DNA of 64,000 nucleotides, taken from NCBI GenBank assembly GCA_951406725.2, contig OX597828.1, forward strand, positions 9,548,001-9,612,000, given 5' to 3'. The position numbers and the translations under genes are program-made. Positions 1 to 64,000 of this stretch are shown here, piece by piece (positions within the stretch are counted from its first letter, which is position 1; the number at the start of each line of letters is the position of its first letter). The notes under the pieces were generated by a model. The model was not told the DNA's origin and did not search any database. It saw only the letters and a program-made list of their open reading frames with translations. Source of the stretch: Octopus vulgaris (taxonomy: Eukaryota).

Positions 1-780
1 CGTAACCAGACCGGCTGTCCAGTGACCCGCTACGCTGCTGGATATCATGGACTTGTCTCTGCAGTTTCCGAGCTGCAAACACATCGGTTTATTCGGATTT
101 ATCTTTTCTCCTGCCATATCCTCATCTTCTGCTAGATTGACATTCACGCTCTGAACTTCCGCTTCGTCTTCACACTATTACCGCCATGTCAAAAGTAAAC
201 ACCGGCACAGCTCTTCCTCACACCAAATCAAAACGAATGACCCTCAGGTGTTCAAGCTTCCACAGCAATGGCTCGAGAGCCAGTACGTATAATAACAGCG
301 AGGAAGGAAAGCATTGATGGATCGACTGTGCTATAAGACAGTTCCTTTCACAAGTAACATGTGCCATTGTCCACTGCTGCGGTCTAGCCACTGAAAACAT
401 GTCCGAAACCGGCTGCCAATTTGCAATATTCAATCCTATCGAATGCTTTCGAAAGACCCTCATTGATCAGGACCCCATCGATGTCGGATTTCTTTCTCCT
501 TCCATTTATGATATAGTACATGTGTTGGAGTATCTCACGGGTGGTGCTTTTAAGGATTTCGCATATTTGTGCAACTCCGACGAAACGACCTATGAGAAGC
601 GCCAGCCTCTTTGCACACAAACTCGCCAAAATTCTAAAATCTGCAATTTGCAAGATTATGAGCAGGAAAGTTTCTATAATATCCCTTTTTCAGCAGCATT
701 AACCTCCCCAAGCTCACGGAAAAAATTGCACTCGTTTTGCTGGTACTTGCAAAAGACTTGAATGCATCATCCAAACCACT
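1..780 (-). mobile_element. Tx1/L1-clade LINE ORF2 (RT) fragment, decayed, running off the window start
   Basis: Minus-strand translations give QIADFRILASLCAKRL..GLSKAFDRIEY (RT motif A region), SIHQCFPSSLLLYVLALEPLL (QGCPLSP-like) and GEKINPNK..LQLG. These are collinear with the + copy at 1850-2560. Confidence 0.85.
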
Positions 781-799
781 ATCTCAAAAGTTGTTATTC

Positions 800-3700
800 T
801 CTTTTCACAGGTGTATTTCACTAATGGTTGGAATGGGAATTTGGACGCACAGAAGTACTGTGTGCGGCTAGGACAGAAAAGGGATGCAAAAGCCTCGAAA
901 ACCTACTCAGGCACTTCTAGTTGTCTGATAGGTATCGAATGGATGTCCTTGATGTGCCACTGTGAACATGGGGCAACCACAATGGTCAACCAGAAACCAT
1001 CTATATAGATTATTTGTTAGGTCAGTGGATAGGGATAGTAGGTTGTCCAGAATTTAAATTAGTCGGCTGGACATGTCGCAAATTTATGATCTTCACTGTC
1101 GAGTCAGATAGGACCCGTAGAAAGGGACCCGGTTGCTGGAAGTTAAACGTGTCCTTTCCGATACGCAAAGACTACAGAGGCCGGATTAGTGAACAAGTTA
1201 AGTGGCAGTTGACGGGGGCAATAGTCAACAACAGGTGGCGAGCCGCCCTGAAGAGGGTGATTAGTGCAGGATCGATAGCATTTAACAAAGAGTTAGCAAT
1301 TGAAAGGAATATATTAGGGAGTGAACTAGCAAGCGAAACAGAAGACGCGATTAGAAAGGGCATCGTGACCGATGTGTTATTGGCGAGAATGGCCCCCGAC
1401 CATTTCTACGAAGCAAAACATGAACGTTGTATTGTCAGAACCCAAATGTTGCCCGTGCGCTCAATCATGGAGAAAATAAAGCTGTCCGAAGTGCCTGAAC
1501 GGTGGAGACAACACGTGTAGATAAAACCACGTTCGAGTCTTTGACTCGAGACGGTACAATGCTACTCGCCTGCGAGCAGGTTTTGGAGTTCTGTTCGTAC
1601 GTGGGCAGCCAGCCGTAAGATCGGCGGCTACCATAAGGTTATGTAAAAATCGAATTCGGGAGGTGATGGACGATTGCACAAGTCGCACATCGCTCGGGTT
1701 TGGATGGTCTGCTTTATGAATTCTGTGTATTCATGCCATACTTGTTGGTGATCTCTTGGCAGATGTCTACATCAACTGGCAACTGAAGGGAAGAATTCCT
1801 AGTGGTGTTAGCCGAGGTGTGGTGACTCTGCTGAGGAAGAACGCCAACTATGGGGACTTAATACAGGACTTGCGGAAAATAACTGCTAAACACAGAGATT
1901 TTGTCGAAGATTTTTGAGAAAATGTTGGCGGTAGTTTGTTCGGGGAAGCGCAAACGTGCGCAATCTCGTGTAGGACTATCCCCAACAACCTCCTCCTTAT
2001 GCGATACATTAAAGAGAGGGCCGAGACCAAAGCTGGCTTCGGGGAGGGAGTGCTCTGCTAAATGTGGATCAGTCGAAAGCATTCAATAGGGTCAAACATC
2101 GCTACTTGGAAGCCTTCCTCAAAGCAGGCGGTTTCGAACTCGTGTTCAGATGTTGGATCGCTGCAATGCACAGCAGCACATTCAGTCGTCAAAGTACACG
2201 GTCACGTATCTGAACCGTTTGGTATCGCACGCTCGGTCCGTCGGGACTGCCCGCTGTCAACTCTTCTTTACATATCGGCAGCCGAGCCACAGCTCCGGAA
2301 GATAGAAGAGTTAAGGGGCACTCCTTTCAAACTGGGACACGGAAGGGTAGTGTCGGAATACGCAGACAACGTCACCATCATAAGGTCGGAAGCTTCCGAA
2401 GTGGAGACGGGTGACACCACCGTAAAGGAATAAGAGTCGGTTGCAGGGGCCAAAATTAACGCCAACAAATCTTTGAGTTTGAAGTTGGGCTCCCGGAAAA
2501 GCAAGTTGATGCGATCGGACGGCGTCGTGGGACGCTGGACCGGTGGACCAGTTAAACTGCTCTGGGTTTGGTTTAATCCCGACCTCCAGGTTGAGGAGAA
2601 CTGGGACGAGGTGGTCAACAGAGTGGCCAGTTTTACCCAGAAATGGGCTGAGAGGAAGGTATTTCTTAAAGGTCGGGTAAATGTGGCGAATGCCTACATC
2701 GCCTCCGTTATCATTAATCGCCTGACCGTCGTGCCTCGTCCTAATTACTGCTTGACCAAGTTGAAGCGTCTCTTATTTAAATTCTTGTGAAAGGGACGCA
2801 TCCCAATGCTCAGGCGGACAGTGTGTCGCCAGCATCCTCTAAATGACGGATTAGGTATGTTGTGGCTCTAAATATTCAGACACCCTCTTAAGCTAATACA
2901 CTTGAAATTATTTCCTGATGATGAGCGTGCGTGGGCTCCGTTTGTAATGCTTGATTCCCGCAGCTCGTCTCCTTCACCGAGACTGTGCGCCTTATACCTA
3001 GACTGCCGTCAATTGCTCACAGCACTCTAACGACAGTACAATGGGATTGATGGATGTTCATCTTTAGAAATTTATAGAGGATTAGTGACGGGGAAGTGCG
3101 CATGACATTATCAAGGAGACAGGGCGACGACGAAAAGGAACTGGCTAGTCTGATCCGGAGGACTTTCCGGGTTGGAACTATCAGGGATAATTTCCAGATG
3201 TCTTGGTCTGGCAGTGCTACTGGGGAGCGCTACCGGTAAGATATAAGCAATACATGCACGGATATGTAGCCAGACGGGTTTCTCTGAGATGCACGCAGAG
3301 TGACGAAACCGTTCAACATGCCCTCGTTCAGTATCCGGGCATTGCTGACATGTGGCTTTATGACGAACAGCAGCTGTCACGTGTGGGACGGATCCGTCTA
3401 TCGGCCGAATATGTGTTGATCATTACCGCGCTATCCTCCTTTAATCTGATAGGTAAGGCTGCTTTCCTTTGCCTGTCTGGTGGCTGTGGCGAAAGAGGAC
3501 AGATACATTCATTTTTGGTACAGCTCTCATCATTGACTTCTTGAAAAGGAAATTTGGAATGGAGAGGGAAGTGATATTCTCTAGTGAGTTTATTGAAAGG
3601 TGCATAGAAGTTACAAAAAGGGCAAGAGTGGATGTTAGCTCTCTAAGTGTAGACCTGTGAGACGGAGAGAAGGAATTGGAGAGGGCACTCGCTCTTGGTG

Positions 3701-3960
3701 TTCAGGAAAATCTCAGACAGTGGGATTTCTCGATTATCCTTAGCGGTCATCCTGTATCAGGAGGGCTACATCGCTATCGTCCTCTCCTGCCCTCCTTTTT
3801 TAACCTTTGTATACTACGTACATGTCACTTCCTTTCCATTGTATACTTTGTAAACTTACATTTTTTTCTTTTTCTTTCATTATATGTAAACCCACACAAT
3901 TTATGTGTGTCTTCGTATTGTTCCCCGCATCTTTCACACTGGTTGCAAATAAACGACGTT
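800..3960 (+). mobile_element. Tx1/L1-clade LINE, 5'-truncated ORF2 (APE remnant, RT, C-terminal Zn finger) plus 3'UTR, many stops and frameshifts
   Basis: KGPGCWKLN at the end of the endonuclease; TLLRK..DQSKAFNRV; RRDCPLSTLLY; EYADNVTII (YADD); CLRCTQSDETVQHALVQ Zn-finger-like; pyrimidine-rich 3'UTR; AATAAA at 3948-3953. Confidence 0.9.
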
Positions 3961-3981
3961 ATTATTATTATTATTATTATT

Positions 3982-4756
<775 letters not shown>

Positions 4757-4989
4757 CGAAAACTCACAGCTTATTTTGCAGGTTCTTATAAAATAAATTT
4801 GTTTATCGTTGAATATATTTTGTTTAGGGACCGGGTTAGAGAATAGTTAACATGGAGATGACAAGTGTAATAGTCAACAACCGATGATGTTTGTACCGAA
4901 AGAGGACTATTGTATTACACTCTGTAATGTTAAGCTAGGAAATTAAAATAAAGTATTCTCGAGTAGAGAAGGATTTTGTTAATAATGTA

Positions 4990-6200
4990 GAAGAAACGCT
5001 AAATCCATTGCGACTGGCGTGCTGGCGGCGAGAGTAACCCTTGACCGATTCTTCAACGCTATACACGATGATTTAATAATCAGAGCTTGAGCGCGTGATC
5101 TAAGGGGAACAAAAGGCGTTTGGTGAGCCGATTGGCTAGGGCTAATGCAGCAACGAGTCTCAGTTCACTCTTTGACGGATCGGTTGAGGCAGCTGCTTTT
5201 CAGTTCCAAGCACATATACATGGTTTTCAAATGGTACTTCACACAACTGATGGAAGTGGAGTGTGGACTTGAGACAGGGATAGACTTGACAGCTTACCTA
5301 GTTGACCTTCTACAGCTCTCGGCCCGTGATGCGGAATTCCGTGAAAAGCTGATGAGATCTGACCAAATACGAGGAGCAATATCTAGCGGCACGATGTAGT
5401 ATTTGCAGGGGCTGGATGGACGGCCCAACAATCTTTATCATCATATGCCAAATTTGCTCGGTGGACTCAGATCTACTGCAACTGAGAGCTCAGCGGAAAT
5501 ATCTCCAGTCTTGCTAGTGAGGTTTTTGATGCTGATCAGGAAGGACTCGAAAAGTGGTGGTGGCGGTGGGGGTATTTTAACAACTTCAAGCCCATGATGC
5601 TGCCAGATGTAAAGTAGAAAATTTCGTCACGATGCTATCAACATGGGAGGCGTTTGTCATCGATAGTCTTTTAGGTGAGGTAGACACATGTGCTATACCA
5701 AACAAATATGTCCACGATAAACTCTATCTCTCTTCATCAATTAAATAGTGGGCCGGTAAAGAACAAGGCATATACGGGTCTGTCACCAATTTAGATCAGT
5801 CGGAAGCATTTGATAGGGTCGACCATCAACATTTGATAGTTGTCCTGGTTTCGAGACTGTATTCAGTAACTTGATATATGCAATGTGCAGCGATATTTTC
5901 TGGGGTTCGGAATAACGGGCAACTTATTGGGACTGTTTAGTATCGGGCGCTTGGTCCATCTCTCCACGTCTATATGTACTGCCTTTAGAGCCACTATTGA
6001 AGAAGTTCTATATGGAATCCAGCGAGAACAAGGACATCTCCGCAATAGAGTCAGATGCGAAACTCATCGAGAACATCGGTCTGGCTCATTTTCAAGGATT
6101 GCAGTTCCTCTTTCACGAAGCCGGAAGCCCACAACCATGGAGCAAAGGTGTTTTATCCTCCGTGGTGGATTGGCAAATTGGCAGAATGCTTCCGAAAAAA
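4990..6200 (+). mobile_element. Third Tx1/L1-clade ORF2 fragment, more diverged
   Basis: VLAARVTLDRFF; GLDGRPNNLYHHMPNLLGG; LMLIRKDSK; NLDQSEAFDRVDHQHL; ISPRLYVLPLEPLLKK. Same motif order as the 800-3960 copy. Confidence 0.8.
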
Positions 6201-7726
6201 TTATGTTTCTACTAACATCCTTTTACGTTCTCCCGCCTACGCCTCTTTCAAAGAAATAATTTCCCTTTATTTGATGTGAAAAATCATTTTTTTAAGATAC
6301 TAATGTCGATTTATTTGATTATTAACGTCAAATATGCTTGTATTTTATGCGTAGTTTAAAAATCATTCATCTCCGGGATAACATCTCTTCATTGAAATTG
6401 AATTCTTCTAGAGATGAATTTGAGAAAATAAATACCGGTATTGAATTAGTTAAGATTTATACGAACAAACTACAGAAATAGCCGTGAGACAAACAGCAGA
6501 AAATCAATAAGTATTTATTTATTTCACAAAATGTTGTTTACACGTTTTATTCTATAACTAAAATAATTTGTCTCATCAAGTTATTTAAACAACATTTATA
6601 ATTTATAATTTTATCAATATTGCATAAGTTTAATTCTTGATATTTTCGTGTGTTTTTTTTTTATTTCCGAAGACTTATGAAAATGTTCCTCTTTATTCTT
6701 ATTTTTAATGCAAGTTTTATTTTTAATGAATCACTGCTAATAATTTTATTTAGCGAAGATATTTCGCGCTGAAATTCATTCATTAAATTGATTGTAATAA
6801 AAAATAGAAAAAGTGACAACGTTGTAGAAACTATTAATTCTGAAATGAATATATTCTTGTATAGCATTTTCGCTTAGTTGGCCTCATCACACATTTATTA
6901 CTCTATTTTCGGAACAAAATAGCTTCTCTTTGAATTGTAAATATTCGAAGCATTTTTTTCTCTTTCTGTTATTTTTTTACTAAAAGCAAAGAACAAAAAA
7001 CATTTGCGAGTAATACTTCTAAAAATTATTTATTGGTCAATTGGATGTTATGTGTCGTTCTTTTAGATAAAATGCAAAACAAAATTCAAAGAACTTTATT
7101 CTGTTGCTTTCTTGTTGTCACATTTTTCTCCTCCTTTTCTAATGATAAAAGCTTTCTTTTTCAACTGTAGCTTATTTCTACAGTAGTTTATCGAATGGTA
7201 TATGTTACCTTTCTTATATCCATTAACGTATTGACAAGTTTAACCTGCTCCAAATACCCCCATGAACATTAGAACTTTTAGAAGAAGAAATTCTTTAATG
7301 ATATTAAATGTAGTAAGTACGTCTAGTTATTTATAGAATCACATCAAATTCGTAATCATAGAGCTAATATCCCGTAAAAAATGTCCTCGTATTTTCCCCA
7401 GACATCAATACATTTCACTATATACTACATGACTAATGCAACACATTAAAACAATAAAGTGCTACAACCAAGATATCATTTCTTTTTCTCTTTCTTCTCG
7501 TCAACTGCTATAATAAACTCTGATATCCATTATCATCAATGCATTAGCACAATACGTTTTTTAATTTTTGCAGCTTCACTCACAAGTATTTTCCTTCGCA
7601 TCAACTGATGTTGTTCTGTTGAACTGGATGAATTTTTATGGTAACATCTTTGAGACCAATACGTATCAACATATGTTTACAATGATTATCTAACTTAATA
7701 TTTAATATCTTTTATCTTTTTTTTTA

Positions 7727-7925
7727 CTATTGGCACAAAGCGTGATATTTGGAGGGAGGGAAATATTGGAGGAAGGGGAATATTCGATTACATCGAAACC
7801 AATTCATGACTGGTTTTATCGACCCTGACAGAATTAAAAACAAAGTCGATATGAGCGGAATTTGAACTCAGAAAGTAAAAACGGACGAAATGCTGCTAAG
7901 CATTTTGTTCGGTGTCCCGCCTCAC
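7727..7925 (-). mobile_element. tRNA-derived SINE family A, degenerate
   Basis: Matches the reverse complement of 24893-25127 (caaagtcga..gcggaatttgaactcagaa). Confidence 0.75.
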
Positions 7926-8672
7926 CACCCTAACTTAGAATTTGGTATCTTCGTATACGACCACCTTCTTTCACACTCAGTAGTGAAGTTAATTGTCGTA
8001 AATGATGACGGATGATGTTTGTTATAATATATTATTCATTATGTATTTATAAATAGGATCAATACATACCTCTATAAATTTATTTTATTTTCGTATCCGT
8101 GAAACATAAGTAAGAAAATGTTTTAACACTGGAAAGCATCCGCATACACAATGTCGGTCACTCTTTCCGCATCGTTACTATGGCTGAAGTGCTTCATGTT
8201 GTTCTACATTAAAGCTTGAGACGATTGGTTATATGTTTACAGTGGTTGTATCAGTTAAAAAGAAATTGGAAATACTTCGAAAATAATGTATAGCAGTATG
8301 GATTAGAATTGAATATAAGAAACGTGATATTGGGGATTAATAGAAGAGTAGTATCAAGAATAATCAATGTGGAACATATACAGAATAAGATAAACGTTCA
8401 GAATGTATAGAGAAATACTATATCTTTAGTACTCTACTCAAAACGTGACGTTCTTAGGATTCTCAAGACAACTATTACTCTAATAACTTCGTAGATAGTT
8501 ACGTATATGACACATGAGGTACTATTTTAAGCTAGTTACATGAAATATTCTTTATAAAGGCAGAGTAAATTTAGTGACACATTATTAAAAGAAATCTCTA
8601 TTTCTGAAGACAGCAGTACATGAAATCTAGAGTAATAAAACTTGGTAGAATTTATAGCGATGACATTTTCAG

Positions 8673-8712
8673 GGTGGAATCGATAAACAAAAGATGGATG
8701 ACGATAATTTTT
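8673..8712 (+). CDS. Candidate 40-nt exon (GGIDKQKMDDDNF), unknown gene
   Basis: Acceptor acattttcag| and donor |gtaagt. No homology support. Confidence 0.2.
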
Positions 8713-11700
8713 GTAAGTAAAATATTGCAGTTTAAATGCAGAACCGTAAGCGGCAGTTTAACCTGTAATTATAAAGATGTTATGAGCAAATTCCAATGTC
8801 ACGTTGATGTACAATTCAGCTCTGGGAAGATATCATGAAAAACGTCCTTTTGAATATAATAATAATATTTAATAGATTCAACATATTTTTAAAAGGTGTT
8901 AAGAATTACAGTGCTGCAAGGCTTACTGAAGATGGATCAGAATTGCATTTAGCTTATTGCTTCATGTCTGTGTCTTATGATGCTATTTCTATAACCGCAA
9001 ATTTTAGGATATTTTCTCTCAAAAATTTTAAGATTATTTATGCTATTTTATCGTGAAGCGAATGTAAATCATTTGTAAAATGTCTGCTATCTAAACGATT
9101 TTCTATAAGAAAACCATAGTGTAATCCTTAGTTTTCGAATAAAATATTGAAATCGCACCTGGATTGTTTGCAAACGACATATTATACAGTCTCTCCGGGG
9201 TTATGTTCACTCAGAAAGAAGAAATATATATTAGGATGATATAGCATATAATGATTTGAGTGTATGTCTGCATAAATTTACTATCATCATATAAAAGCAC
9301 TGAAGGATCAGAGAATATTACATTGTGCAAGGTATATTTCTGTTTTGTGAGTGTGAATGTTTGGGCGTCTTTGTGCTTGTGTTTGCGTGTATGTATATAC
9401 GTTGATGTTTGAATAAATGCGTGAAACGTACATGTATATTACACACATGTACATACATGCATGCGCATACTGATTTCTTTAGAGAAATATCACATTTTCA
9501 AAATTAATTTAAACGACAAGTGAATGTAATTGTATTTTCTCTCCATCTTTATATTATATAAATCTTTGAAGAATACACTGTGAAACATAGCTACTCTTGA
9601 AATATATAATGATAGCTAAATGCATTACTTTAGTAGATGTCAATATTAATTAAACTCTTGAAATATCTAAGAAACCTTTAACTCTATATTTCCATTTCTT
9701 CATAAAAAATAATAAGGATTCCCAACATTTTTGACCCAGCTGCAAAATGGAAGATTTTTCTCTAAACAAACTTCATTAAATATAAAAGGCAGCGATTTAT
9801 AAATTCCATATAAGGTGTAGCATACAAATTGGGAACTATTAATTTTAGTCACATTTATTTCTGTTAATGTATGTCTTTTGTTTTAAGTAAATTAAGAATT
9901 TCTTGAAATATCCTGCATCTAGTGAAAGAAATGTAATGTGAAAATTTAATGAGAATATTCCAACGAATCTTAATACTGTGCAGGCTTTTAATATTCGATT
10001 CTGCTGAAGTAAAAATTATTTAATTAACGATCCACCATTAACACAAAGAATAAGTAACATAAAATAGTAAACTTCTTCACTACCTCGCTCCAGATATTTA
10101 TATCTATCACTTTTAGTTAGATTAATCTCTATCTTTTTTCGCTATGCGTACGCTTTATTTTTGCAGTGAAAATACTCGAGTATTGCTAAATATTTTAATC
10201 TCTATTTTAGAATATGAAGCACGAATTATAGTTTAAAATGCAGATGTGCCTCTTCACACAAGATAAACAAGAAGAACGCAAATTATTTCCATGTAAGAGG
10301 AACATTTTGCTCTTTCTCCGAGTCTCAAGTGGAAATGCCCTACCTAATAAACAATGCTGAAGAACAATACCAAAGAACAAAGCCAGAATTAAGATTTAAG
10401 TTACATCTTTATTTCCTACTATTTTATTCCTTGCACGAAGTCAAGTCATAATTTCTCGGGATGAACTTTATTAAAATCGATTATTTGGTGCAGAATATTT
10501 CCATGTTCTGAAATTAAAAGAAAAAAGTATAAAATTAAACATATTTGGTATGATGCAATGGTAGAATAGTTAAGCCTATTGAGCATTTTATTTTACGTAA
10601 CATTGAGCTAGCATCTTCGTTCAAAGAGTTCAGTATGTGTCACCGGGTTAAGAAACTCAACCCATAAGTTAAAATCGTGCAAATGCACTGTGCTTCAATA
10701 GCCTTCTAATCTACAAATAGTCAAAAACACAATAATACTATTTACAACAAATATATTTCAGTGAAATCGATAATGACTCACTGACTGAAGAGATATAAGT
10801 TCAAATTGTCTCTAATGTGTTTCGTGCATTAAAGACTAAAGTTATGACTAAAGTTATGACTAAAGTTAATGTCTCAGTAACTGAGATATATGAAATGACA
10901 TATGACATTGCTGCCAATAAAGTGCTATTAGGAAAAAGGTTTATCTCTGAAATGCTTTTGAACCTTGCAATAAGACTTTAATACTATATATATTTAGGTT
11001 TCTTTCGAACTCTACTGACTCAGACGTGATGAAAATCTGACTGCATAATAAATTTGACATATGCATGTCAACTGTTGCAACCTGTATCGTGACAACACGA
11101 GGAATTTGAACGGGAGGAATCCTAAACCACCCTTTGTACAACTGTAACGACCTTGGTATCTATTGTTTATCTCTAGTAAAAAAACGATTGTGAAAAAGTT
11201 GTTTATCAGCTAGATAACATTCGACTTTCAATGTATGGTGTTCAACATTGCGACGCTCTCAGAGAGGATGCAGACCGGAACCACAACATTGGACGCGCGC
11301 CATGTGAATGAAACAAGTTGCCCAAGTTTACGAACAATTCGCAATGAAGAATTAAAAAGATAATATCTTTTCGGTCAGGTCATTGTCTCGTGTTAGATGC
11401 GAAAAAAATATTCACTTTTCTTATCCTTTATTTATTGTCAAGTCTGCTGCTTGGAAGTTTTGCCAGTTTTTGGTGACATAAATGTCTGCAACATCATAAT
11501 ACCTTTTATTCTTAATGGTCTTTTCTTTCGCAAAAAGCAAATTTGGTAATGATATAACACATTGAAAGCGTATAAATTGCCATAAAAGAAGCTGACTAGC
11601 TCGCCTGACTACGTACAATGATGTGGTTATAAATATATCGAAAGACCATTATCATCATGCTGATGTTACAAATACAGAATCTATTAATTTTACGCATAAA

Positions 11701-13469
11701 TATTGCATAGTACTAAGTTTACAAAAGACATTTCCAATTTTGCTGTGAAATCGCAGTCAAAATATTCCAAAATGATCAAATTGTTTATACATTCACCGCA
11801 CCAAAACAAAATCAAGGAATAAACTTGTGAAAATTATTTGGTTCGCAAGGTAAATTTAGGTAAACACATTCTAATGCACCGTCTCTTATAGAAGGATACT
11901 CACGAGGCGTAAGTTAAATAGGAGCTGCTCCTATTCTTCCAATACACTGAGACATATAAGCCCATTCTAAATTAATGCCTACAATTTTACATAGAATGAG
12001 GAAAACATTCGGCGAATCATACAAAGCCAAGTCGGTTCCATATAAGACTGAAATCGTCTGAATCATGCTTAATCATATACTAGAGAAACATGTTTTGTTG
12101 TGTGTCCGAATGAGCGCAAGTTTTACAAATAATTCACGTTTATCATTCATCAACGATTCAGACAATACAGAAAAGACCTGGGTAGATTTTAAAACACGGC
12201 ATTATTCAATATCATATCAAGGTGGTTGACGTTTCTGCAGCATGCTCGCAGAAAATGAAAACCAGCTTGAAAGTGTAAACTCCATGAGAAACATTTAATT
12301 GCTCTTTTGATAAATATTTGAGAGCGAAGTGAAATAGGCAAAGTCTGAGCTACACACCTAACTATAAACCCACCTAACTTTGACAGACACCTTCTCGTGT
12401 TTCTGTCTTTCGTTTCATCTTCTGTTTCTTCCCCACACCTTTAACTAAAACACATTTATTTTTTCCTTCCTTTCTGCATCGTTCTCCCACACATGCTTAT
12501 ATCCAGGAACTGACATACATTCATGCACGGTGACAGAATTTTTCGCGATTTGTTAAATTATATACATTCAATCAACGTTTAGAAACCTTTGAGTTTAGCA
12601 TTGCATGCATTGATTACTTTCATTCATAGTATTATTTACTCAGCATCCTCGTTACTACTAAACTTTAATTGTATTTTGACTGATTTTTTATTATGCGAGG
12701 CTTGTTTATGATTTGTATTTTTATATCTGTGCATGTGTGTAGTGCTGTGTGCATTGTATATGGGATGATGTTTGTGGTTCAATTATTGTGTGTATAAATT
12801 TTTTCTGGATTTTTTTAGTATATGAGGCGATGAATAGATGCCTCACTTTTTGTAAGTCCGAAAGTTGAAGAAAGTATACTGGTGTCGTCAGTGTGATACG
12901 CTTGTTTAGTTGTTGTTTTCAGAATATTGTACATCTCTGTGCAGATGTGTGAATAATTATTTTATGGGAGTGAGCAGTCTATTATTTGGCATTTTTTGTT
13001 TTTCAATTTTTGCAATGAAGTTTCCTAGTCACAGGCAGTATTTCGTTTATATATATAAATATATACATATATATATATATAATGTACTCATCCGTGATAG
13101 AAAATACAACAAAAATGTAGCCTTGTGGTAAGAGATAAATAATATTTATTTGAAGGTCATAACACATGTATTAAAGCATTACTAACAGTTTCATAAGTTG
13201 AGAAAACTCAAGCATAATCTTCAGGCGAAATCTGCATATAGCGAACTGATCAAATTGAATAATAGAAGAAATGCGAAAAACATGAGAAGGCAGCGTATAG
13301 AAAACGCAGAGAGTAAAAAACGGTGTTCTGTGAAATTATCATGTAGCTGCTTCTCTACTACGAAGAGTATCATTATACGTGGCCAATACAATGAGCTTGA
13401 ATCCAGTGGCAACTGTCGCGATCCTGTCCACTTGGCCAACAATGCTTGACTAAATCTATAATATAAAAG

Positions 13470-13800
13470 GCTGAGACTATATTGGATTATGTGAAGGTGA
13501 ATTTGAAAATCGCTATAAGTATCACATAGCCTCCTTCCAACATAGAGACAAAAGTAAAGCTACTAAGTTGCCTAGCTATGTATGGACTTTGAAAGATAAC
13601 TAAAGACCTCATATGATTAAATGGGAAGTAACTGAGAAATCCATACCTAATATGAATGGATTGAATACATGTAGACGTTGTTTGACTGAGAGAGTAGAGA
13701 TCCTGTTCAAATTTAAGATCCCTAACTCTGTATTGAACACCAGGCCAGAAAGATTCAGTGAGTACATGCATATATATTTTGAAGAATTGGAAAATTCCGA
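13470..13800 (+). mobile_element. Penelope-like element GIY-YIG endonuclease fragment
   Basis: TYIGLCEGEFENRYKYHIASF..KATKLPSYVWTLKD..IKWEVTEKSIPNMNGLNTCRRCLTERVEILF..VLNTRPE matches the PLE GIY-YIG C-terminal pattern (YIG; IKW; CxLCLxEK; LNxRSE). Confidence 0.85.
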
Positions 13801-14077
13801 CTATTCCTGACTGATTTGATATCCTTCCAGCCTTATCATTTAAAGTCTAAGGAGGATACCTCTTTTAACTCCTTCCTTTATGTGTTTTACATTTTAGTTT
13901 CTGGTTTTCGTATTCGGTTTCTCGTTTTCCGTTTTTTACTATTTGCATTTTGTATATGCTGGCTTCTCAATCTTTTCCCGTTTCTTCTATTATTCAATTT
14001 CTTTATATGGGTAGGATATGTAGTTTGTGGAGCTTTAAGCTTCTCTTGGAGCTTTAGGTGTTTTCGCTCAATAAACA

Positions 14078-14162
14078 CTCACAACGCCTGGTCTGGGAAT
14101 CGAAACCGCGATCTTACAATCGCGAGTCCGCTGCTCTAACCACTTGGACATTGCGCCTCCAC
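14078..14162 (-). mobile_element. tRNA-like SINE head (family C)
   Basis: Reverse complement reads ggaggcgcaatgtccaagtggttagagc...ggtttcgattccc, with A and B boxes; homologous to the head of 46020-46262. Confidence 0.75.
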
Positions 14163-14163
14163 T

Positions 14164-14225
<62 letters not shown>

Positions 14226-14237
14226 TATCTATATATC

Positions 14238-14308
<71 letters not shown>

Positions 14309-14357
14309 ATTTATATGTATATATGTTTGTTTGTGTGTGTGTATGTATGTGTGTCAG

Positions 14358-14392
<35 letters not shown>

Positions 14393-14690
14393 GTATATAT
14401 GTTTGTTTGTGTGTGTGCATGTATGTGTGTCAGTACACATAAATATTCTAGACAAATCTGTCCTACGAGCAGGAACGTGTAACTCTGAAAAACAGTTTTT
14501 GTGGTATTTTTGTTGCTTTTAATAAACTATATATATACATACATACATGCATACATATATTTATATGTTTGTGTGTGTGTGTCTGTGTGTATGTATGTAT
14601 GTATGTATGTATGTATGTATGTATGTATGTATGTATGTATGTATGTATGTATGTATGCATGTATGTATGCATGTATGTATGTATATATTA
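14163..14690. repeat. (TA)n/(TG)n/(TATG)n microsatellite cluster with an internal higher-order duplication
   Basis: Directly visible. Confidence 0.95.
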
Positions 14691-14821
14691 GTTCTATAAT
14701 AAAAAATAAAATCATTCATGATTTCATCACGTGGTCAGCACGAAAATAAAAAACCTTATAGGTAAATTTTCTAAATATTACATTAATAATTATATCCATA
14801 ATTATAAGAAGGGATCGGGTA

Positions 14822-14865
<44 letters not shown>

Positions 14866-16398
14866 TAAGGGTTTTGCTGATTTTGGCTACAGTGCAATAT
14901 TGTATGCAATGGATAATATAGATTTAAAAAATGATATGCTAACTGTGCCTGAAGTGAGGAAAAGAGAAAGTGTCTTGCTCACCAACGTATGCATTTCGTC
15001 TAAAAGACCTCCTGCCTACACTCATAGATGATGCCAATGGATACGATGTTTGACGACTAAAACCGTTTTACTCTAATCATCTAATCATATATAAGTGTCT
15101 TGTCGGCCATGTATTCTGCATTTTAGCAATTACTAAGATATTATTTTCCTATTTTGATTTGTGCACAATATTTTTACGCTGATAAATTCATAAACTTCAC
15201 TGTACTTTTCGTCATTCATTTATGTTGTGTATTTTTGATGAGTTGCGAGTAACACGAGGAAAGATATGAATTGTCATACTTGCTAAACAAAAATAAGGTA
15301 TAGAAACATCATGAGACATTGACTGCTAATATTTTGCTTGAAAAACAATATTAGTAAAGAATATTTAGCTTTCCACGAATTAAATTTATTTGGAGTAATA
15401 TAACTATATTTTATATAAAGAATGAGAGAGTGACTCATTACTAATCATTGCTAATAAGCCAGAGGACATTTCCGAAATATTTCATAAAGTTCATATCTGT
15501 AGCATCATTAACACGGCCAATATATGTTCCTATTCCTATGTGGATCACATACGGAGTCTGTAGCGTGTCAGAAATTGATAAGGATTGAAGCTAGATGGTA
15601 TGTCATTTTAGTTTGAATATATTTTTTTGTGCGTGTATAAGGGTTTTTATGTATACAGTAATGTTGCAGGAGTTAATGAAGTACTTTCGTGTGCAACTAA
15701 AAAACTTCCATAAAAGTCTGTCATTATTAGTTGTTAAATTAATATATCTTGCACGAACGATAAAAAGTCTGAAATATAATTCATGTAAATCGCTTTTTTG
15801 ATACATCGTATTCTGAATCCACTTTACTTTTATGTTATCATTCTGCTCTATATACAATTAGATTTTTACTATTTTTAACATAAATATTAGAGGGTAATGA
15901 AATTTGCGCGCTAATAACTTACCTTGAAATATATTAATGCAATTATTGGATTTGTGTTTTACGAAACATAATAATCCCTGCTGTAAGAAGAAAAAAAATT
16001 AAATATATAGTCCTCTGAGAACACCACCTTTAAGTAAATGTGATCACTGCAGTCGCCACCATCAACGACATCCACGTTGATACTGATGGTGAAAGAATGT
16101 GCCAAAAATAATCACAGCTGAGAAATAACTTTAATAATAAATGGAGGAAAAGTTTATAAATAGTCAGTGAAAAAACATATTGATATTTGCGACGGTTTTG
16201 TTCACACGTCAGGGAAATTGTGTGAACATATGAACACAAAAAGTCCCATAAAAACACATACAAAATTAAATACAGCAACTCACGCACCTATATTAAAATG
16301 CGTACAGCTAAGCATACAAAAATACACGTACAAACACAAACAATATCGTGTGTTCATATATATACATATATATATGTATATAAATATATGTATATACA

Positions 16399-16463
<65 letters not shown>

Positions 16464-17639
16464 TCATATAAATATATGTATATACATATATGTATATAAA
16501 TATATATATATATATATATATACATATGCTGTATTCAATTCTCACATAGACATAATTGATCACAATTCATGAAAAAAATAATGAAACATGACCAGAAGTT
16601 GACTTGTCTTTTCTGTTAGGATTTTTGCTTTTCATCCATAATCGATGGTGTTGACTGAGGAAAAAAAATAATCATTATATCCCAAATATTCCCGGAATAA
16701 AAACAGGTCCCCAGTGATTGACTTGTTAGAGATGGTTTATTTTGGAAAAGCGATTGACCGAAAGAACACAACAGACCATTTCACAATCTCCTGACAGTTT
16801 TCAAACAAGCGCCGTCTACGTGTTCATTTCGTTGGAGCTTATGCTATTCAGCAGATCCGCATCTTCTTTGCTTGAATGCTACGTTATTCCTTTTGTATTT
16901 TTTTCCCTATCTTTCACATACTATTTCTATGTCTGTCACTCTTCGTTTGTTTTTTTTCCTCTTCTCTATTTCTCTATGATTATTTGCTCACTGTGTGTGA
17001 TATTTTTCAGCTATATAGTAAAATGATGTAAATATCTATGAAAAATAATGTCGTATAGAACACCATAACAATATTGATTTGATATGTCTGTTAATCATTT
17101 ACAGTGAAAAACAATTTCGACCAGATTTCACTTCGTTTTGTTGGCTTTCGGACTGAAATAGGATTAAACTGTTATGCATCGCTAGACATAGCTCAATCAC
17201 ATTTTGATTAGTTAGGTACAACAAAAAATCTCGTTTCCTGAATAGAAACACATGTATGTGTGTGGATGTTTTATAACATTATATTTATATATGCATACAT
17301 TCGAAGAAACTCACTGTTTCAAAAACATCACACATATATAGACATGCGTTCATAAATAAATAACATAAATACAGTGGTACATAGGATATTTCAAACAATA
17401 TCTACCAGTATATAATTATCTATCTCTATACAGGCTCTCTCACTCACATTCACACAAACACTAGCGCGCGCATACGCACACACTTACACAATGATATTTT
17501 GAGAGAGACAGAGACAGAGAGAAGATAGAGCGATGGAGAGGCATAGAGAGTGATATACGAGCAATCGTTCATGAACGCATACGTACATACTCAAACATGT
17601 GTATGGATTGTTTGAAGTGATATATAGAATTTTCTCAAT

Positions 17640-17672
<33 letters not shown>

Positions 17673-17740
17673 CATAAATATGTGTGTGTATTTATATATA
17701 GGTATGTATATATATATATATGTGTGTGTGCGTGTGCGCT

Positions 17741-17788
<48 letters not shown>

Positions 17789-18028
17789 AAAATAAGCGAC
17801 AAGGATATCATAAGGTAATGCAGTACGATCGTTCCATGCGACCCCTTTTACCTGAACAATGCAAACATTACATCAATTCAAAATGTAGTGTAAACTTCAG
17901 CTGCATAAAAATATAGAATTTAGTTAAATTCGAAGGATTCATTTATATAGTTTTCTTTTTATCAAAAATCACAAAGAGGATAAGTAGATAGACAAAGAAC
18001 TTATTCTATCAAGAACATCACATTTGTA

Positions 18029-18064
<36 letters not shown>

Positions 18065-19769
18065 CAATTGCTTAGCTTCGAAATCGCTGTCAACAACATT
18101 CTTGCTGAACACACAAACTAATATATATACTCACTATATACACAAACAGTTCGAAGCACTGTGGGCTACTTCTGCAATGTCGTCATTTGAATCATCATAG
18201 AGAAAGAAGCAAACCTGAACAACCTAATATCAATAACATCGTTACAGTTATTCGTATGCTTTTCTGCTGTTGTTGTTGTTGTTGTTCAACTTTACTTTCT
18301 TGCATTCTTATATTCCCTGGATCTACAACAACCTGTTTTAATTTTGATGGCATTTCTAATACGTCTATTTTCTCACGACTTTTATGGCATTTATATTACG
18401 CCTCTTTTCTCGATCAGATTCTCAAAATTATCGTTATATTATCGATGGCATAAGAAGTAGTCTTATTTATGGATAGCTTGCTACAAAGATTAATGATCAA
18501 ATTTCTCTGATCTCTATAGACAGTATTGTTCTATAAGATTAAGCGATCTGATTTGTAGAAGACTTTTCTTCTGCTAGATTTAATAATAGTGTTAAAAATT
18601 AAGCCTTTTCAAAAATCACATTGACGCACATAGCCTCGTATTCTCAATCCTTTCGATTCATCAATGTTAAAATCATATACATATGTATATAGTTCTTCTG
18701 AGATATGCCTGCTATCTGTTCCCTAGAAATGCAGTGCGAAAATATAGTATTAATTATACAGCACAAAAGTACGATGGATTTAGTCTAAGTTACCAGACGG
18801 TTGTACAACCTCGTTATCCACTACCTTGATTTTTTCATCTACTTCCTGAACAGACAATTCCACGTCAGCTCACGCTACTGGAAGTCCATCGTCTTCTACG
18901 TACATTTCTAATCCAATACATGGCAATACAAAACATTAAGAATTTTGGCAAAGATCTTTCAAATCTACGTAGACCATAGACGTTAAAATGTTCACATATG
19001 CTGTCATGACTTAGCGCTATTTAGTCATAGGACGATTTTTATAATGAAAGCAATTCCTATATCGACCGTCTTGTGCGATTTCCCCACTACGTTTACTCGA
19101 TTTTATAAACGGTAAGTTTAGATTTTGAATGAGAATTTTTTGCTATGTCGAGTAAAATGAGCTATGAGAGTAAGTGGTCTATCACTGTGTCGTGTCATTA
19201 ATAATGAATGATTTTTAAAATATTGCAATACGTCCTAGAGATTTGACTCGCTAACCTTAAGAAGTTAATGTCACTTACTGAAACAACGGCGGATCACTGA
19301 CGACAGATGAAGATGAATGTTAATAAATAGAAGTAGTAAGATAATAATCATGCATTTATATGTTGTATACAACGGATCATATCCAGAGATAATTAGAAAC
19401 TTGGTAACATGTTCCGCTAATATGGTCCAATTCAATATTAATAGTTCACATACTATGATATGTGACGAATTTATTAATTAACTTTGTCACCAATCGTCCT
19501 TCACTGTTTAATAGATCGCTTTGTTCCTTGCTTCTGATTTAAGTGGCTATGATACGAAAGTTTATTATCCCAATCTCAACCCTAACCGAGCAGCCATGTT
19601 ACCAGGAGTATCATAGTGGACGTTTTTCGTACATTTTGTCTTTTGTTCCGTGTACCTCCCACCAGTGTTTTGTGGGCAGGAAGACCATTGGAATTGAGGT
19701 AAGCTACTCATCATTTATTAAAGCACGTCGATCAGAGAATATCACTCTATTATGAAACCAGATATGAAG

Positions 19770-20150
19770 GGAATGCCATAGAACATTCCGGGGAGCATTT
19801 GCTACCTTCTTAAATTCATGGTGCTCTCACATTCCTGAGAATACAACACATAGAATCTTGCCTTGGCATGTCTTTGGATCATATCAACAGGATGGGGAGG
19901 ATCCTTGAGCTGCTGTGCAAGCCTCCTTCAAACAATAGTTTGAGGTTGTGCAATCGCTGGCAAAGTAAATTCCCGACACGCCGTGGAGTTAGTGGGCGCC
20001 GCGCTGACAGTGGGGCTGCGGGCGCAAACCCGAGGGAAGTCGAACACGTGTGCAATAAAATTATGCATGGGCATTGCTGGCATACTGCATGGACAATGGT
20101 TAGTGATGGGCTTTCTCAGTTGCGAGTAGACACACATCATCATTGTAAGT
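19770..20150 (+). mobile_element. GC-rich island, possibly a Mutator-like (MULE) transposase relic
   Basis: One frame reads [32 protein letters not shown], resembling the MULE CxWH region, followed by stops. Weak. Confidence 0.25.
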
Positions 20151-20231
20151 ACGTACATACGCATGTATGTATTATGTATGCATATATATACATATGTATA
20201 CATGTATATACATACATCATACACACAAGCA

Positions 20232-20284
<53 letters not shown>

Positions 20285-20297
<13 letters not shown>

Positions 20298-20944
20298 TTA
20301 GAATTTTCTCTGACTTCTCAGATTTTTGTATGCTGGACTACTGGTTTTAAATTGATATTAAAATTAATATTAATTTATCTCCCTCATTATTTAAATATTG
20401 AAATAAATACGTTCTCTAGTAGTAAGCACCAACCGCAGTGAATTATTTACTGCAGCCCTTCGCCTCAGGAATTTATTAGCGCGCCAGAGCCAAGATATTT
20501 GAAATTTTATCACTAGTGTAATCGGTAAAACTATACACGTGTATGTACTGGCACGGAAAGCTGGGATAATTTTTTTTTTCAATTTACATTACAATGAACG
20601 AATGCACTGAAGAAGCACGGAAATTTGAATTGCGTAAGTAATTCTTTTGTTAAAGGCCGAAACCGAGGTATGCATTTAATTCTGTTTTTTATATAAATTT
20701 TCATCTGTCCTGCCCGCTAAATTTGGTTCTGGTGTTCGCTGTATTTTTCCTCTAGAGAATTTCCTTGTAGTTTGATCGTTGATGGTCTATTTCTAGCATA
20801 CGGCCGACTCCCTAGCAGTAAGCCCTGCCAATATATACATATATCAGAATTTTCTCTGACTCCTCAGATTTTTGTATGCTGGACTACTGGTTTTAAATTG
20901 ATATTAAAATTAATATTAATTTATCTCCCTCATTATTTAAATAT
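20285..20944 (+). mobile_element. Hammerhead-bearing retroelement unit (solo Penelope pLTR or retrozyme) bounded by 114-bp direct repeats
   Basis: Direct repeats at 20285-20398 and 20831-20944 (2 mismatches); STNRSELFTAALRLRNLL at ~20425-20480 resembles a PLE ORF C-terminus; hammerhead at 20601-20676. Confidence 0.65.
20601..20676 (+). ncRNA. Type I hammerhead ribozyme
   Basis: Stem I AATGCA(20601-06)/TGCATT(20671-76); CTGAAGA 20607-13; long stem II containing GAATTGC-GTAA-GTAATTC; GAAA 20659-62; short stem III ACC-GA-GGT; GTA cleavage triplet, cut after 20670. The base of stem II has one mismatch. Confidence 0.8.
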
Positions 20945-21214
20945 ATATAAATATATATATATCAATATTAATAATACGGTGATTGTTTCTTGTCAGGAAC
21001 AAAAGGATTAATAGGACTGCTATAGAAGTGCTCTATTGAAAGAGACAAAAATATCAAACTCGTGAAGCGTTCCATATTTTTGGGATAAGTAAATATGGTT
21101 CCCTTCTTAACTATAAGGCTTCTTTTACCTGAATAATAATTTATTTAATAATATTTCTAAACGATGAACTTTTATTTTATTTATATGATATATATTATAT
21201 ATTTTTTATATGCT

Positions 21215-21256
<42 letters not shown>

Positions 21257-21534
21257 TTTTATATACCTATATATTTTTATATATTACTTATATTATATTT
21301 TTACTTTCTACGTCTTTTTTAAAAAAATGTATTTCTTCTGAATCGCTAAAATATTAACTCTAAATTTTTGATGCTAAGAATTTTTTCTCGCACCTTATTA
21401 TTATTATGTGCTAGTCTGCTTATACAGATGAATTATATTCCATCTTGCGGGATGTTTATATGTATATTCTATGATTAAATGTTCGAATTATGAAATGATA
21501 TGCGGATGACCTTGCATTTATATATATATATATG

Positions 21535-21570
<36 letters not shown>

Positions 21571-21574
<4 letters not shown>

Positions 21575-21715
21575 ATCCAAACATGAAAACACACAGAGAA
21601 AACACAACAACGCGAGGACATGGAACAAATATAGTGTTATTGGGCGCTCAGGAAGGAAGGAAAGATCCAAAGACGGGAACACGGAGGAAAAAACCGCCAA
21701 CGGTACACACGCGGT

Positions 21716-21718
<3 letters not shown>
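21571..21718 (-). mobile_element. PLE terminal-repeat fragment lacking the hammerhead core
   Basis: 21627-21718 aligns to the reverse complement of 63073-63215 except for the central ribozyme segment. Confidence 0.65.
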
Positions 21719-21807
<89 letters not shown>

Positions 21808-21820
21808 AATAAATAAATAA

Positions 21821-21879
<59 letters not shown>

Positions 21880-22115
21880 AATTATTATAAAAATTACAAT
21901 TTAGGTACTTCCACGCTGGAAACAGCAGCCAAAACTTGACTCTAAAACCACATTAAATGTTCGTACAGCCCCAGGAGACAAGACAAAAAGACAAAATAAA
22001 CTAGCAAAAAATTACTAGATAATTCCAGATCCCAGACTTCTGACTTTGCATAAGAAATGCTTTGACTCATCAGTGGAATATACAGATAGTAACATAAATA
22101 CACACACACACACAA

Positions 22116-22147
<32 letters not shown>

Positions 22148-22223
22148 CATACGAATACTTACATATACGAACGTATACATACATATGCACTTATTCACAC
22201 GACCATTTTTTTTATATTACGTT

Positions 22224-22262
<39 letters not shown>

Positions 22263-22743
22263 AAACATGCATGCAACCAGAAATTCTTGAAATTATAAAA
22301 ATAGAAGAACGGAACTAAAATCATTTTAAGAACAGAACAATTCTTACAGGTATGACTCACGATTATTTTCAACATTTTTCTACAATTTTACTTCGATTTT
22401 AACAGGCGCGACTGTAGGTGGTAATATATTCATTCTCACCGCTATTCTTTTTTTAATGGCGTCTCCTTTAGAAACAATAGAATGCGTTGTTTGTTGGGAT
22501 GAACATTATGATGAATGGTTATTTCTGTGCCTTTCTGTATGAGTGTGTGTGGAGTTCCCTAGTGCGCATTTGTGTGAGTGTTTGTAGGATTTTACGTTAG
22601 TTTCTCAGCAATTTAAAGATAGATACTCATCTGACAGCTATGTACTCCGATGTATGTGTCACTCTCATTTGAAATATTGCCGTAGTATCACAATTCAGCA
22701 GGTATTTGGGATTCTGCCATGTCGTCCTCAACTACACAAGAGT

Positions 22744-22845
<102 letters not shown>

Positions 22846-22846
22846 C

Positions 22847-22877
<31 letters not shown>

Positions 22878-23634
22878 AGTGTGTGTGTGTTTGTGTGTTT
22901 GTAATTATGGAATTATGTATGGTGGTATGCAAGAATTTTTGTCAAGAGGAATGCATATTTAATATATGCATTATTACAGTCAGCATTATTCAATATACGT
23001 TTCAAAATGTTTAATTTAAGGAATTCTTTTTAGTGTTGAGAAAATCAAGAACAAATTTAGTAAGGAAAGAAATACGTATATTACTCTCACGTATGTTAAA
23101 TGAAAATCACATTTAAATATCGCATCGACCAGCCTGAAAGTATTAATTAAAATTTCGGGGATAGGAAATTCGTGAGTTGATTACAACACAAAATATCAAT
23201 GATAAATGCGTCTTTTTTAATTAGATTAGGCAAAGAATTGATGATGTTTTATTCCTTTAAGTCTTTATTTTTTTTCTTGTTCATCTTCTTGTCGTTAGTG
23301 TTGTCCATCTTGATTTCATTATTTCAAGTTGTGACGTGTAGAATGGCCTCACTAACATGAAATACAACGAAAAAGTCTAAATCAATAATTAAAATCACGC
23401 ACACAGACATAAACATAGAATCTCTCTCACACACACATGTACAAGTACTTCAATTAAATTGTAGAATGTTAATACGCTTATGACAACGAACCGAAGTAGG
23501 AGGCTCTATTTGGTCACAGAACATGCTGAAAATAGCAACAAAGTTTCACTACAATACCTAATGTTTATTAATAAACGACATACTCTATCATTTATATAGA
23601 GAAGAAATTGAATACTATCCGGAGTAATCACAGA

Positions 23635-23790
23635 TTTCAAATTTCGGCTCAAGGCCAGCAATTTTGGGGTAGTTTGTAAATCGATTAAATCAACCCCAGT
23701 CATCACGTAGTATATATTTTATTGACCCCGAAATAATGCAAGGCAAAGTCGACCTTGGCGGAATTTGAACACAGAGCGTAAATATCGGAT
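23635..23790 (-). mobile_element. SINE family A, degenerate
   Basis: gaccccgaaataatgcaaggcaaagtcgaccttggcggaatttgaac. Confidence 0.8.
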
Positions 23791-24164
23791 TAATTATCTA
23801 CCAGAAATGTTTGGTCTTTATGGATATCAAGTCTGTAGCTTGAGCTTTGCCTTGAGCAGTCGCATAACTTGAGTGAGGGTTGTGAGGTAGCGATGAGGAT
23901 TAGGGTTGTGAGTAGAACGAAATTTTGCGGACTACTGTAATAAGCCTTTTACAGAATGTAGGCGTTCCACTAGGCGGCAATCTGAAGTACTTCCTCAGGT
24001 GTCACACACATTAGCTACACTACTGATTCGAAGGCAAAACAACAACACTTATGACAAACATTACCATATAGGTTTCAGTATACTTCTAACGTTTGATACA
24101 TTGTTTTATTCTTACGCAATGATGTTTGTTGTTTCGTATTATCATTTATATCATCGATAGTGAT

Positions 24165-24362
24165 TTCAAAATTTAGAACAAGGCAGCAATTCGGGAGAGA
24201 GTGTCAGTCGATTACATAGACCCTCCCCCATGCTCAACTGGTATTTATTTTACCGACTACGAAAGTGAACATCGGAGAAATTTGAACTCAAAATGTAAAG
24301 ACAGACAAAACGCCGCTAAACATATTTCTCGGCGTAATAACGAATCTGCCAGCTCTCCGCCT
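24165..24362 (-). mobile_element. SINE family A, degenerate
   Basis: gtcgattacataga..caactggta..aaatttgaactca..ctgccagctc. Confidence 0.75.
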
Positions 24363-24892
24363 GATTCATACCATTAGAATAATGAATTTTGTTCGAGGTG
24401 GCGTGTCGGCATTTCAATACATTTAACACACTTTATATTTGAATTTGCTTTAAATGTATACACACAGTTTTGGTATTAGTTCTCTATCACCGTTCCCATG
24501 GAGGGTATTTCAAGTCTAATATTGCTGAATGCAATTAGTTGAAGAAGGGTTTTTAGATGTTTGAGAAGTTTGATATTGTGTTTAGTCATGAATGAAATTC
24601 GTGAAGAGAACAACAGACAATGGTACCAAGTTTGCCTATTACTTTTTCACCAAACTTCAAATTTAGTATTCCATTGTGGGAATTCCTTAATGTTAGTGTA
24701 GATAATGAATTATCGCAACAACATGGTTCACCCTACGTTATCTTGGTTATAAACCCTTTTGTCACAAGAAAAAAAAACGTGCAAATTTTGTCGGCTGATC
24801 CTAAAATTTAAGAGTCGTTTCCCTTACACAGTATTATAATCTCATTTTCCAACATTCATGCATACTTCTTTCATAATATATTTCTTTTATAA

Positions 24893-25127
24893 GGTGGCGA
24901 GCTGGCAGTAACGCTAGCACGCCGGGCGAAGTGCATAGCCGTAATTTGTCTGCCGTTACGTTCTGAGTTCAAATTCCGCCGAGGTCGACTTTGCCTTTCA
25001 TCCTTTCGGGGTCGATTAAATAAGTACCAGTTACGCACTGGGGTCTATATAATCGACTTAATCCGTTTGTCTGTCCTTGTTTGTCCTGTCTGTGTTTAGC
25101 CCCTTGTGGGCAATAAAGAAATAAGAA
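24893..25127 (+). mobile_element. tRNA-derived SINE family A, near full length
   Basis: A box (TGGCAGTAACG), B box (GTTCAAATTCC), central gtcgactttgcctttcatcctttcggggtcgat, A-rich tail. Confidence 0.92.
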
Positions 25128-25187
25128 ACTCATGTTGGCTTTAAGTGCAATATGCACACTTGTTTATATCGCTAGCAGGGAGACTGC

Positions 25188-25199
25188 GACGTCACGTGA
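25188..25199. promoter_or_regulatory. Overlapping CRE-like and E-box motif GACGTCACGTGA
   Basis: Motif match in a locally CpG-richer unique segment; a second TCACGTGA at 25869-25876. No TSS evidence. Confidence 0.2.
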
Positions 25200-25671
25200 T
25201 TTCGACCTTGCTTAGCCTTATCAATGATGGACGCTCTACCGCTAGATTTAGCAGTGATTCATCTTCCCACCAGCGATATATCGAATAACAGTGTCAGAAA
25301 AGATGTTTGTGTCGCGGTTAGCCGTTGAAATTGTTTTTAAAAAAAGGCACCACATGACCTATGGGTCTCGCTGCTGGATGTGTGGATGTGGTAGGGATGT
25401 ACTCTTCGCTAGCGATACAAAAAAAGGTGTATTTTTCCCAAAAATGCCAGTCTGAGAGATTCTCACGTTGTAACTACCGTAGTATAGTTTGTTCTACCAG
25501 GACATCCACTTTTAAGTGGGGATAAATATTACTTCCCGGTATTAATTCTGCCACTGCGGCTAATAAATGTATATTAACCATAAATATTGCCCCTCGGTAT
25601 TATTGATGGCTCGGTCGCTAATAAACACCTTGTTGTATGCCTTTTAAAGCCCGTTCACTATATTCGGTTAC

Positions 25672-25756
25672 CAGGACGTCCACAACAGTACAGAGGTACT
25701 TTCCACTGGATTTACTTCAGGAAGCTCTTTGTATCTCTTCAGGAATCTCTCTGTAC
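25672..25756 (-). CDS. Candidate 85-nt exon (GTERFLKRYKELPEVNPVESTSVLLWTS), unknown gene
   Basis: Acceptor tctttcatatttctgtaaaccgtacag| and donor |gtaacc; only one frame is open. Confidence 0.3.
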
Positions 25757-26034
25757 CTGTACGGTTTACAGAAATATGAAAGATAATGGAATTCACGAGA
25801 CTGTATTCACTATGATCCATCGTGCACCTGTACCTCGCAAGAGATGATGTACAAACAGTCGTGATGCATCACGTGAGTCCCCTCAGGTGACTTGTCAAAA
25901 TGTATATCGTTTCTTATTCACCGATTCGCTTATTTCTATAACAGTTCATTTTGATTCCCTGTGGAAGACCGTAGTACGCTACAACTACCAATTATATACA
26001 TACGTATATGTGTGCGTATTTGCGCACACACAGA

Positions 26035-26218
<184 letters not shown>

Positions 26219-26598
26219 TACAGCAATAAGAAATCTCTGAGCGAGATATATATATATATTCAAGTATGCATAAGGTTCATTTGATACATACTCTTACACC
26301 TATACACGCATATATCTTTGATACATACACGGAAATGTCTGTATATCAAATGAACTAGGAAACAATACGAAATATACAAACTGTTACAAGTACACATACG
26401 TCTCTTAACATCCAACATCAGATGATTGTTGGTAATTTGTCTGGCTGGAATTAAATACGCCCTAAATTAGAAATGAAAGAATAATAGAACCCGTGTAAAT
26501 ACACTGTGAATAAGTTCTTTCTTCTTCATGACCTCTGTCAACCAAGGGTTATAAATATTATCATTCTTCTCTACTTTTAGGAGCTAACTCTTTTCAAA

Positions 26599-26848
26599 CT
26601 ATGCTGGCGATAAATATTTGCGAAAACCCGGAAGCTCTTCAAAACAGTCAAACAATTGTTTGCCTTTACAGATATCTTTGCTTCTAGTGTAGTTAATACT
26701 TTCCCATAAAGAAATTCGCTGGTAATATATGGCTAGAGGAAACTCTTCGATTTTTGCATGTTTTCTAACACAATCGATTAGCGCAAGTGCTGGTCGCAAA
26801 CAATTATTGGCTTTGATACCAATTCTTTGCCATTTCCATGGCAATAAT
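26599..26848 (-). CDS. Candidate terminal coding exon (LLPWKWQRIG...LPGFRKYLSPA*), unknown protein
   Basis: Acceptor catgttgttcattcag|; 82 non-repetitive codons of protein-like composition, ending in TAG. Confidence 0.45.
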
Positions 26849-27879
26849 CTGAATGAACAACATGATAGGTTACCAGTGATAAAATAATTTGTAATGTGAA
26901 TAGACAGTCTAATCTGCGTCAGACCTGATTATCAATGCTATTCATTTTACATGGCATGTTTTCCACCCTCCAGGATGTTTTGCTTCTTCCGAACGAATAT
27001 TCTAATTACAGCTTCAATATTTCTGCGCGAGCCTAACAGTTAACATTTATAGCTGTGTTACATTTATAACATTTATAGCTGTGTTATTGGACAGCTATCT
27101 GTTTGGGTTTATAGCAACATAAAGACTCTAAGATAATGATAAACTGTGTGAGATACACACACAAAACATACACACACACATACACTCACATTCACTCAAA
27201 TACTCGTGCACTCACACACACCTGCAAGCATACAGAAATGTATGCATGTGTATATAAAGAAAAACATAGAGCATAAGAAATAATGTGAATGTGTAAGTGT
27301 ACTAATTTGCCGGCATATAGCTAAATGAACGCAAATGATAATCAGACACACGAAAACATAGCAATTATCAAGTAATATATAATGTTATATAACCACACAC
27401 GCTTACACACAAATTGGATCTTCGTCGACAGCTACGATGTGTATTGTGCCACTTGAACAAATGAACTACCTACGAGATTAACTATGTGAAACTGGCAAGT
27501 GATACCACAAACACGTGGACTCTTTTTGTAATTTTCGTCTAAAGTCAGCGTGACACAGTGTTTGACAACACTTAGCCTATACCTATGTGATTCAATGCAC
27601 AAGGCTAGGTGCTACGGGAATTTATGGTAAAATATATTGGCGTATGATGCTACGTAAATTCGAACGAGTTCAAAGTCCAGTGACTATGATATGAGCATGT
27701 TAACAGTTACACTTTGCGTTTGGTTTTTAATTCTGTTAGTTGTTTCTGTGGTAGGACTGCAGTCATTTTGGAGCACCGCTTTAATTAATTTTCTCAATGT
27801 TTTTCTTTTGTTGCTTTATGGCTAAATATTTGTCTAGTTGTAGCTCTCCATCTTCCGGGATTGTCTATAAGAGATAATC

Positions 27880-28440
27880 CAATGAATTTTTTTTTTAGCG
27901 TTTCAGTACAGGTAATTTTATATTTCACGTTTTATTAGATACGCAGTGAAACAATTTAGGATCTTGAATATCAGGTTGGAAAAATAAAGTGTTTTGCACG
28001 TGATTTTGGAGATGGTATATTTGGAAACTGAGACTGGCTGTCAGTTCCTGCATTAGTATTCTCAATTATGCTGTAGTATGGGACATGCCTCTCGCGGATT
28101 TTTGCATATATATGAGAGTATATCACACTATTCGGCGTTCAAGAGAGAGTAGTGACCCAGAGCTTTCATACGTTCCCAGTTAAAAACGCATAGGACAGAA
28201 GTTGTTTTATTGGTGAACGTTCATTCACTTTCTTCTATGAGACAAGAGTTTAGAGATCAATAGTGTGCGCAATAATCTAATCTGCTCGGAACTAATGCTT
28301 TCCATAGAGTCAGTATAACTACTGGTTTATTTATTATGATGCTGCGTGGATCTATCTTATTTGAATGTGCATCTGGAGGTCAGTGCGGTGATGTATCGTT
28401 TGACATGATTGCGCCAAAGTCCCGGATGTCATAAGTACTC
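27880..28440 (-). mobile_element. CR1/L2-clade LINE 3' ORF2 fragment
   Basis: VVILTLWKALVPSRLDYC and WERMKALGHYSLERR..IY are typical post-RT motifs of this clade. Confidence 0.75.
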
Positions 28441-28884
28441 AGGCACTTTGTCTCATATAATGTCAGCTAATATATACCTGTGTATGCATGTATGTGTATA
28501 CATGCATACACATATATGTAAGTGTGCTTGTGTGCGTGCGTGCGTGTGTGAGTGTGTATACATATGCACATACATATATAGGTGTGTGTGCCTGTGAATG
28601 TATGTATATGAATGCTACACACAGAATCTCAATTTTTGTACAAACTGATGTTAGGAGAAATCCATTAGGGCTAGTGTGAGGAAAACGGGCCACTAAATCG
28701 AATAAAAAATAAAATGCATAGAAAATACTCTTGCTATTTTAAATGTTATAACATGCCCACATATTTCAGTAAATCGACATCAAGTTTATATTAGTGTTTG
28801 ACAAGAATGCATAGTTTTCTTTGTTCCCACCTTCAGCATTCTTCACGATAAATACTAAAAATAGCGTAAAGTTCGCTCTCATAC

Positions 28885-28925
28885 TTATCCTCTTTCTGCA
28901 AAGCTCCCATATCAACAATGGTGCG
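28885..28925 (-). CDS. Candidate 41-nt exon (RTIVDMGALQKED/K), phase-compatible with 26599-26848
   Basis: Acceptor cactttacactgcag| and donor |gtatga; the phase-2 junction restores a Lys codon. Confidence 0.25.
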
Positions 28926-28969
28926 CTGCAGTGTAAAGTGACTGAATACGAAGTTGTATGATATTAAAA

Positions 28970-29850
28970 ATGGTTTCAAGTTTTGGCACAAGGCCAGATA
29001 TTTGGGGGAGGGGTTTAGGCGATCACATCGACCCTACTGTTTAACTGGAACTTATTCTATCGACCCAAATCGACCTCAGTAAGCATGGACAATTTAAGTA
29101 AGCATGGTAGAATTTTGGCCAGCGTGTCAACGATTCTGCCAGCTAATAATAGAGGATAGAGAATGTCCATGCGAATTAGACGGTGAAAGCCACACCCCAT
29201 CTGACATAATGAACCAGACATCAATATACGAGCCTATACATTCACAAGCCTTGCATATATATATATATATATATATATACAGTCAAGCTCAGAAATAAAC
29301 ACAAACTGACTGGGACTGAATGGTGACCATTTCAACAATTGCCACAACAACAACAAATATCTTAAAAATGCTTTCGATTTTGGTACAAAGCCAGAAATTT
29401 TAGAGCAAGGTAAATTGCCTACATCGAGCCATTGCTCAACAGATATTTATTCTTTTCTACTCTAGGCACAAGACCCGAAATTTCATGGGATGTGACAAGT
29501 CGATTACATCGACCCCAGTACACAATTAGTACTTAATTTATCGATCCCGAAAGGATGCAAGGCAAAGTCGCCCTCGGTGGTATTTGAACTCAGAACGTAA
29601 AGACAGACAAAATACATATTTCTTTACTAACCACAAGGGGCTAAGCACAGACAGGACAAACATGGACAGACAAACGGATTAAGTCGATTATATCGACCCC
29701 AGTGCGTGACTGGTACTTATTCAATCGACCCCGAAAGAATGAAAGGCAAAGTCGACCTGCGCGGAATTTGAACTCAGAACGTAGCGCCAGACAAAATACC
29801 GCTAAGCATTTCGCCCGGCGTGCTAACGTTTCTGCTAGCTCGCCGCCTTC
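28970..29850 (-). mobile_element. Stack of about four SINE family A copies or fragments, same orientation
   Basis: Repeated gtcgattacatcgacccc / ggcaaagtcgacc..gaatttgaactcagaacgt motifs at ~28970-29140, 29370-29440, 29440-29610 and 29615-29850. Confidence 0.85.
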
Positions 29851-29989
29851 AACAAATTTTTATTTTACGGTTCTTGAAAGAACACAAGAGTAATTATAAT
29901 ATTTGCTTCAAATGACCTATACTTAAGCAGATGAAGTAGGTGTTCACAAATACTTTCAAGCAGTAGCATCAAGTGTAGCGCACAGCTCA

Positions 29990-31060
29990 CAATGCACTTC
30001 GTGCAATGTTAAAAGAACGTGTGGGATTTCGTGTATAGGGTTTTCCTAGATAATAATGAGTATAAGAAAACCACACTAATAGCATTGCTATCATTCCTGT
30101 ATCAATTGGACAGTCAGCAATGTACTAGCGTATCTTCCTCTAGCTTAAGTAGCTCCCATTCGTCGTGTGCAGCAAATCCCTAGTTCGATAAGTTTATTAA
30201 GATATTTGTTATTAGTTAATATAATAATTTCCGTCTCCGCTTTGCTACCTTAATCGCAAAGGTATCAACTTCAAAGGCACGGTATGGTTTATCCTAGCTC
30301 TCTGACAATTTCTGCATGTCGCTAATCTTATCTTTCAAATTCTGGATATATGAAGCCAGTAAAGGAGTTGGAGTACATATGTACAGAAATGGTTTGATTT
30401 ACGATGTACCCTGTGGCACTTGTGTAATATATGGAACTACTGGAACCTAGACAATGTCCTGGACAGAATCCAACGTTCCTAGAATCACTTCTAATACGTC
30501 AGCCCTTGAATGCCCACAGTACTCACCCTTGAGAAGTAATGTTTTCTCTAGCTATAATAGCAAATTTATTAATATAAGTTAGGTGAGATGGGCGCCATTC
30601 TTTATGTCGAATAGTATAGATGTGATACTATACTTGCTACTAAGGTTTTCAAAGGTGTGGCCTTCCCAACACTCATTACAATGACCTATTGTGTCTTCTT
30701 TTACAAGTCCTACTGCTTAGCACGTTATCATACTAGACTTCTCCACGCCAATGATATTCTTACTAATTTGCATAACGTAGATATGAAATGAAGCAAATTT
30801 AACATCTTAGTTTATTTTTCTATAAAAACATTGTAGAGTTGATCGATAACGTTATGCAATTTGGCCAAATCCTTGTAAACCTTGCTAGGTTATTTACTGA
30901 AACATGTGTACGTTTTCATACAGTTTGAATTACCAGTTAGAAGTGTCAATGTTTTTATTAATATGTTATAGAAAATCTGTTTTGTGTGTGTCTTCTAGGA
31001 TCTCGGGCATCCCCCATCCAATTGCGCTCCAATTTGATACGTAGATACCGACAGTATCAG
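29990..31060 (-). mobile_element. Highly decayed Penelope-like RT fragment
   Basis: TPTPLLASYIQNLKDKI..KPYRAFEVDTFAI (RYVDDTF-like) and KTLYTKSHT (VYRKPTHT-like), with many stops. Confidence 0.4.
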
Positions 31061-32147
31061 AGCGTGTATAAGTCTTGAAAAAATTACAAAAATCGATTCC
31101 AGGTGACAATGCGATTGATAAAGCCGTTTTTGTCCTGCTTTTCTTCCGTCAACCTGTACATAACTGCACATTCCATTTTTTGTTGTTTTTTTACTGCTTA
31201 AAGGCACGTTTCTTTCCTGCCAAGCTTACTATTTAAACCATGTTTGTGTTCTCCCAGTCAACAGTCTTATCATTACTGGTACTTTAAAATCTTCGTTTGC
31301 ATATTTGTGTGAATAAAATCGTTTTCCTTTAGAATAGAAAAAATTCAATCTTTATTTCTTCTTTTGCTGGTGTCTCAAATTTAGGTTAAATCAGTGTTTC
31401 TCAAATGGGAGGCATATCGGACGGTCGGACAATTTGTTTTGAGAAAATTTGGTTTGAATGTTTGACAACTCAGCACCGTCCATTGGACGGGGGGTGGGGT
31501 GTTTTGCTCGTACTATATATGTAAGTATATATGTACACAGTATGCACTGCATTTAGAACACAAAAAAGATATTAGACAAATATGGCATAATTTGTTACAA
31601 ATTTTGCAATAGCATCTTTGGTTTTGTGATATATTTCATTTGTTCTTTTAAAACATTCTCTCTTCCACTTCCCCTCCGTTTACTCATACACAAGAATGTG
31701 TCTTAGTCTCCTGAGTTATATTCATTTCTCTCTTAGTATTACATTCGCTGAACTCGTTATATATTTATACTGAAGCCTCAGAGCATGTTTAAGATAAATG
31801 ATTGTTTAGGCCAATGTTATAGAAAAAGTCGTCTTGGACACCAGTTCTAGAGGAATTATTAATCTGCCAGTCATCTTATACTCTTCTTATGTCACTTTCA
31901 GTTAACATCTGTTTGTTAAGAATATGTTTTTCAATAAATAATCATTCATATACGCACAACCAATTAACGCTATACAAAAATGATTATTTATCACAAATTC
32001 AGTATTAAAAGGTGAAAAGTTTATTATATGTTCATAATTTTTTTCTATGTAATTTTCCTTCCGATTTTTTCTATTTTACAGAAAGAATTCTAATGTAAAT
32101 ATACCAAAGTAGCTCAGACTTCAATAAAAATATGTATACACATATGC

Positions 32148-32190
<43 letters not shown>

Positions 32191-32700
32191 GACAGATAGA
32201 TAAAGAGAGATAAAGAGAGATAAAAATAAATGGAAAGAGAGAGAGGGAGAGGTGGGGAAAGAAAGAGATGGGACTTTAAACTTAGTTGGATCCAGTACAC
32301 AAATGGTTGATTTCTTCATAATCCGTGTATTCAATCTCCTACCTAGACCTGGTATAAATTGGTAGGAGCTAGAATACATTGGATTGATATTGTCGCTTCG
32401 TGTTCTAAACAGGTAGGCGAATAGGAAAGCTTTAATTCAAGGTGACGAAACACAGTTTCTTTAGGTGAAATTACTATCGCACCAATCAAGACAAAAAAGT
32501 GACTTGGCTACTAAGTTTTTGAAGCCCTCCCACAGCGAACGACTAATATTCTCTGGTAGCAGGAATTCACAGGTAGTATCTGAGTGCTAACACATTGTAT
32601 TTGTAAATTATTTACGTCACGCGTCTGTTGATTTCGACAATGTGAAAGGAAAGTTGATTATGATTTGTTGTAGAACAAATATAAGTGTTTTCTATTTCAG

Positions 32701-32819
32701 ACCCATATAGTTTAGTGAAAAGCGAAAAACATAATGTCAGACACAACTTTGCGCAGAAATTGCGAAGGGAGAGAAATATGCTAGATTCGAACGCTCAATT
32801 GAACTTGCTCCAGTTGCAG
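32701..32819 (+). CDS. Candidate 119-nt exon (DPYSLVKSEKHNVRHNFAQKLRRERNMLDSNAQLNLLQLQ), unknown gene
   Basis: Strong acceptor gtgttttctatttcag|; only one open frame; weak donor |gtttca or a stop just after. Confidence 0.4.
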
Positions 32820-34862
32820 GTTTCATAATTGATCGTTGATTTCGTGTAGAGTTCATCTTCTCATACAGACAGATATTGTTTTGTTTTTTACGACCTGACA
32901 AGAAGTGAAAGCGCCAGTTCAATCACTGTATATATATGTATATATATATATATATAATCCCCCGCCACAAAAGAAACGAAGAACAAAAGAAGAAAAAATA
33001 AATAACGCAGGGACTTGGTACTTGCAAAGTATTAGCAGATGCTCGGGGAAGCAAAGAAAGGTATATTTATGTTTCGAGCGAAGCTCTTCTTCAGAAGCAG
33101 AAGACAGAGAAAAGTCCAAGAAAACGGGAAGATGGATGGGAAAAATCACCAACGATCCACATGTAGTTACACCCCCCCACACACACACATATATATATTT
33201 ATGTGCATATATATGTGCCGAAATGATTCGATAAAAAAAATTTTTCAAGAGGTGACTTGTAGTGAAACGCATAAAAGCAAGTTAGATGCACAGTACATTT
33301 ATGCTGGACAAAATATGTATTATTTCATACAATAAAATATTTACATAGTCGACATGTTTCGCTCGTTAGGGATGATATTACAATTTCATGCTATCTTGAG
33401 ATGTGTTCATTCCATTTTAGTCGGAAGAAGGATATTTTTGAATGAAACAGGAAGCAAATAAATTTTAGGGGAAGTAATCAGTGATTCTTATAATTAGAAG
33501 GAAGGGAGGTAATTACTTACTATGAAGGTGAATTGATAAGACGGATATTATTTTTCAATAAACGTAGTGTCTATTCAACCGTTATTCTACATAAGATGTT
33601 TCACTGAATTGGTAAGGAGTTGAAATTTTGACCTTAGCTGGGGAATCTGCACATATCTCTGTATGAATTCGCTGAAACGTATCTGCCTATATCTTTGGAA
33701 ACGGAATGTTTACTCATGGAGCATTCTCTGTCTGAAAGATATTCTTCCTTAACCTATATAGATATGTTCACATCATGAACAAATTATGGCGTAGATTAAT
33801 GTTTGCGGACAGTCGGTCTAACTTTTGAATATGAATTCCGGAATCCTTTTCTCATATAAGATGCAGTGAACTTATAGATGAGCTCTAAGGTGTGACATAG
33901 GAACTCAACCATAAGTTCAATGTAAATTTTAGCAGAAACAGCTGTGAGGTAATGAAGTTCATTAAATGATTGTGTATTCTTTTGACATTCTTATTTTTAT
34001 AAATATATGTAAATGTGTGTGTGTTTGCGCGTGGCTGGGTGTGGATACATATAAATATATATATACTCATATAGGTATACATGCATATGGTATGTATATA
34101 TATATATATATGTGCGTGTGTGTATATATACTTGTATATATGTACATATGTAAATACTTACATACACACATATATATATATACACATACTTATATATATT
34201 TATTTGTTTGTGTGTGTACATATAAATATATACATTTACTCAATACACATATATATATACGCATATATATACACACACACGCACACACACATATATATAT
34301 ATATACATACACACACACATATATATATATAGATAGATAGAGAGAGAGATTTGTGTGTATATGTGTGTGTGTGAAGGTGTAAGTTCATGCATACATATGC
34401 ACGTGAGTCTGTAGGTACATACACACATAAATACATATACATACATTTCATTAATATATTTTTTGTGCTAATTACTGCGTGGAATATTTTTGTTAAAAAA
34501 TAACGGCCGATGTCATGGACGTTTCTTCTATGTTATCATAACGTTTTGTTACAAACTATACGAAAAGAATTTGAAAAAAAAAGCCAAACCGAAGAATGAA
34601 ATGTAGAGCACGGTTTAGAGTTACTTAATTTAATGTCTTCCAGTAATTTGAAACTGGAAAGTTTGACAAGTTTACTGTAAAGGACAAAATATAATTTAGA
34701 GCATGATATCAGCTTACACTTCAAAAAATATTCCCGATTAAGAGATTGACTGAAGCCAAAAATAACAAATAATATATTCTATTTAAATTTTCTTTCACTC
34801 CTTTTTTTTTTTTGCAATGAGTCTGAAATATAATTTTTCAAAGACACATTCTTCCAATAGAA

Positions 34863-34976
<114 letters not shown>

Positions 34977-35815
34977 TGAAAAAAGGAAGCAAAGTAAAGC
35001 AAATTCAGTTTCATTATGAAGAAGATTTGTATAGAAACAAGTAAAAATTGTACATTAGGTAGCTATGCGTATAAATAGAATAGATTGGCAATACTGTTTT
35101 CTAATGAGATGGCAAATTTATTTTATTTTCCGTAATATAAATCCAATTCAAAAAACATGCTATTCTGAAAGTCACTTGAAAATTATTGTTGATTCGGAGT
35201 TTATTTTACATATTTATTATACGTGAAACGTTTTCCTATTTAATTTCCCTTATTTTCTATTCAAACATCCAACACAATGACTTTTACCATATGTTGTTTG
35301 TAAGGTTTTTATTTATTACACATATTTCAATTTATCACCTCTCAATTCTCTATTTGTTTATTACATTGTAAATTAAGATGATGCAGATTTTAAGCCTATT
35401 TCTGTTTCCGTAGTATTCTCCATCCTTATTATTTGTATTGTATTTATTCTTTCCGAATTATATATTTTCTCTTTTTTCTAATTTGCATTTTCTACTGCTT
35501 TTTCATATTTCAATTTAAGATTTAGCATAGATAATTTCATAGAACTCGTTGGCCGTATTCGGCTGCCACTAATTTACTGTCACTTCTCCACCAATGACTT
35601 CGCAGATAATCACTAGAGACATTTGTAATCAAAAATCTAAATTCGTTTCGGACTTTTCTTTTCTTAATTTTGTTCAATTCTACTAGTACACTCTTTTCCC
35701 GTCTGTATTAAATAAATGACTTCATATTTCGTTCGAGGCATTTCTTTTACTCACTTCGTTTGATTCTTAGGTCAAATAAATACGCCCGGGTAATCAAATG
35801 TATCCCACTTTTCAG

Positions 35816-35836
35816 GAAATGACAGAATATTCAAAG
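35816..35836 (+). CDS. Candidate 21-nt microexon (EMTEYSK or xNDRIFKx)
   Basis: Acceptor atcccacttttcag| and donor AAG|gtaaat; frame-preserving length. Confidence 0.25.
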
Positions 35837-36373
35837 GTAAATACAGCTCACACACACACACAAATTATTTTTTATCCATTGAAATCAATTTAAATTAATA
35901 ATCGCTAAAATAAAAATATTGTAAACAAAAGAAATAATTTAACACTCTTTGTTTATTCTGGAATATTTAAATAGATGAAAATCCTGTGTGCATTTTCATT
36001 GAACGAAGTTAATTATATTTCTGAACTTTTTCTCCCATATTTATTTGTATCATTTTATCTTTTATTGATTTCAAAATGATATGTTCTTAAAAATTGTTTT
36101 CTTTCCAGTTCTCACCTCAGGGGAAAAGTGTCAGTTTTACTATATTTTTTTAAATAGAGTCTGCCAACATAAAACCTTACCTTAACTATTTTATGAATTG
36201 CATTGCGCTTTGTTTTATTCATTTATTATCTTCTTTGCTTCGTATTTTATTTAAAAAATTTATTTGCTAAAATAAACACAAAATAAAGGTATTATATAAT
36301 TGAGCAAGTGTGTGTATAGGTTCATATATGTAGACATGCAATATATATTATGTGTTAGCGTGTATAAAGTTTA

Positions 36374-36418
<45 letters not shown>

Positions 36419-36630
36419 TTTCTATTCTTATATAATTATCCGTAAGTATATATCCAAAGCAGTTGTTTAGTAGATATGTGTGGTAAGGGGAACCGTTTCA
36501 AACTATCCCCTTAAATTTTGAATTTTAATTTTTAGCATAGAACGGTTTCAGCTACTGATGTCTGTGTATTGTGTGTATGTGTATGTATGTGCCTTTCAAT
36601 CAATCTCTCTCTCTCTCTCACTCTCTCTCC

Positions 36631-36682
<52 letters not shown>

Positions 36683-36949
36683 ATACATACATATATATAT
36701 GTACAAATATACATATGTATAAATTACTTGTTTCAGTCTTTAGACTGCAGCCGAGTTGCGATACCGTGTTGAAGAGTGTTTAGTGGAGTGATTCGACACC
36801 AGTACTTATTTTTGTATTGATTTCTTTGCCGAATAGCTAATATCCGGGGCTGAAAACACACCGATACCTGTTTTCAAGCGGTGGTAATAACTCACACATA
36901 CAAAAACGCACACACACCCTTGTATATCAATTTCGGTGTACTAAATCTA

Positions 36950-37330
36950 ACCAGAATGTCCTAGCCGGCCCGGGGTATAGTAGGAGACACTTGCTAAGGG
37001 GCTTTATTTTATTTTCACTCTCACCCTGTGGACTGAACTTCGAAGTATGTGATTGTGAAGCAAGCTACTTACCACACACCACGTCTGCTCCTATATATGG
37101 AACCATGGGATTGCACCTAAAATGTTACCCTCCGTGGCACAGGTACGGGCAAGATTGTTTTATGGAAGACTAGTAGTCGCTCATGATATACCAGCCTCCC
37201 ATCTCCACGTCATTAATGTTATCGAAGGGAATGGTGAAGGCCGATAAAGCTTGGCATTAGTAATGTCGCAACTCATTTCTACGGCTGAGTGAACGGGAGC
37301 AACATGAATTAAAATGTCTCGCTCAAGAGC
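36950..37330 (-). mobile_element. SINE family C, degenerate
   Basis: gctgagtgaacgggagcaacatgaattaaaatgtctcgctcaagagcacac aligns to 46130-46190. Confidence 0.65.
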
Positions 37331-37428
37331 ACACACACACACACACACACATAGTGTGTGCGCGAGGGAGAGAAAGAGAGTGAGAGAGACCGAGAATGAA
37401 AGAATGAAAGAAAGACAGAAAGAAAGAT

Positions 37429-37479
<51 letters not shown>

Positions 37480-38941
37480 ACGAAAGAAAGAAAAGAATAT
37501 GTGATGAAAATTGTATGTGTATTTACTCGTTTCTCCTCCATTCAAACTTTTGTAGGTCGGCATCTGTAGTGAAGGAATGGTGAAGGTGAAGAATTCAAAG
37601 CGATAATGATATAGCAAGGAAGGAATGACAATTGTAGTTATTGAGAGCGCTGGCATTCGAATCAATGCTAAAAAGCGTGTGTCGGTAATGAGAGCGAGAT
37701 TAAGTATGAACCGACTAGCTCCGATGGATAGAGGGCATTAGAGTAGTGATGGAAAATATATTGCTGGGCAGACGCTAGTCAGTATAGTTATGATTTAATG
37801 TCAATGCATTGAGGCTTGCTCTTCATGATGCAATCCAATATGCGAAAATAGCTTCCAAATGTGGACCTTTAGAGCTGAAAAAATTTGTGGCTCTCCTGCA
37901 AAGACCTAATTTGGGGATATGCTTTTGCTTACGTTTATATTAATCTTTCACTAAAACAAATCTCAATAACTGTTAAACTCCCGATTTCCAGCGGTCTTCA
38001 TGAATTTGGTTCGGTGCCGCACATGTTTCTGTGGAAAAGTAGTATTTTCTTAGTATGAATAGTACTTGAGATTTTTTCGGTTAGAATTAACGTTAGCGAA
38101 TCTGAGGATTCTATCAAGTTCTACGATAAGGTAATAGCAACGCTGCTTCATTTTTGTGTGCGTTTTAAACGTGTGCCAGGAAACTTCTGGTGTGAAATAT
38201 GGCACCATCAGCGAAAGATAGGGTTTTGTTGGGTATGATGGAATATTATAATTAATACGCACCTGATTTGATTGAGAATGAGACAGAAAGACCTTGGTAA
38301 ATAAATATTTGCATAGTGCGATATGATATGAGGATGATAATTCTTAAGAAGAGATATTGATGAAATAATGTAGTGGGAAGTTTTTGATGGGAAGGACGCA
38401 TATCATACACAATTAAATATTACTTCCCCAGACTTCCACAAAACGATAATTCATTAATGTGCAGTTAGAGTCTAGTTGGCTGGCTCTGAAATAAAAATTA
38501 TCTACAGATGTTGAGTAAGAAAAATGTCTGGTCTACGATGCAGGGGGATGATATTGTTAAAACCTGTCTACAATGAATTAGATTGAGGAATAGTTAGCTT
38601 AGCATATGGGTAGCTTAGCATGTTGGACATCTTTTGCAATGAGTTACAGTTAAATGTTCTCCCAAAATAAAAGAGAGTGGGGTAGAGGAAGAACGAGCGA
38701 ATGTATAAGATACGCAGAGATATATCATGTATTTTTCCCGATTTCTAAAATGAAATTACAATTATTTAATCAACTGAATTTTTCCTCGACAATTTAATGA
38801 GTATGATGTGTTTAGCAAGATACATGCATACCAGTACAACAATTCTCAGGTGTGACATTTAGTGAAGTATCTAGACAATATGAGGCACGGTCTAATGAAA
38901 ATGAGGATGAGCCAGACGGGGATGATGAAAATAAAAGAAAA

Positions 38942-38949
38942 GGTAGTGT

Positions 38950-39005
<56 letters not shown>

Positions 39006-39047
39006 TTAGTAGTAGTAGTAGTAGAAGTATTAGTTGCAGAAGCAGCA

Positions 39048-39078
<31 letters not shown>

Positions 39079-39097
39079 CAGCAGCAACATCAGCAGC

Positions 39098-39151
<54 letters not shown>
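38942..39151. repeat. Interrupted (TAG)n/(CAG)n microsatellite
   Basis: Directly visible. Confidence 0.95.
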
Positions 39152-39152
<1 letters not shown>

Positions 39153-39763
39153 TACACAAGTATGAAGTGTTACTTTTGCACATGAAATGGATGAAATGAT
39201 AAAAAGTCAATTCCAGTAATTTTAAGTGAGATTACAGAAATCGTAACAAACGAGGCATGGCATGCTATCCGACACCCTCTAAGACCCTGCCCAATAGTCA
39301 TCTTAGGGAAAACAATAAAACCAAATCGAAAGGTCGTGCATGAAGCATTTAGGGAGATATTTAGTTTATTTGGTACGGAGAAAGAAAAATTTCTTCATAA
39401 ACAAAGTTACGTTACCCGAGAAAAATATATATATTTGAAGTGGAAAAATTCAATTTGATTTATTTTATTCTGCGGACGTTAATGATAGCGGTCTTCTGAT
39501 AAATGTCTGAAGACAACACCCTCCAGCGACAGATTTTAAATAGGTACGTGAAGTTGAAGTTCAGTTACCCATCAACACTATATTTATATATGTACGTTAG
39601 TTTATATGCAAGTGTTCATGTATCTATCGATTCCCCATGCCATCTCTCTCTCTCATTCTCTCTCACTTTCACTCTTTCTCTATATATAAATAAATATATA
39701 TATATACACACACACATATATATGTATATATATACATACACACATACACACACAAACATATAC

Positions 39764-39804
<41 letters not shown>

Positions 39805-40673
39805 CAGACACACTTAATATGTATGTATAAGGACGCGTGCGCGTTTCAATGTATTTGTATTTGTGTGTGTATGTATGCGGATATGCGAGTACTGGTCACC
39901 ATTGCGTGAATGTGCTTTTCAATTATTTTAGCAGTTATTCTGCGCAAATATTCAATTCTAATATTGCTGATAGCGGTCTTCAAGAAAATTTATGTAGATC
40001 TCTCCGGGCGATACACTCTTAATAATTAAATACGTTACGTATGATTACTTTACCGCGTACACACTCACACACACACACACACACGCACAAACACACTTGC
40101 ACTCACATGTGTATTTGTATGTAGGTATCATTTTTCTGCGCGCATGCGTGTGTTTGTATGCGTTATATTATTTAGAGAACACTACTGGCTCTATACATAA
40201 AAATATATTAAAACTTACAAAAAGCGAAGTGGCTTATTGAAACAGGGACCGACTCTGAGGTCTTAAGAGATACCGTTAATGGAGATGTTTATAATTATCA
40301 TCCCGTTCTATTGACACATTCTATATCTACTTAGTCCGCCTGGAATCGTAGCGTATCATGAGACATTTAGGAACATGACCGACTGCTCTTACTCATCACA
40401 TTTTTTTAAAATGTCATTTTTTGAATAGCATTTCCAGTGTCAACTGATTTGTGAAACGTGTCCAATTTTAGTATTTCATCATCACATATCTAATACAGGA
40501 AATTAAAAATACTGAAAAACATTCTAAACTCGTTATTCTGTGTATTCTCAGTAAAGCTGAACCCTCATTTTCGCAATTCATCTTTTTGTTGAAACAAATT
40601 ACATACCAACAAATGGAATACTTAAATTTTTTCATGTCAAAGGCTGATATAATCATAGATATAAGATGCATTA

Positions 40674-40921
40674 AGAGGTGTCTATCATAGGATTATCTTA
40701 CGCCGAAAGGAACAGCTAAAGACCAAACCACTAATTAGGGATAAATTCTCGAAGACAATGAAAAATAAAAACATCTACCATCTATTTTCTGGACCAGTTT
40801 CTGACATTTTTTAGCAAATAGAATAATTTGCCAGGCGAAGTCTTCGTCAATAGGTACGCCATCCATTCAAGAATTTATCCCTAATTAGTGGTTTGGACTT
40901 TAGCTGTTCCTGGACACCTCT
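40674..40921. mobile_element. MITE (Tc1/mariner/pogo-type) with TA flanks
   Basis: Ends AGAGGTGTC...GACACCTCT flanked by TA; 45-bp inverted arms at 40709-40753 and 40866-40910 (2 mismatches). Confidence 0.85.
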
Positions 40922-41124
40922 TACTGTGTTTAAATGTATGAATAATAATTTCTAAAATCTTTATTACCCTGATATTATTAATTAGATATAAGATATATAT
41001 TTTTTTTGATTGAAAAGAAATGTTATGGACAAAAATACTAAGACGAAGTAAGTATCTAATTTGGAAGAAATAGAGTGTAACACTTGTTGAAGATTTCGTG
41101 TCTATTTAAGACTCGTCAAATATA

Positions 41125-41161
41125 GGCACAGAAGTGGCTGTGTGGTAAGTAGCTTGCTAAC
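41125..41161 (+). mobile_element. 5' head of SINE family B, split by an insertion
   Basis: ggcacagaagtggctgtgtggtaagtagcttgctaac matches the start of the intact copy at 48015. Confidence 0.9.
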
Positions 41162-43356
41162 AGTTGCTTCTGCGCATGTGCGAGTCAGTGTTGTGTTTGG
41201 CACTGAAGCGGTGAAGACGTGCTTTTGAAACCGTCTTGAATTGAAAACTTTGGAAGCCCCATGTAAGGTAAGATTCTGTTTTCTGGGTCCAGTGGGAGTT
41301 TTTGTTGAGAATTGTTTTTTACAGGCAGGAAGTCCTACTGGATTCAGAATTCTGATTCTGCCGACATGTGGCAAATATATTTTTCTCGCTGAGAAAATTG
41401 GGGGGGGGGGGGCGTATCCGTCTTCGATAAATTGAGTGAATATTTTTCTCACGTAATTGTGAGAATTGTATTGTGCTGTGAAGAACTTTTATGAATTGTG
41501 AAAACTACTATATAGGGGAGTATTTTGCCTCCGAAGTTTGAACAATTTTTACCAATTTTACACCAATTTTTGTGGAAGTTGTGCGTTCCTGGTTCAATTT
41601 AGGCCGGGAGTACCAAATGGCCAGAAGGTTTTTGCTGTGTTATTGACTTTCTTTTTAACTTTATTTGACTTTCCTTTTAACTTTATTTGACTCTCTCCTT
41701 TTTTCACTGTGACTTTCTTCGGATTTCCTTTTCCTCCCGTTTTTTAGTTTTATTCTGAATACATTTAAAAAAACAAAAAAAAAAAAAACATGGCAATGAA
41801 AATTAACAAACTTTTGGAATGGGAGATCATACCGCCTAAAAAGTGGTTAAAAGACCGTGAAGATAGGACGGTGGTGTTGAGAACCTACTCCAAGGCACTC
41901 GACAACATCGCCCTATTCAAAAAGACGGCAATTGAAATGGAGTTGGAAGAGTATCTGCCAACAATTAAATTCATTTCCAAGGGTGTCAAATATGCAACGG
42001 TGTGGTTGCTATTTGACACCCCTGAAGAGGCTTGCAAATTTGATAGCAAACCCCTGGAGGGTAAGGAAATCTTATTCCTGCCCACGTACAAAAAAAGAAA
42101 TTAATGAAAGCTTGAATTTGCGGGCTGCCACCCGACATAGAACCCGAGTGGATAGAGGAGACTATCCGCCGGGGTCTGGGTGGCAGCGAAACTAAGCTCC
42201 TTAATGTAAAAGTTCTTCCTGCGGCTGCTTGGGTTGGGTCAAAAGCAATTTTGACCCTGTGGACCCAATCAGCCAACCTGGTTCTTCCAGATTTTTTTAA
42301 AATGGCCGGGTGCAGGTACCCGGTGATGCTTGAGGGTCGCCCCCCTAAGTGTCATCGGTGCTTGGAGTCCGTCCACATAAAGAAGAACTGTCCCCGGGAA
42401 CAAAATAGGATCCCGGAACAGTTAAGTAAAACCCTTCTAGAAGAGGGAATGATAACGGCCGAGAAAGCAGAGGACTCCTCAAACAGAGGCCGAAAGAGGA
42501 AGGTGAGCAACAATGGGTGCTCACCAAAGGATAATAGGGATGAGGAGAGGAAGGCGAATCTTCCAGCCACGGAGGAGACGCACCCTCCCTCAGTTGAAAA
42601 GGGAAAAAAAGAAAAAGAGGAAGAAAAACGGGACATTACCGGCTGTCAGTGTAGCACCGGAATGTCCCGGAACTACGTCGGTTGGGGTTGTGCCACCGAC
42701 AAGAGAAGGAATACCGTTGGCGGGAACTGTGCCGCCAACGAAAGAACTGAACGTATTGGTCCTCTTCTATAGAGGAGGAGAAATTGAAAAAGTGATGGAA
42801 GAGCACTACAAGGGTGCACCTTTAGCCTTCACACAGGACCCCGAATGGCCTCCGCAGGTAGCTGTGGAGGCCGTGGCGTTCGACGTGACGCTTGGGCTAA
42901 AGGAGCTCAATGAAGATTATAACTTGGTCCCGGGCGACGCCAACTCGGAACTTGATTACGTTCTGAGGGAGGCGTGGTTGATGGTGGAGGGCGCGGGCAC
43001 AAGCTATTTCGAGGATGATATGTAATTATTGAACTGTTATTATTAGTAATGGACTGCTAAGTCCAAAAATTGAAAAATTGTAATAGGATTAATACCTCGT
43101 TTTGTGTTTATTTTTTATTAATAATGGACTGCTAGGTCCAAAAATTGGAAAAATTGTAAGAGGTTTAATACCTCATTTTGTGTTTATCTTTAAAAAGAAC
43201 AATGTTTTAGAGAAGCGAAAGTCGGCGGGCGCTTTTTGTCTTCTCCCATCCTTATCATCTTTGTTTCATTATCATTCACTTCATTAATGTCCTCGTCCAG
43301 CCCGCAAAGCTAACTTAATCTGTGTACTGCCTTTATGGCAAATGTTTTGAAATAAA
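41162..43356 (+). mobile_element. ORF1-only non-autonomous Tx1/L1-type retroelement (HAL1-like)
   Basis: ~630-bp 5'UTR, ORF1 at 41790-43025, ~330-bp 3'UTR, AATAAA at 43351-56, then a duplicated target. No ORF2 sequence seen. Confidence 0.8.
41790..43025 (+). pseudogene. LINE ORF1 (gag-like; RRM-like region plus CCHC knuckle), disrupted
   Basis: MAMKINKLLEW..; K(A)*ICGLPPDIEPEW; EGRPPKCHRCLESVHIKKNCP. Two frameshifts in A-runs (~42090, ~42605) and one TGA at ~42113. Confidence 0.85.
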
Positions 43357-43730
43357 GTAGCTTACTTACCAACCACATGGTTCTGGGTTCAGTCATACTG
43401 TGTGGCACCTTGGGCAAGTGTCTTCTACTATAGCCTCGGGCCGACCAAAGGCTTGTGAGTTGATTTGGTAGACGGTAACTGAAAGAAGCCCGTCGTATAT
43501 ATGTATATATATGTGTGTGTGTGTTTGTGCGTCACTGTTTGTCCCACAACCCAAAAATCGCTTCACAACCGATGCTGGTGTGTTTACGTCCCCGTAACTT
43601 AGCGGTTCGGCAAAAGAGAGCGATAGAATAAGTACTACGCTTACAAAGAATAAGTCCTGGGGTCGATTTGCTCCGCTAAAGGCGGTGCTCCAGCATGGCC
43701 GCAGTCAAATGACTGAAACAAGTAAAAGAG
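43357..43730 (+). mobile_element. Remainder of the split SINE family B
   Basis: gtagcttacttaccaaccacatggttctgggttcagtc..tggcaccttgggcaagtgtcttct (CORE-like), collinear with 48015-48385. Confidence 0.9.
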
Positions 43731-44196
43731 TATGTAACGTCTGCTGCTCCAGATTTGTAGATTTGTATCCAAGTTTCGCTCCAAATGATAGATAGAGTGC
43801 CCAGGTTTCTTTTGGGCGTACAGTGAAACCACTCTATCGAAGATTTCTCTACTGACAGCAGAGAGTTGTGATATTATTCTTATTTAACTCTCGAAACTGC
43901 AATATATGAGTATCAAGTTGAAGAATCAGTTTCTCATTGGGTTTGTTTCAGGCTTTATATGACTTATTCTCTAATGATTAGTCACACAATTAGATCGCAA
44001 TCCTTAGATTAGTACCTAAATTTAATATAAAATTTATTAAATATTTTCGATCACCACTAACTTAAATTCCTCTGGATTTTTTAAAACATGAAGCGTATAT
44101 AGGGATCAGAAATCACATACCTCAGCACTGCCGAGCAAAGTCATACTCTCGATAACTACTCAACATATGACACCGTATTCCTATACGCTGAATATA

Positions 44197-45384
44197 CAGT
44201 GGTTGGAAAAAATAAGGAAAACACCACCTAGCATCATAGCATCAGAATTTTAAAATATCTATAAAACCGTCAAAAGCTTGTTTATTTTCATGTTTTTTTT
44301 ACTTGTAATTAGTGCTGCTTAATATGCTTTGCTAAAATTGATGTTTCTTTTCATATATCACCAGAAAAAGGTAATTAAAATTCATTAAAATGACAGATCT
44401 ATCGGACTTTCAACGAGGTCAAATTGCTGGTCCTCGTATGACAGGCGCCAGCGTAATGAAAACAGCTGAAATGTTTGGTGTATGAAGACGTACTGTCTTG
44501 AAAGTAATGGCAGCCTTTCAGAAAGCGAGAAAAAAAACTACCTCGTTGAAACAAAACTCGGGAAAAAACCAAAATTTCAGATAGAGACCTCGGACCCTTA
44601 CACTATCCAAATATTACTGCAGGGCTTAATGCCCACATTGAGAACCCAGTTTCCACAAAAGATGTTCGCAGGAAACTGTTCAATGCTGGATTTCACGGGA
44701 GGGCTGTAATCAAAAAGGCACTACTTTCAAAAACAAACTTTGCAAAGCGTTTGAAGTGGAGTAAAAACCTAAAGAATTGGTCCCTAGAGCAGTGGAAGAA
44801 TGTTATATTCTCGGATGAGTCATCCTTTACCTTACCTCCAGCCGAGTATACCTGTGGAAACAGCCAAAAGAAGCACTTGACGCAGACTGCCTTCTTCCAA
44901 CTGTTAAACATGGGGGAGGATCTGTGATGAGCTAGAAGGTGGGGGGGGGCTATATCTCGGAGATCCGTCAGCATAATGCATTCCCTCCATGGCAGAATTA
45001 ACAGTGGAGACTATGTAAGCATTTTATCTCACCAAATTCATCCTATTGTTGCGGAACGCAATCATTCAAGATGATAATACACATATTCACACAGCTAAGT
45101 TGTTACTGAATGGCAAGAGGAATATTCTAGTGAAGTTCAACATCATATCTGACCACCAGAAAACCAAGTAAGGAGTCGATATCATCCACCATCATCAGTA
45201 CAAGAACTGGAGGCTGTTTTAGCTGAAGAATGGACAAAAATTCCTTTGGAAACAATTCAAACTTTGTACGAGTCCATACCTTGTAGAATTGAAGCTGTAA
45301 TTACTGCCAAATGCGGCCCTACCCCATATTAAAATAAATTTGTTTGAAATGTTAAGGTGTTTCCATTATTTTATCCAACCCCTG
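44197..45384 (+). mobile_element. Tc1-family DNA transposon, full length, inactive
   Basis: TA-CAGTGGTTGGAAAAAATAAGGAAAACACC ... GGTGTTTCCATTATTTTATCCAACCCCTG-TA. The transposase from ATG 44390 (MTDLSDFQRGQIAG..; WKNVIFSDESSF; VKHGGGSV; QDDN; IPCRIEAVITAKCGPTPY*) has stops and frameshifts. Confidence 0.95.
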
Positions 45385-45769
45385 TATATGAGGATTGAAA
45401 TTTCTTAGCATTTATAATGGATCATCAATGTGTGTCATTTAATCAAGTCTAGTTCTCTCAAAACAAAGACCAAACTGTCGACAAATTGAAATGGACAATA
45501 TCGGATTTGTTTTTTTACTTTTTATTCTGAAAACATTTAAATTTTGTATGGCTATACTGCAAATATGTACGCAAGCAATTCATGTGAATCAAACATTGAG
45601 CTTAAGTAGGATATGTTAAAGCATATATATATTATGTCTCTAATCTCTAACATTGTAGGGCACAGTGTCCTACAATTTTGGCGCATACTTATGCTTCACG
45701 TATAAAGATAAAGTACGCATATCATGAGTGTTTGAGAACGGACAATGTGAATGTAAACAAAATGGGAGC

Positions 45770-45825
45770 AAGATATTCATAGCTATGGAATATATATATA
45801 TATATTCCATAGCTATGAATATCTT
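45770..45825. repeat. Perfect 56-bp spacerless palindrome centred on (TA)7
   Basis: aagatattcatagctatggaa-(ta)7-ttccatagctatgaatatctt is its own reverse complement. Confidence 0.97.
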
Positions 45826-45943
45826 TATATGTTTAATAGACCTTAAATATTACTTTCGTCGTAAATAAACATACATCAGTGTATATGTGTGTCATGTAAG
45901 GGTGGATATGTGTGTATGTGTGTAAGTATACACATATGTATAT

Positions 45944-46006
<63 letters not shown>

Positions 46007-46019
46007 AATAAATAAATGC

Positions 46020-46260
46020 GCCCTTTTCAAGCCTAGCCAGGCTCATGAGCCCCGTTTCCCGGTTTCTATGGCGCATGTGTTCCCCAACTGGACGGGATGC
46101 CAGTCCATCGCAGCGTTACGCATTTCTGCCAGCTGACTGGACTAGAGCAACGTGAAATGAAGTATTTTGCTCAAGAACACAACGCGTCGCCCGGTCAAGG
46201 AATCGAAACCATGATCTTACAATCATGGTGCTGCCAATCTAACCCCTAAACCACGCGCCT

Positions 46261-46262
<2 letters not shown>
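46020..46262 (-). mobile_element. tRNA-derived SINE family C
   Basis: Reverse complement has A box gtggtttaggggttag, B box ggtttcgattcc, tgtgttcttgagcaaa (CORE-like) and gcgatggactggcatcccgtccag (V-domain-like). Confidence 0.88.
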
Positions 46263-46341
<79 letters not shown>

Positions 46342-46499
46342 CTATATATATACACACATCTACGTATGTACATGTATGTATTTGTGAGTGTATATGAATG
46401 TATATATATGTGTGTATGTGTGTGTATATGTGTCTGTGTGTATCTGTGTATGTATACATATATATAGATATTCGATTGCACCAGTTTATCCTTGGGATG

Positions 46500-47960
46500 T
46501 TACTCCATATTCCATATTCTTCTTAGCATAAATCTCTACGCATGTATTTTAAACACTCATTTTAAGCACTCATTAGGAATATATCGGTGTGTCTGGATAT
46601 GTATAACTACTAGTACTTCTATATCTAGGTGGATTGAAATACATCTAACATCTACACTACATGTTTATCCCATAAACCCCACCTAAACCAGGATAAACCC
46701 CATTATAACTATAAGTATTCCATATGGTTAGAAATTTACGGTCTTTACAACTTAACAATCTGATACGATTATAATTACAATAGAACTTACGGTTATATAC
46801 GTTCCCTAGGTTATACCGTAACATGATTGCCTTCTGCTTATATCCAGAATTGGTAATAATCTTAACCTTACTTTTAGTGATTCTTTATTTTAACCTTACT
46901 TTTAGTGTCTACGAATGGTCTACACACTAGTTTTGTAATACACAGTTACTTCCCTTTAACTATAGTGTACAAGCCTAAATATACTTTAAATCATACATAT
47001 ACACATTAACCCTTATATTTCGGACTTTACTCGTAAGCTTGAAATTAGTACTCAGACTTACCCACATTGTAATATCACTTCCTAAACTCTATTCTAGTAT
47101 ATGCCTTACCTACACATCTAAGTACGATAATATACTATCAGACTACTCTCCCATGATGAAACCCTTTAGCTTCTGTTTATTATTATTTACTTTTCAACTA
47201 ATCGCTTCTCCTTCCACGACTCTCGTGCAGATAATTTCTTGTTGATTGGGAGTGTATCTCTGAAATATATTTCTTTACTACCCACAAGGGGCTAAACACA
47301 GAGGGGACAAACAAGGACAGACAAAGATCGACCCCAGTGCGTAACTGGTACTTAATTTATCGACCCGGAAAGGATGAAAGGCAAAGTCGACCTCAACGGA
47401 ATTTGAACTAGGAACGTATCGACAGACGAAATACGGCTACGCATTTCGCCCGGCGTGCTAACATTTCTGCCAGCTCGCCGCCTTATAACTAAATATAACA
47501 CCACTCACATACTCGTAAATACTTCCCATGAGCCCACCTCTTAGTAAGGACCACCATAACGCCTGTTAGTAACGACCACCTAACCACCTGTTAGTAAGGA
47601 CCAACTTGAATATCCATGCCTTAAATATTATTATATTTATATGTATTATTATAACTACCTCTATACTTACTTTATTTTATTCTTTTGTTGCACTGGTCTT
47701 CTTTAATGCACTTATGTATTAATTTTCCCATAACAGGTCCAATTTAAGTTATTTCGGCCATCTCCTTTAATGTTACTATATCTATTAAATAGCGTTTAGC
47801 TTCTTACCTCTGACCCATGTAGCATGGACCATTCCATAAAACCCACTAAACAGCATACTATCTTCACTATTTTCCTTCAGTATAATGGAAACACGATGTA
47901 GACCGCAGCCTATGGATATATCTCCTGAGAATGACTTTACTTATTTACCACTGGATGGAT
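46500..47960 (-). mobile_element. Decayed Penelope-like element (RT thumb region plus GIY-YIG), interrupted by a SINE
   Basis: KVNNKQKLKGFIMGE*SDSILSYLDV*VR (FTMEEE..LPFLDV-like) and GGVYGINM*CRC*MY (GVVY.I.C..C..YIG-like). Confidence 0.6.
47268..47482 (-). mobile_element. SINE family A
   Basis: Close reverse-complement match to 24893-25127. Confidence 0.92.
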
Positions 47961-48014
47961 TAACATGGCTTACAATAACACCTTAAAATGAAGTTCTTAA
48001 TTTTCATTACCATA

Positions 48015-48385
48015 GGCGCAGGAGTGGCTGTGTGGTAAGTAGCTTGCTAACCAACCACATGGTTCCGGGTTCAGTCCCACTGCGTGGCATCTTGGGCAAG
48101 TGTCTTCTGCTATAGCCCCGGGTCGACCAATGCCTTGTGAGTGGATTTGGTAGACGGAAACTGAAAGAAGCCTGTCGTATATATGTATATATATATGTGT
48201 GTGTGTGTGTTTATCCCCCTAGCATTGCTTCACAACCGATGCTTGTGTGTTTGCGTTCCCGTCACTTAGCGGTTCGGCAAAAGAGACCAATAGAATAAGT
48301 ACTGGGCTTACAAAGAATAAGTCCCGGGGTCGATTTGCTAGACCAAAGGCGGTGCTCCAGCACTGAAACAAGTAAAAGAATAAAA
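48015..48385 (+). mobile_element. tRNA-derived SINE family B (CORE-like), intact
   Basis: A box gtggctgtgtggtaag, B box gggttcagtccc, tggcatcttgggcaagtgtcttct, internal (TA)(TG) tract. Confidence 0.92.
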
Positions 48386-48963
48386 AAATGTCTATTACAT
48401 TACATTATTTTCCTAATGTTTACCAATTTTACTCTATCGTATCTTATTTACCCTCCTCTATTATTCTAACTGAATTTCCTACATTTTAGTTTCCTTACAT
48501 TTTTACTCACTGAAGAAGTCTTCAGTCTTAAACATCACCAATCTCTGTCCAATATTTGTTCATCTCCGTATATCACTGACGTGATGAAGATGACTTGAAA
48601 GATTATGTGGCCACATTGCAGAAACGCCCGTAAGTGATTTATATCTGCACACTCATCTATTATTATTCATTCATCTCTATATAAATATCTATTTATGTAT
48701 GTATTGGCTGATCTCATTCGTTTACTTGTACCACTTAAACACATGTTTGTTATCATTTAATATATAGATATAATGGAATGTTTACTGTCTGATGTTTGTC
48801 GATTTTATATCCTCTCCATTTTCGTATTCGCCCATACCTAGTATTCAATTGCTATATTACCATGCAACAGTAAGCACTTGGTTAAAATTATGCAGGTACA
48901 CATCCAGTAGAATATTGGATATTCAATATTTCTTAGAGGGTTTATTAACCTCTAACTCATACA

Positions 48964-48998
<35 letters not shown>

Positions 48999-49007
48999 GT
49001 GTGTGTG

Positions 49008-49046
<39 letters not shown>

Positions 49047-49055
49047 GTGTGTGTG

Positions 49056-49119
<64 letters not shown>

Positions 49120-49628
49120 AAAATCCTAATAGACAAATTAGCACTCACAAGTTTTCAAGGTATAAATTGTATGAGGCATCGACTGTGCTCTTCGATTTGC
49201 TAACGTATCGTGATTTGGGAAATACTGAAAATCGTCTGAAACATGTAGTCTTCAGATTTATAGACAGTCTACTAAACAGGGATATATGATTTTATAAAAA
49301 ATACAGATCTACGAAACACAATCTTAATTCCCTTCTTAGTGATACAAAAGAAAATTGCAAGAAAATATATATTTGCCATACATTCACAAATTTACGCCAA
49401 TGTTTCGGAATATGGATGGTATATTCAAAGCAACTACCAATATATCTGAAATTAAATGAACCGTAAATTTTTACCATATAATAACTATTTAAGACTTGGA
49501 TGAATGTTTCTGGAGCTGAGGGCGAAAAGCAGTTTTTGCAAGTTATACTTTCTGTTATATGGCGAAGTAATTTTATTATTATCTTTATATATAAGAAGCC
49601 CTATAAAATTATAAACAGATATATCTAT

Positions 49629-49794
49629 ATGTATGTTATTTACATTATTTACATTTGACAGATATTTGTCCTAATCTTGCTTGTTGTTAACATAACGTTT
49701 CGGCTAGAGGGTATATCAACTAAAACGTTGTGTTAACAACAAACAAGATCAGGACAAATATCTGTCAAATGTCAATTATGTAAATAATATACAT
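49629..49794. repeat. Long inverted repeat (72-bp arms, 22-nt spacer) built from PLE terminal sequence
   Basis: Arms at 49629-49700 and 49723-49794, about 6 mismatches; the inner ends carry (G/A)AAACGTT(A/G)TGTT. Confidence 0.9.
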
Positions 49795-49829
49795 AATTCC
49801 CTATCTCTTAAATTTAGAACTGTAATACG

Positions 49830-49861
<32 letters not shown>

Positions 49862-49899
49862 TGTATGTATGTATGTATGTATGTATTATGTATATACAA

Positions 49900-50217
49900 G
49901 AGCACTCCATCGGTTACGACGACGAGGGTCCCAGCTGATATGATGAACGAAACAGCTTGCTCGTGAGATTAATGTGCAACTAGCTGAGCACTCCACAGAC
50001 TCACATACCCCTTTATATATATTTCCCAGAGAGATTCAGCGTGACATAGAGTGTGATAAGGCTGGCCTCTTGAAATAGAAGTACTTCTCATTTTTGCCAG
50101 CTGAGTGGACTGGAGCAACGTGTTTAAAGTGTCTTGCTCAAGGACACAACGCGCCACCGACTATCGAACCTACGACCTCGCTATCGGGAGCCGAATACCT
50201 TAACCACAAATCCACAC
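49900..50217 (-). mobile_element. SINE family C variant
   Basis: gccagctgagtggactggagcaacgtg..gtcttgctcaaggacacaacgc..atcgaacc. A more decayed relative lies at ~27420-27600. Confidence 0.8.
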
Positions 50218-53200
50218 ATAACATACGCAAGGGAATAACTCATCGCATTGTGAGGTGTAGAATACATGTTGATTAAAGTATTTGTATACTATATTTCAAT
50301 TTATCGTAAAATAATAATTTTTTTACCGTATGCGATATTATATTATATTATATTATATTATATGATTTACCCTATGCGATATATGGGCAAAAATAAACAA
50401 TCACCCTCTTTAATTATAATTCGGCATTTCTTTAATGTATATCCATGGGAAATCCCTGCAAAATTTCATGCAAAATTTAACACACAAAGGCCGTTAGAAT
50501 AACGATAGAATGCATCAGGTGAAAACAAGAAGCTTTTGGAGACTGATTGGTGTTTGCTCGGCAGTAATAAATGGTAATCAGAGATATGGCACTTTCCTAA
50601 ATGCAACACAGCAGTCTTTATTTGGAAGTAATACTCCACTAGTACTGTTGCTCATATAAAAAAAATCCTCTGGCTGATGAGGGGAAGAGATAGCAGCGAA
50701 GTTAGTGGACAACATTTTTCAAGTGACTAGTAGGTTTTGCTGCTGACTGGGAGTCGATAAAACATCATTTTTGTGATTCATGTGATGCTTGAAAGCATTA
50801 TTTTGAAAACAAGGATAAAAGAGTTGCACCGCTGGTAGAACTCCACGTACGTATAGAAATATGTAAGATTCTGCAAGTGATATAAACCTTTATCACTGAC
50901 TGCTTATCTATAATGCAAATACGAAGAAACAAATTCGCCGTTGCTTAGAACGTAAGATTAGAATTAGATGTGATAAAATGATCAACAGCGTTTCGAGTTG
51001 TGCCATGGTGTGGAACGAAAGTAGAGGATGAAGCAATATAGATTAAAAGGGTGAAGTGAAAATAGCAAAACATTGCTCTCCGCATCAGCATCTGTGTACA
51101 ACGAGGAGGAGTACATTGAGGAGATGTGTTGGTTAAAATCAACGAGGATGATGGTTTCAGAAACGGAATTTGTAATATATATCACTCAGTCGCTCTTCGA
51201 CAGTTATACTTTAAATTATGTTCTCTCCCTGCGTTGAGAATATTTACATACATACATATATACATACATACATACACACACACTTATATATATATATATA
51301 TATATATAAACGTATATATATTCTCAATACAGGAAGTGATATATTTAAAGTATTACTTTTGGAGAGCGACAGACTCAAAGAGGATATATTTAAGACATTG
51401 GGGGAAAAGAGATTTTGAGACTCAGGGAATTGGAATCGTTTTTGGGTGAAATTCAAGGGAGTGGCAGGAACGTTTAAGTGTACGTATGTGCAGACACCCA
51501 TGTTTTAAGGAGGAATTTAAGTAGAGATCATCTATAGAGTTTGATAAATGTATATCACAGAGGAAAGTAACGCATTTGTCTTGCGTGAAGTTACGAGTTA
51601 ATGTCAGATATCTTAGAAAATGTCAGATATCTTAGAAGGGAAGGAAAAGTTTTTCGAGAGAGTCGGGGTTATTTTGTACATCATGGGAACAACGCATATC
51701 TCTGCAACAGGACTGGATATGTTTCGAAGATAAAGCACCAACCAAAAGACTTTCCGGTTGCTTGCCGAAGAGAAAATTTGGTTAAAAACATCCAAGAGCT
51801 AAATTACGGTGTGAGGTCCGGTGCCATGATTAATCTAACATCCAGAGAGCGAGAGGCCTACACTAAGAAATGCGAAGCCAGAAGAGTAGTGAAAAATAGA
51901 GATGAATGCTAAGTAAAATAACAGAATAGAAACAGAAAGAAGTTGCAATAGACGGGTCCATAAATATAAGTAGCTATGGCAGTAGTAGTAGTAGTAGTAG
52001 TAGTTACTGCTGTTGTTGTTGCTATGTATCTTTTTGGAGATTGGGGGTCCGTGTGCATGCATGCATAAACACATTTTAGTATATCAGCAAAAGGATATAT
52101 GTGTGATGTTGGGGGTTAACAAATGTTTTAAATGTGGGAAACATGTTGCTGAGTCACAAAAAATATCGAGCTGGATATGTTTTTTGTGGGAGAACATTAA
52201 ATTATCCAGTCGATGCTGGACTATATTCTACGAGAACTCTCATCTCCTACATACTGAAAATGGGATAAAAATCTACCATAAATCTGGTCTTAAAAAGACT
52301 GAGTATATATAGATAATTGCAATTTGTTGCCCTAGTAGATAAAAATGTGCTCAAAGGCAAAATGTATTGTCAGTCAAATAACAAAACTGAACAAAACAAA
52401 ATTCAGACGGAGGAAAAATTAATTCTAGATATCAGTAATCCGTCCAGAAGCCCCGCTTCTAGTAGTTTTAACACGTTTGCACACACTGCCTAACTTAATG
52501 TACTCATATGATATTTCACTGAGAAACGGCATTTGTTTCACAGTAATTATAAAACTTACTTCTTTGCTGCTCAATTAGAAGCAGAGATCATTCCTATTTG
52601 CACAATTCCCTCGTACATATATGTATGTACAATCTTGCATACACGCATATCTGTGTGCAGCATGCGTCGTTTTACATCGCTGTACGAGAGAAATATCAGC
52701 GAAAACCTCTCGAAACCGATGTTCGGAAATTGAAGGTCCCTTAATGTTAATTATTCTCTTATTATTCTTACCGTTAGACATGCAGTGAACCATAGTTTAG
52801 TGCGTAGAAAACCTATATACAAAGGTGTTTTCGTTCAGTATTTGTGAAATGGAATACGAAAAGATTTAAGTAAAAACTACAACCAGTTAAATTATTTTAT
52901 GTATACACCATTGTGTTGCGTTTATTTTATCATTATTTTATTATCATAATCAAGTTATATTCTTACGTATCTTAATTATTGTCGGCAGAGTGTAAGTGAT
53001 CGGATCATAGATGTACGATATAAATAATTTTATTGATAATACTCTATGTTACGCTTATAAAATAAAACTGATTACAAATTAGTCTGTAGATTTAATGACT
53101 ATAATGACTCAACCATGACCCATTATACAATCTCATGGTGAATTTCAAATCATGATATTGCTGGCTTTATAGATTTCACCGTAGATAAAAGGAATATTTT

Positions 53201-53686
53201 GTGATTATCAATTTTCTCTGGTCTAATACAGATAGGTAATTTTTGAATAGAATGTTGAGTTCTAATGTTACTACTCTCCTAGTAGACTAGAGCTCTGATC
53301 CGTGTGCTAATGAACGTTCTCGCGGCTATCACTAATTAGAGTAATGAATGTCGATTGTGAATTGGGCTACTGCCATATATTATACTAATAATATGGATAA
53401 AGCGACAGAGGAGCTTCCACCGTACACGTGATTTGATTGATAGTGCCGCCAACTATTCCTCAGCGCTAGAACATTTATATTTGAAAGTAGGATACGAGGC
53501 TCACTGTATCACCGATAAACCGATTAAATATATATACAGGGCTATATTTCCTTCGTCGGTTGGCTCTATTAGAATTAAAGTTTGAATTTGTTTGAAAATT
53601 TGTTTGATTTCAGAAGTGAAACCTAATATTAAATATGTATTTCAGACAATATATTTTAAACCAAGTATACAAAAAGATACCGGTAG

Positions 53687-53754
<68 letters not shown>

Positions 53755-54108
53755 CGTTATCGTATTTGGTTTGCAAGATTCTTTATGAGTATTTGTGTGT
53801 TGAAGAATAATTTATTGTGCCTGGGGAGCGACTTTTTCATTTTGTGCCTTAATACTTAGCACACTCACCAGTTCGATTTCCACTCATTTACATATTTATT
53901 TTTTCTAAAATTTCCGTTTCATCTTGCAACCTCTTCCAATTTCGTTAACTTTGTCTGTTATTAGAACTCTGATAACGGACAGAGGCAACGGAGAGGCTGG
54001 AAAATGAAACAAAATTTTAGGAAAAATAAATAAGTAAACGAGTGGAAATCGAACCGGAGACTATGTTAGGTAATAATGTACTTACAGTGAGTGACTCTCC
54101 TTAGACAC

Positions 54109-54177
<69 letters not shown>

Positions 54178-54352
54178 ATATATATATACGTATACATATA
54201 TATGTGTGTGTGTGTGTGATTTATATATATCGGTAGATATATATATATAAAATGGAGACTGTGTTTGCTTATTTAAGGTTTTCAGTATTCTTTCATAATT
54301 ATATATATAAATTTCTTCGAACGCTCTTCCCTTGTATGTATGTATGTATGTA

Positions 54353-54404
<52 letters not shown>

Positions 54405-55743
54405 GAAGGCGAGAGTTATAGACATGACTGTGTTTGTGTTTATTTATGTATGTTTACAAACATATAAAGCGGGAGAAAAAGAAAAAGTGAATAATAATTA
54501 AAGGAAAGATGCGGCTATCATACTGGACGGCCTAATTGTCATTTACTGTTTAGCAAGAAGGCAGAAAATTTTCTTCAAATATATTTATTTTGTACCGTGA
54601 GAACTAATTCAAGCTGTTTATTAAATATAATCAACAAATATTTACCTCCTGTTTCATCTGAAAATATAGTGAAACATTCTTTCGACATTCAGGCACGATA
54701 CATTGTATCTGACACAAAGCTCTACTATCGCTTTGTATATTGTCTTTCATGGGATGTTTCAAAATATTACTTCAAGATATCCCTAAATATAAAACAGGAA
54801 GTAGTGAAATCTCGAATTCAGTTCACCACTCTCTATATGTGGTAGTTTTATGAAATTCTATCACTTTTTTATAATTTGTATAGAAATATAAGACAATATT
54901 GTGGCGGTATATAAGTTTATATAAAAGAAAATGATAAACGAATATAGGAAAAAAATTATAAAAAAGTAAGTAAAGAAAGAAAAATAATGATGGTGTTGAG
55001 TGGGGGACATTTGTTTTTACTTAATATCCACATTGGAGATGTTAGATAAACTTGAGTGACAGTTGAAAGTTTCCATCTTCTTATCTGCTTTAATTAACTC
55101 TTACATAAATATAAGACAAGTCTTGCGAATAGCAAAAACTAAAAACACCAGGGAAACAAATAATAATAAAGAAAGAAAAAGATTAGCAAATAATACGGAA
55201 ATTACTCTCTACTGAAAAGCTAATAGCTATCAACAACAACAACAACAACGTGAGAAGCGACAACGACAAAGAGGAAAATCATTAATGATCAAGGTAAAAA
55301 GAAGGAGAAAGACGATTGTCGTAGTGACACTTTTATTCAATACAAAAATCTCCCCAACTTTCATTTTTAACAATGAGAAAACTTAAGAACGGTAGATTTA
55401 TTTAATTGATTTGGAATTATCCCAAAATAGAATATGCTGGAAAAAGTGAGGATTATCATTGGTCTTATGTAAACACTCCAACTGTCCCTTTCTCTATCCT
55501 TTGGCACCACTCCAGAATTATTTCTTCCTATTAACACCTCAAATTTCAAGAAAAAGAAAATGAGCCGTTTTACTTAAAGGAATACAATGACAGTCGGCAA
55601 AAATGTAACGAAAGAAAAAATTTTATAAAAAAAACTGAAATAAAACAGGAATCAAATGCTATAAAAACATACCAAAACAAATTACTAAAAGCGATAAAAT
55701 ACGACAACCACAATAACAATAAAACAACAACAACAACAACAAC

Positions 55744-55784
<41 letters not shown>

Positions 55785-56236
55785 TAATAATAATAATAAT
55801 AAAAGTAATAATATTTTAAATATCTTAAATCTATCGATTATCAAAATCAATTATAGAGTTTATAATAACGTAGCTTTTAATAGATTTAACCCTACAGCTA
55901 TGAAGGTTATATTTGGTCAAATGTATTTAATGATTAAATATTAACAGATTAGATTTAATGCGTCTTTAACATGCAGCTTAAAGGAGTAGAAACCGCAATG
56001 GTCAGTACCATTTGAAAATGTTATCCTTTCAAAAAATAAAGAAAAGTTAAGCACCATTTACTTACATATTAGTATAAGGAACATAAGACTGCTAAATAGA
56101 AAAAAATTAATCCATCATCGACATTATATTGGTTTCAAATTTTGACACAAGGCCAGACAATTCGTGTTTAAATATGTGTATGTAACTTAAGGATAAATGC
56201 GTGTTGCTTCCGCTAAATTTCCAACCTGCGTCTTAC

Positions 56237-56431
56237 CTTTACTGTTGTCTGGAACCCTGCGATGAAAGTTTCAACTTCTTATATGTGTTCAACCGCAAAA
56301 TCTTCTGGAAATTCTTTATTACAGATAATTGGTTGCTGATAACTGCCCAAAGGTGTCCCTTGAAAATCTGTTTTGGTTGAGAATTTAAATCCACTTGAAA
56401 CTTCTATTGTGGGTTTTAAATCAACCAAATT
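56237..56431 (-). pseudogene. Exon-like 195-nt segment with one in-frame TAA
   Basis: Acceptor atacag| and perfect donor AAG|gtaaga; phase 0-0; NLVDLKPTIEV...EFPEDFAVEHI*EVETFIAGFQTTVK. Confidence 0.3.
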
Positions 56432-57237
56432 CTGTATGTCGATACATATATATGGGTGTCTGCATATATTTATGCTTGTATATGAATAAAGCAATATATA
56501 TGTGTGTTCATAAAATTCGGAGCGACTGAAAAACCCAGAAGAAGACATTGGTTTTTATTCTGTTAGAATGAAACCAAGACTTTGAATTAGAGTTAAGTAG
56601 CACTTTTATCAATCCGGATAAATCATCATAAGCTTCGAACCGTCAAATATATACATATTCATAAAAAAATTGAAAGACAACCCAAGAGCAGAATCATAGA
56701 TTTGCAATTAAAGTCAAGGCTTAAAATCGAGTAAATTATTTCAATAGCAAATCCTGATTAAAATTTAAATGCATCCATCACTCCTTAGAAATGCTAGTTA
56801 TTATATCCTGCATCACACGTTGACGTGGCCTGCTACAGGTAACATGTACACCCGTACTTAATCTTGCATGGTCGGGTGGTCAACGATTAAACCGGTTTGA
56901 GTAGTTTGTTACTCTTGTGTATAGAATGTCTGTGCACCCTACAGGATTAAAACAAGACGAAGGGCTGGTGAGCTCCCTATGAGCGAACGGCCATCTCATT
57001 GGAAAAGGCAATGGCAAACGGCCCTTCATATCTCTTCCAACTAAACACTATAGGAAAGTCAAGACGAAGTAACGCTATGTCTTCCGATGGGACACCTCGC
57101 ATTTAACCGGGAAGACTTTCTTTGTGTTCGATTCTAATCCATATGAATTCCTTAAATTATATTAAAACGTTACTTTTAATGTATTTTTGAATTACGTATA
57201 CGTTGTCCTCTTTAATATTTGTTCTATGTTTAATATC

Positions 57238-58080
57238 CCACCCCCTTAGTTTCGTGTTAAGGAGGGAAAAGGCAGAGTAACATTTCAGAAATAATAAGAG
57301 GAGAATTAACCATTTGCTCTACATGGATGATCTGAAGTTTTTAGTAAGAATGAAAGGAAGAGACATTCGTTAATATAGACTGTAAAACTCTTCAGTAAAG
57401 ATACAGGCTTGGAATTTGGCATAGATAATTGTGAAATATTAGTCATAGGAAGGAGATAGGTAGTCAATAGTGAAGGCATCTAATTACCAGATGGCCAGAC
57501 ATTAGATTCATTAAATGGAGGAGAGAGATATAAGTAACTAGGAGTATCAGTATTTGACAGAGTACTAACTACAGAAATGAAAATGAAAATTGAGGATCAG
57601 TACAATGTGCAATTTGGAACAAATTTTTTGATCCCTCTATGCGAATGCGTGTCATAAATCTTCAGAATGGGGTAAGGCAGCTAATGAAGTCAAAGATAAA
57701 TGGCCCGAATCTGATGAAGGCTGTATCATTACATGGATACTCAGCAGATTTTGTAGATTTAACAAAAACTGAAGTAGGAAAGCTAGACAGAAGAACTAGG
57801 AGAGGATTTCAATATGAATGAAGGATTCCTCCCAAGGGCAGGAGCAGCAAGATTATACTTAACCTGAAAGAAAGGCGGAAGAGGGGTGATATCACAAGAA
57901 GACTGCGTGAAGTTAGCTAGAGTAGATATAGACTCATACGTAGGTAATGCTGAAGAAAGTTTATTAGGATCTGCTAGAGTCACAGTAAGACATGGGGAAG
58001 CCTAAATCCCGAACGAAGTTAAAAACCAGAAAAAAGAATAGAAATTATCTGACTGGCAGGAGAAATTGCTGCAAAATGCC
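57238..58080 (+). mobile_element. R4/Dong-clade non-LTR retrotransposon RT fragment
   Basis: RINHLLYMDDLK; FSKDTGLEFGIDNC; SEGI*LPDG; RYK*LGV; KSKINGPNLMKAV; LDRRTRR; RLYL..KGGRG. Confidence 0.85.
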
Positions 58081-58294
58081 AGGCAACAAAATGGGTTTAT
58101 AGGTCTAGAATGATAAACTCTCGAAACATGAATATATGTTCCCAAGTACATGTCAATATTGTCAGACAATGAAATAAGCTATATAAGTTTCTACATGTAT
58201 TAAGTTTCAAATTCCTTATAATTGTCGGTGTTTCCAAGTTTAAAAAGTATCCACCGAATGACTGCATAAATTATACATAAAATGTATTTTGCAG

Positions 58295-58332
58295 GTATAA
58301 CTACAAGAATGAAAACACTGATAGAAAATTTG
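58295..58332 (+). CDS. Candidate 38-nt exon, unknown gene
   Basis: Acceptor aatgtattttgcag| and donor |gtactt; two frames open. Confidence 0.2.
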
Positions 58333-58789
58333 GTACTTATGTTCTCCGTTTTTCCAATGCCATGTATCTGCACAGAACAAATTATGAATATACATTCCTC
58401 ACGTTAACGATACAAAGTTCTAAATTTTAAAAAAAAGTATCAGTGGATATATCGTTATGAAACTCGTAATGGATTAGTTATAAGACACTCTATTAAATAA
58501 TAAGCTATGTCCTGACTATGTAAGGGAGAGTATTAACTTGTATGAATGTGAATGAGAACAATTTTTTTGTAACATTATAACCTGTTGTAAAAGCATAAAG
58601 CAATAAAACAGCATTATGCAATATTAACACAATAAATCGACCATTTTGTCAACTCAAATATTTCTATTAAATAACAATACAGAAAACTATAAAACACGCT
58701 GAAATCAGGGATGTCCATTTTTTAAAACAAAACATTTAACAATTGCATTCGTTCATGGGTGTTTTCACAATGTATTAAAACTATTCATC

Positions 58790-58792
58790 GTT

Positions 58793-58855
<63 letters not shown>

Positions 58856-59200
58856 ATTATTGTTACTTTCATTATTATGATTATTGTCGCTGCCGTTGTT
58901 GTTGTTGATGATCTTAGTATGAGTTTCCATTTTTTAGTGTTTCTTTTTTTTATTTCGTTCTTTTGGTGTTGTTATAATTGTTGTTTTTCTTGCCGCTGTT
59001 GTTGTGTATCTTTTCTTATATTGTTTTCGCATTTTTACTTTTGTTGTGATAGTAACAGAAACAGCAGCAGTTGCGGGAGCAATAGTAGAAGTAAAAGTAA
59101 CAGAAGAAGTAGCAGATAACCACCATGGCAGGCGCAGCAGCAGCAGTGGCAGCGACAGCAACAGTGGCAGCAGTAGGAGTAGTAGTAACATTAAGAACAA
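58790..59200. repeat. Low-complexity trinucleotide region ((TAT)n, GTT, CAG/TAG)
   Basis: Directly visible. Confidence 0.9.
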
Positions 59201-60136
59201 GTGCCTTAATCACTATTTAATTCTCTGAACTAATCAGATTGTGTGCCAAAATAATATAGGAGACTGGGTTAATCATGTGCAAGGTAGACAAGGGTGACTT
59301 TACATGTAATAGTTATTCTTGGCATTAATCGACAAACTTGCTGGAAGTATCCCAATGGATTTCTAATTATAATGAGAGGCATTAACAAATAAGTATACAA
59401 ATACATAAAATAATAATGCAATGAGAGATATAACGAAATATTGTCTTGTTTGTAAAAGCATTTAAGTATCTAATTAGCTATGGGTTCATGATATTCATTA
59501 GAATAACAAATTAATAATGGAATGCATTTCATTCAAATGATCCTGAAAATACGTGCTTAAGTACTAAGGCGGTCATGCTTTTCTGTAGAGACGATAAAAC
59601 TGGTATGTTTCAAACATATCTATATATAACTTTCATGATCTAGATAAAGAATATTTGAAATACCTAATATACATAGCTCTAGTTAAATGCAAGGATTATT
59701 TGCCGGAAACATTAGCCAAGGGTTTCTTCTGGGTTTATGAGGTATCTAACTTAGATTATTTGAAGGAGTATCTGGTTGTCTTTTATTTTTCATGTTAACT
59801 CAGTAAGGTTAAAGTTATAGGCGACAGATTCGACGGTGTTTTATGGCGTCAGGTCGATTCCCTACAGTATTTTTTCTGGTAAGCTACCTGCATTTGAAGT
59901 CTGATTACTCCAGGGATAATTTTAATTCCATCTTTTGCAGTTGAGAAATAAAGTACCGGTTCTGTCCGAGAAAAGATTCAATTTGTTTTCTATTGTTCAG
60001 GCTCTCTCTCTATCTATCTATCTTTCTATATCTTCCCTCTTTTATTTTGTTTCTTTGCCTGACTATTTCTCCTGGTCTTCTTAACAGGACTTTTAAATTA
60101 TGTGAACGTAAACAAAATACACAGATTTTCAAGCAG

Positions 60137-60138
<2 letters not shown>

Positions 60139-60202
<64 letters not shown>

Positions 60203-60250
60203 GATATACAGATAAATGGATAGATTGATTGATAGATAGATGGATGGATG

Positions 60251-60340
<90 letters not shown>

Positions 60341-60345
60341 CAGAT
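60139..60345. repeat. (TA)n-(GATA)n microsatellite; a similar array lies at 62040-62230
   Basis: Directly visible. Confidence 0.97.
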
Positions 60346-61412
60346 AATCATGGACTCTACTGTCATACATGACAAATGTAAGTTCTGCAATAATTTGCTG
60401 AACAACTTGACTTAGACGATTCGTTTATAGTGATCGAATGTCTGGCATTTTCCTTAGCTTACCTCCTTCAAATCAGTTTTGCATGTACAAGTGCACAATG
60501 TGCAGCACTCAGATATCGGGGTGGTTGCAAAGTAACGTGAGATGAAACGATTTATTCAAAAAAGCAACGCTTCTGCCCGGTTCGGAATGGAACTTACATC
60601 ACAAGATCGAGACCGCAATATCCAAGACATATGTACATAAGCATATACATGTATATATACTAGGCATAAAGCACAATCTTACCACTTTTGCATCTGTTGA
60701 GTATCTATTAAGCCTTATTTCACAGAACGATATTGGAATGATTTTTGAAATTAATGTTGCATTTAGCTGCATCATACTTAGCTCAACAAGAAGCAGGATT
60801 TTTGCATTTTACTTGAATGTGACCAGTTCACTTGGTAAACAGGTGCTATACACATTTCTTCTATGATCAAACCTTTTATAACGACTGGTTATTTTTTTTT
60901 ATTTCTTCAATGTATTGAAAACAAATAATGATATAAACGATTATGGCAAAATAAAAAGAAAACTAAATACAAAGTTATCGACAGAAAGGTTGCAGAACAA
61001 ATGCTTAAAACATTTTTTTAAATACTTCACGAAATATATTACAATTACCTTTAAAAAACAAGTGAAAAATATAGGAGCTTTATATGTAACCATAACAAAC
61101 ATCACAAATAAAAAGGTATTACTAAAGAATAATGGAGAAACATACTTCTATTCTAAGTGGCTCCCCTCCTTTGATGATAGCAGGTGGTAGAAATCTCTTA
61201 GATAACAAACGACTTTTAGTAACGCCATGATGTGCTTTTTCCTTCTTCCATCATTGAAGTGAGACATTCGTAGAAATAAGTTAAAAATAAAATTACGAAT
61301 AAAGAAATAAATACATACATTTATATATATATATATACATATATATATACATATACATATATATATATATGTATATATATATATATGCATATATATACAT
61401 ATACATACATAC

Positions 61413-61443
<31 letters not shown>

Positions 61444-62069
61444 CATACATACATACATTCATACATACAACATACATGTGTGTGTTGGTGTGTGTGTGTG
61501 AGTAGAGATTTTTTACTGAAAACAGTTTCGTCGCATTAGTGATATCAAACCGCTATTTCTATCAACTTCCTAAACACTTCTTATTGTACGCAAAGAAACT
61601 GCATACAGCAAGGAAGTGGATAATGTGCTTTTCGGTATTAAGCCAGGTGTGAAGTATTGCGTTCAATTACAACTTTATGGCTTCAGTATATTTAAAGTTA
61701 AGAAGAACTACTAATATATAATTCATAAGTCTTTAAAAAAACTCCATAATCTTGGAAAAACATATACACACAGGGAATATATACATACATACCTATATAC
61801 ATACATAATTACATATGTATGTGTGTGCGTGTATGTGGGTGCGTGTCTGTATGTATGTGTACATATATTTACAAATGGATACATATATGTACACATATAC
61901 ATATATGGATTTATAGTTAGACAGATATTTCGATCTATACATGGATATGAACATAGATTACTACATGGTGTGACTGATAAAGGATGTGCAAATTATAGTT
62001 ATATGCTTAAAATGTCTGTGATGTGAATTCTATATGCTATGCATATATATATACATACATACATACATG

Positions 62070-62119
<50 letters not shown>

Positions 62120-62154
62120 TATATATGCATACATACATAGATATAGATATAGAT

Positions 62155-62201
<47 letters not shown>

Positions 62202-62520
62202 TAGATAGATAGATAGATAGATAGATAGATCTGAGAACATTAACGTAAGTTTGCATTTTGTATGTGTGCCACTATGTGTCTATTTATTTATATTTGTAAG
62301 TCAACAGGATACTGAAAGTTATTGCGGATCTCTTGGGCTTTAATATGTTTTCTTGCATATTTCGCTATAGGAAAAGTCATTAATGGGATAAATACAGAAA
62401 TAGACTTTGAAAGTCTCGGAGTCAAAAATAGCATTCACGCGCTTCTACATTTCGTAAAGTAATTATCTATACATGTACATCCCCCCACGCACATACATCC
62501 ACACAAATACACCAACATAC

Positions 62521-62661
62521 ATGCATATAATGAGGCGATAGGGTTGAATCATCCCGGTGGTTACCGTCATAATCCGGGTGAATGCTGATCGTATCAACTT
62601 GTAAGGAGCACCCAGAATAAATTCCACGAATAGGTAAATCCTGGAATTGACTCGTATCATT
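62521..62661 (-). CDS. Candidate 141-nt exon (NDTSQFQDLPIRGIYSGCSLQVDTISIHPDYDGNHRDDSTLSPHYMH), unknown gene
   Basis: Acceptor aaatattcag| and donor |gtatgt; symmetric length; GC content above the flanks. Confidence 0.4.
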
Positions 62662-62809
62662 CTGAATATTTTAGAGATGGAATCTCCAAGACTATTACGG
62701 TGATTTGTGTATGTATATATCTGTGCTTTCTACAGTCAATTATACGCAATATTTGGTTCAGATTTGAACCACATCTGTTGCAGGATATTCAAGCAAGTTT
62801 CATAGGCTG

Positions 62810-62875
<66 letters not shown>

Positions 62876-62953
62876 CTCTAATTTAATATAATATATATTT
62901 AGGTTTAATCCTAAATCTAATTTTTCCCTGTAAGTTTGGATTTACTCCCTAAT

Positions 62954-63019
<66 letters not shown>

Positions 63020-63072
63020 TATGCATGTATGCATATATGTATATTTGTATCTATATATATATATTTCAATAG

Positions 63073-63213
63073 GTAACCGCGTGTATATCGTTGGCGATAT
63101 TCTTTCTCCGTCTTCCCTTCCTTGGACATTTCCTTTTTCTATGTTTCTGACGAAGAGCTCCGCTCGAGACGTTAAATCATCCTCCTTTCTTTCCTTTCCT
63201 GAGCGTCCTATAG

Positions 63214-63215
<2 letters not shown>
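63073..63215 (+). mobile_element. PLE terminal-repeat (pLTR) fragment between (TA)n tracts
   Basis: Homologous to 21627-21718 and contains a minimal hammerhead. Confidence 0.7.
63141..63180 (+). ncRNA. Minimal type I hammerhead ribozyme with a core mutation
   Basis: ATGTTT-CTGACGA-A-GAGC(TCC)GCTC-GAGA-CGT-T-AAATCAT; palindromic ACGT stem III; GAAA changed to GAGA. Confidence 0.75.
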
Positions 63216-63279
<64 letters not shown>

Positions 63280-64000
63280 CTTTATTTCATTATGCAATCC
63301 TGATATACTAACATGCTTACTAAAGGGTTATAAATAACTGAAACATTTATCGTACCTGTAGAAGCAGTGTGATTCAATAACTTCTTTATGTCAAATCTAG
63401 AAATATTCTATAGACAATTAGAGCCAGCCTTCAAATTTACGACGTTCTATACACGAATACGTCTATGTAAACGGTGCGATTTTAGAAAAATAGGAAATGC
63501 GTGTATATGTATATTTATTTGAGTTTGCTCCTAGTTCTTTCTTATAGCGGTATATAATCAATCTTAAACACTTACATATAAGGTATAACGCATCCATGGA
63601 CTCACAAAAGGTTTTACAGAAGTAGCAATGTGATATTCTTTTCAACTTATTCTTTATTTTCTATGCACGGACTTTTCTTTTTACCTCGATGTATTCAATG
63701 CGGCGTAACTCCGAAAAGCTCTATCTATGACGATTTCATTTCAATCGAAGGAGCGGGGCTTTCTCCGTCCGGGTTGCGGATCCGTGGAATAAGCTGCCTG
63801 ACGAGATATTGAATATGCCTACAATCGCTCGTTTCAAAGTCTCTCTTGACCAGAAATGGCCTGAACTCGTTGTATGGCCACCCTCCCTGTACATAACTTC
63901 CTATAGCCCTACATGACCTTGCTTTTACTTTTTGAGCCAATAAAAACTGAATTGAATTGAATTGAATACGTGACTTCATCTTTTACAGTGAGTTGTAATA

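What the first reader, a model, noticed from the sequence alone, without database searches (positions are those of the whole stretch)
20285..20944. Near-intact hammerhead ribozyme in a 546-bp-period, 1.2-mer unit: candidate cephalopod retrozyme or circRNA element
Seen: a full type I topology at 20601-20676. It has 6-bp stem I AATGCA/TGCATT, CTGAAGA, a 45-nt stem II capped by GAATTGC-GTAA-GTAATTC (GNRA loop), GAAA, mini stem III ACC-GA-GGT and a GTA cleavage site. The only blemish is an A.C (or C.C) mismatch at the base of stem II. It lies between 114-bp direct repeats that are 98% identical, inside (TA)n-rich DNA. There is no RT, only a short PLE-like C-terminal relic (NRSELF). Established: PLE pLTRs and non-autonomous retrozymes carry hammerheads with short stem III that cleave as dimers, and retrozymes yield circular RNAs in several animals. 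Inference: either a greater-than-unit-length copy of a ~546-nt circular RNA, or a solo pLTR with an unusually long target duplication. The low repeat divergence suggests a young insertion.
Basis: partly seen in the sequence, partly recalled or inferred. Interest (0 to 1): 0.8.

Follow-up and report, generated by a model that had tools for sequence, protein, structure and literature searches.

The report
Hammerhead-bearing Penelope-dependent repeat copy
The region is one decayed, 1.2-unit copy of a 546-bp non-coding mobile repeat that carries an unusual hammerhead-ribozyme motif and was pasted into a (TA)n microsatellite in the manner of Penelope-like retrotransposons: a new example of a known kind ("animal retrozyme"), not a new kind of element.

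Summary
Window 20601-20676 (+) has every hammerhead (HHR) core nucleotide in type I order, and 114-bp direct repeats (2 mismatches) lie 546 bp apart inside (TA)n. The 114 bp are not a target duplication. They belong to a dispersed family (at least 1,448 candidate places; 255 exact HHR-pattern copies). Family copies share a 3' end (...TTTAAATAT+(TA)n), have variable 5' ends, form 1.0- to 4-unit tandems, and often carry a head-to-head inverted 5'-truncated partner. This is the Penelope-like element (PLE) insertion signature. An intact 781-aa RT+GIY-YIG PLE in the same genome inserts into (TA)n in the same way and is the candidate helper. No significant sequence similarity links it to the family. 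Rfam does not recognise the motif. Three points support a real, dimer-acting HHR at family level. Among five subfamily consensuses, 12 of 13 changes are structure-compatible and none is in the core. Stem II folds identically in all families. Two copies cofold, unconstrained, into the double-hammerhead. The window copy has one HHR and a private stem-II-breaking mutation, so it is a dead copy, not a circRNA source. Cleavage, circular RNA and the host taxon were not testable. The "NRSELF" PLE relic is not supported.

The parts
20235..20284 (.). (TA)n microsatellite, 5' flank (target DNA)
   Evidence: Almost all family copies abut (TA)n.
20285..20398 (+). 5' partial unit (pLTR-like terminal redundancy): unit positions 533-546 plus 1-100. 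The exact 5' junction cannot be resolved, because the unit's own ATATATACATATAT merges with the target (TA)n.
   Evidence: Identical to 20831-20944 except for 2 of 114 positions.
20399..20830 (+). Single-copy remainder of the 546-bp unit. Non-coding.
   Evidence: Matches end to end at 91-96% in at least 40 places of the genome. No ORF, and no similarity to the PLE protein.
20601..20676 (+). Hammerhead-like motif, type I. Stem I 20601-06/20671-76; core CUGAAGA 20607-13; stem II 20614-58; GAAA 20659-62; stem III 20662-69; predicted cleavage between A20670 and U20671.
20614..20614 (+). A after A9. It faces C20658 (A.C) in this subfamily and in family C, and pairs with U in subfamily B. It corresponds to the 'extra nucleotide between 9 and 10.1' typical of PLE hammerheads, but here a base opposes it 5' of G12.
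   Evidence: PMC4209133.
20622..20622 (+). Private C>A substitution of this copy. It breaks the C-G pair of the GACA/UGUU middle helix of stem II.
20831..20944 (+). 3' terminal segment of the copy. It ends ...CCCTCATTATTTAAATAT, the 3' end shared by the family.
20945..20968 (.). TA-rich 3' flank (target DNA)

Best explanation
Window 20285-20944 is an inactive genomic copy (1.2 units) of a 546-nt non-coding, non-autonomous retroelement family. The family behaves like an animal 'non-LTR retrozyme', that is, a PLE-dependent element.

Proposed life cycle:
1. Source arrays with two or more units are transcribed (inferred).
2. The hammerheads of neighbouring units pair through their short, nearly palindromic stem III into a double hammerhead. 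Each cuts after GUA (window equivalent 20670/20671), releasing 546-nt RNAs. As in other retrozymes, a tRNA ligase may circularise these RNAs (inferred).
3. A PLE reverse transcriptase/GIY-YIG endonuclease supplied in trans nicks a (TA)n microsatellite. The candidate is the intact 781-aa PLE of this genome.
4. cDNA synthesis starts at a fixed internal site of a longer-than-unit template: UUUAAAUAU at unit position about 100, less often AUAUAUACAUAUAU at position 546.
5. Synthesis runs for one to four units and stops at a variable point. Sometimes an inverted 5'-truncated twin is also laid down.

Shown here: the insertion footprints and the structural conservation. Inferred: the helper's identity, self-cleavage and circularisation.

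The window copy has one HHR and a broken stem II, so it is a dead end.
For: Family and architecture:
- At least 1,448 candidate places on all large contigs.
- In 30 loci, copies end at unit position about 100, or at 546 in 5 of 30. They start at scattered positions and often carry a head-to-head inverted 5'-truncated partner.
- The 3' junction ...TTTAAATAT+(TA)n recurs in nearly every terminal copy.
- A sister family (85% identical to the unit, 97-98% among its own copies) forms tandems of 2 to 4 units.
- The three units of one array are 100% identical to each other but 2-3% from other arrays, so arrays arise in one event.

Helper candidate:
- 456-bp pLTRs that are 99.3% identical; inserted in (TA)n; ends ...ACAAATAT+(TA)n.
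- (TA)n targeting, pLTRs and inverted 5'-truncated copies are described PLE hallmarks (PMC8557442).
- Internal initiation of reverse transcription is reported for a PLE (PMC11167929).

Hammerhead:
- The core is intact in all 36 sampled copies, and 255 places match the exact pattern against 0 in the reversed control.
- The stem II of the A, B and C consensuses each folds freely into the same three-tier hairpin with a closed base.
- 13 differences separate the five subfamily consensuses. None lies in the core and 12 are structure-compatible. Simulation gives P = 0.0008-0.009.
- 96% of cells are paired, against 27-38% in slid registers.
- Unconstrained cofolding of two copies gives the double hammerhead as the minimum free energy (MFE) fold, with a gain of about 6 kcal/mol.
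- PLE hammerheads of this genome also have 54-59-nt stem II.
- A retrozyme HHR with a mismatch at the stem II base still cleaves (axolotl HHR_Amex2, PMC7229834).
Against: - No Rfam hammerhead model reports the motif, even on 86 nt at E<=10. A canonical long-stem-II HHR of the same genome reaches 19.6 bits.
- All families have A, not G, after A9, with an opposing C or U 5' of G12. That arrangement is not described for PLE hammerheads, which keep G10.1-C11.1 directly next to the core.
- There is no two-sided covariation. All stem changes are wobble transitions.
- As a monomer the HHR fold lies about 2 kcal/mol above the MFE, and the window motif is no more stable than shuffles (z = -0.7).
- 5' ends do not clearly pile up at the predicted cleavage site: 12 places against 4-6 in a control window, and about half are explained by TA microhomology.
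- The unit shows no significant similarity to any of 33 PLE loci, including at the 3' terminus.
- No RNA data were available.
Confidence: 0.7

Rival explanations
1. The 1.2-unit copy, and the 2-4-unit arrays, are rolling-circle cDNAs made on a covalently closed 546-nt circular RNA.
For: - Units within one array are 100% identical.
- There are two alternative 3' ends, both at the TA-richest spots of the unit, as expected if priming can occur anywhere on an endless template.
- CircRNA intermediates are documented for other animal retrozymes (PMC7229834).
Against: - The autonomous 4.8-kb PLE has no CTGANGA in its 3'UTR/pLTR, yet has the same greater-than-unit redundancy.
- Internal initiation on linear templates is reported for PLE RT.
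- Linear multimeric transcripts of existing arrays would give the same products.
- No RNA evidence is available.
Confidence: 0.3
2. The hammerhead-like motif is catalytically dead. It is either a decayed relic of a PLE pLTR ribozyme or a conserved three-way-junction/hairpin kept for another reason, such as protein binding or RNA stability. The family spreads without self-cleavage.
For: - Rfam finds nothing.
- The stem II base is non-canonical in every family.
- Core conservation alone is not significant at 12% divergence.
- There are no two-sided compensatory changes.
- PLE hammerheads generally cleave poorly in vitro (PMC4209133).
- PLE families without hammerheads proliferate well (PMC8557442).
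Against: - Every core nucleotide is kept in three families, while 13 changes accumulated around them, 12 of them compatible with the fold.
- The unconstrained dimer MFE is exactly the double hammerhead.
- A described active retrozyme HHR tolerates a mismatch at this position.
Confidence: 0.35
3. A solo pseudo-LTR of an autonomous PLE, flanked by a 114-bp target-site duplication of host DNA.
For: Only the local picture: two direct repeats around a hammerhead-bearing segment.
Against: - The 114 bp are part of the repeat family at dozens of unlinked loci, always in register with the unit.
- No ORF-bearing relative of the unit was found among 33 PLE loci.
Confidence: 0.02
4. An ordinary satellite or local tandem duplication made by replication slippage or unequal exchange. 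The hammerhead resemblance is chance.
For: TA-rich, slippage-prone surroundings.
Against: - Dispersed on all chromosome-scale contigs, with a constant 3' end and variable 5' ends.
- Inverted 5'-truncated partners and a (TA)n target.
- The motif is absent from 100 shuffles and conserved across subfamilies.
Confidence: 0.03

Closest known systems
Animal non-LTR retrozymes (Cervera & de la Peña 2020, PMC7229834; Li, Clavereau & Pollet 2026 preprint, 10.64898/2026.07.22.740005)
   Same: - Short non-coding AT-rich units, each with a type I hammerhead.
- Occur as monomers, dimers and short multimers.
- No LTR, PBS or PPT.
- Proposed dependence on PLEs.
- The 546-bp unit length lies inside the reported range of 51-972 bp.
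- Hammerheads with a short stem III act as dimers. One described family has a mismatch at the stem II base.
   Different: - The hammerhead is not recognised by Rfam and has an extra A.C/A-U pair between the core and the G-C pair.
- Stem II is 45 nt.
- Copies are mostly 1.0-1.6 units rather than long arrays.
- Strict (TA)n insertion with a fixed 3' end is documented here.
- Expression and circles are untested.
- No report for cephalopods was found in the held library.
Minimal/atypical hammerheads of Penelope-like element pLTRs (Cervera & de la Peña 2014, PMC4209133)
   Same: - An extra nucleotide after A9.
- A longer-than-usual helix II.
- A 2-3-bp helix III with a small loop that can extend into a dimeric helix III.
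- Location in a terminally redundant (pLTR-like) retroelement.
   Different: - Here the extra A is opposed by a C or U on the 3' strand.
- The loop of helix III (GA) is not palindromic; it gives tandem G.A in the dimer.
- The element has no RT/EN ORF.
EN+ Penelope-like elements that target (TA)n (Neptune/Naiad-type; Craig et al. 2021, PMC8557442)
   Same: - Insertion into (TA)n.
- Partial tandems (pLTRs).
- Adjacent inverted 5'-truncated copies.
- In this genome a 781-aa RT+GIY-YIG PLE with a CX4CXXC linker shows the same junction type...AAATAT+(TA)n.
   Different: The 546-bp family encodes nothing and shares no significant sequence with that PLE. That PLE shows no CTGANGA core in its 3'UTR/pLTR.

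Membership tests
Hammerhead ribozyme, type I (Rfam RF00163 and the classical consensus) | Score at or above the Rfam gathering threshold | tested here: not met
   No hit at gathering score or at E<=10 on 501 nt and 86 nt. Families B and C are also negative. Control: the canonical-core HHR in L045 scores 19.6 bits, still below the 34-bit threshold.
Hammerhead ribozyme, type I (Rfam RF00163 and the classical consensus) | Conserved core C3 U4 G5 A6 N7 G8 A9 / G12 A13 A14 / A15.1-U16.1 / H17, in type I order with three helices | tested here: met
   Sequence; descriptor scan; intact in all 36 sampled copies and in 255 exact-pattern places.
Hammerhead ribozyme, type I (Rfam RF00163 and the classical consensus) | G10.1-C11.1 pair directly adjoining the core | tested here: not met
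   A follows A9 in all families. It faces C (A.C) in families A and C and U in family B. The G-C pair comes one step further in.
Hammerhead ribozyme, type I (Rfam RF00163 and the classical consensus) | Helices supported by covariation | tested here: inconclusive
   96.4% of cells are paired, against 27-38% in slid registers. There are 5 one-sided wobble changes and no two-sided change. An indel-coupled new U-A pair appears in family C. 12 of 13 changes are compatible, P = 0.0008-0.009.
Hammerhead ribozyme, type I (Rfam RF00163 and the classical consensus) | Site-specific self-cleavage after H17 | not testable with these tools
   Needs in vitro transcription of monomer and dimer. The genomic proxy (5' ends at the site) was inconclusive: 12 places against 4-6.
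Animal non-LTR retrozyme | [quoted passage not shown] | tested here: met
   Met at family level: arrays of 2-4 units of 546 bp, each with the motif. The window copy itself has only 1.2 units and one motif.
Animal non-LTR retrozyme | Non-coding; no LTR/PBS/PPT; non-autonomous | tested here: met
   No ORF, and no similarity to the PLE protein. PBS and PPT were not searched for specifically.
Animal non-LTR retrozyme | Expressed as linear and circular unit-length RNAs | not testable with these tools
   No transcriptome was available.
Penelope-like element (autonomous) | ORF with a telomerase-like RT and a GIY-YIG endonuclease | tested here: not met
   None in 20285-20944. The 'NRSELF' frame has no similarity.
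Penelope-like element (insertion signature only) | Partial tandem (pLTR), adjacent inverted 5'-truncated copy, fixed 3' end, AT-rich/(TA)n target | tested here: met
   The same features appear in the intact PLE of this genome. The window copy shows the partial tandem and the (TA)n target, but not the inverted partner.

The most novel reading that the evidence does not exclude
The family is a live retrozyme lineage of a 2.8-Gb (probably cephalopod) genome. Its hammerhead works despite an extra A.C/A-U pair wedged between the catalytic core and G10.1-C11.1. Its copies carry an unambiguous PLE footprint: (TA)n target, internal initiation site, inverted twins. It would then be a natural system in which the retrozyme-PLE helper relationship, and the tolerance of the hammerhead core to this insertion, can be tested directly.
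Probability: 0.4. Interest if true: 0.5.

Novelty: new member of a known kind. Interest (0 to 1): 0.38.

Why it matters
Animal retrozymes have been proposed to be non-autonomous passengers of Penelope-like elements. That proposal rests mainly on co-occurrence and on pLTR similarity in vertebrates. Here the link shows up as insertion footprints. The hammerhead-bearing 546-bp family and an intact RT+GIY-YIG PLE of the same genome both land in (TA)n. Both end in ...AAATAT at the junction. Both show partial tandems with variable 5' ends. That makes the helper relationship testable in one organism.

The motif is also a hammerhead variant that curated models miss. This suggests that such elements are under-counted in AT-rich invertebrate genomes.

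For the window itself the practical message is modest. It is a dead repeat copy in microsatellite-rich intergenic DNA.

Tried and rejected
1. Rfam scans at gathering score and at permissive E-values, on the window, on an 86-nt cut-out and on copies of families B and C. No hammerhead hit.
2. Looking for the parent PLE.
   - 30 GIY-YIG loci plus three 8-kb PLE loci were compared with the unit by blastn (word size 7). Nothing significant.
   - The anchored 3'-terminal alignment to the PLE is no better than shuffles.
   - tblastn of the PLE protein against the element: best E = 3.9. The 'NRSELF' relic is therefore rejected.
3. Rfam on 20 PLE loci: no hammerhead at gathering score. The 781-aa PLE has no CTGANGA in its 3'UTR/pLTR.
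4. Testing whether 5' ends pile up at the predicted cleavage site.
   - A first pattern was swamped by an unrelated (TA)n-abutting repeat.
   - Cleaner patterns gave 12 places at the site against 4-6 in a control window, about half with TA microhomology. Inconclusive.
6. Identifying the host organism through an exact-protein look-up of the PLE ORF: not on record.
7. Literature search for cephalopod hammerheads or retrozymes: nothing specific.
8. Rejected readings: target-site duplication, satellite, SINE with tRNA head or poly(A) tail (none seen in the sequence), coding relic.

Full report
**1. What is in the sequence**

- Stem I: AATGCA (20601-20606) pairs with TGCATT (20671-20676).
- Core: CTGAAGA (20607-20613).
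- Stem II: 45 nt (20614-20658), ending in the hairpin GAATTGC-GTAA-GTAATTC.
- GAAA (20659-20662); stem III ACC-GA-GGT (20662-20669); A17 at 20670.
- The predicted scissile bond lies between 20670 and 20671.

One search confirms a direct repeat with 546-bp spacing. Trimmed to the part that is truly shared, it is 20285-20398 and 20831-20944: 114 nt with 2 mismatches. Both flanks are (TA)n.

A home-made descriptor, just loose enough to accept this motif, finds only this site in the window on both strands. It finds nothing in 100 dinucleotide shuffles, and a looser version expects 0.13 hits per window.

Rfam disagrees. No hammerhead model reports the site at gathering score, at E<=10 on 501 nt, or on 86 nt.

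**2. What the 546-bp unit is**

The unique part of the unit (20410-20830) matches end to end at 91-96% in at least 40 scored places, out of 1,448 first-look candidates, on all large contigs of the 2.8-Gb assembly. I mapped the unit onto 30 loci, with these results.
- Copies end at unit position about 100. In 5 of 30 they end at position 546.
- Copies begin at scattered positions and span 1.0-1.6 units.
- Many carry a head-to-head, 5'-truncated inverted partner.

Printing the 3' junctions shows ...CCCTCATTATTTAAATAT followed directly by (TA)n in nearly every terminal copy. Internal units instead continue ...AAATATTGAAATAAATACG.

The 'target-site duplication' alternative is refuted.

A sister family is 85% identical to the unit but 97-98% identical among its own copies. 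It forms tandems of 2-4 units plus the same 100-nt terminal piece. In one array the three units are 100% identical to each other while differing by 2-3% from other arrays. Arrays are therefore laid down in a single event.

The element has no ORF. The 'NRSELF' frame is a 36-codon open stretch, and its best match to the genome's intact PLE protein has E = 3.9.

**3. Who moves it**

A fixed 3' end, variable 5' ends, partial tandems, inverted 5'-truncated twins and a (TA)n target are the published structural hallmarks of endonuclease-positive Penelope-like elements (PMC8557442).

The genome holds many GIY-YIG matches. At least 15 of them sit in an open 781-aa frame. [quoted passage not shown]

The 4.8-kb element has these features.
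- 456-bp pLTRs that are 99.3% identical.
- It sits in (TA)n.
- Across several subfamilies it ends ...TTTTTTACAAATAT+(TA)n. This is the same kind of junction as the 546-bp family.

It is the best helper candidate, but only by behaviour. Neither blastn nor an anchored terminal alignment shows significant similarity to the unit.

This PLE has no CTGANGA core in its 3'UTR/pLTR, yet it has the same greater-than-unit redundancy. In addition, a PLE reverse transcriptase has been shown to start cDNA at internal sites of its template (PMC11167929). Together these explain a fixed 3' end inside a longer template. They also mean that the 1.2-unit structure does not by itself prove a circular RNA.

**4. 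Is the hammerhead real?**

*Against:*
- Rfam finds nothing, whereas a canonical-core hammerhead with a 59-nt stem II from the same genome (L045) reaches 19.6 bits when given alone.
- Every family has A after A9, facing C or U. G-C is therefore not directly next to the core.
- As a monomer the hammerhead fold lies about 2 kcal/mol above the MFE.
- The window motif is no more stable than shuffles.

*For:*
- The core is intact in all 36 sampled copies.
- An exact pattern of core, stem III and 3' stem I occurs 255 times, against 0 in the reversed control.
- The stem II of the A, B and C consensuses each folds freely into the same three-tier hairpin: a closed base, a GACA/UGUU helix, and a 7-bp hairpin with a tetraloop.
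- I aligned five subfamily consensuses. They differ at 13 events in the 76-nt motif.
  - None is in the core.
  - Five are wobble-preserving transitions in stems.
  - One turns A.C into A-U.
  - One inserted U is matched by a G>A opposite it, creating a U-A pair.
  - Five fall in loops.
  - One breaks the loop-closing pair.
- The formal count shows 96.4% of cells paired, against 27-38% in slid registers, but no two-sided covariation.
- In a simulation of 13 random substitutions, 12 or more are compatible with P = 0.0008 (60% transitions) to 0.009 (all transitions).
- Unconstrained cofolding of two copies gives the textbook double hammerhead for all three families: an intermolecular helix III of 6 Watson-Crick pairs around a tandem G.A, with a gain of about 6 kcal/mol.

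*Comparison with the literature:*
- Other PLE-linked hammerhead motifs in this genome also have 54-59-nt stem II.
- PLE hammerheads typically carry an extra nucleotide after A9, a long helix II and a tiny helix III, and cleave poorly except as dimers (PMC4209133).
- An axolotl retrozyme hammerhead with a mismatch at the stem II base still cleaves (PMC7229834).

I conclude that the motif is most likely a real, weak, dimer-dependent hammerhead maintained in the master copies (about 0.55-0.6). It is an atypical variant, and catalysis is unproven.

**5. A genomic proxy for cleavage**

Several copies begin at or within one base of the predicted 5' product: L030, and three family C copies. A genome-wide pattern that demands non-consensus bases just upstream of UGCAUUU found 12 such places. 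A control site 30 nt downstream gave 4-6. About half of the 12 join (TA)n, where the UA of GGUA offers microhomology. I treat this as inconclusive.

**6. The window copy itself**

It differs from its subfamily consensus at about 11 events in 546 nt, and its two 114-nt ends differ at 2 positions. It is a moderately young insertion.

Two of its private changes lie in stem II. One of them (C>A at 20622) breaks the middle helix, so that stem II no longer closes in the free fold.

With a single hammerhead it cannot release a unit-length RNA. It has no inverted partner. No gene lies nearby. The only PLE-like coding trace in the window is a 51-aa GIY-YIG-like relic at 33656-33805 on the minus strand.

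**7. Placement and novelty**

Functionally and structurally the family fits the animal non-LTR retrozymes. The reported range of unit lengths, 51-972 bp, includes 546 bp. Its insertion signature ties it to PLEs.

It fails the sequence-model test for Hammerhead_1 and the G10.1-C11.1 criterion. I therefore file it as 'works like a PLE/retrozyme hammerhead; atypical variant', not as a confirmed member of the Rfam family.

I found no report of such elements in cephalopods in the held library. The host taxon could not be confirmed.

Noticed in passing
L070 430-5672 (G000:C16:20834929-20840171); also L071, L072: An apparently intact 4.8-kb Penelope-like element. It has a 781-aa RT+GIY-YIG ORF with a CX4CXXC linker, an upstream 359-aa ORF, and 456-bp pLTRs that are 99.3% identical. 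It is inserted in (TA)n. The same 781-aa frame is open at 15 or more places. Its 3'UTR/pLTR has no CTGANGA core, although canonical EN+ PLEs are said to carry hammerheads.
   Followed up: partly
L045 125-214 (-) and 449-538 (+): A head-to-head inverted pair of a different hammerhead-bearing element: canonical core, 59-nt stem II, ACGAUCGU helix III. It ends ...CTTATTTTGA+(TA)n, immediately beside the 3' end of a minus-strand PLE copy. Hammerhead_1 scores 19.6 bits when the stretch is given alone.
   Followed up: partly
L032, L033, L036 (1501-1608): Rfam-positive type I hammerheads (34-36 bits) of one repeat family, with a 63-nt insertion in stem II. L031 holds a compact canonical one (45.5 bits). 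Their host elements were not examined.
   Followed up: no
Genome-wide, e.g. G000:C1:1969613-1969664: A very abundant unrelated repeat whose end TTATTCAAAGGAATTCCAACTCTGTTTTTTAT abuts (TA)n at hundreds of places. It is another (TA)n-associated element family.
   Followed up: no
window 33656-33805 (-): A 51-aa stretch 41% identical to the GIY-YIG region of the 781-aa PLE (E = 2e-4). It is a decayed PLE fragment 13 kb from the finding.
   Followed up: no
L030 1214; L073-L075; 12 places: Some copies begin at or within one base of the predicted hammerhead 5' cleavage product (UGCAUUU...), often preceded by an A. The count is 12 places against 4-6 at a control site. It may be a footprint of cleaved templates or just TA microhomology.
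   Followed up: partly
Subfamily B2 (L023, L024:1739, L029; also C3:62199712, C5:11803474): This subfamily carries G>A at the first 3'-strand base of the stem II hairpin, which breaks the loop-closing C-G pair. It is the only structure-disrupting difference among the five subfamily consensuses.
   Followed up: partly
window 19940-20030: A short GC-rich stretch (GCCGTGGAGTTAGTGGGCGCCGCGCTGACAGTGGGGCTGCGGGCGCAAACCCGAGGG) just upstream of the microsatellite, unlike its AT-rich surroundings. It was not identified.
   Followed up: no

What the first reader, a model, noticed from the sequence alone, without database searches (positions are those of the whole stretch)
41125..43380. ORF1-only (HAL1-like) Tx1-type retroelement inserted between the A and B boxes of a SINE
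Seen: the SINE B head stops at 41161 and resumes at 43357. The target AAGTAGCTTGCTAAC (41147-61) is repeated as AAGTAGCTTACTTAC (43355-69), 13/15 identical. Between them are a 5'UTR starting AGTTGC..CAGTGTTGTG..GAAGACGTG, a single ~410-aa ORF1 (RRM-like plus CCHC), a short 3'UTR and AATAAA directly at the junction. Both ends look complete, yet there is no endonuclease or RT. Established: half-L1 (HAL1) elements encode only ORF1p, and several Tx1 families target RNA genes or other repeats. Inference: a non-autonomous ORF1-only family in a cephalopod, possibly targeting the tRNA-derived head of a high-copy SINE, i.e. a parasite of a parasite mobilised in trans by a Tx1 LINE.
Basis: partly seen in the sequence, partly recalled or inferred. 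Interest (0 to 1): 0.75.

Follow-up and report, generated by a model that had tools for sequence, protein, structure and literature searches.

The report
Octopus retroelement that targets a SINE
A decayed 2.2-kb LINE-type jumping gene that carries only the RNA-binding ORF1 gene sits at one exact spot inside an octopus SINE, and two further copies in other octopus genomes sit at that same spot, so it is a mobile element that lands specifically in another mobile element; whether it belongs to a true ORF1-only family could not be tested.

Summary
The structure is real. A tRNA-derived octopus SINE is split after nt 37 (41161) and resumes at nt 23 (43355). This gives a 15-bp target duplication (13/15 identical) around a 2193-bp insert with no LTRs, TIRs, endonuclease or RT.

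The "single ~410-aa ORF1" is not intact. It survives as three pieces with two frameshifts and one in-frame stop. It encodes two RRM-like domains and a CCHC knuckle (Type I ORF1p).

The new result is target specificity:
- An O. sinensis copy (about 73% identical) has the same 5' end abutting the same SINE head.
- An O. bimaculoides SINE carries a 5'-truncated ~135-bp copy with the identical 3' junction (GAAATAA|AGTAGCTT).

A distant ORF1 paralog in octopus belongs to an ORF1-APE-RT-zfRVT LINE flanked on both sides by (ATT)n, a behaviour typical of Tx1-clade elements.

Not established:
- Tx1 membership, because this family has no RT to place.
- The autonomous partner.
- Whether ORF1-only is a family trait or a one-off deletion. 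Only the window copy spans ORF1 to the 3' end, and no octopus genome could be searched.

Verdict: a new member of a known kind (target-specific L1/Tx1-like LINE derivatives). The HAL1-like reading is plausible but unproven.

The parts
41125..41161 (+). 5' part of the host SINE (nt 1-37), including the A box TGGCTGTGTGG at 41135-41145
   Evidence: BLASTN against the intact SINE, 94.6%. A-box position.
41147..41161 (+). Left copy of the 15-bp target-site duplication, AAGTAGCTTGCTAAC
   Evidence: repeat family D6.
41162..41789 (+). 5'UTR of the retroelement (628 bp). It has 27 T>=4 runs in the whole insert (the first at 41223), a G13 run at about 41400, and an A-run just before the ATG.
   Evidence: Homologous along its length to L001 9487-10000, starting directly at the SINE junction. 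T-runs.
41790..42101 (+). ORF1 piece A (104 codons): N-terminus and the first RRM-like domain (about 41868-42083)
   Evidence: 71% aa identity to P0001 residues 1-100. AF2 beta-alpha-beta-beta-alpha-beta fold, pLDDT 74-90. Foldseek finds tandem-RRM proteins.
42085..42115 (+). Damaged stretch: a single-base frameshift near 42089 and an in-frame stop at 42113-42115
   Evidence: DNA alignment with the O. sinensis copy. Translations.
42116..42769 (+). ORF1 piece B (218 codons in a shifted frame): second RRM-like domain (to about 42331), CCHC knuckle, and a Lys/Glu-rich linker. The true frame changes again in the A-run at about 42600-42640.
   Evidence: phmmer E=6.7e-54 to P0001. Structure. Alignment.
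42350..42391 (+). CX2CX4HX4C zinc knuckle (CHRCLESVHIKKNC)
   Evidence: Pfam zf-CCHC matches at the homologous position in P0004 (22.0 bits, above threshold) and P0003. Weak profile hits to nucleocapsid knuckles.
42642..43025 (+). ORF1 piece C (original frame) with its stop codon. 42642-42790 is homologous to L001. 42791-43022 is 77 open codons (GC 0.56) with no homolog found anywhere.
43026..43354 (+). 3'UTR (329 bp, GC 0.32). It contains a 76-bp tandem duplication at 43040-43191.
43213..43354 (+). Conserved 3'-terminal region of the family, with the blocks TCGGCGGGCG, TTGTCTTCTCCCAT, TCATTAATGTC, GTCCAGCC, TCTGTGTACTGCCTTTATGGCAAAT and TGAAATAA. AATAAA lies at 43351-43356.
   Evidence: 75.8% identical to the 5'-truncated copy in L003 7200-7075 (-), with the same junction to the SINE.
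43355..43369 (+). Right copy of the target-site duplication, AAGTAGCTTACTTAC
43355..43729 (+). 3' part of the host SINE (nt 23 to the end), including the B box GGTTCAGTC at 43386
   Evidence: BLASTN 85.3% over nt 23-348. The tail is read.

Best explanation
The insert (41162-43354) is an old, now dead copy of a target-site-specific non-LTR (LINE-type) retroelement family of octopuses.

How it integrated:
- The family integrates by target-primed reverse transcription at one defined position of the abundant tRNA-derived octopus SINE.
- The priming (bottom-strand) nick falls between SINE nt 22 and 23 (GGT|AAGTAGC), in the stretch between the Pol III A and B boxes. This is shown by the identical 3' junction in two copies.
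- The second nick falls 3-15 bp downstream. This is shown by a 15-bp duplication here and about 3-6 bp in the O. bimaculoides copy.
- The insertion splits the SINE promoter.

What it encodes:
- A Type I ORF1p (two RRM-like domains, one CCHC knuckle, a basic linker and a C-terminal tail), presumably an RNA chaperone or packaging protein for its own transcript.
- No endonuclease or RT.

Inferred steps:
- Transcription by Pol II from the 628-bp 5'UTR. The evidence is the AATAAA at the 3' end and 27 Pol III terminator-like T-runs in the insert.
- Recognition of the block-conserved terminal ~140 nt by the RT of an autonomous relative whose APE endonuclease is specific for the SINE.
- Mobilisation of this ORF2-less RNA in trans, in the manner of HAL1.

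My sub-probabilities:
- LINE-type, SINE-site-specific insertion: about 0.9.
- L1/Tx1-group affiliation: about 0.7.
- ORF2 already absent when this copy inserted: about 0.55.
For: Insertion anatomy:
- The SINE is split with a 15-bp duplication, and the rejoined empty site is a complete SINE.
- There are no LTRs or TIRs.

Recurrence at the same site in three octopus genomes:
- L001 (O. sinensis) has the SINE head up to about nt 34 directly in front of the homologous 5'UTR. Homology to the window starts exactly at the SINE's first base.
- L003 (O. bimaculoides) has a SINE whose head stops at about nt 26-28 and resumes at nt 23 around a ~135-bp 5'-truncated copy with the identical 3' junction.
- In the 132 kb of octopus DNA held, the family's 3' end occurs only twice, both times at this SINE position.

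Independent insertion rather than co-amplification:
- The insert 3' ends are more diverged (76%) than their host SINEs (89%), Fisher p=4e-4.
- The 5' junctions differ between copies.
- The 27 T>=4 runs would stop Pol III transcription of the SINE-plus-insert unit.

ORF1 type:
- Two RRM folds plus zf-CCHC.
- The literature links Type I ORF1p in non-mammalian animals to Tx1 (PMC5203782).

Relatives:
- All four homologs among 1.84 billion cluster representatives are from Octopus.
- The paralog P0002 heads an ORF1-APE-RT-zfRVT LINE flanked by (ATT)n on both sides.
- Target-specific APE LINEs belong to the Tx1 and R1 clades (PMC4640811). Tx1 families often target other transposons (PMC4494074).
- L1-Tx1 LINEs are recently active in O. 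vulgaris (PMC13282606).

ORF2-less organisation:
- ORF1 keeps its own stop codon.
- The 329-bp 3'UTR holds no ORF2 remnant.
- The O. sinensis copy has no APE or RT within 10 kb downstream.
Against: - Only the window copy spans ORF1 to the 3' end, so ORF1-only is an n=1 observation. That copy was selected for looking odd.
- No autonomous partner sharing the 3' end was found.
- There is no RT in the family, so clade membership is indirect. The LINE used as the relative shares only about 25% ORF1 identity.
- The last 77 codons (42791-43022) have no homolog, and homology with L001 stops exactly there. A fusion with something else cannot be excluded.
- Their resemblance to other ORF1 tails is not significant (p=0.09-0.2).
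- L001 is rearranged downstream, so its lack of ORF2 is weak evidence.
- Site specificity rests on three copies. Two of them were found through the element itself.
- The 3'-end stems show no covariation.
Confidence: 0.55

Rival explanations
1. Same SINE-specific LINE family, but this copy is a one-off. Either a full-length autonomous element (ORF1+ORF2, about 6 kb) inserted here and later lost ORF2 by an internal deletion, or a single aberrantly processed RNA (spliced or prematurely polyadenylated) was retrotransposed once. In that case there is no amplifying ORF1-only family.
For: - Only one copy spans the region.
- The copy is old and already carries three ORF lesions, a 76-bp duplication and 2/15 mismatches in the target duplication, so further rearrangement is plausible.
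- Homology with L001 ends at about 42790, and the following 77 codons are orphan sequence that could lie beyond a deletion junction.
- Only one annotated protein of this family exists in public proteomes.
Against: - A random deletion would rarely leave ORF1 with an open tail and its stop codon, remove every detectable trace of a ~3.7-kb ORF2, and keep the 3' end.
- The break in homology at 42790 is more simply explained by L001, which runs into microsatellite-like sequence there.
- L001 also has no ORF2 within 10 kb.
Confidence: 0.35
2. There is no target specificity. An element inserted once into a SINE master copy, and the SINE-plus-insert unit (or the SINE head as part of the element) was then copied around. 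The shared junctions would be inherited, not re-created.
For: - All three copies have the same orientation and neighbouring junctions.
- The ~135-bp L003 insert has no T>=4 run, so a Pol III transcript could in principle pass through it.
Against: - The 5' junctions differ: SINE nt 37, about 34 and about 26-28, joined to full-length, full-length and 5'-truncated elements.
- The host SINEs are significantly less diverged than the inserts.
- Pol III would terminate 62 nt into the 2.2-kb insert.
- Flanks outside the SINE are unrelated.
- The rejoined empty site is an ordinary full SINE.
Confidence: 0.05
3. A processed pseudogene (retrocopy) of a host or domesticated ORF1-derived gene, inserted at random by some LINE.
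For: - It has an mRNA-like layout: 5'UTR, ORF, 3'UTR and AATAAA.
- The O. sinensis homolog is annotated as a gene, LOC115225585.
Against: - There is no poly(A) tail at the junction.
- The family recurs at the same SINE nucleotide in three genomes.
- Both ORF-bearing copies are frameshifted, and P0001 has lost the first Cys of the knuckle.
Confidence: 0.03

Closest known systems
Target-specific Tx1-clade LINEs (Tx1L in the piggyBac element Tx1D; Tx1-Mar in Mariner-N4_AMi; Keno in U2 snRNA genes; Kibi/Koshi in (TC)n/(TTC)n) - PMC4494074, PMC4640811
   Same: - Precise, orientation-specific insertion into a multicopy sequence, including other transposons.
- A constant 3' junction with variable 5' junction and truncation.
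- No long poly(A) tail.
- Type I (RRM + CCHC) ORF1.
- The nearest LINE found here has APE + RT + zf-RVT and is flanked by a microsatellite.
   Different: - The target is the tRNA-like head of a SINE. No report of this was found in the searchable literature.
- This copy has no ORF2.
- RT-based membership cannot be tested.
HAL1 (half-L1) of mammals - PMC5753468, citing Smit 1999 and Bao & Jurka 2010
   Same: A LINE-derived element that encodes only ORF1p and must rely on ORF2p supplied in trans.
   Different: - HAL1 is a documented multi-copy family of the mammalian L1 clade.
- From my own knowledge, not tested here: it has a Type II (Transposase_22) ORF1, a poly(A) tail and no sequence-specific target.
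- Here the ORF1 is Type I and the insertion is site-specific.
- Family status here rests on one copy.
SINEU / Tx1-Mar partnership in crocodilians - PMC4494074
   Same: A non-autonomous retroelement that shares the target preference of an autonomous Tx1 partner, where the target is another transposon.
   Different: SINEU elements are short, non-coding and headed by snRNA sequence. The octopus element is 2.2 kb, encodes ORF1p, and its partner is unknown.
Octopus (ATT)n-flanked LINE (L002 9770-15345; window 828-3960)
   Same: - Homologous ORF1 architecture: an MAMK start, RRM, RRM and CCHC.
- An A-rich stretch before the ATG.
- A 3' end of the form GC(A/C)AATAAA with no poly(A) tail.
- Sequence-specific flanks.
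   Different: - Only about 25% ORF1 identity.
- No detectable similarity in the UTRs.
- A different target.
- It carries ORF2.
R2/R1 rDNA-specific LINEs
   Same: The logic of a safe-haven target, and the pattern of identical 3' junctions with ragged 5' junctions.
   Different: R2 uses a restriction-like endonuclease and a single ORF. The targets are rRNA genes rather than a SINE (PMC4640811).

Membership tests
LINE-type (TPRT) retroelement insertion | Target-site duplication flanking the insert, with an empty site that can be reconstituted | tested here: met
   A 15-bp duplication, 13/15 identical. The joined flanks give a full SINE 88-91% identical to intact copies.
LINE-type (TPRT) retroelement insertion | No LTRs or terminal inverted repeats | tested here: met
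   The repeat finder reports only the target duplication at the ends.
LINE-type (TPRT) retroelement insertion | 5'-truncated copies that share the 3' end | tested here: met
   L003 7200-7063 (-) holds only the last ~135 bp. This is a single example.
Target-site-specific non-LTR retrotransposon | Independent copies at the same nucleotide of the same target, in the same orientation | tested here: met
   The 3' junction GAAATAA|AGTAGCTT is identical in the window and L003. The 5' junctions lie at SINE nt 37, about 34 and about 26-28 in the window, L001 and L003. No copy of the 3' end outside a SINE occurs in 132 kb. This is n=3 with no genome-wide census.
Tx1 clade (L1 group) of non-LTR retrotransposons | RT domain groups with Tx1 in an RT phylogeny | not testable with these tools
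   This family shows no RT, and the partner was not found. No reference RT set was available.
Tx1 clade (L1 group) of non-LTR retrotransposons | APE-type endonuclease in ORF2 | tested here: not met
   There is no APE in the window element. APE (Exo_endo_phos) is present only in the distant relative L002. The element is therefore filed as a derivative, not as an autonomous member.
Tx1 clade (L1 group) of non-LTR retrotransposons | Type I ORF1p (RRM plus CCHC) | tested here: met
   The AF2 model shows two beta-alpha-beta-beta-alpha-beta domains. Foldseek top hits are tandem-RRM proteins (E 1e-5 to 1e-3). The CX2CX4HX4C motif lies at 42350-42391, and zf-CCHC matches the homologs. Pfam RRM models themselves do not match.
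HAL1-like non-autonomous ORF1-only family | Encodes ORF1 only, between LINE-type 5' and 3' ends | tested here: met
   The window copy has a 5' end shared with L001, a 3' end shared with L003, an ORF1 with its own stop codon and no ORF2. The ORF is degenerate.
HAL1-like non-autonomous ORF1-only family | Several copies share the same ORF1/3'UTR junction, showing amplification as such | not testable with these tools
   No octopus genome could be searched. Protein and DNA scans gave no further copies.
HAL1-like non-autonomous ORF1-only family | An autonomous parent LINE with matching 5' and 3' ends | tested here: inconclusive
   The LINEs in the window, L001 and L002 share no UTR similarity with the insert beyond a GC(A/C)AAT(AAA) 3' motif.
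HAL1 proper (mammalian L1 derivative) | Transposase_22 (Type II) ORF1 | tested here: not met
   There is no Transposase_22 hit. The architecture is Type I. The element is analogous to HAL1, not a member.
tRNA-derived SINE (the target) | Internal Pol III A and B boxes in a tRNA-like head; many dispersed copies | tested here: met
   The A box TGGCTGTGTGG is at nt 11 and the B box GGTTCAGTCCC at nt 54. There are at least 8 copies in 132 kb. These were read by eye against the consensus boxes.
tRNA-derived SINE (the target) | Head recognisable as a tRNA by tRNA detectors | tested here: not met
   ARAGORN finds none, and Rfam at E<=1 finds no tRNA match. The tRNA origin rests on the literature for octopus SINEs (Ohshima & Okada 1994, cited in PMC4824008).

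The most novel reading that the evidence does not exclude
A genuine, amplifying ORF1-only (HAL1-like) family outside mammals that is also sequence-specific. It would borrow the ORF2p of a not-yet-identified Tx1-like LINE whose endonuclease recognises the A-box/B-box spacer of the commonest octopus SINE. Each insertion would disable a SINE promoter. That would make three layers of parasitism: a non-autonomous element using a LINE's machinery to insert into a SINE.
Probability: 0.3. Interest if true: 0.65.

Novelty: new member of a known kind. Interest (0 to 1): 0.5.

Why it matters
- SINEs make up about 8-12% of octopus genomes (PMC13282606). An element that lands only in the SINE head therefore has hundreds of thousands of harmless landing sites. 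Each hit separates the A and B boxes and should silence that SINE copy. This is a clear case of one transposon using, and damaging, another.
- It extends the list of targets of sequence-specific APE-type LINEs to a tRNA-derived SINE in a mollusc.
- If the ORF1-only organisation is a family trait, half-LINE parasites would have arisen outside mammalian L1, and in a site-specific lineage.
- For annotation: O. sinensis LOC115225585 and three other "uncharacterized" or "CCHC-type domain-containing" octopus proteins are ORF1 remnants of LINEs, not host genes.

Tried and rejected
- Pfam on the three ORF pieces gave nothing.
- Word-index protein searches with piece A, piece B and P0001 found no new relatives.
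- Exact look-ups of two window ORFs found nothing on record.
- DNA pattern scans with the 3'-end 20-mer, the junction 21-mer and the SINE head gave only chance hits: a bacterial contig, an unrelated eukaryotic contig and a gammaproteobacterial MAG. They covered metagenome, bacterial-genome and viral collections. No octopus DNA is in those collections.
- ARAGORN and Rfam did not recognise the SINE head as a tRNA.
- A profile of the ORF1 alignment against PDB sequences gave only weak CCHC-knuckle hits and no L1 ORF1p.
- AF2 of the C-terminal 127 residues as a single sequence gave pLDDT 33, which is unusable, so no fold search was run on it.
- The by-eye resemblance of the ORF1 C-terminal tail to the tails of the L002 and L003 ORF1s was not significant against shuffles. 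I rejected it as evidence.
- RNAalifold on the two 3' ends predicted stems with no covariation, which is uninformative.
- I looked for the rest of the L001 copy or an ORF2 downstream and found none.
- I considered and rejected that the A-run before the ATG marks a junction of two elements. The 5'UTR is homologous to L001 throughout, and L002 also has an A-rich stretch before the same MAMK start.
- L002 ORF2 segments against PDB gave only a weak hit to human L1 ORF2p (E=0.004) and no APE hit. This is too weak to assign a clade.
Full report
OBSERVATION

The region was read directly. An intact copy of the same SINE lies at 48015-48372. BLASTN of that copy places SINE nt 1-37 at 41125-41161 and nt 23-348 at 43355-43695. 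The SINE is therefore interrupted, and 15 nt (nt 23-37) are present on both sides: AAGTAGCTTGCTAAC and AAGTAGCTTACTTAC, 13/15 identical.

A match of at least 13/15 to this 15-mer occurs only at these two places and in the intact SINE. Joining the flanks in a script yields a complete SINE 88-91% identical to uninterrupted copies from the window and from O. bimaculoides. The A box (nt 11) and B box (nt 54) fall on opposite sides of the insert.

The 2193-bp insert is unique in the window. Its only terminal repeat is the duplication, with no LTRs or TIRs. The quoted 5' strings are present, and AATAAA overlaps the 3' junction.

One statement fails. There is no single ~410-aa ORF. The coding region survives as three stop-free pieces in two frames. 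Alignment with the O. sinensis copy shows a single-base frameshift near 42089, an in-frame stop at 42113-42115, and another frameshift in the A-rich run around 42600-42640. The ancestral ORF would have been about 410 codons.

WHAT THE PROTEIN IS

Pfam finds nothing in the three pieces. The word-index searches also found nothing.

An exhaustive phmmer search with piece B against 1.84 billion cluster representatives found four proteins, all from Octopus:
- P0001 (O. sinensis LOC115225585, 59% identity), which covers pieces A and B.
- Three distant paralogs (28-31% identity) from O. sinensis and O. bimaculoides.

An AlphaFold model of P0001 was built with the small family alignment. Its mean pLDDT is 61, and the N-terminal domain reaches 74-90. 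It has two consecutive beta-alpha-beta-beta-alpha-beta domains. The top Foldseek matches in the PDB are all tandem-RRM proteins (NONO/SFPQ, Npl3, Pub1, hnRNP A1 UP1), with E from 1e-5 to 1e-3.

A CX2CX4HX4C knuckle follows at 42350-42391. Pfam zf-CCHC matches the homologous position in the paralogs, and P0004 scores above threshold. This is a Type I ORF1p as defined by Khazina and Weichenrieder. Ivancevic et al. describe this type in non-mammalian animals as consistent with the Tx1 clade (PMC5203782).

The last 77 codons (42791-43022) are open and GC-rich (0.56 against 0.32 for the 3'UTR). They have no detectable relative, and their single-sequence model is unusable.

THE KEY NEW EVIDENCE: OTHER COPIES

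The locus of P0001 (L001, O. sinensis chromosome CM016886.1) aligns with the window from the first base of the SINE head. The alignment runs through the whole 5'UTR and into the ORF, at about 73% identity. The sequence upstream of the SINE is unrelated.

In L001 the SINE head runs to about nt 34 and is followed directly by the homologous 5'UTR. This second full-length 5' end therefore sits at the same place in another SINE copy. L001 loses homology at the point corresponding to window 42790 and runs into microsatellite-like sequence. No remainder and no APE or RT lie within 10 kb downstream.

L003 (O. bimaculoides) was fetched for an unrelated paralog. By chance it contains a SINE on the minus strand (7222-6730). 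Its head stops at about nt 26-28 and resumes at nt 23 around a ~135-bp insert. That insert is 76% identical to the last 140 bp of the window element, and its 3' junction is identical...CTGTGTACTGCCTTTATGGCAAAT...TGAAATAA|AGTAGCTT.

This is the classic LINE signature. The 3' junction is constant because it marks the priming nick. The 5' ends are ragged, here with 5' truncation and AAG microhomology. In the 132 kb of octopus DNA available, the family's 3' end occurs only at these two SINE sites.

WHY CO-AMPLIFICATION IS UNLIKELY

Co-amplification of a SINE-plus-insert unit is unlikely for four reasons:
- The 5' junctions differ between copies.
- The host SINEs are significantly more alike (89%) than the inserts (76%), Fisher p=4e-4.
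- The 2.2-kb insert has 27 runs of four or more T, the first 62 nt in, which would stop Pol III.
- The flanks outside the SINE are unrelated.

AFFILIATION

The paralog P0002 (L002) is the first ORF of a degenerate LINE. Its second ORF has Exo_endo_phos, an RT with the YADD motif, and zf-RVT. That element is flanked on both sides by long (ATT)n tracts and ends GGCCAATAAAAAGAATTA with no poly(A) tail.

A second copy of that kind lies in the window at 828-3960. It ends GCAAATAAACGACG followed by (TTA)n.

Sequence-specific APE-type LINEs are known from the Tx1 and R1 clades (PMC4640811). Many Tx1 families target microsatellites or other transposons (PMC4494074). L1-Tx1 LINEs are among the recently active families in O. 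vulgaris (PMC13282606).

Taken together, this makes an L1/Tx1-type origin likely. It remains indirect. The relative shares only about 25% ORF1 identity, no UTR similarity was found, and the family itself provides no RT to place.

MECHANISM

Shown:
- Integration at SINE nt 22/23 in the SINE's orientation.
- A variable second nick, giving a duplication of 15 bp in the window and about 3-6 bp in L003.
- 5' truncation in one copy.
- No poly(A) tail.

Inferred:
- Pol II transcription from the 5'UTR.
- ORF1p binding to its own RNA.
- Recognition of the block-conserved terminal ~140 nt by a partner RT. The predicted stems are conserved but show no covariation.
- Cleavage by a SINE-specific APE supplied in trans.

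The insertion separates the A and B boxes by 2.2 kb and should inactivate the SINE copy.

WHAT REMAINS OPEN

It is open whether ORF1-only is a family trait (HAL1-like; HAL1 definition in PMC5753468) or a private deletion or aberrant RNA.

In favour of an ORF2-less RNA:
- ORF1 keeps an open tail and its own stop codon.
- No trace of ORF2 is left.
- L001 also lacks ORF2 nearby.

Against:
- It is an n=1 observation.
- The tail is orphan sequence.
- The copy was picked because it looked unusual.

I put about 0.55 on ORF2 being already absent at insertion.

No octopus genome could be searched with the tools. The metagenome, bacterial-genome and viral scans gave only chance matches. Exact look-ups of window ORFs found nothing.

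COMPARISON AND NOVELTY

The element behaves like a target-specific Tx1-type LINE derivative. Its closest functional analogy is the SINEU/Tx1-Mar pair, in which a non-autonomous element shares its partner's transposon target.

It is not a member of HAL1 proper, since it has no Transposase_22 and lies outside the mammalian L1 lineage. It cannot be filed as an autonomous Tx1 element, since it has no APE or RT.

I found no report of a SINE-head-specific LINE in cephalopods in the searchable literature. Repbase could not be consulted.

I rate it a new member of a known kind with moderate interest. Interest would be higher if the census confirms an amplifying ORF1-only, site-specific family.

Noticed in passing
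window 828-3960 (+); L002 9700-15370: A 5'-truncated L1/Tx1-like LINE with an APE C-terminus, RT and a zf-RVT-type C-terminus, 48-58% aa identical to the L002 LINE. It ends GCAAATAAACGACG followed by (TTA)n. The L002 copy is flanked by (ATT)n on both sides. This looks like a microsatellite-specific LINE family in octopus.
   Followed up: partly
window 40-334 (-), 5007-6077 (+); L001 2-376 (+): Further RT and ORF2 C-terminal fragments of related LINEs (tblastn). This LINE group is common in these octopus genomes.
   Followed up: no
L002 11853-11861 versus window 43334-43342 and L003 7076-7084 (-): The ORF2 start of the L002 LINE reads ATGGCAAAT (MAN...). The same 9-mer sits about 12 nt before the 3' end of the SINE-specific element in both the window and L003. 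It may be chance. It could also hint that the ORF1-only 3' end derives from a premature polyadenylation site at the start of ORF2. Unexplained.
   Followed up: no
L001 10001-10846: O. sinensis LOC115225585 (XP_029652367-9), annotated as a protein-coding gene, is a frameshifted and 3'-rearranged ORF1 remnant of this retroelement. The first Cys of its zinc knuckle is replaced by Phe. P0002-P0004 are likewise LINE ORF1 remnants annotated as uncharacterized or CCHC-domain proteins.
   Followed up: partly
window 43040-43191: A 76-bp tandem duplication (2 copies, 90% identical) inside the 3'UTR of the element.
   Followed up: no
window 41400-41413 and 41767-41788: A G13 homopolymer in the 5'UTR and a 22-nt A-rich run directly before the ORF1 ATG. 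The A-run is absent from the O. sinensis copy, but an A-rich stretch also precedes the ATG in the L002 LINE.
   Followed up: partly
L001 11511-11825 and 13683-13985: Two direct repeats about 2.2 kb apart encode the same peptide stretch (GNV.SSPPSSNLPLRLDSSCDRTYIHQALTTS). They lie just downstream of the truncated O. sinensis copy. This may be an LTR-type element and part of the rearrangement that removed the copy's 3' half.
   Followed up: no
L005 1270-1300 (JGI metagenome contig Ga0126325_10040517): A eukaryote-like contig carries TGTACTGCCTTTATGGCAAATAAAC, 20+ nt identical to the element's 3'-terminal block and followed by AATAAA. About two chance hits are expected for a 20-mer in that collection, so it is probably coincidence. 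It could instead be a related LINE 3' end from another invertebrate.
   Followed up: partly
window 48015-48372 (+); 37091-36927 (-): One intact and one degenerate copy of the same SINE, both uninterrupted at nt 22/23. In the unbiased sample, 1 of 6 SINE heads carried the insertion, which hints at a high copy number of 5'-truncated insertions.
   Followed up: partly
window 41162-41180 versus L001 9477-9497: The element's first bases (AGTTGCTTC) resemble SINE nt 27-35 (AGCTTGCTT). In L001 the two are merged. This is either 5' microhomology joining or a remnant of target sequence carried at the element's 5' end.
   Followed up: no
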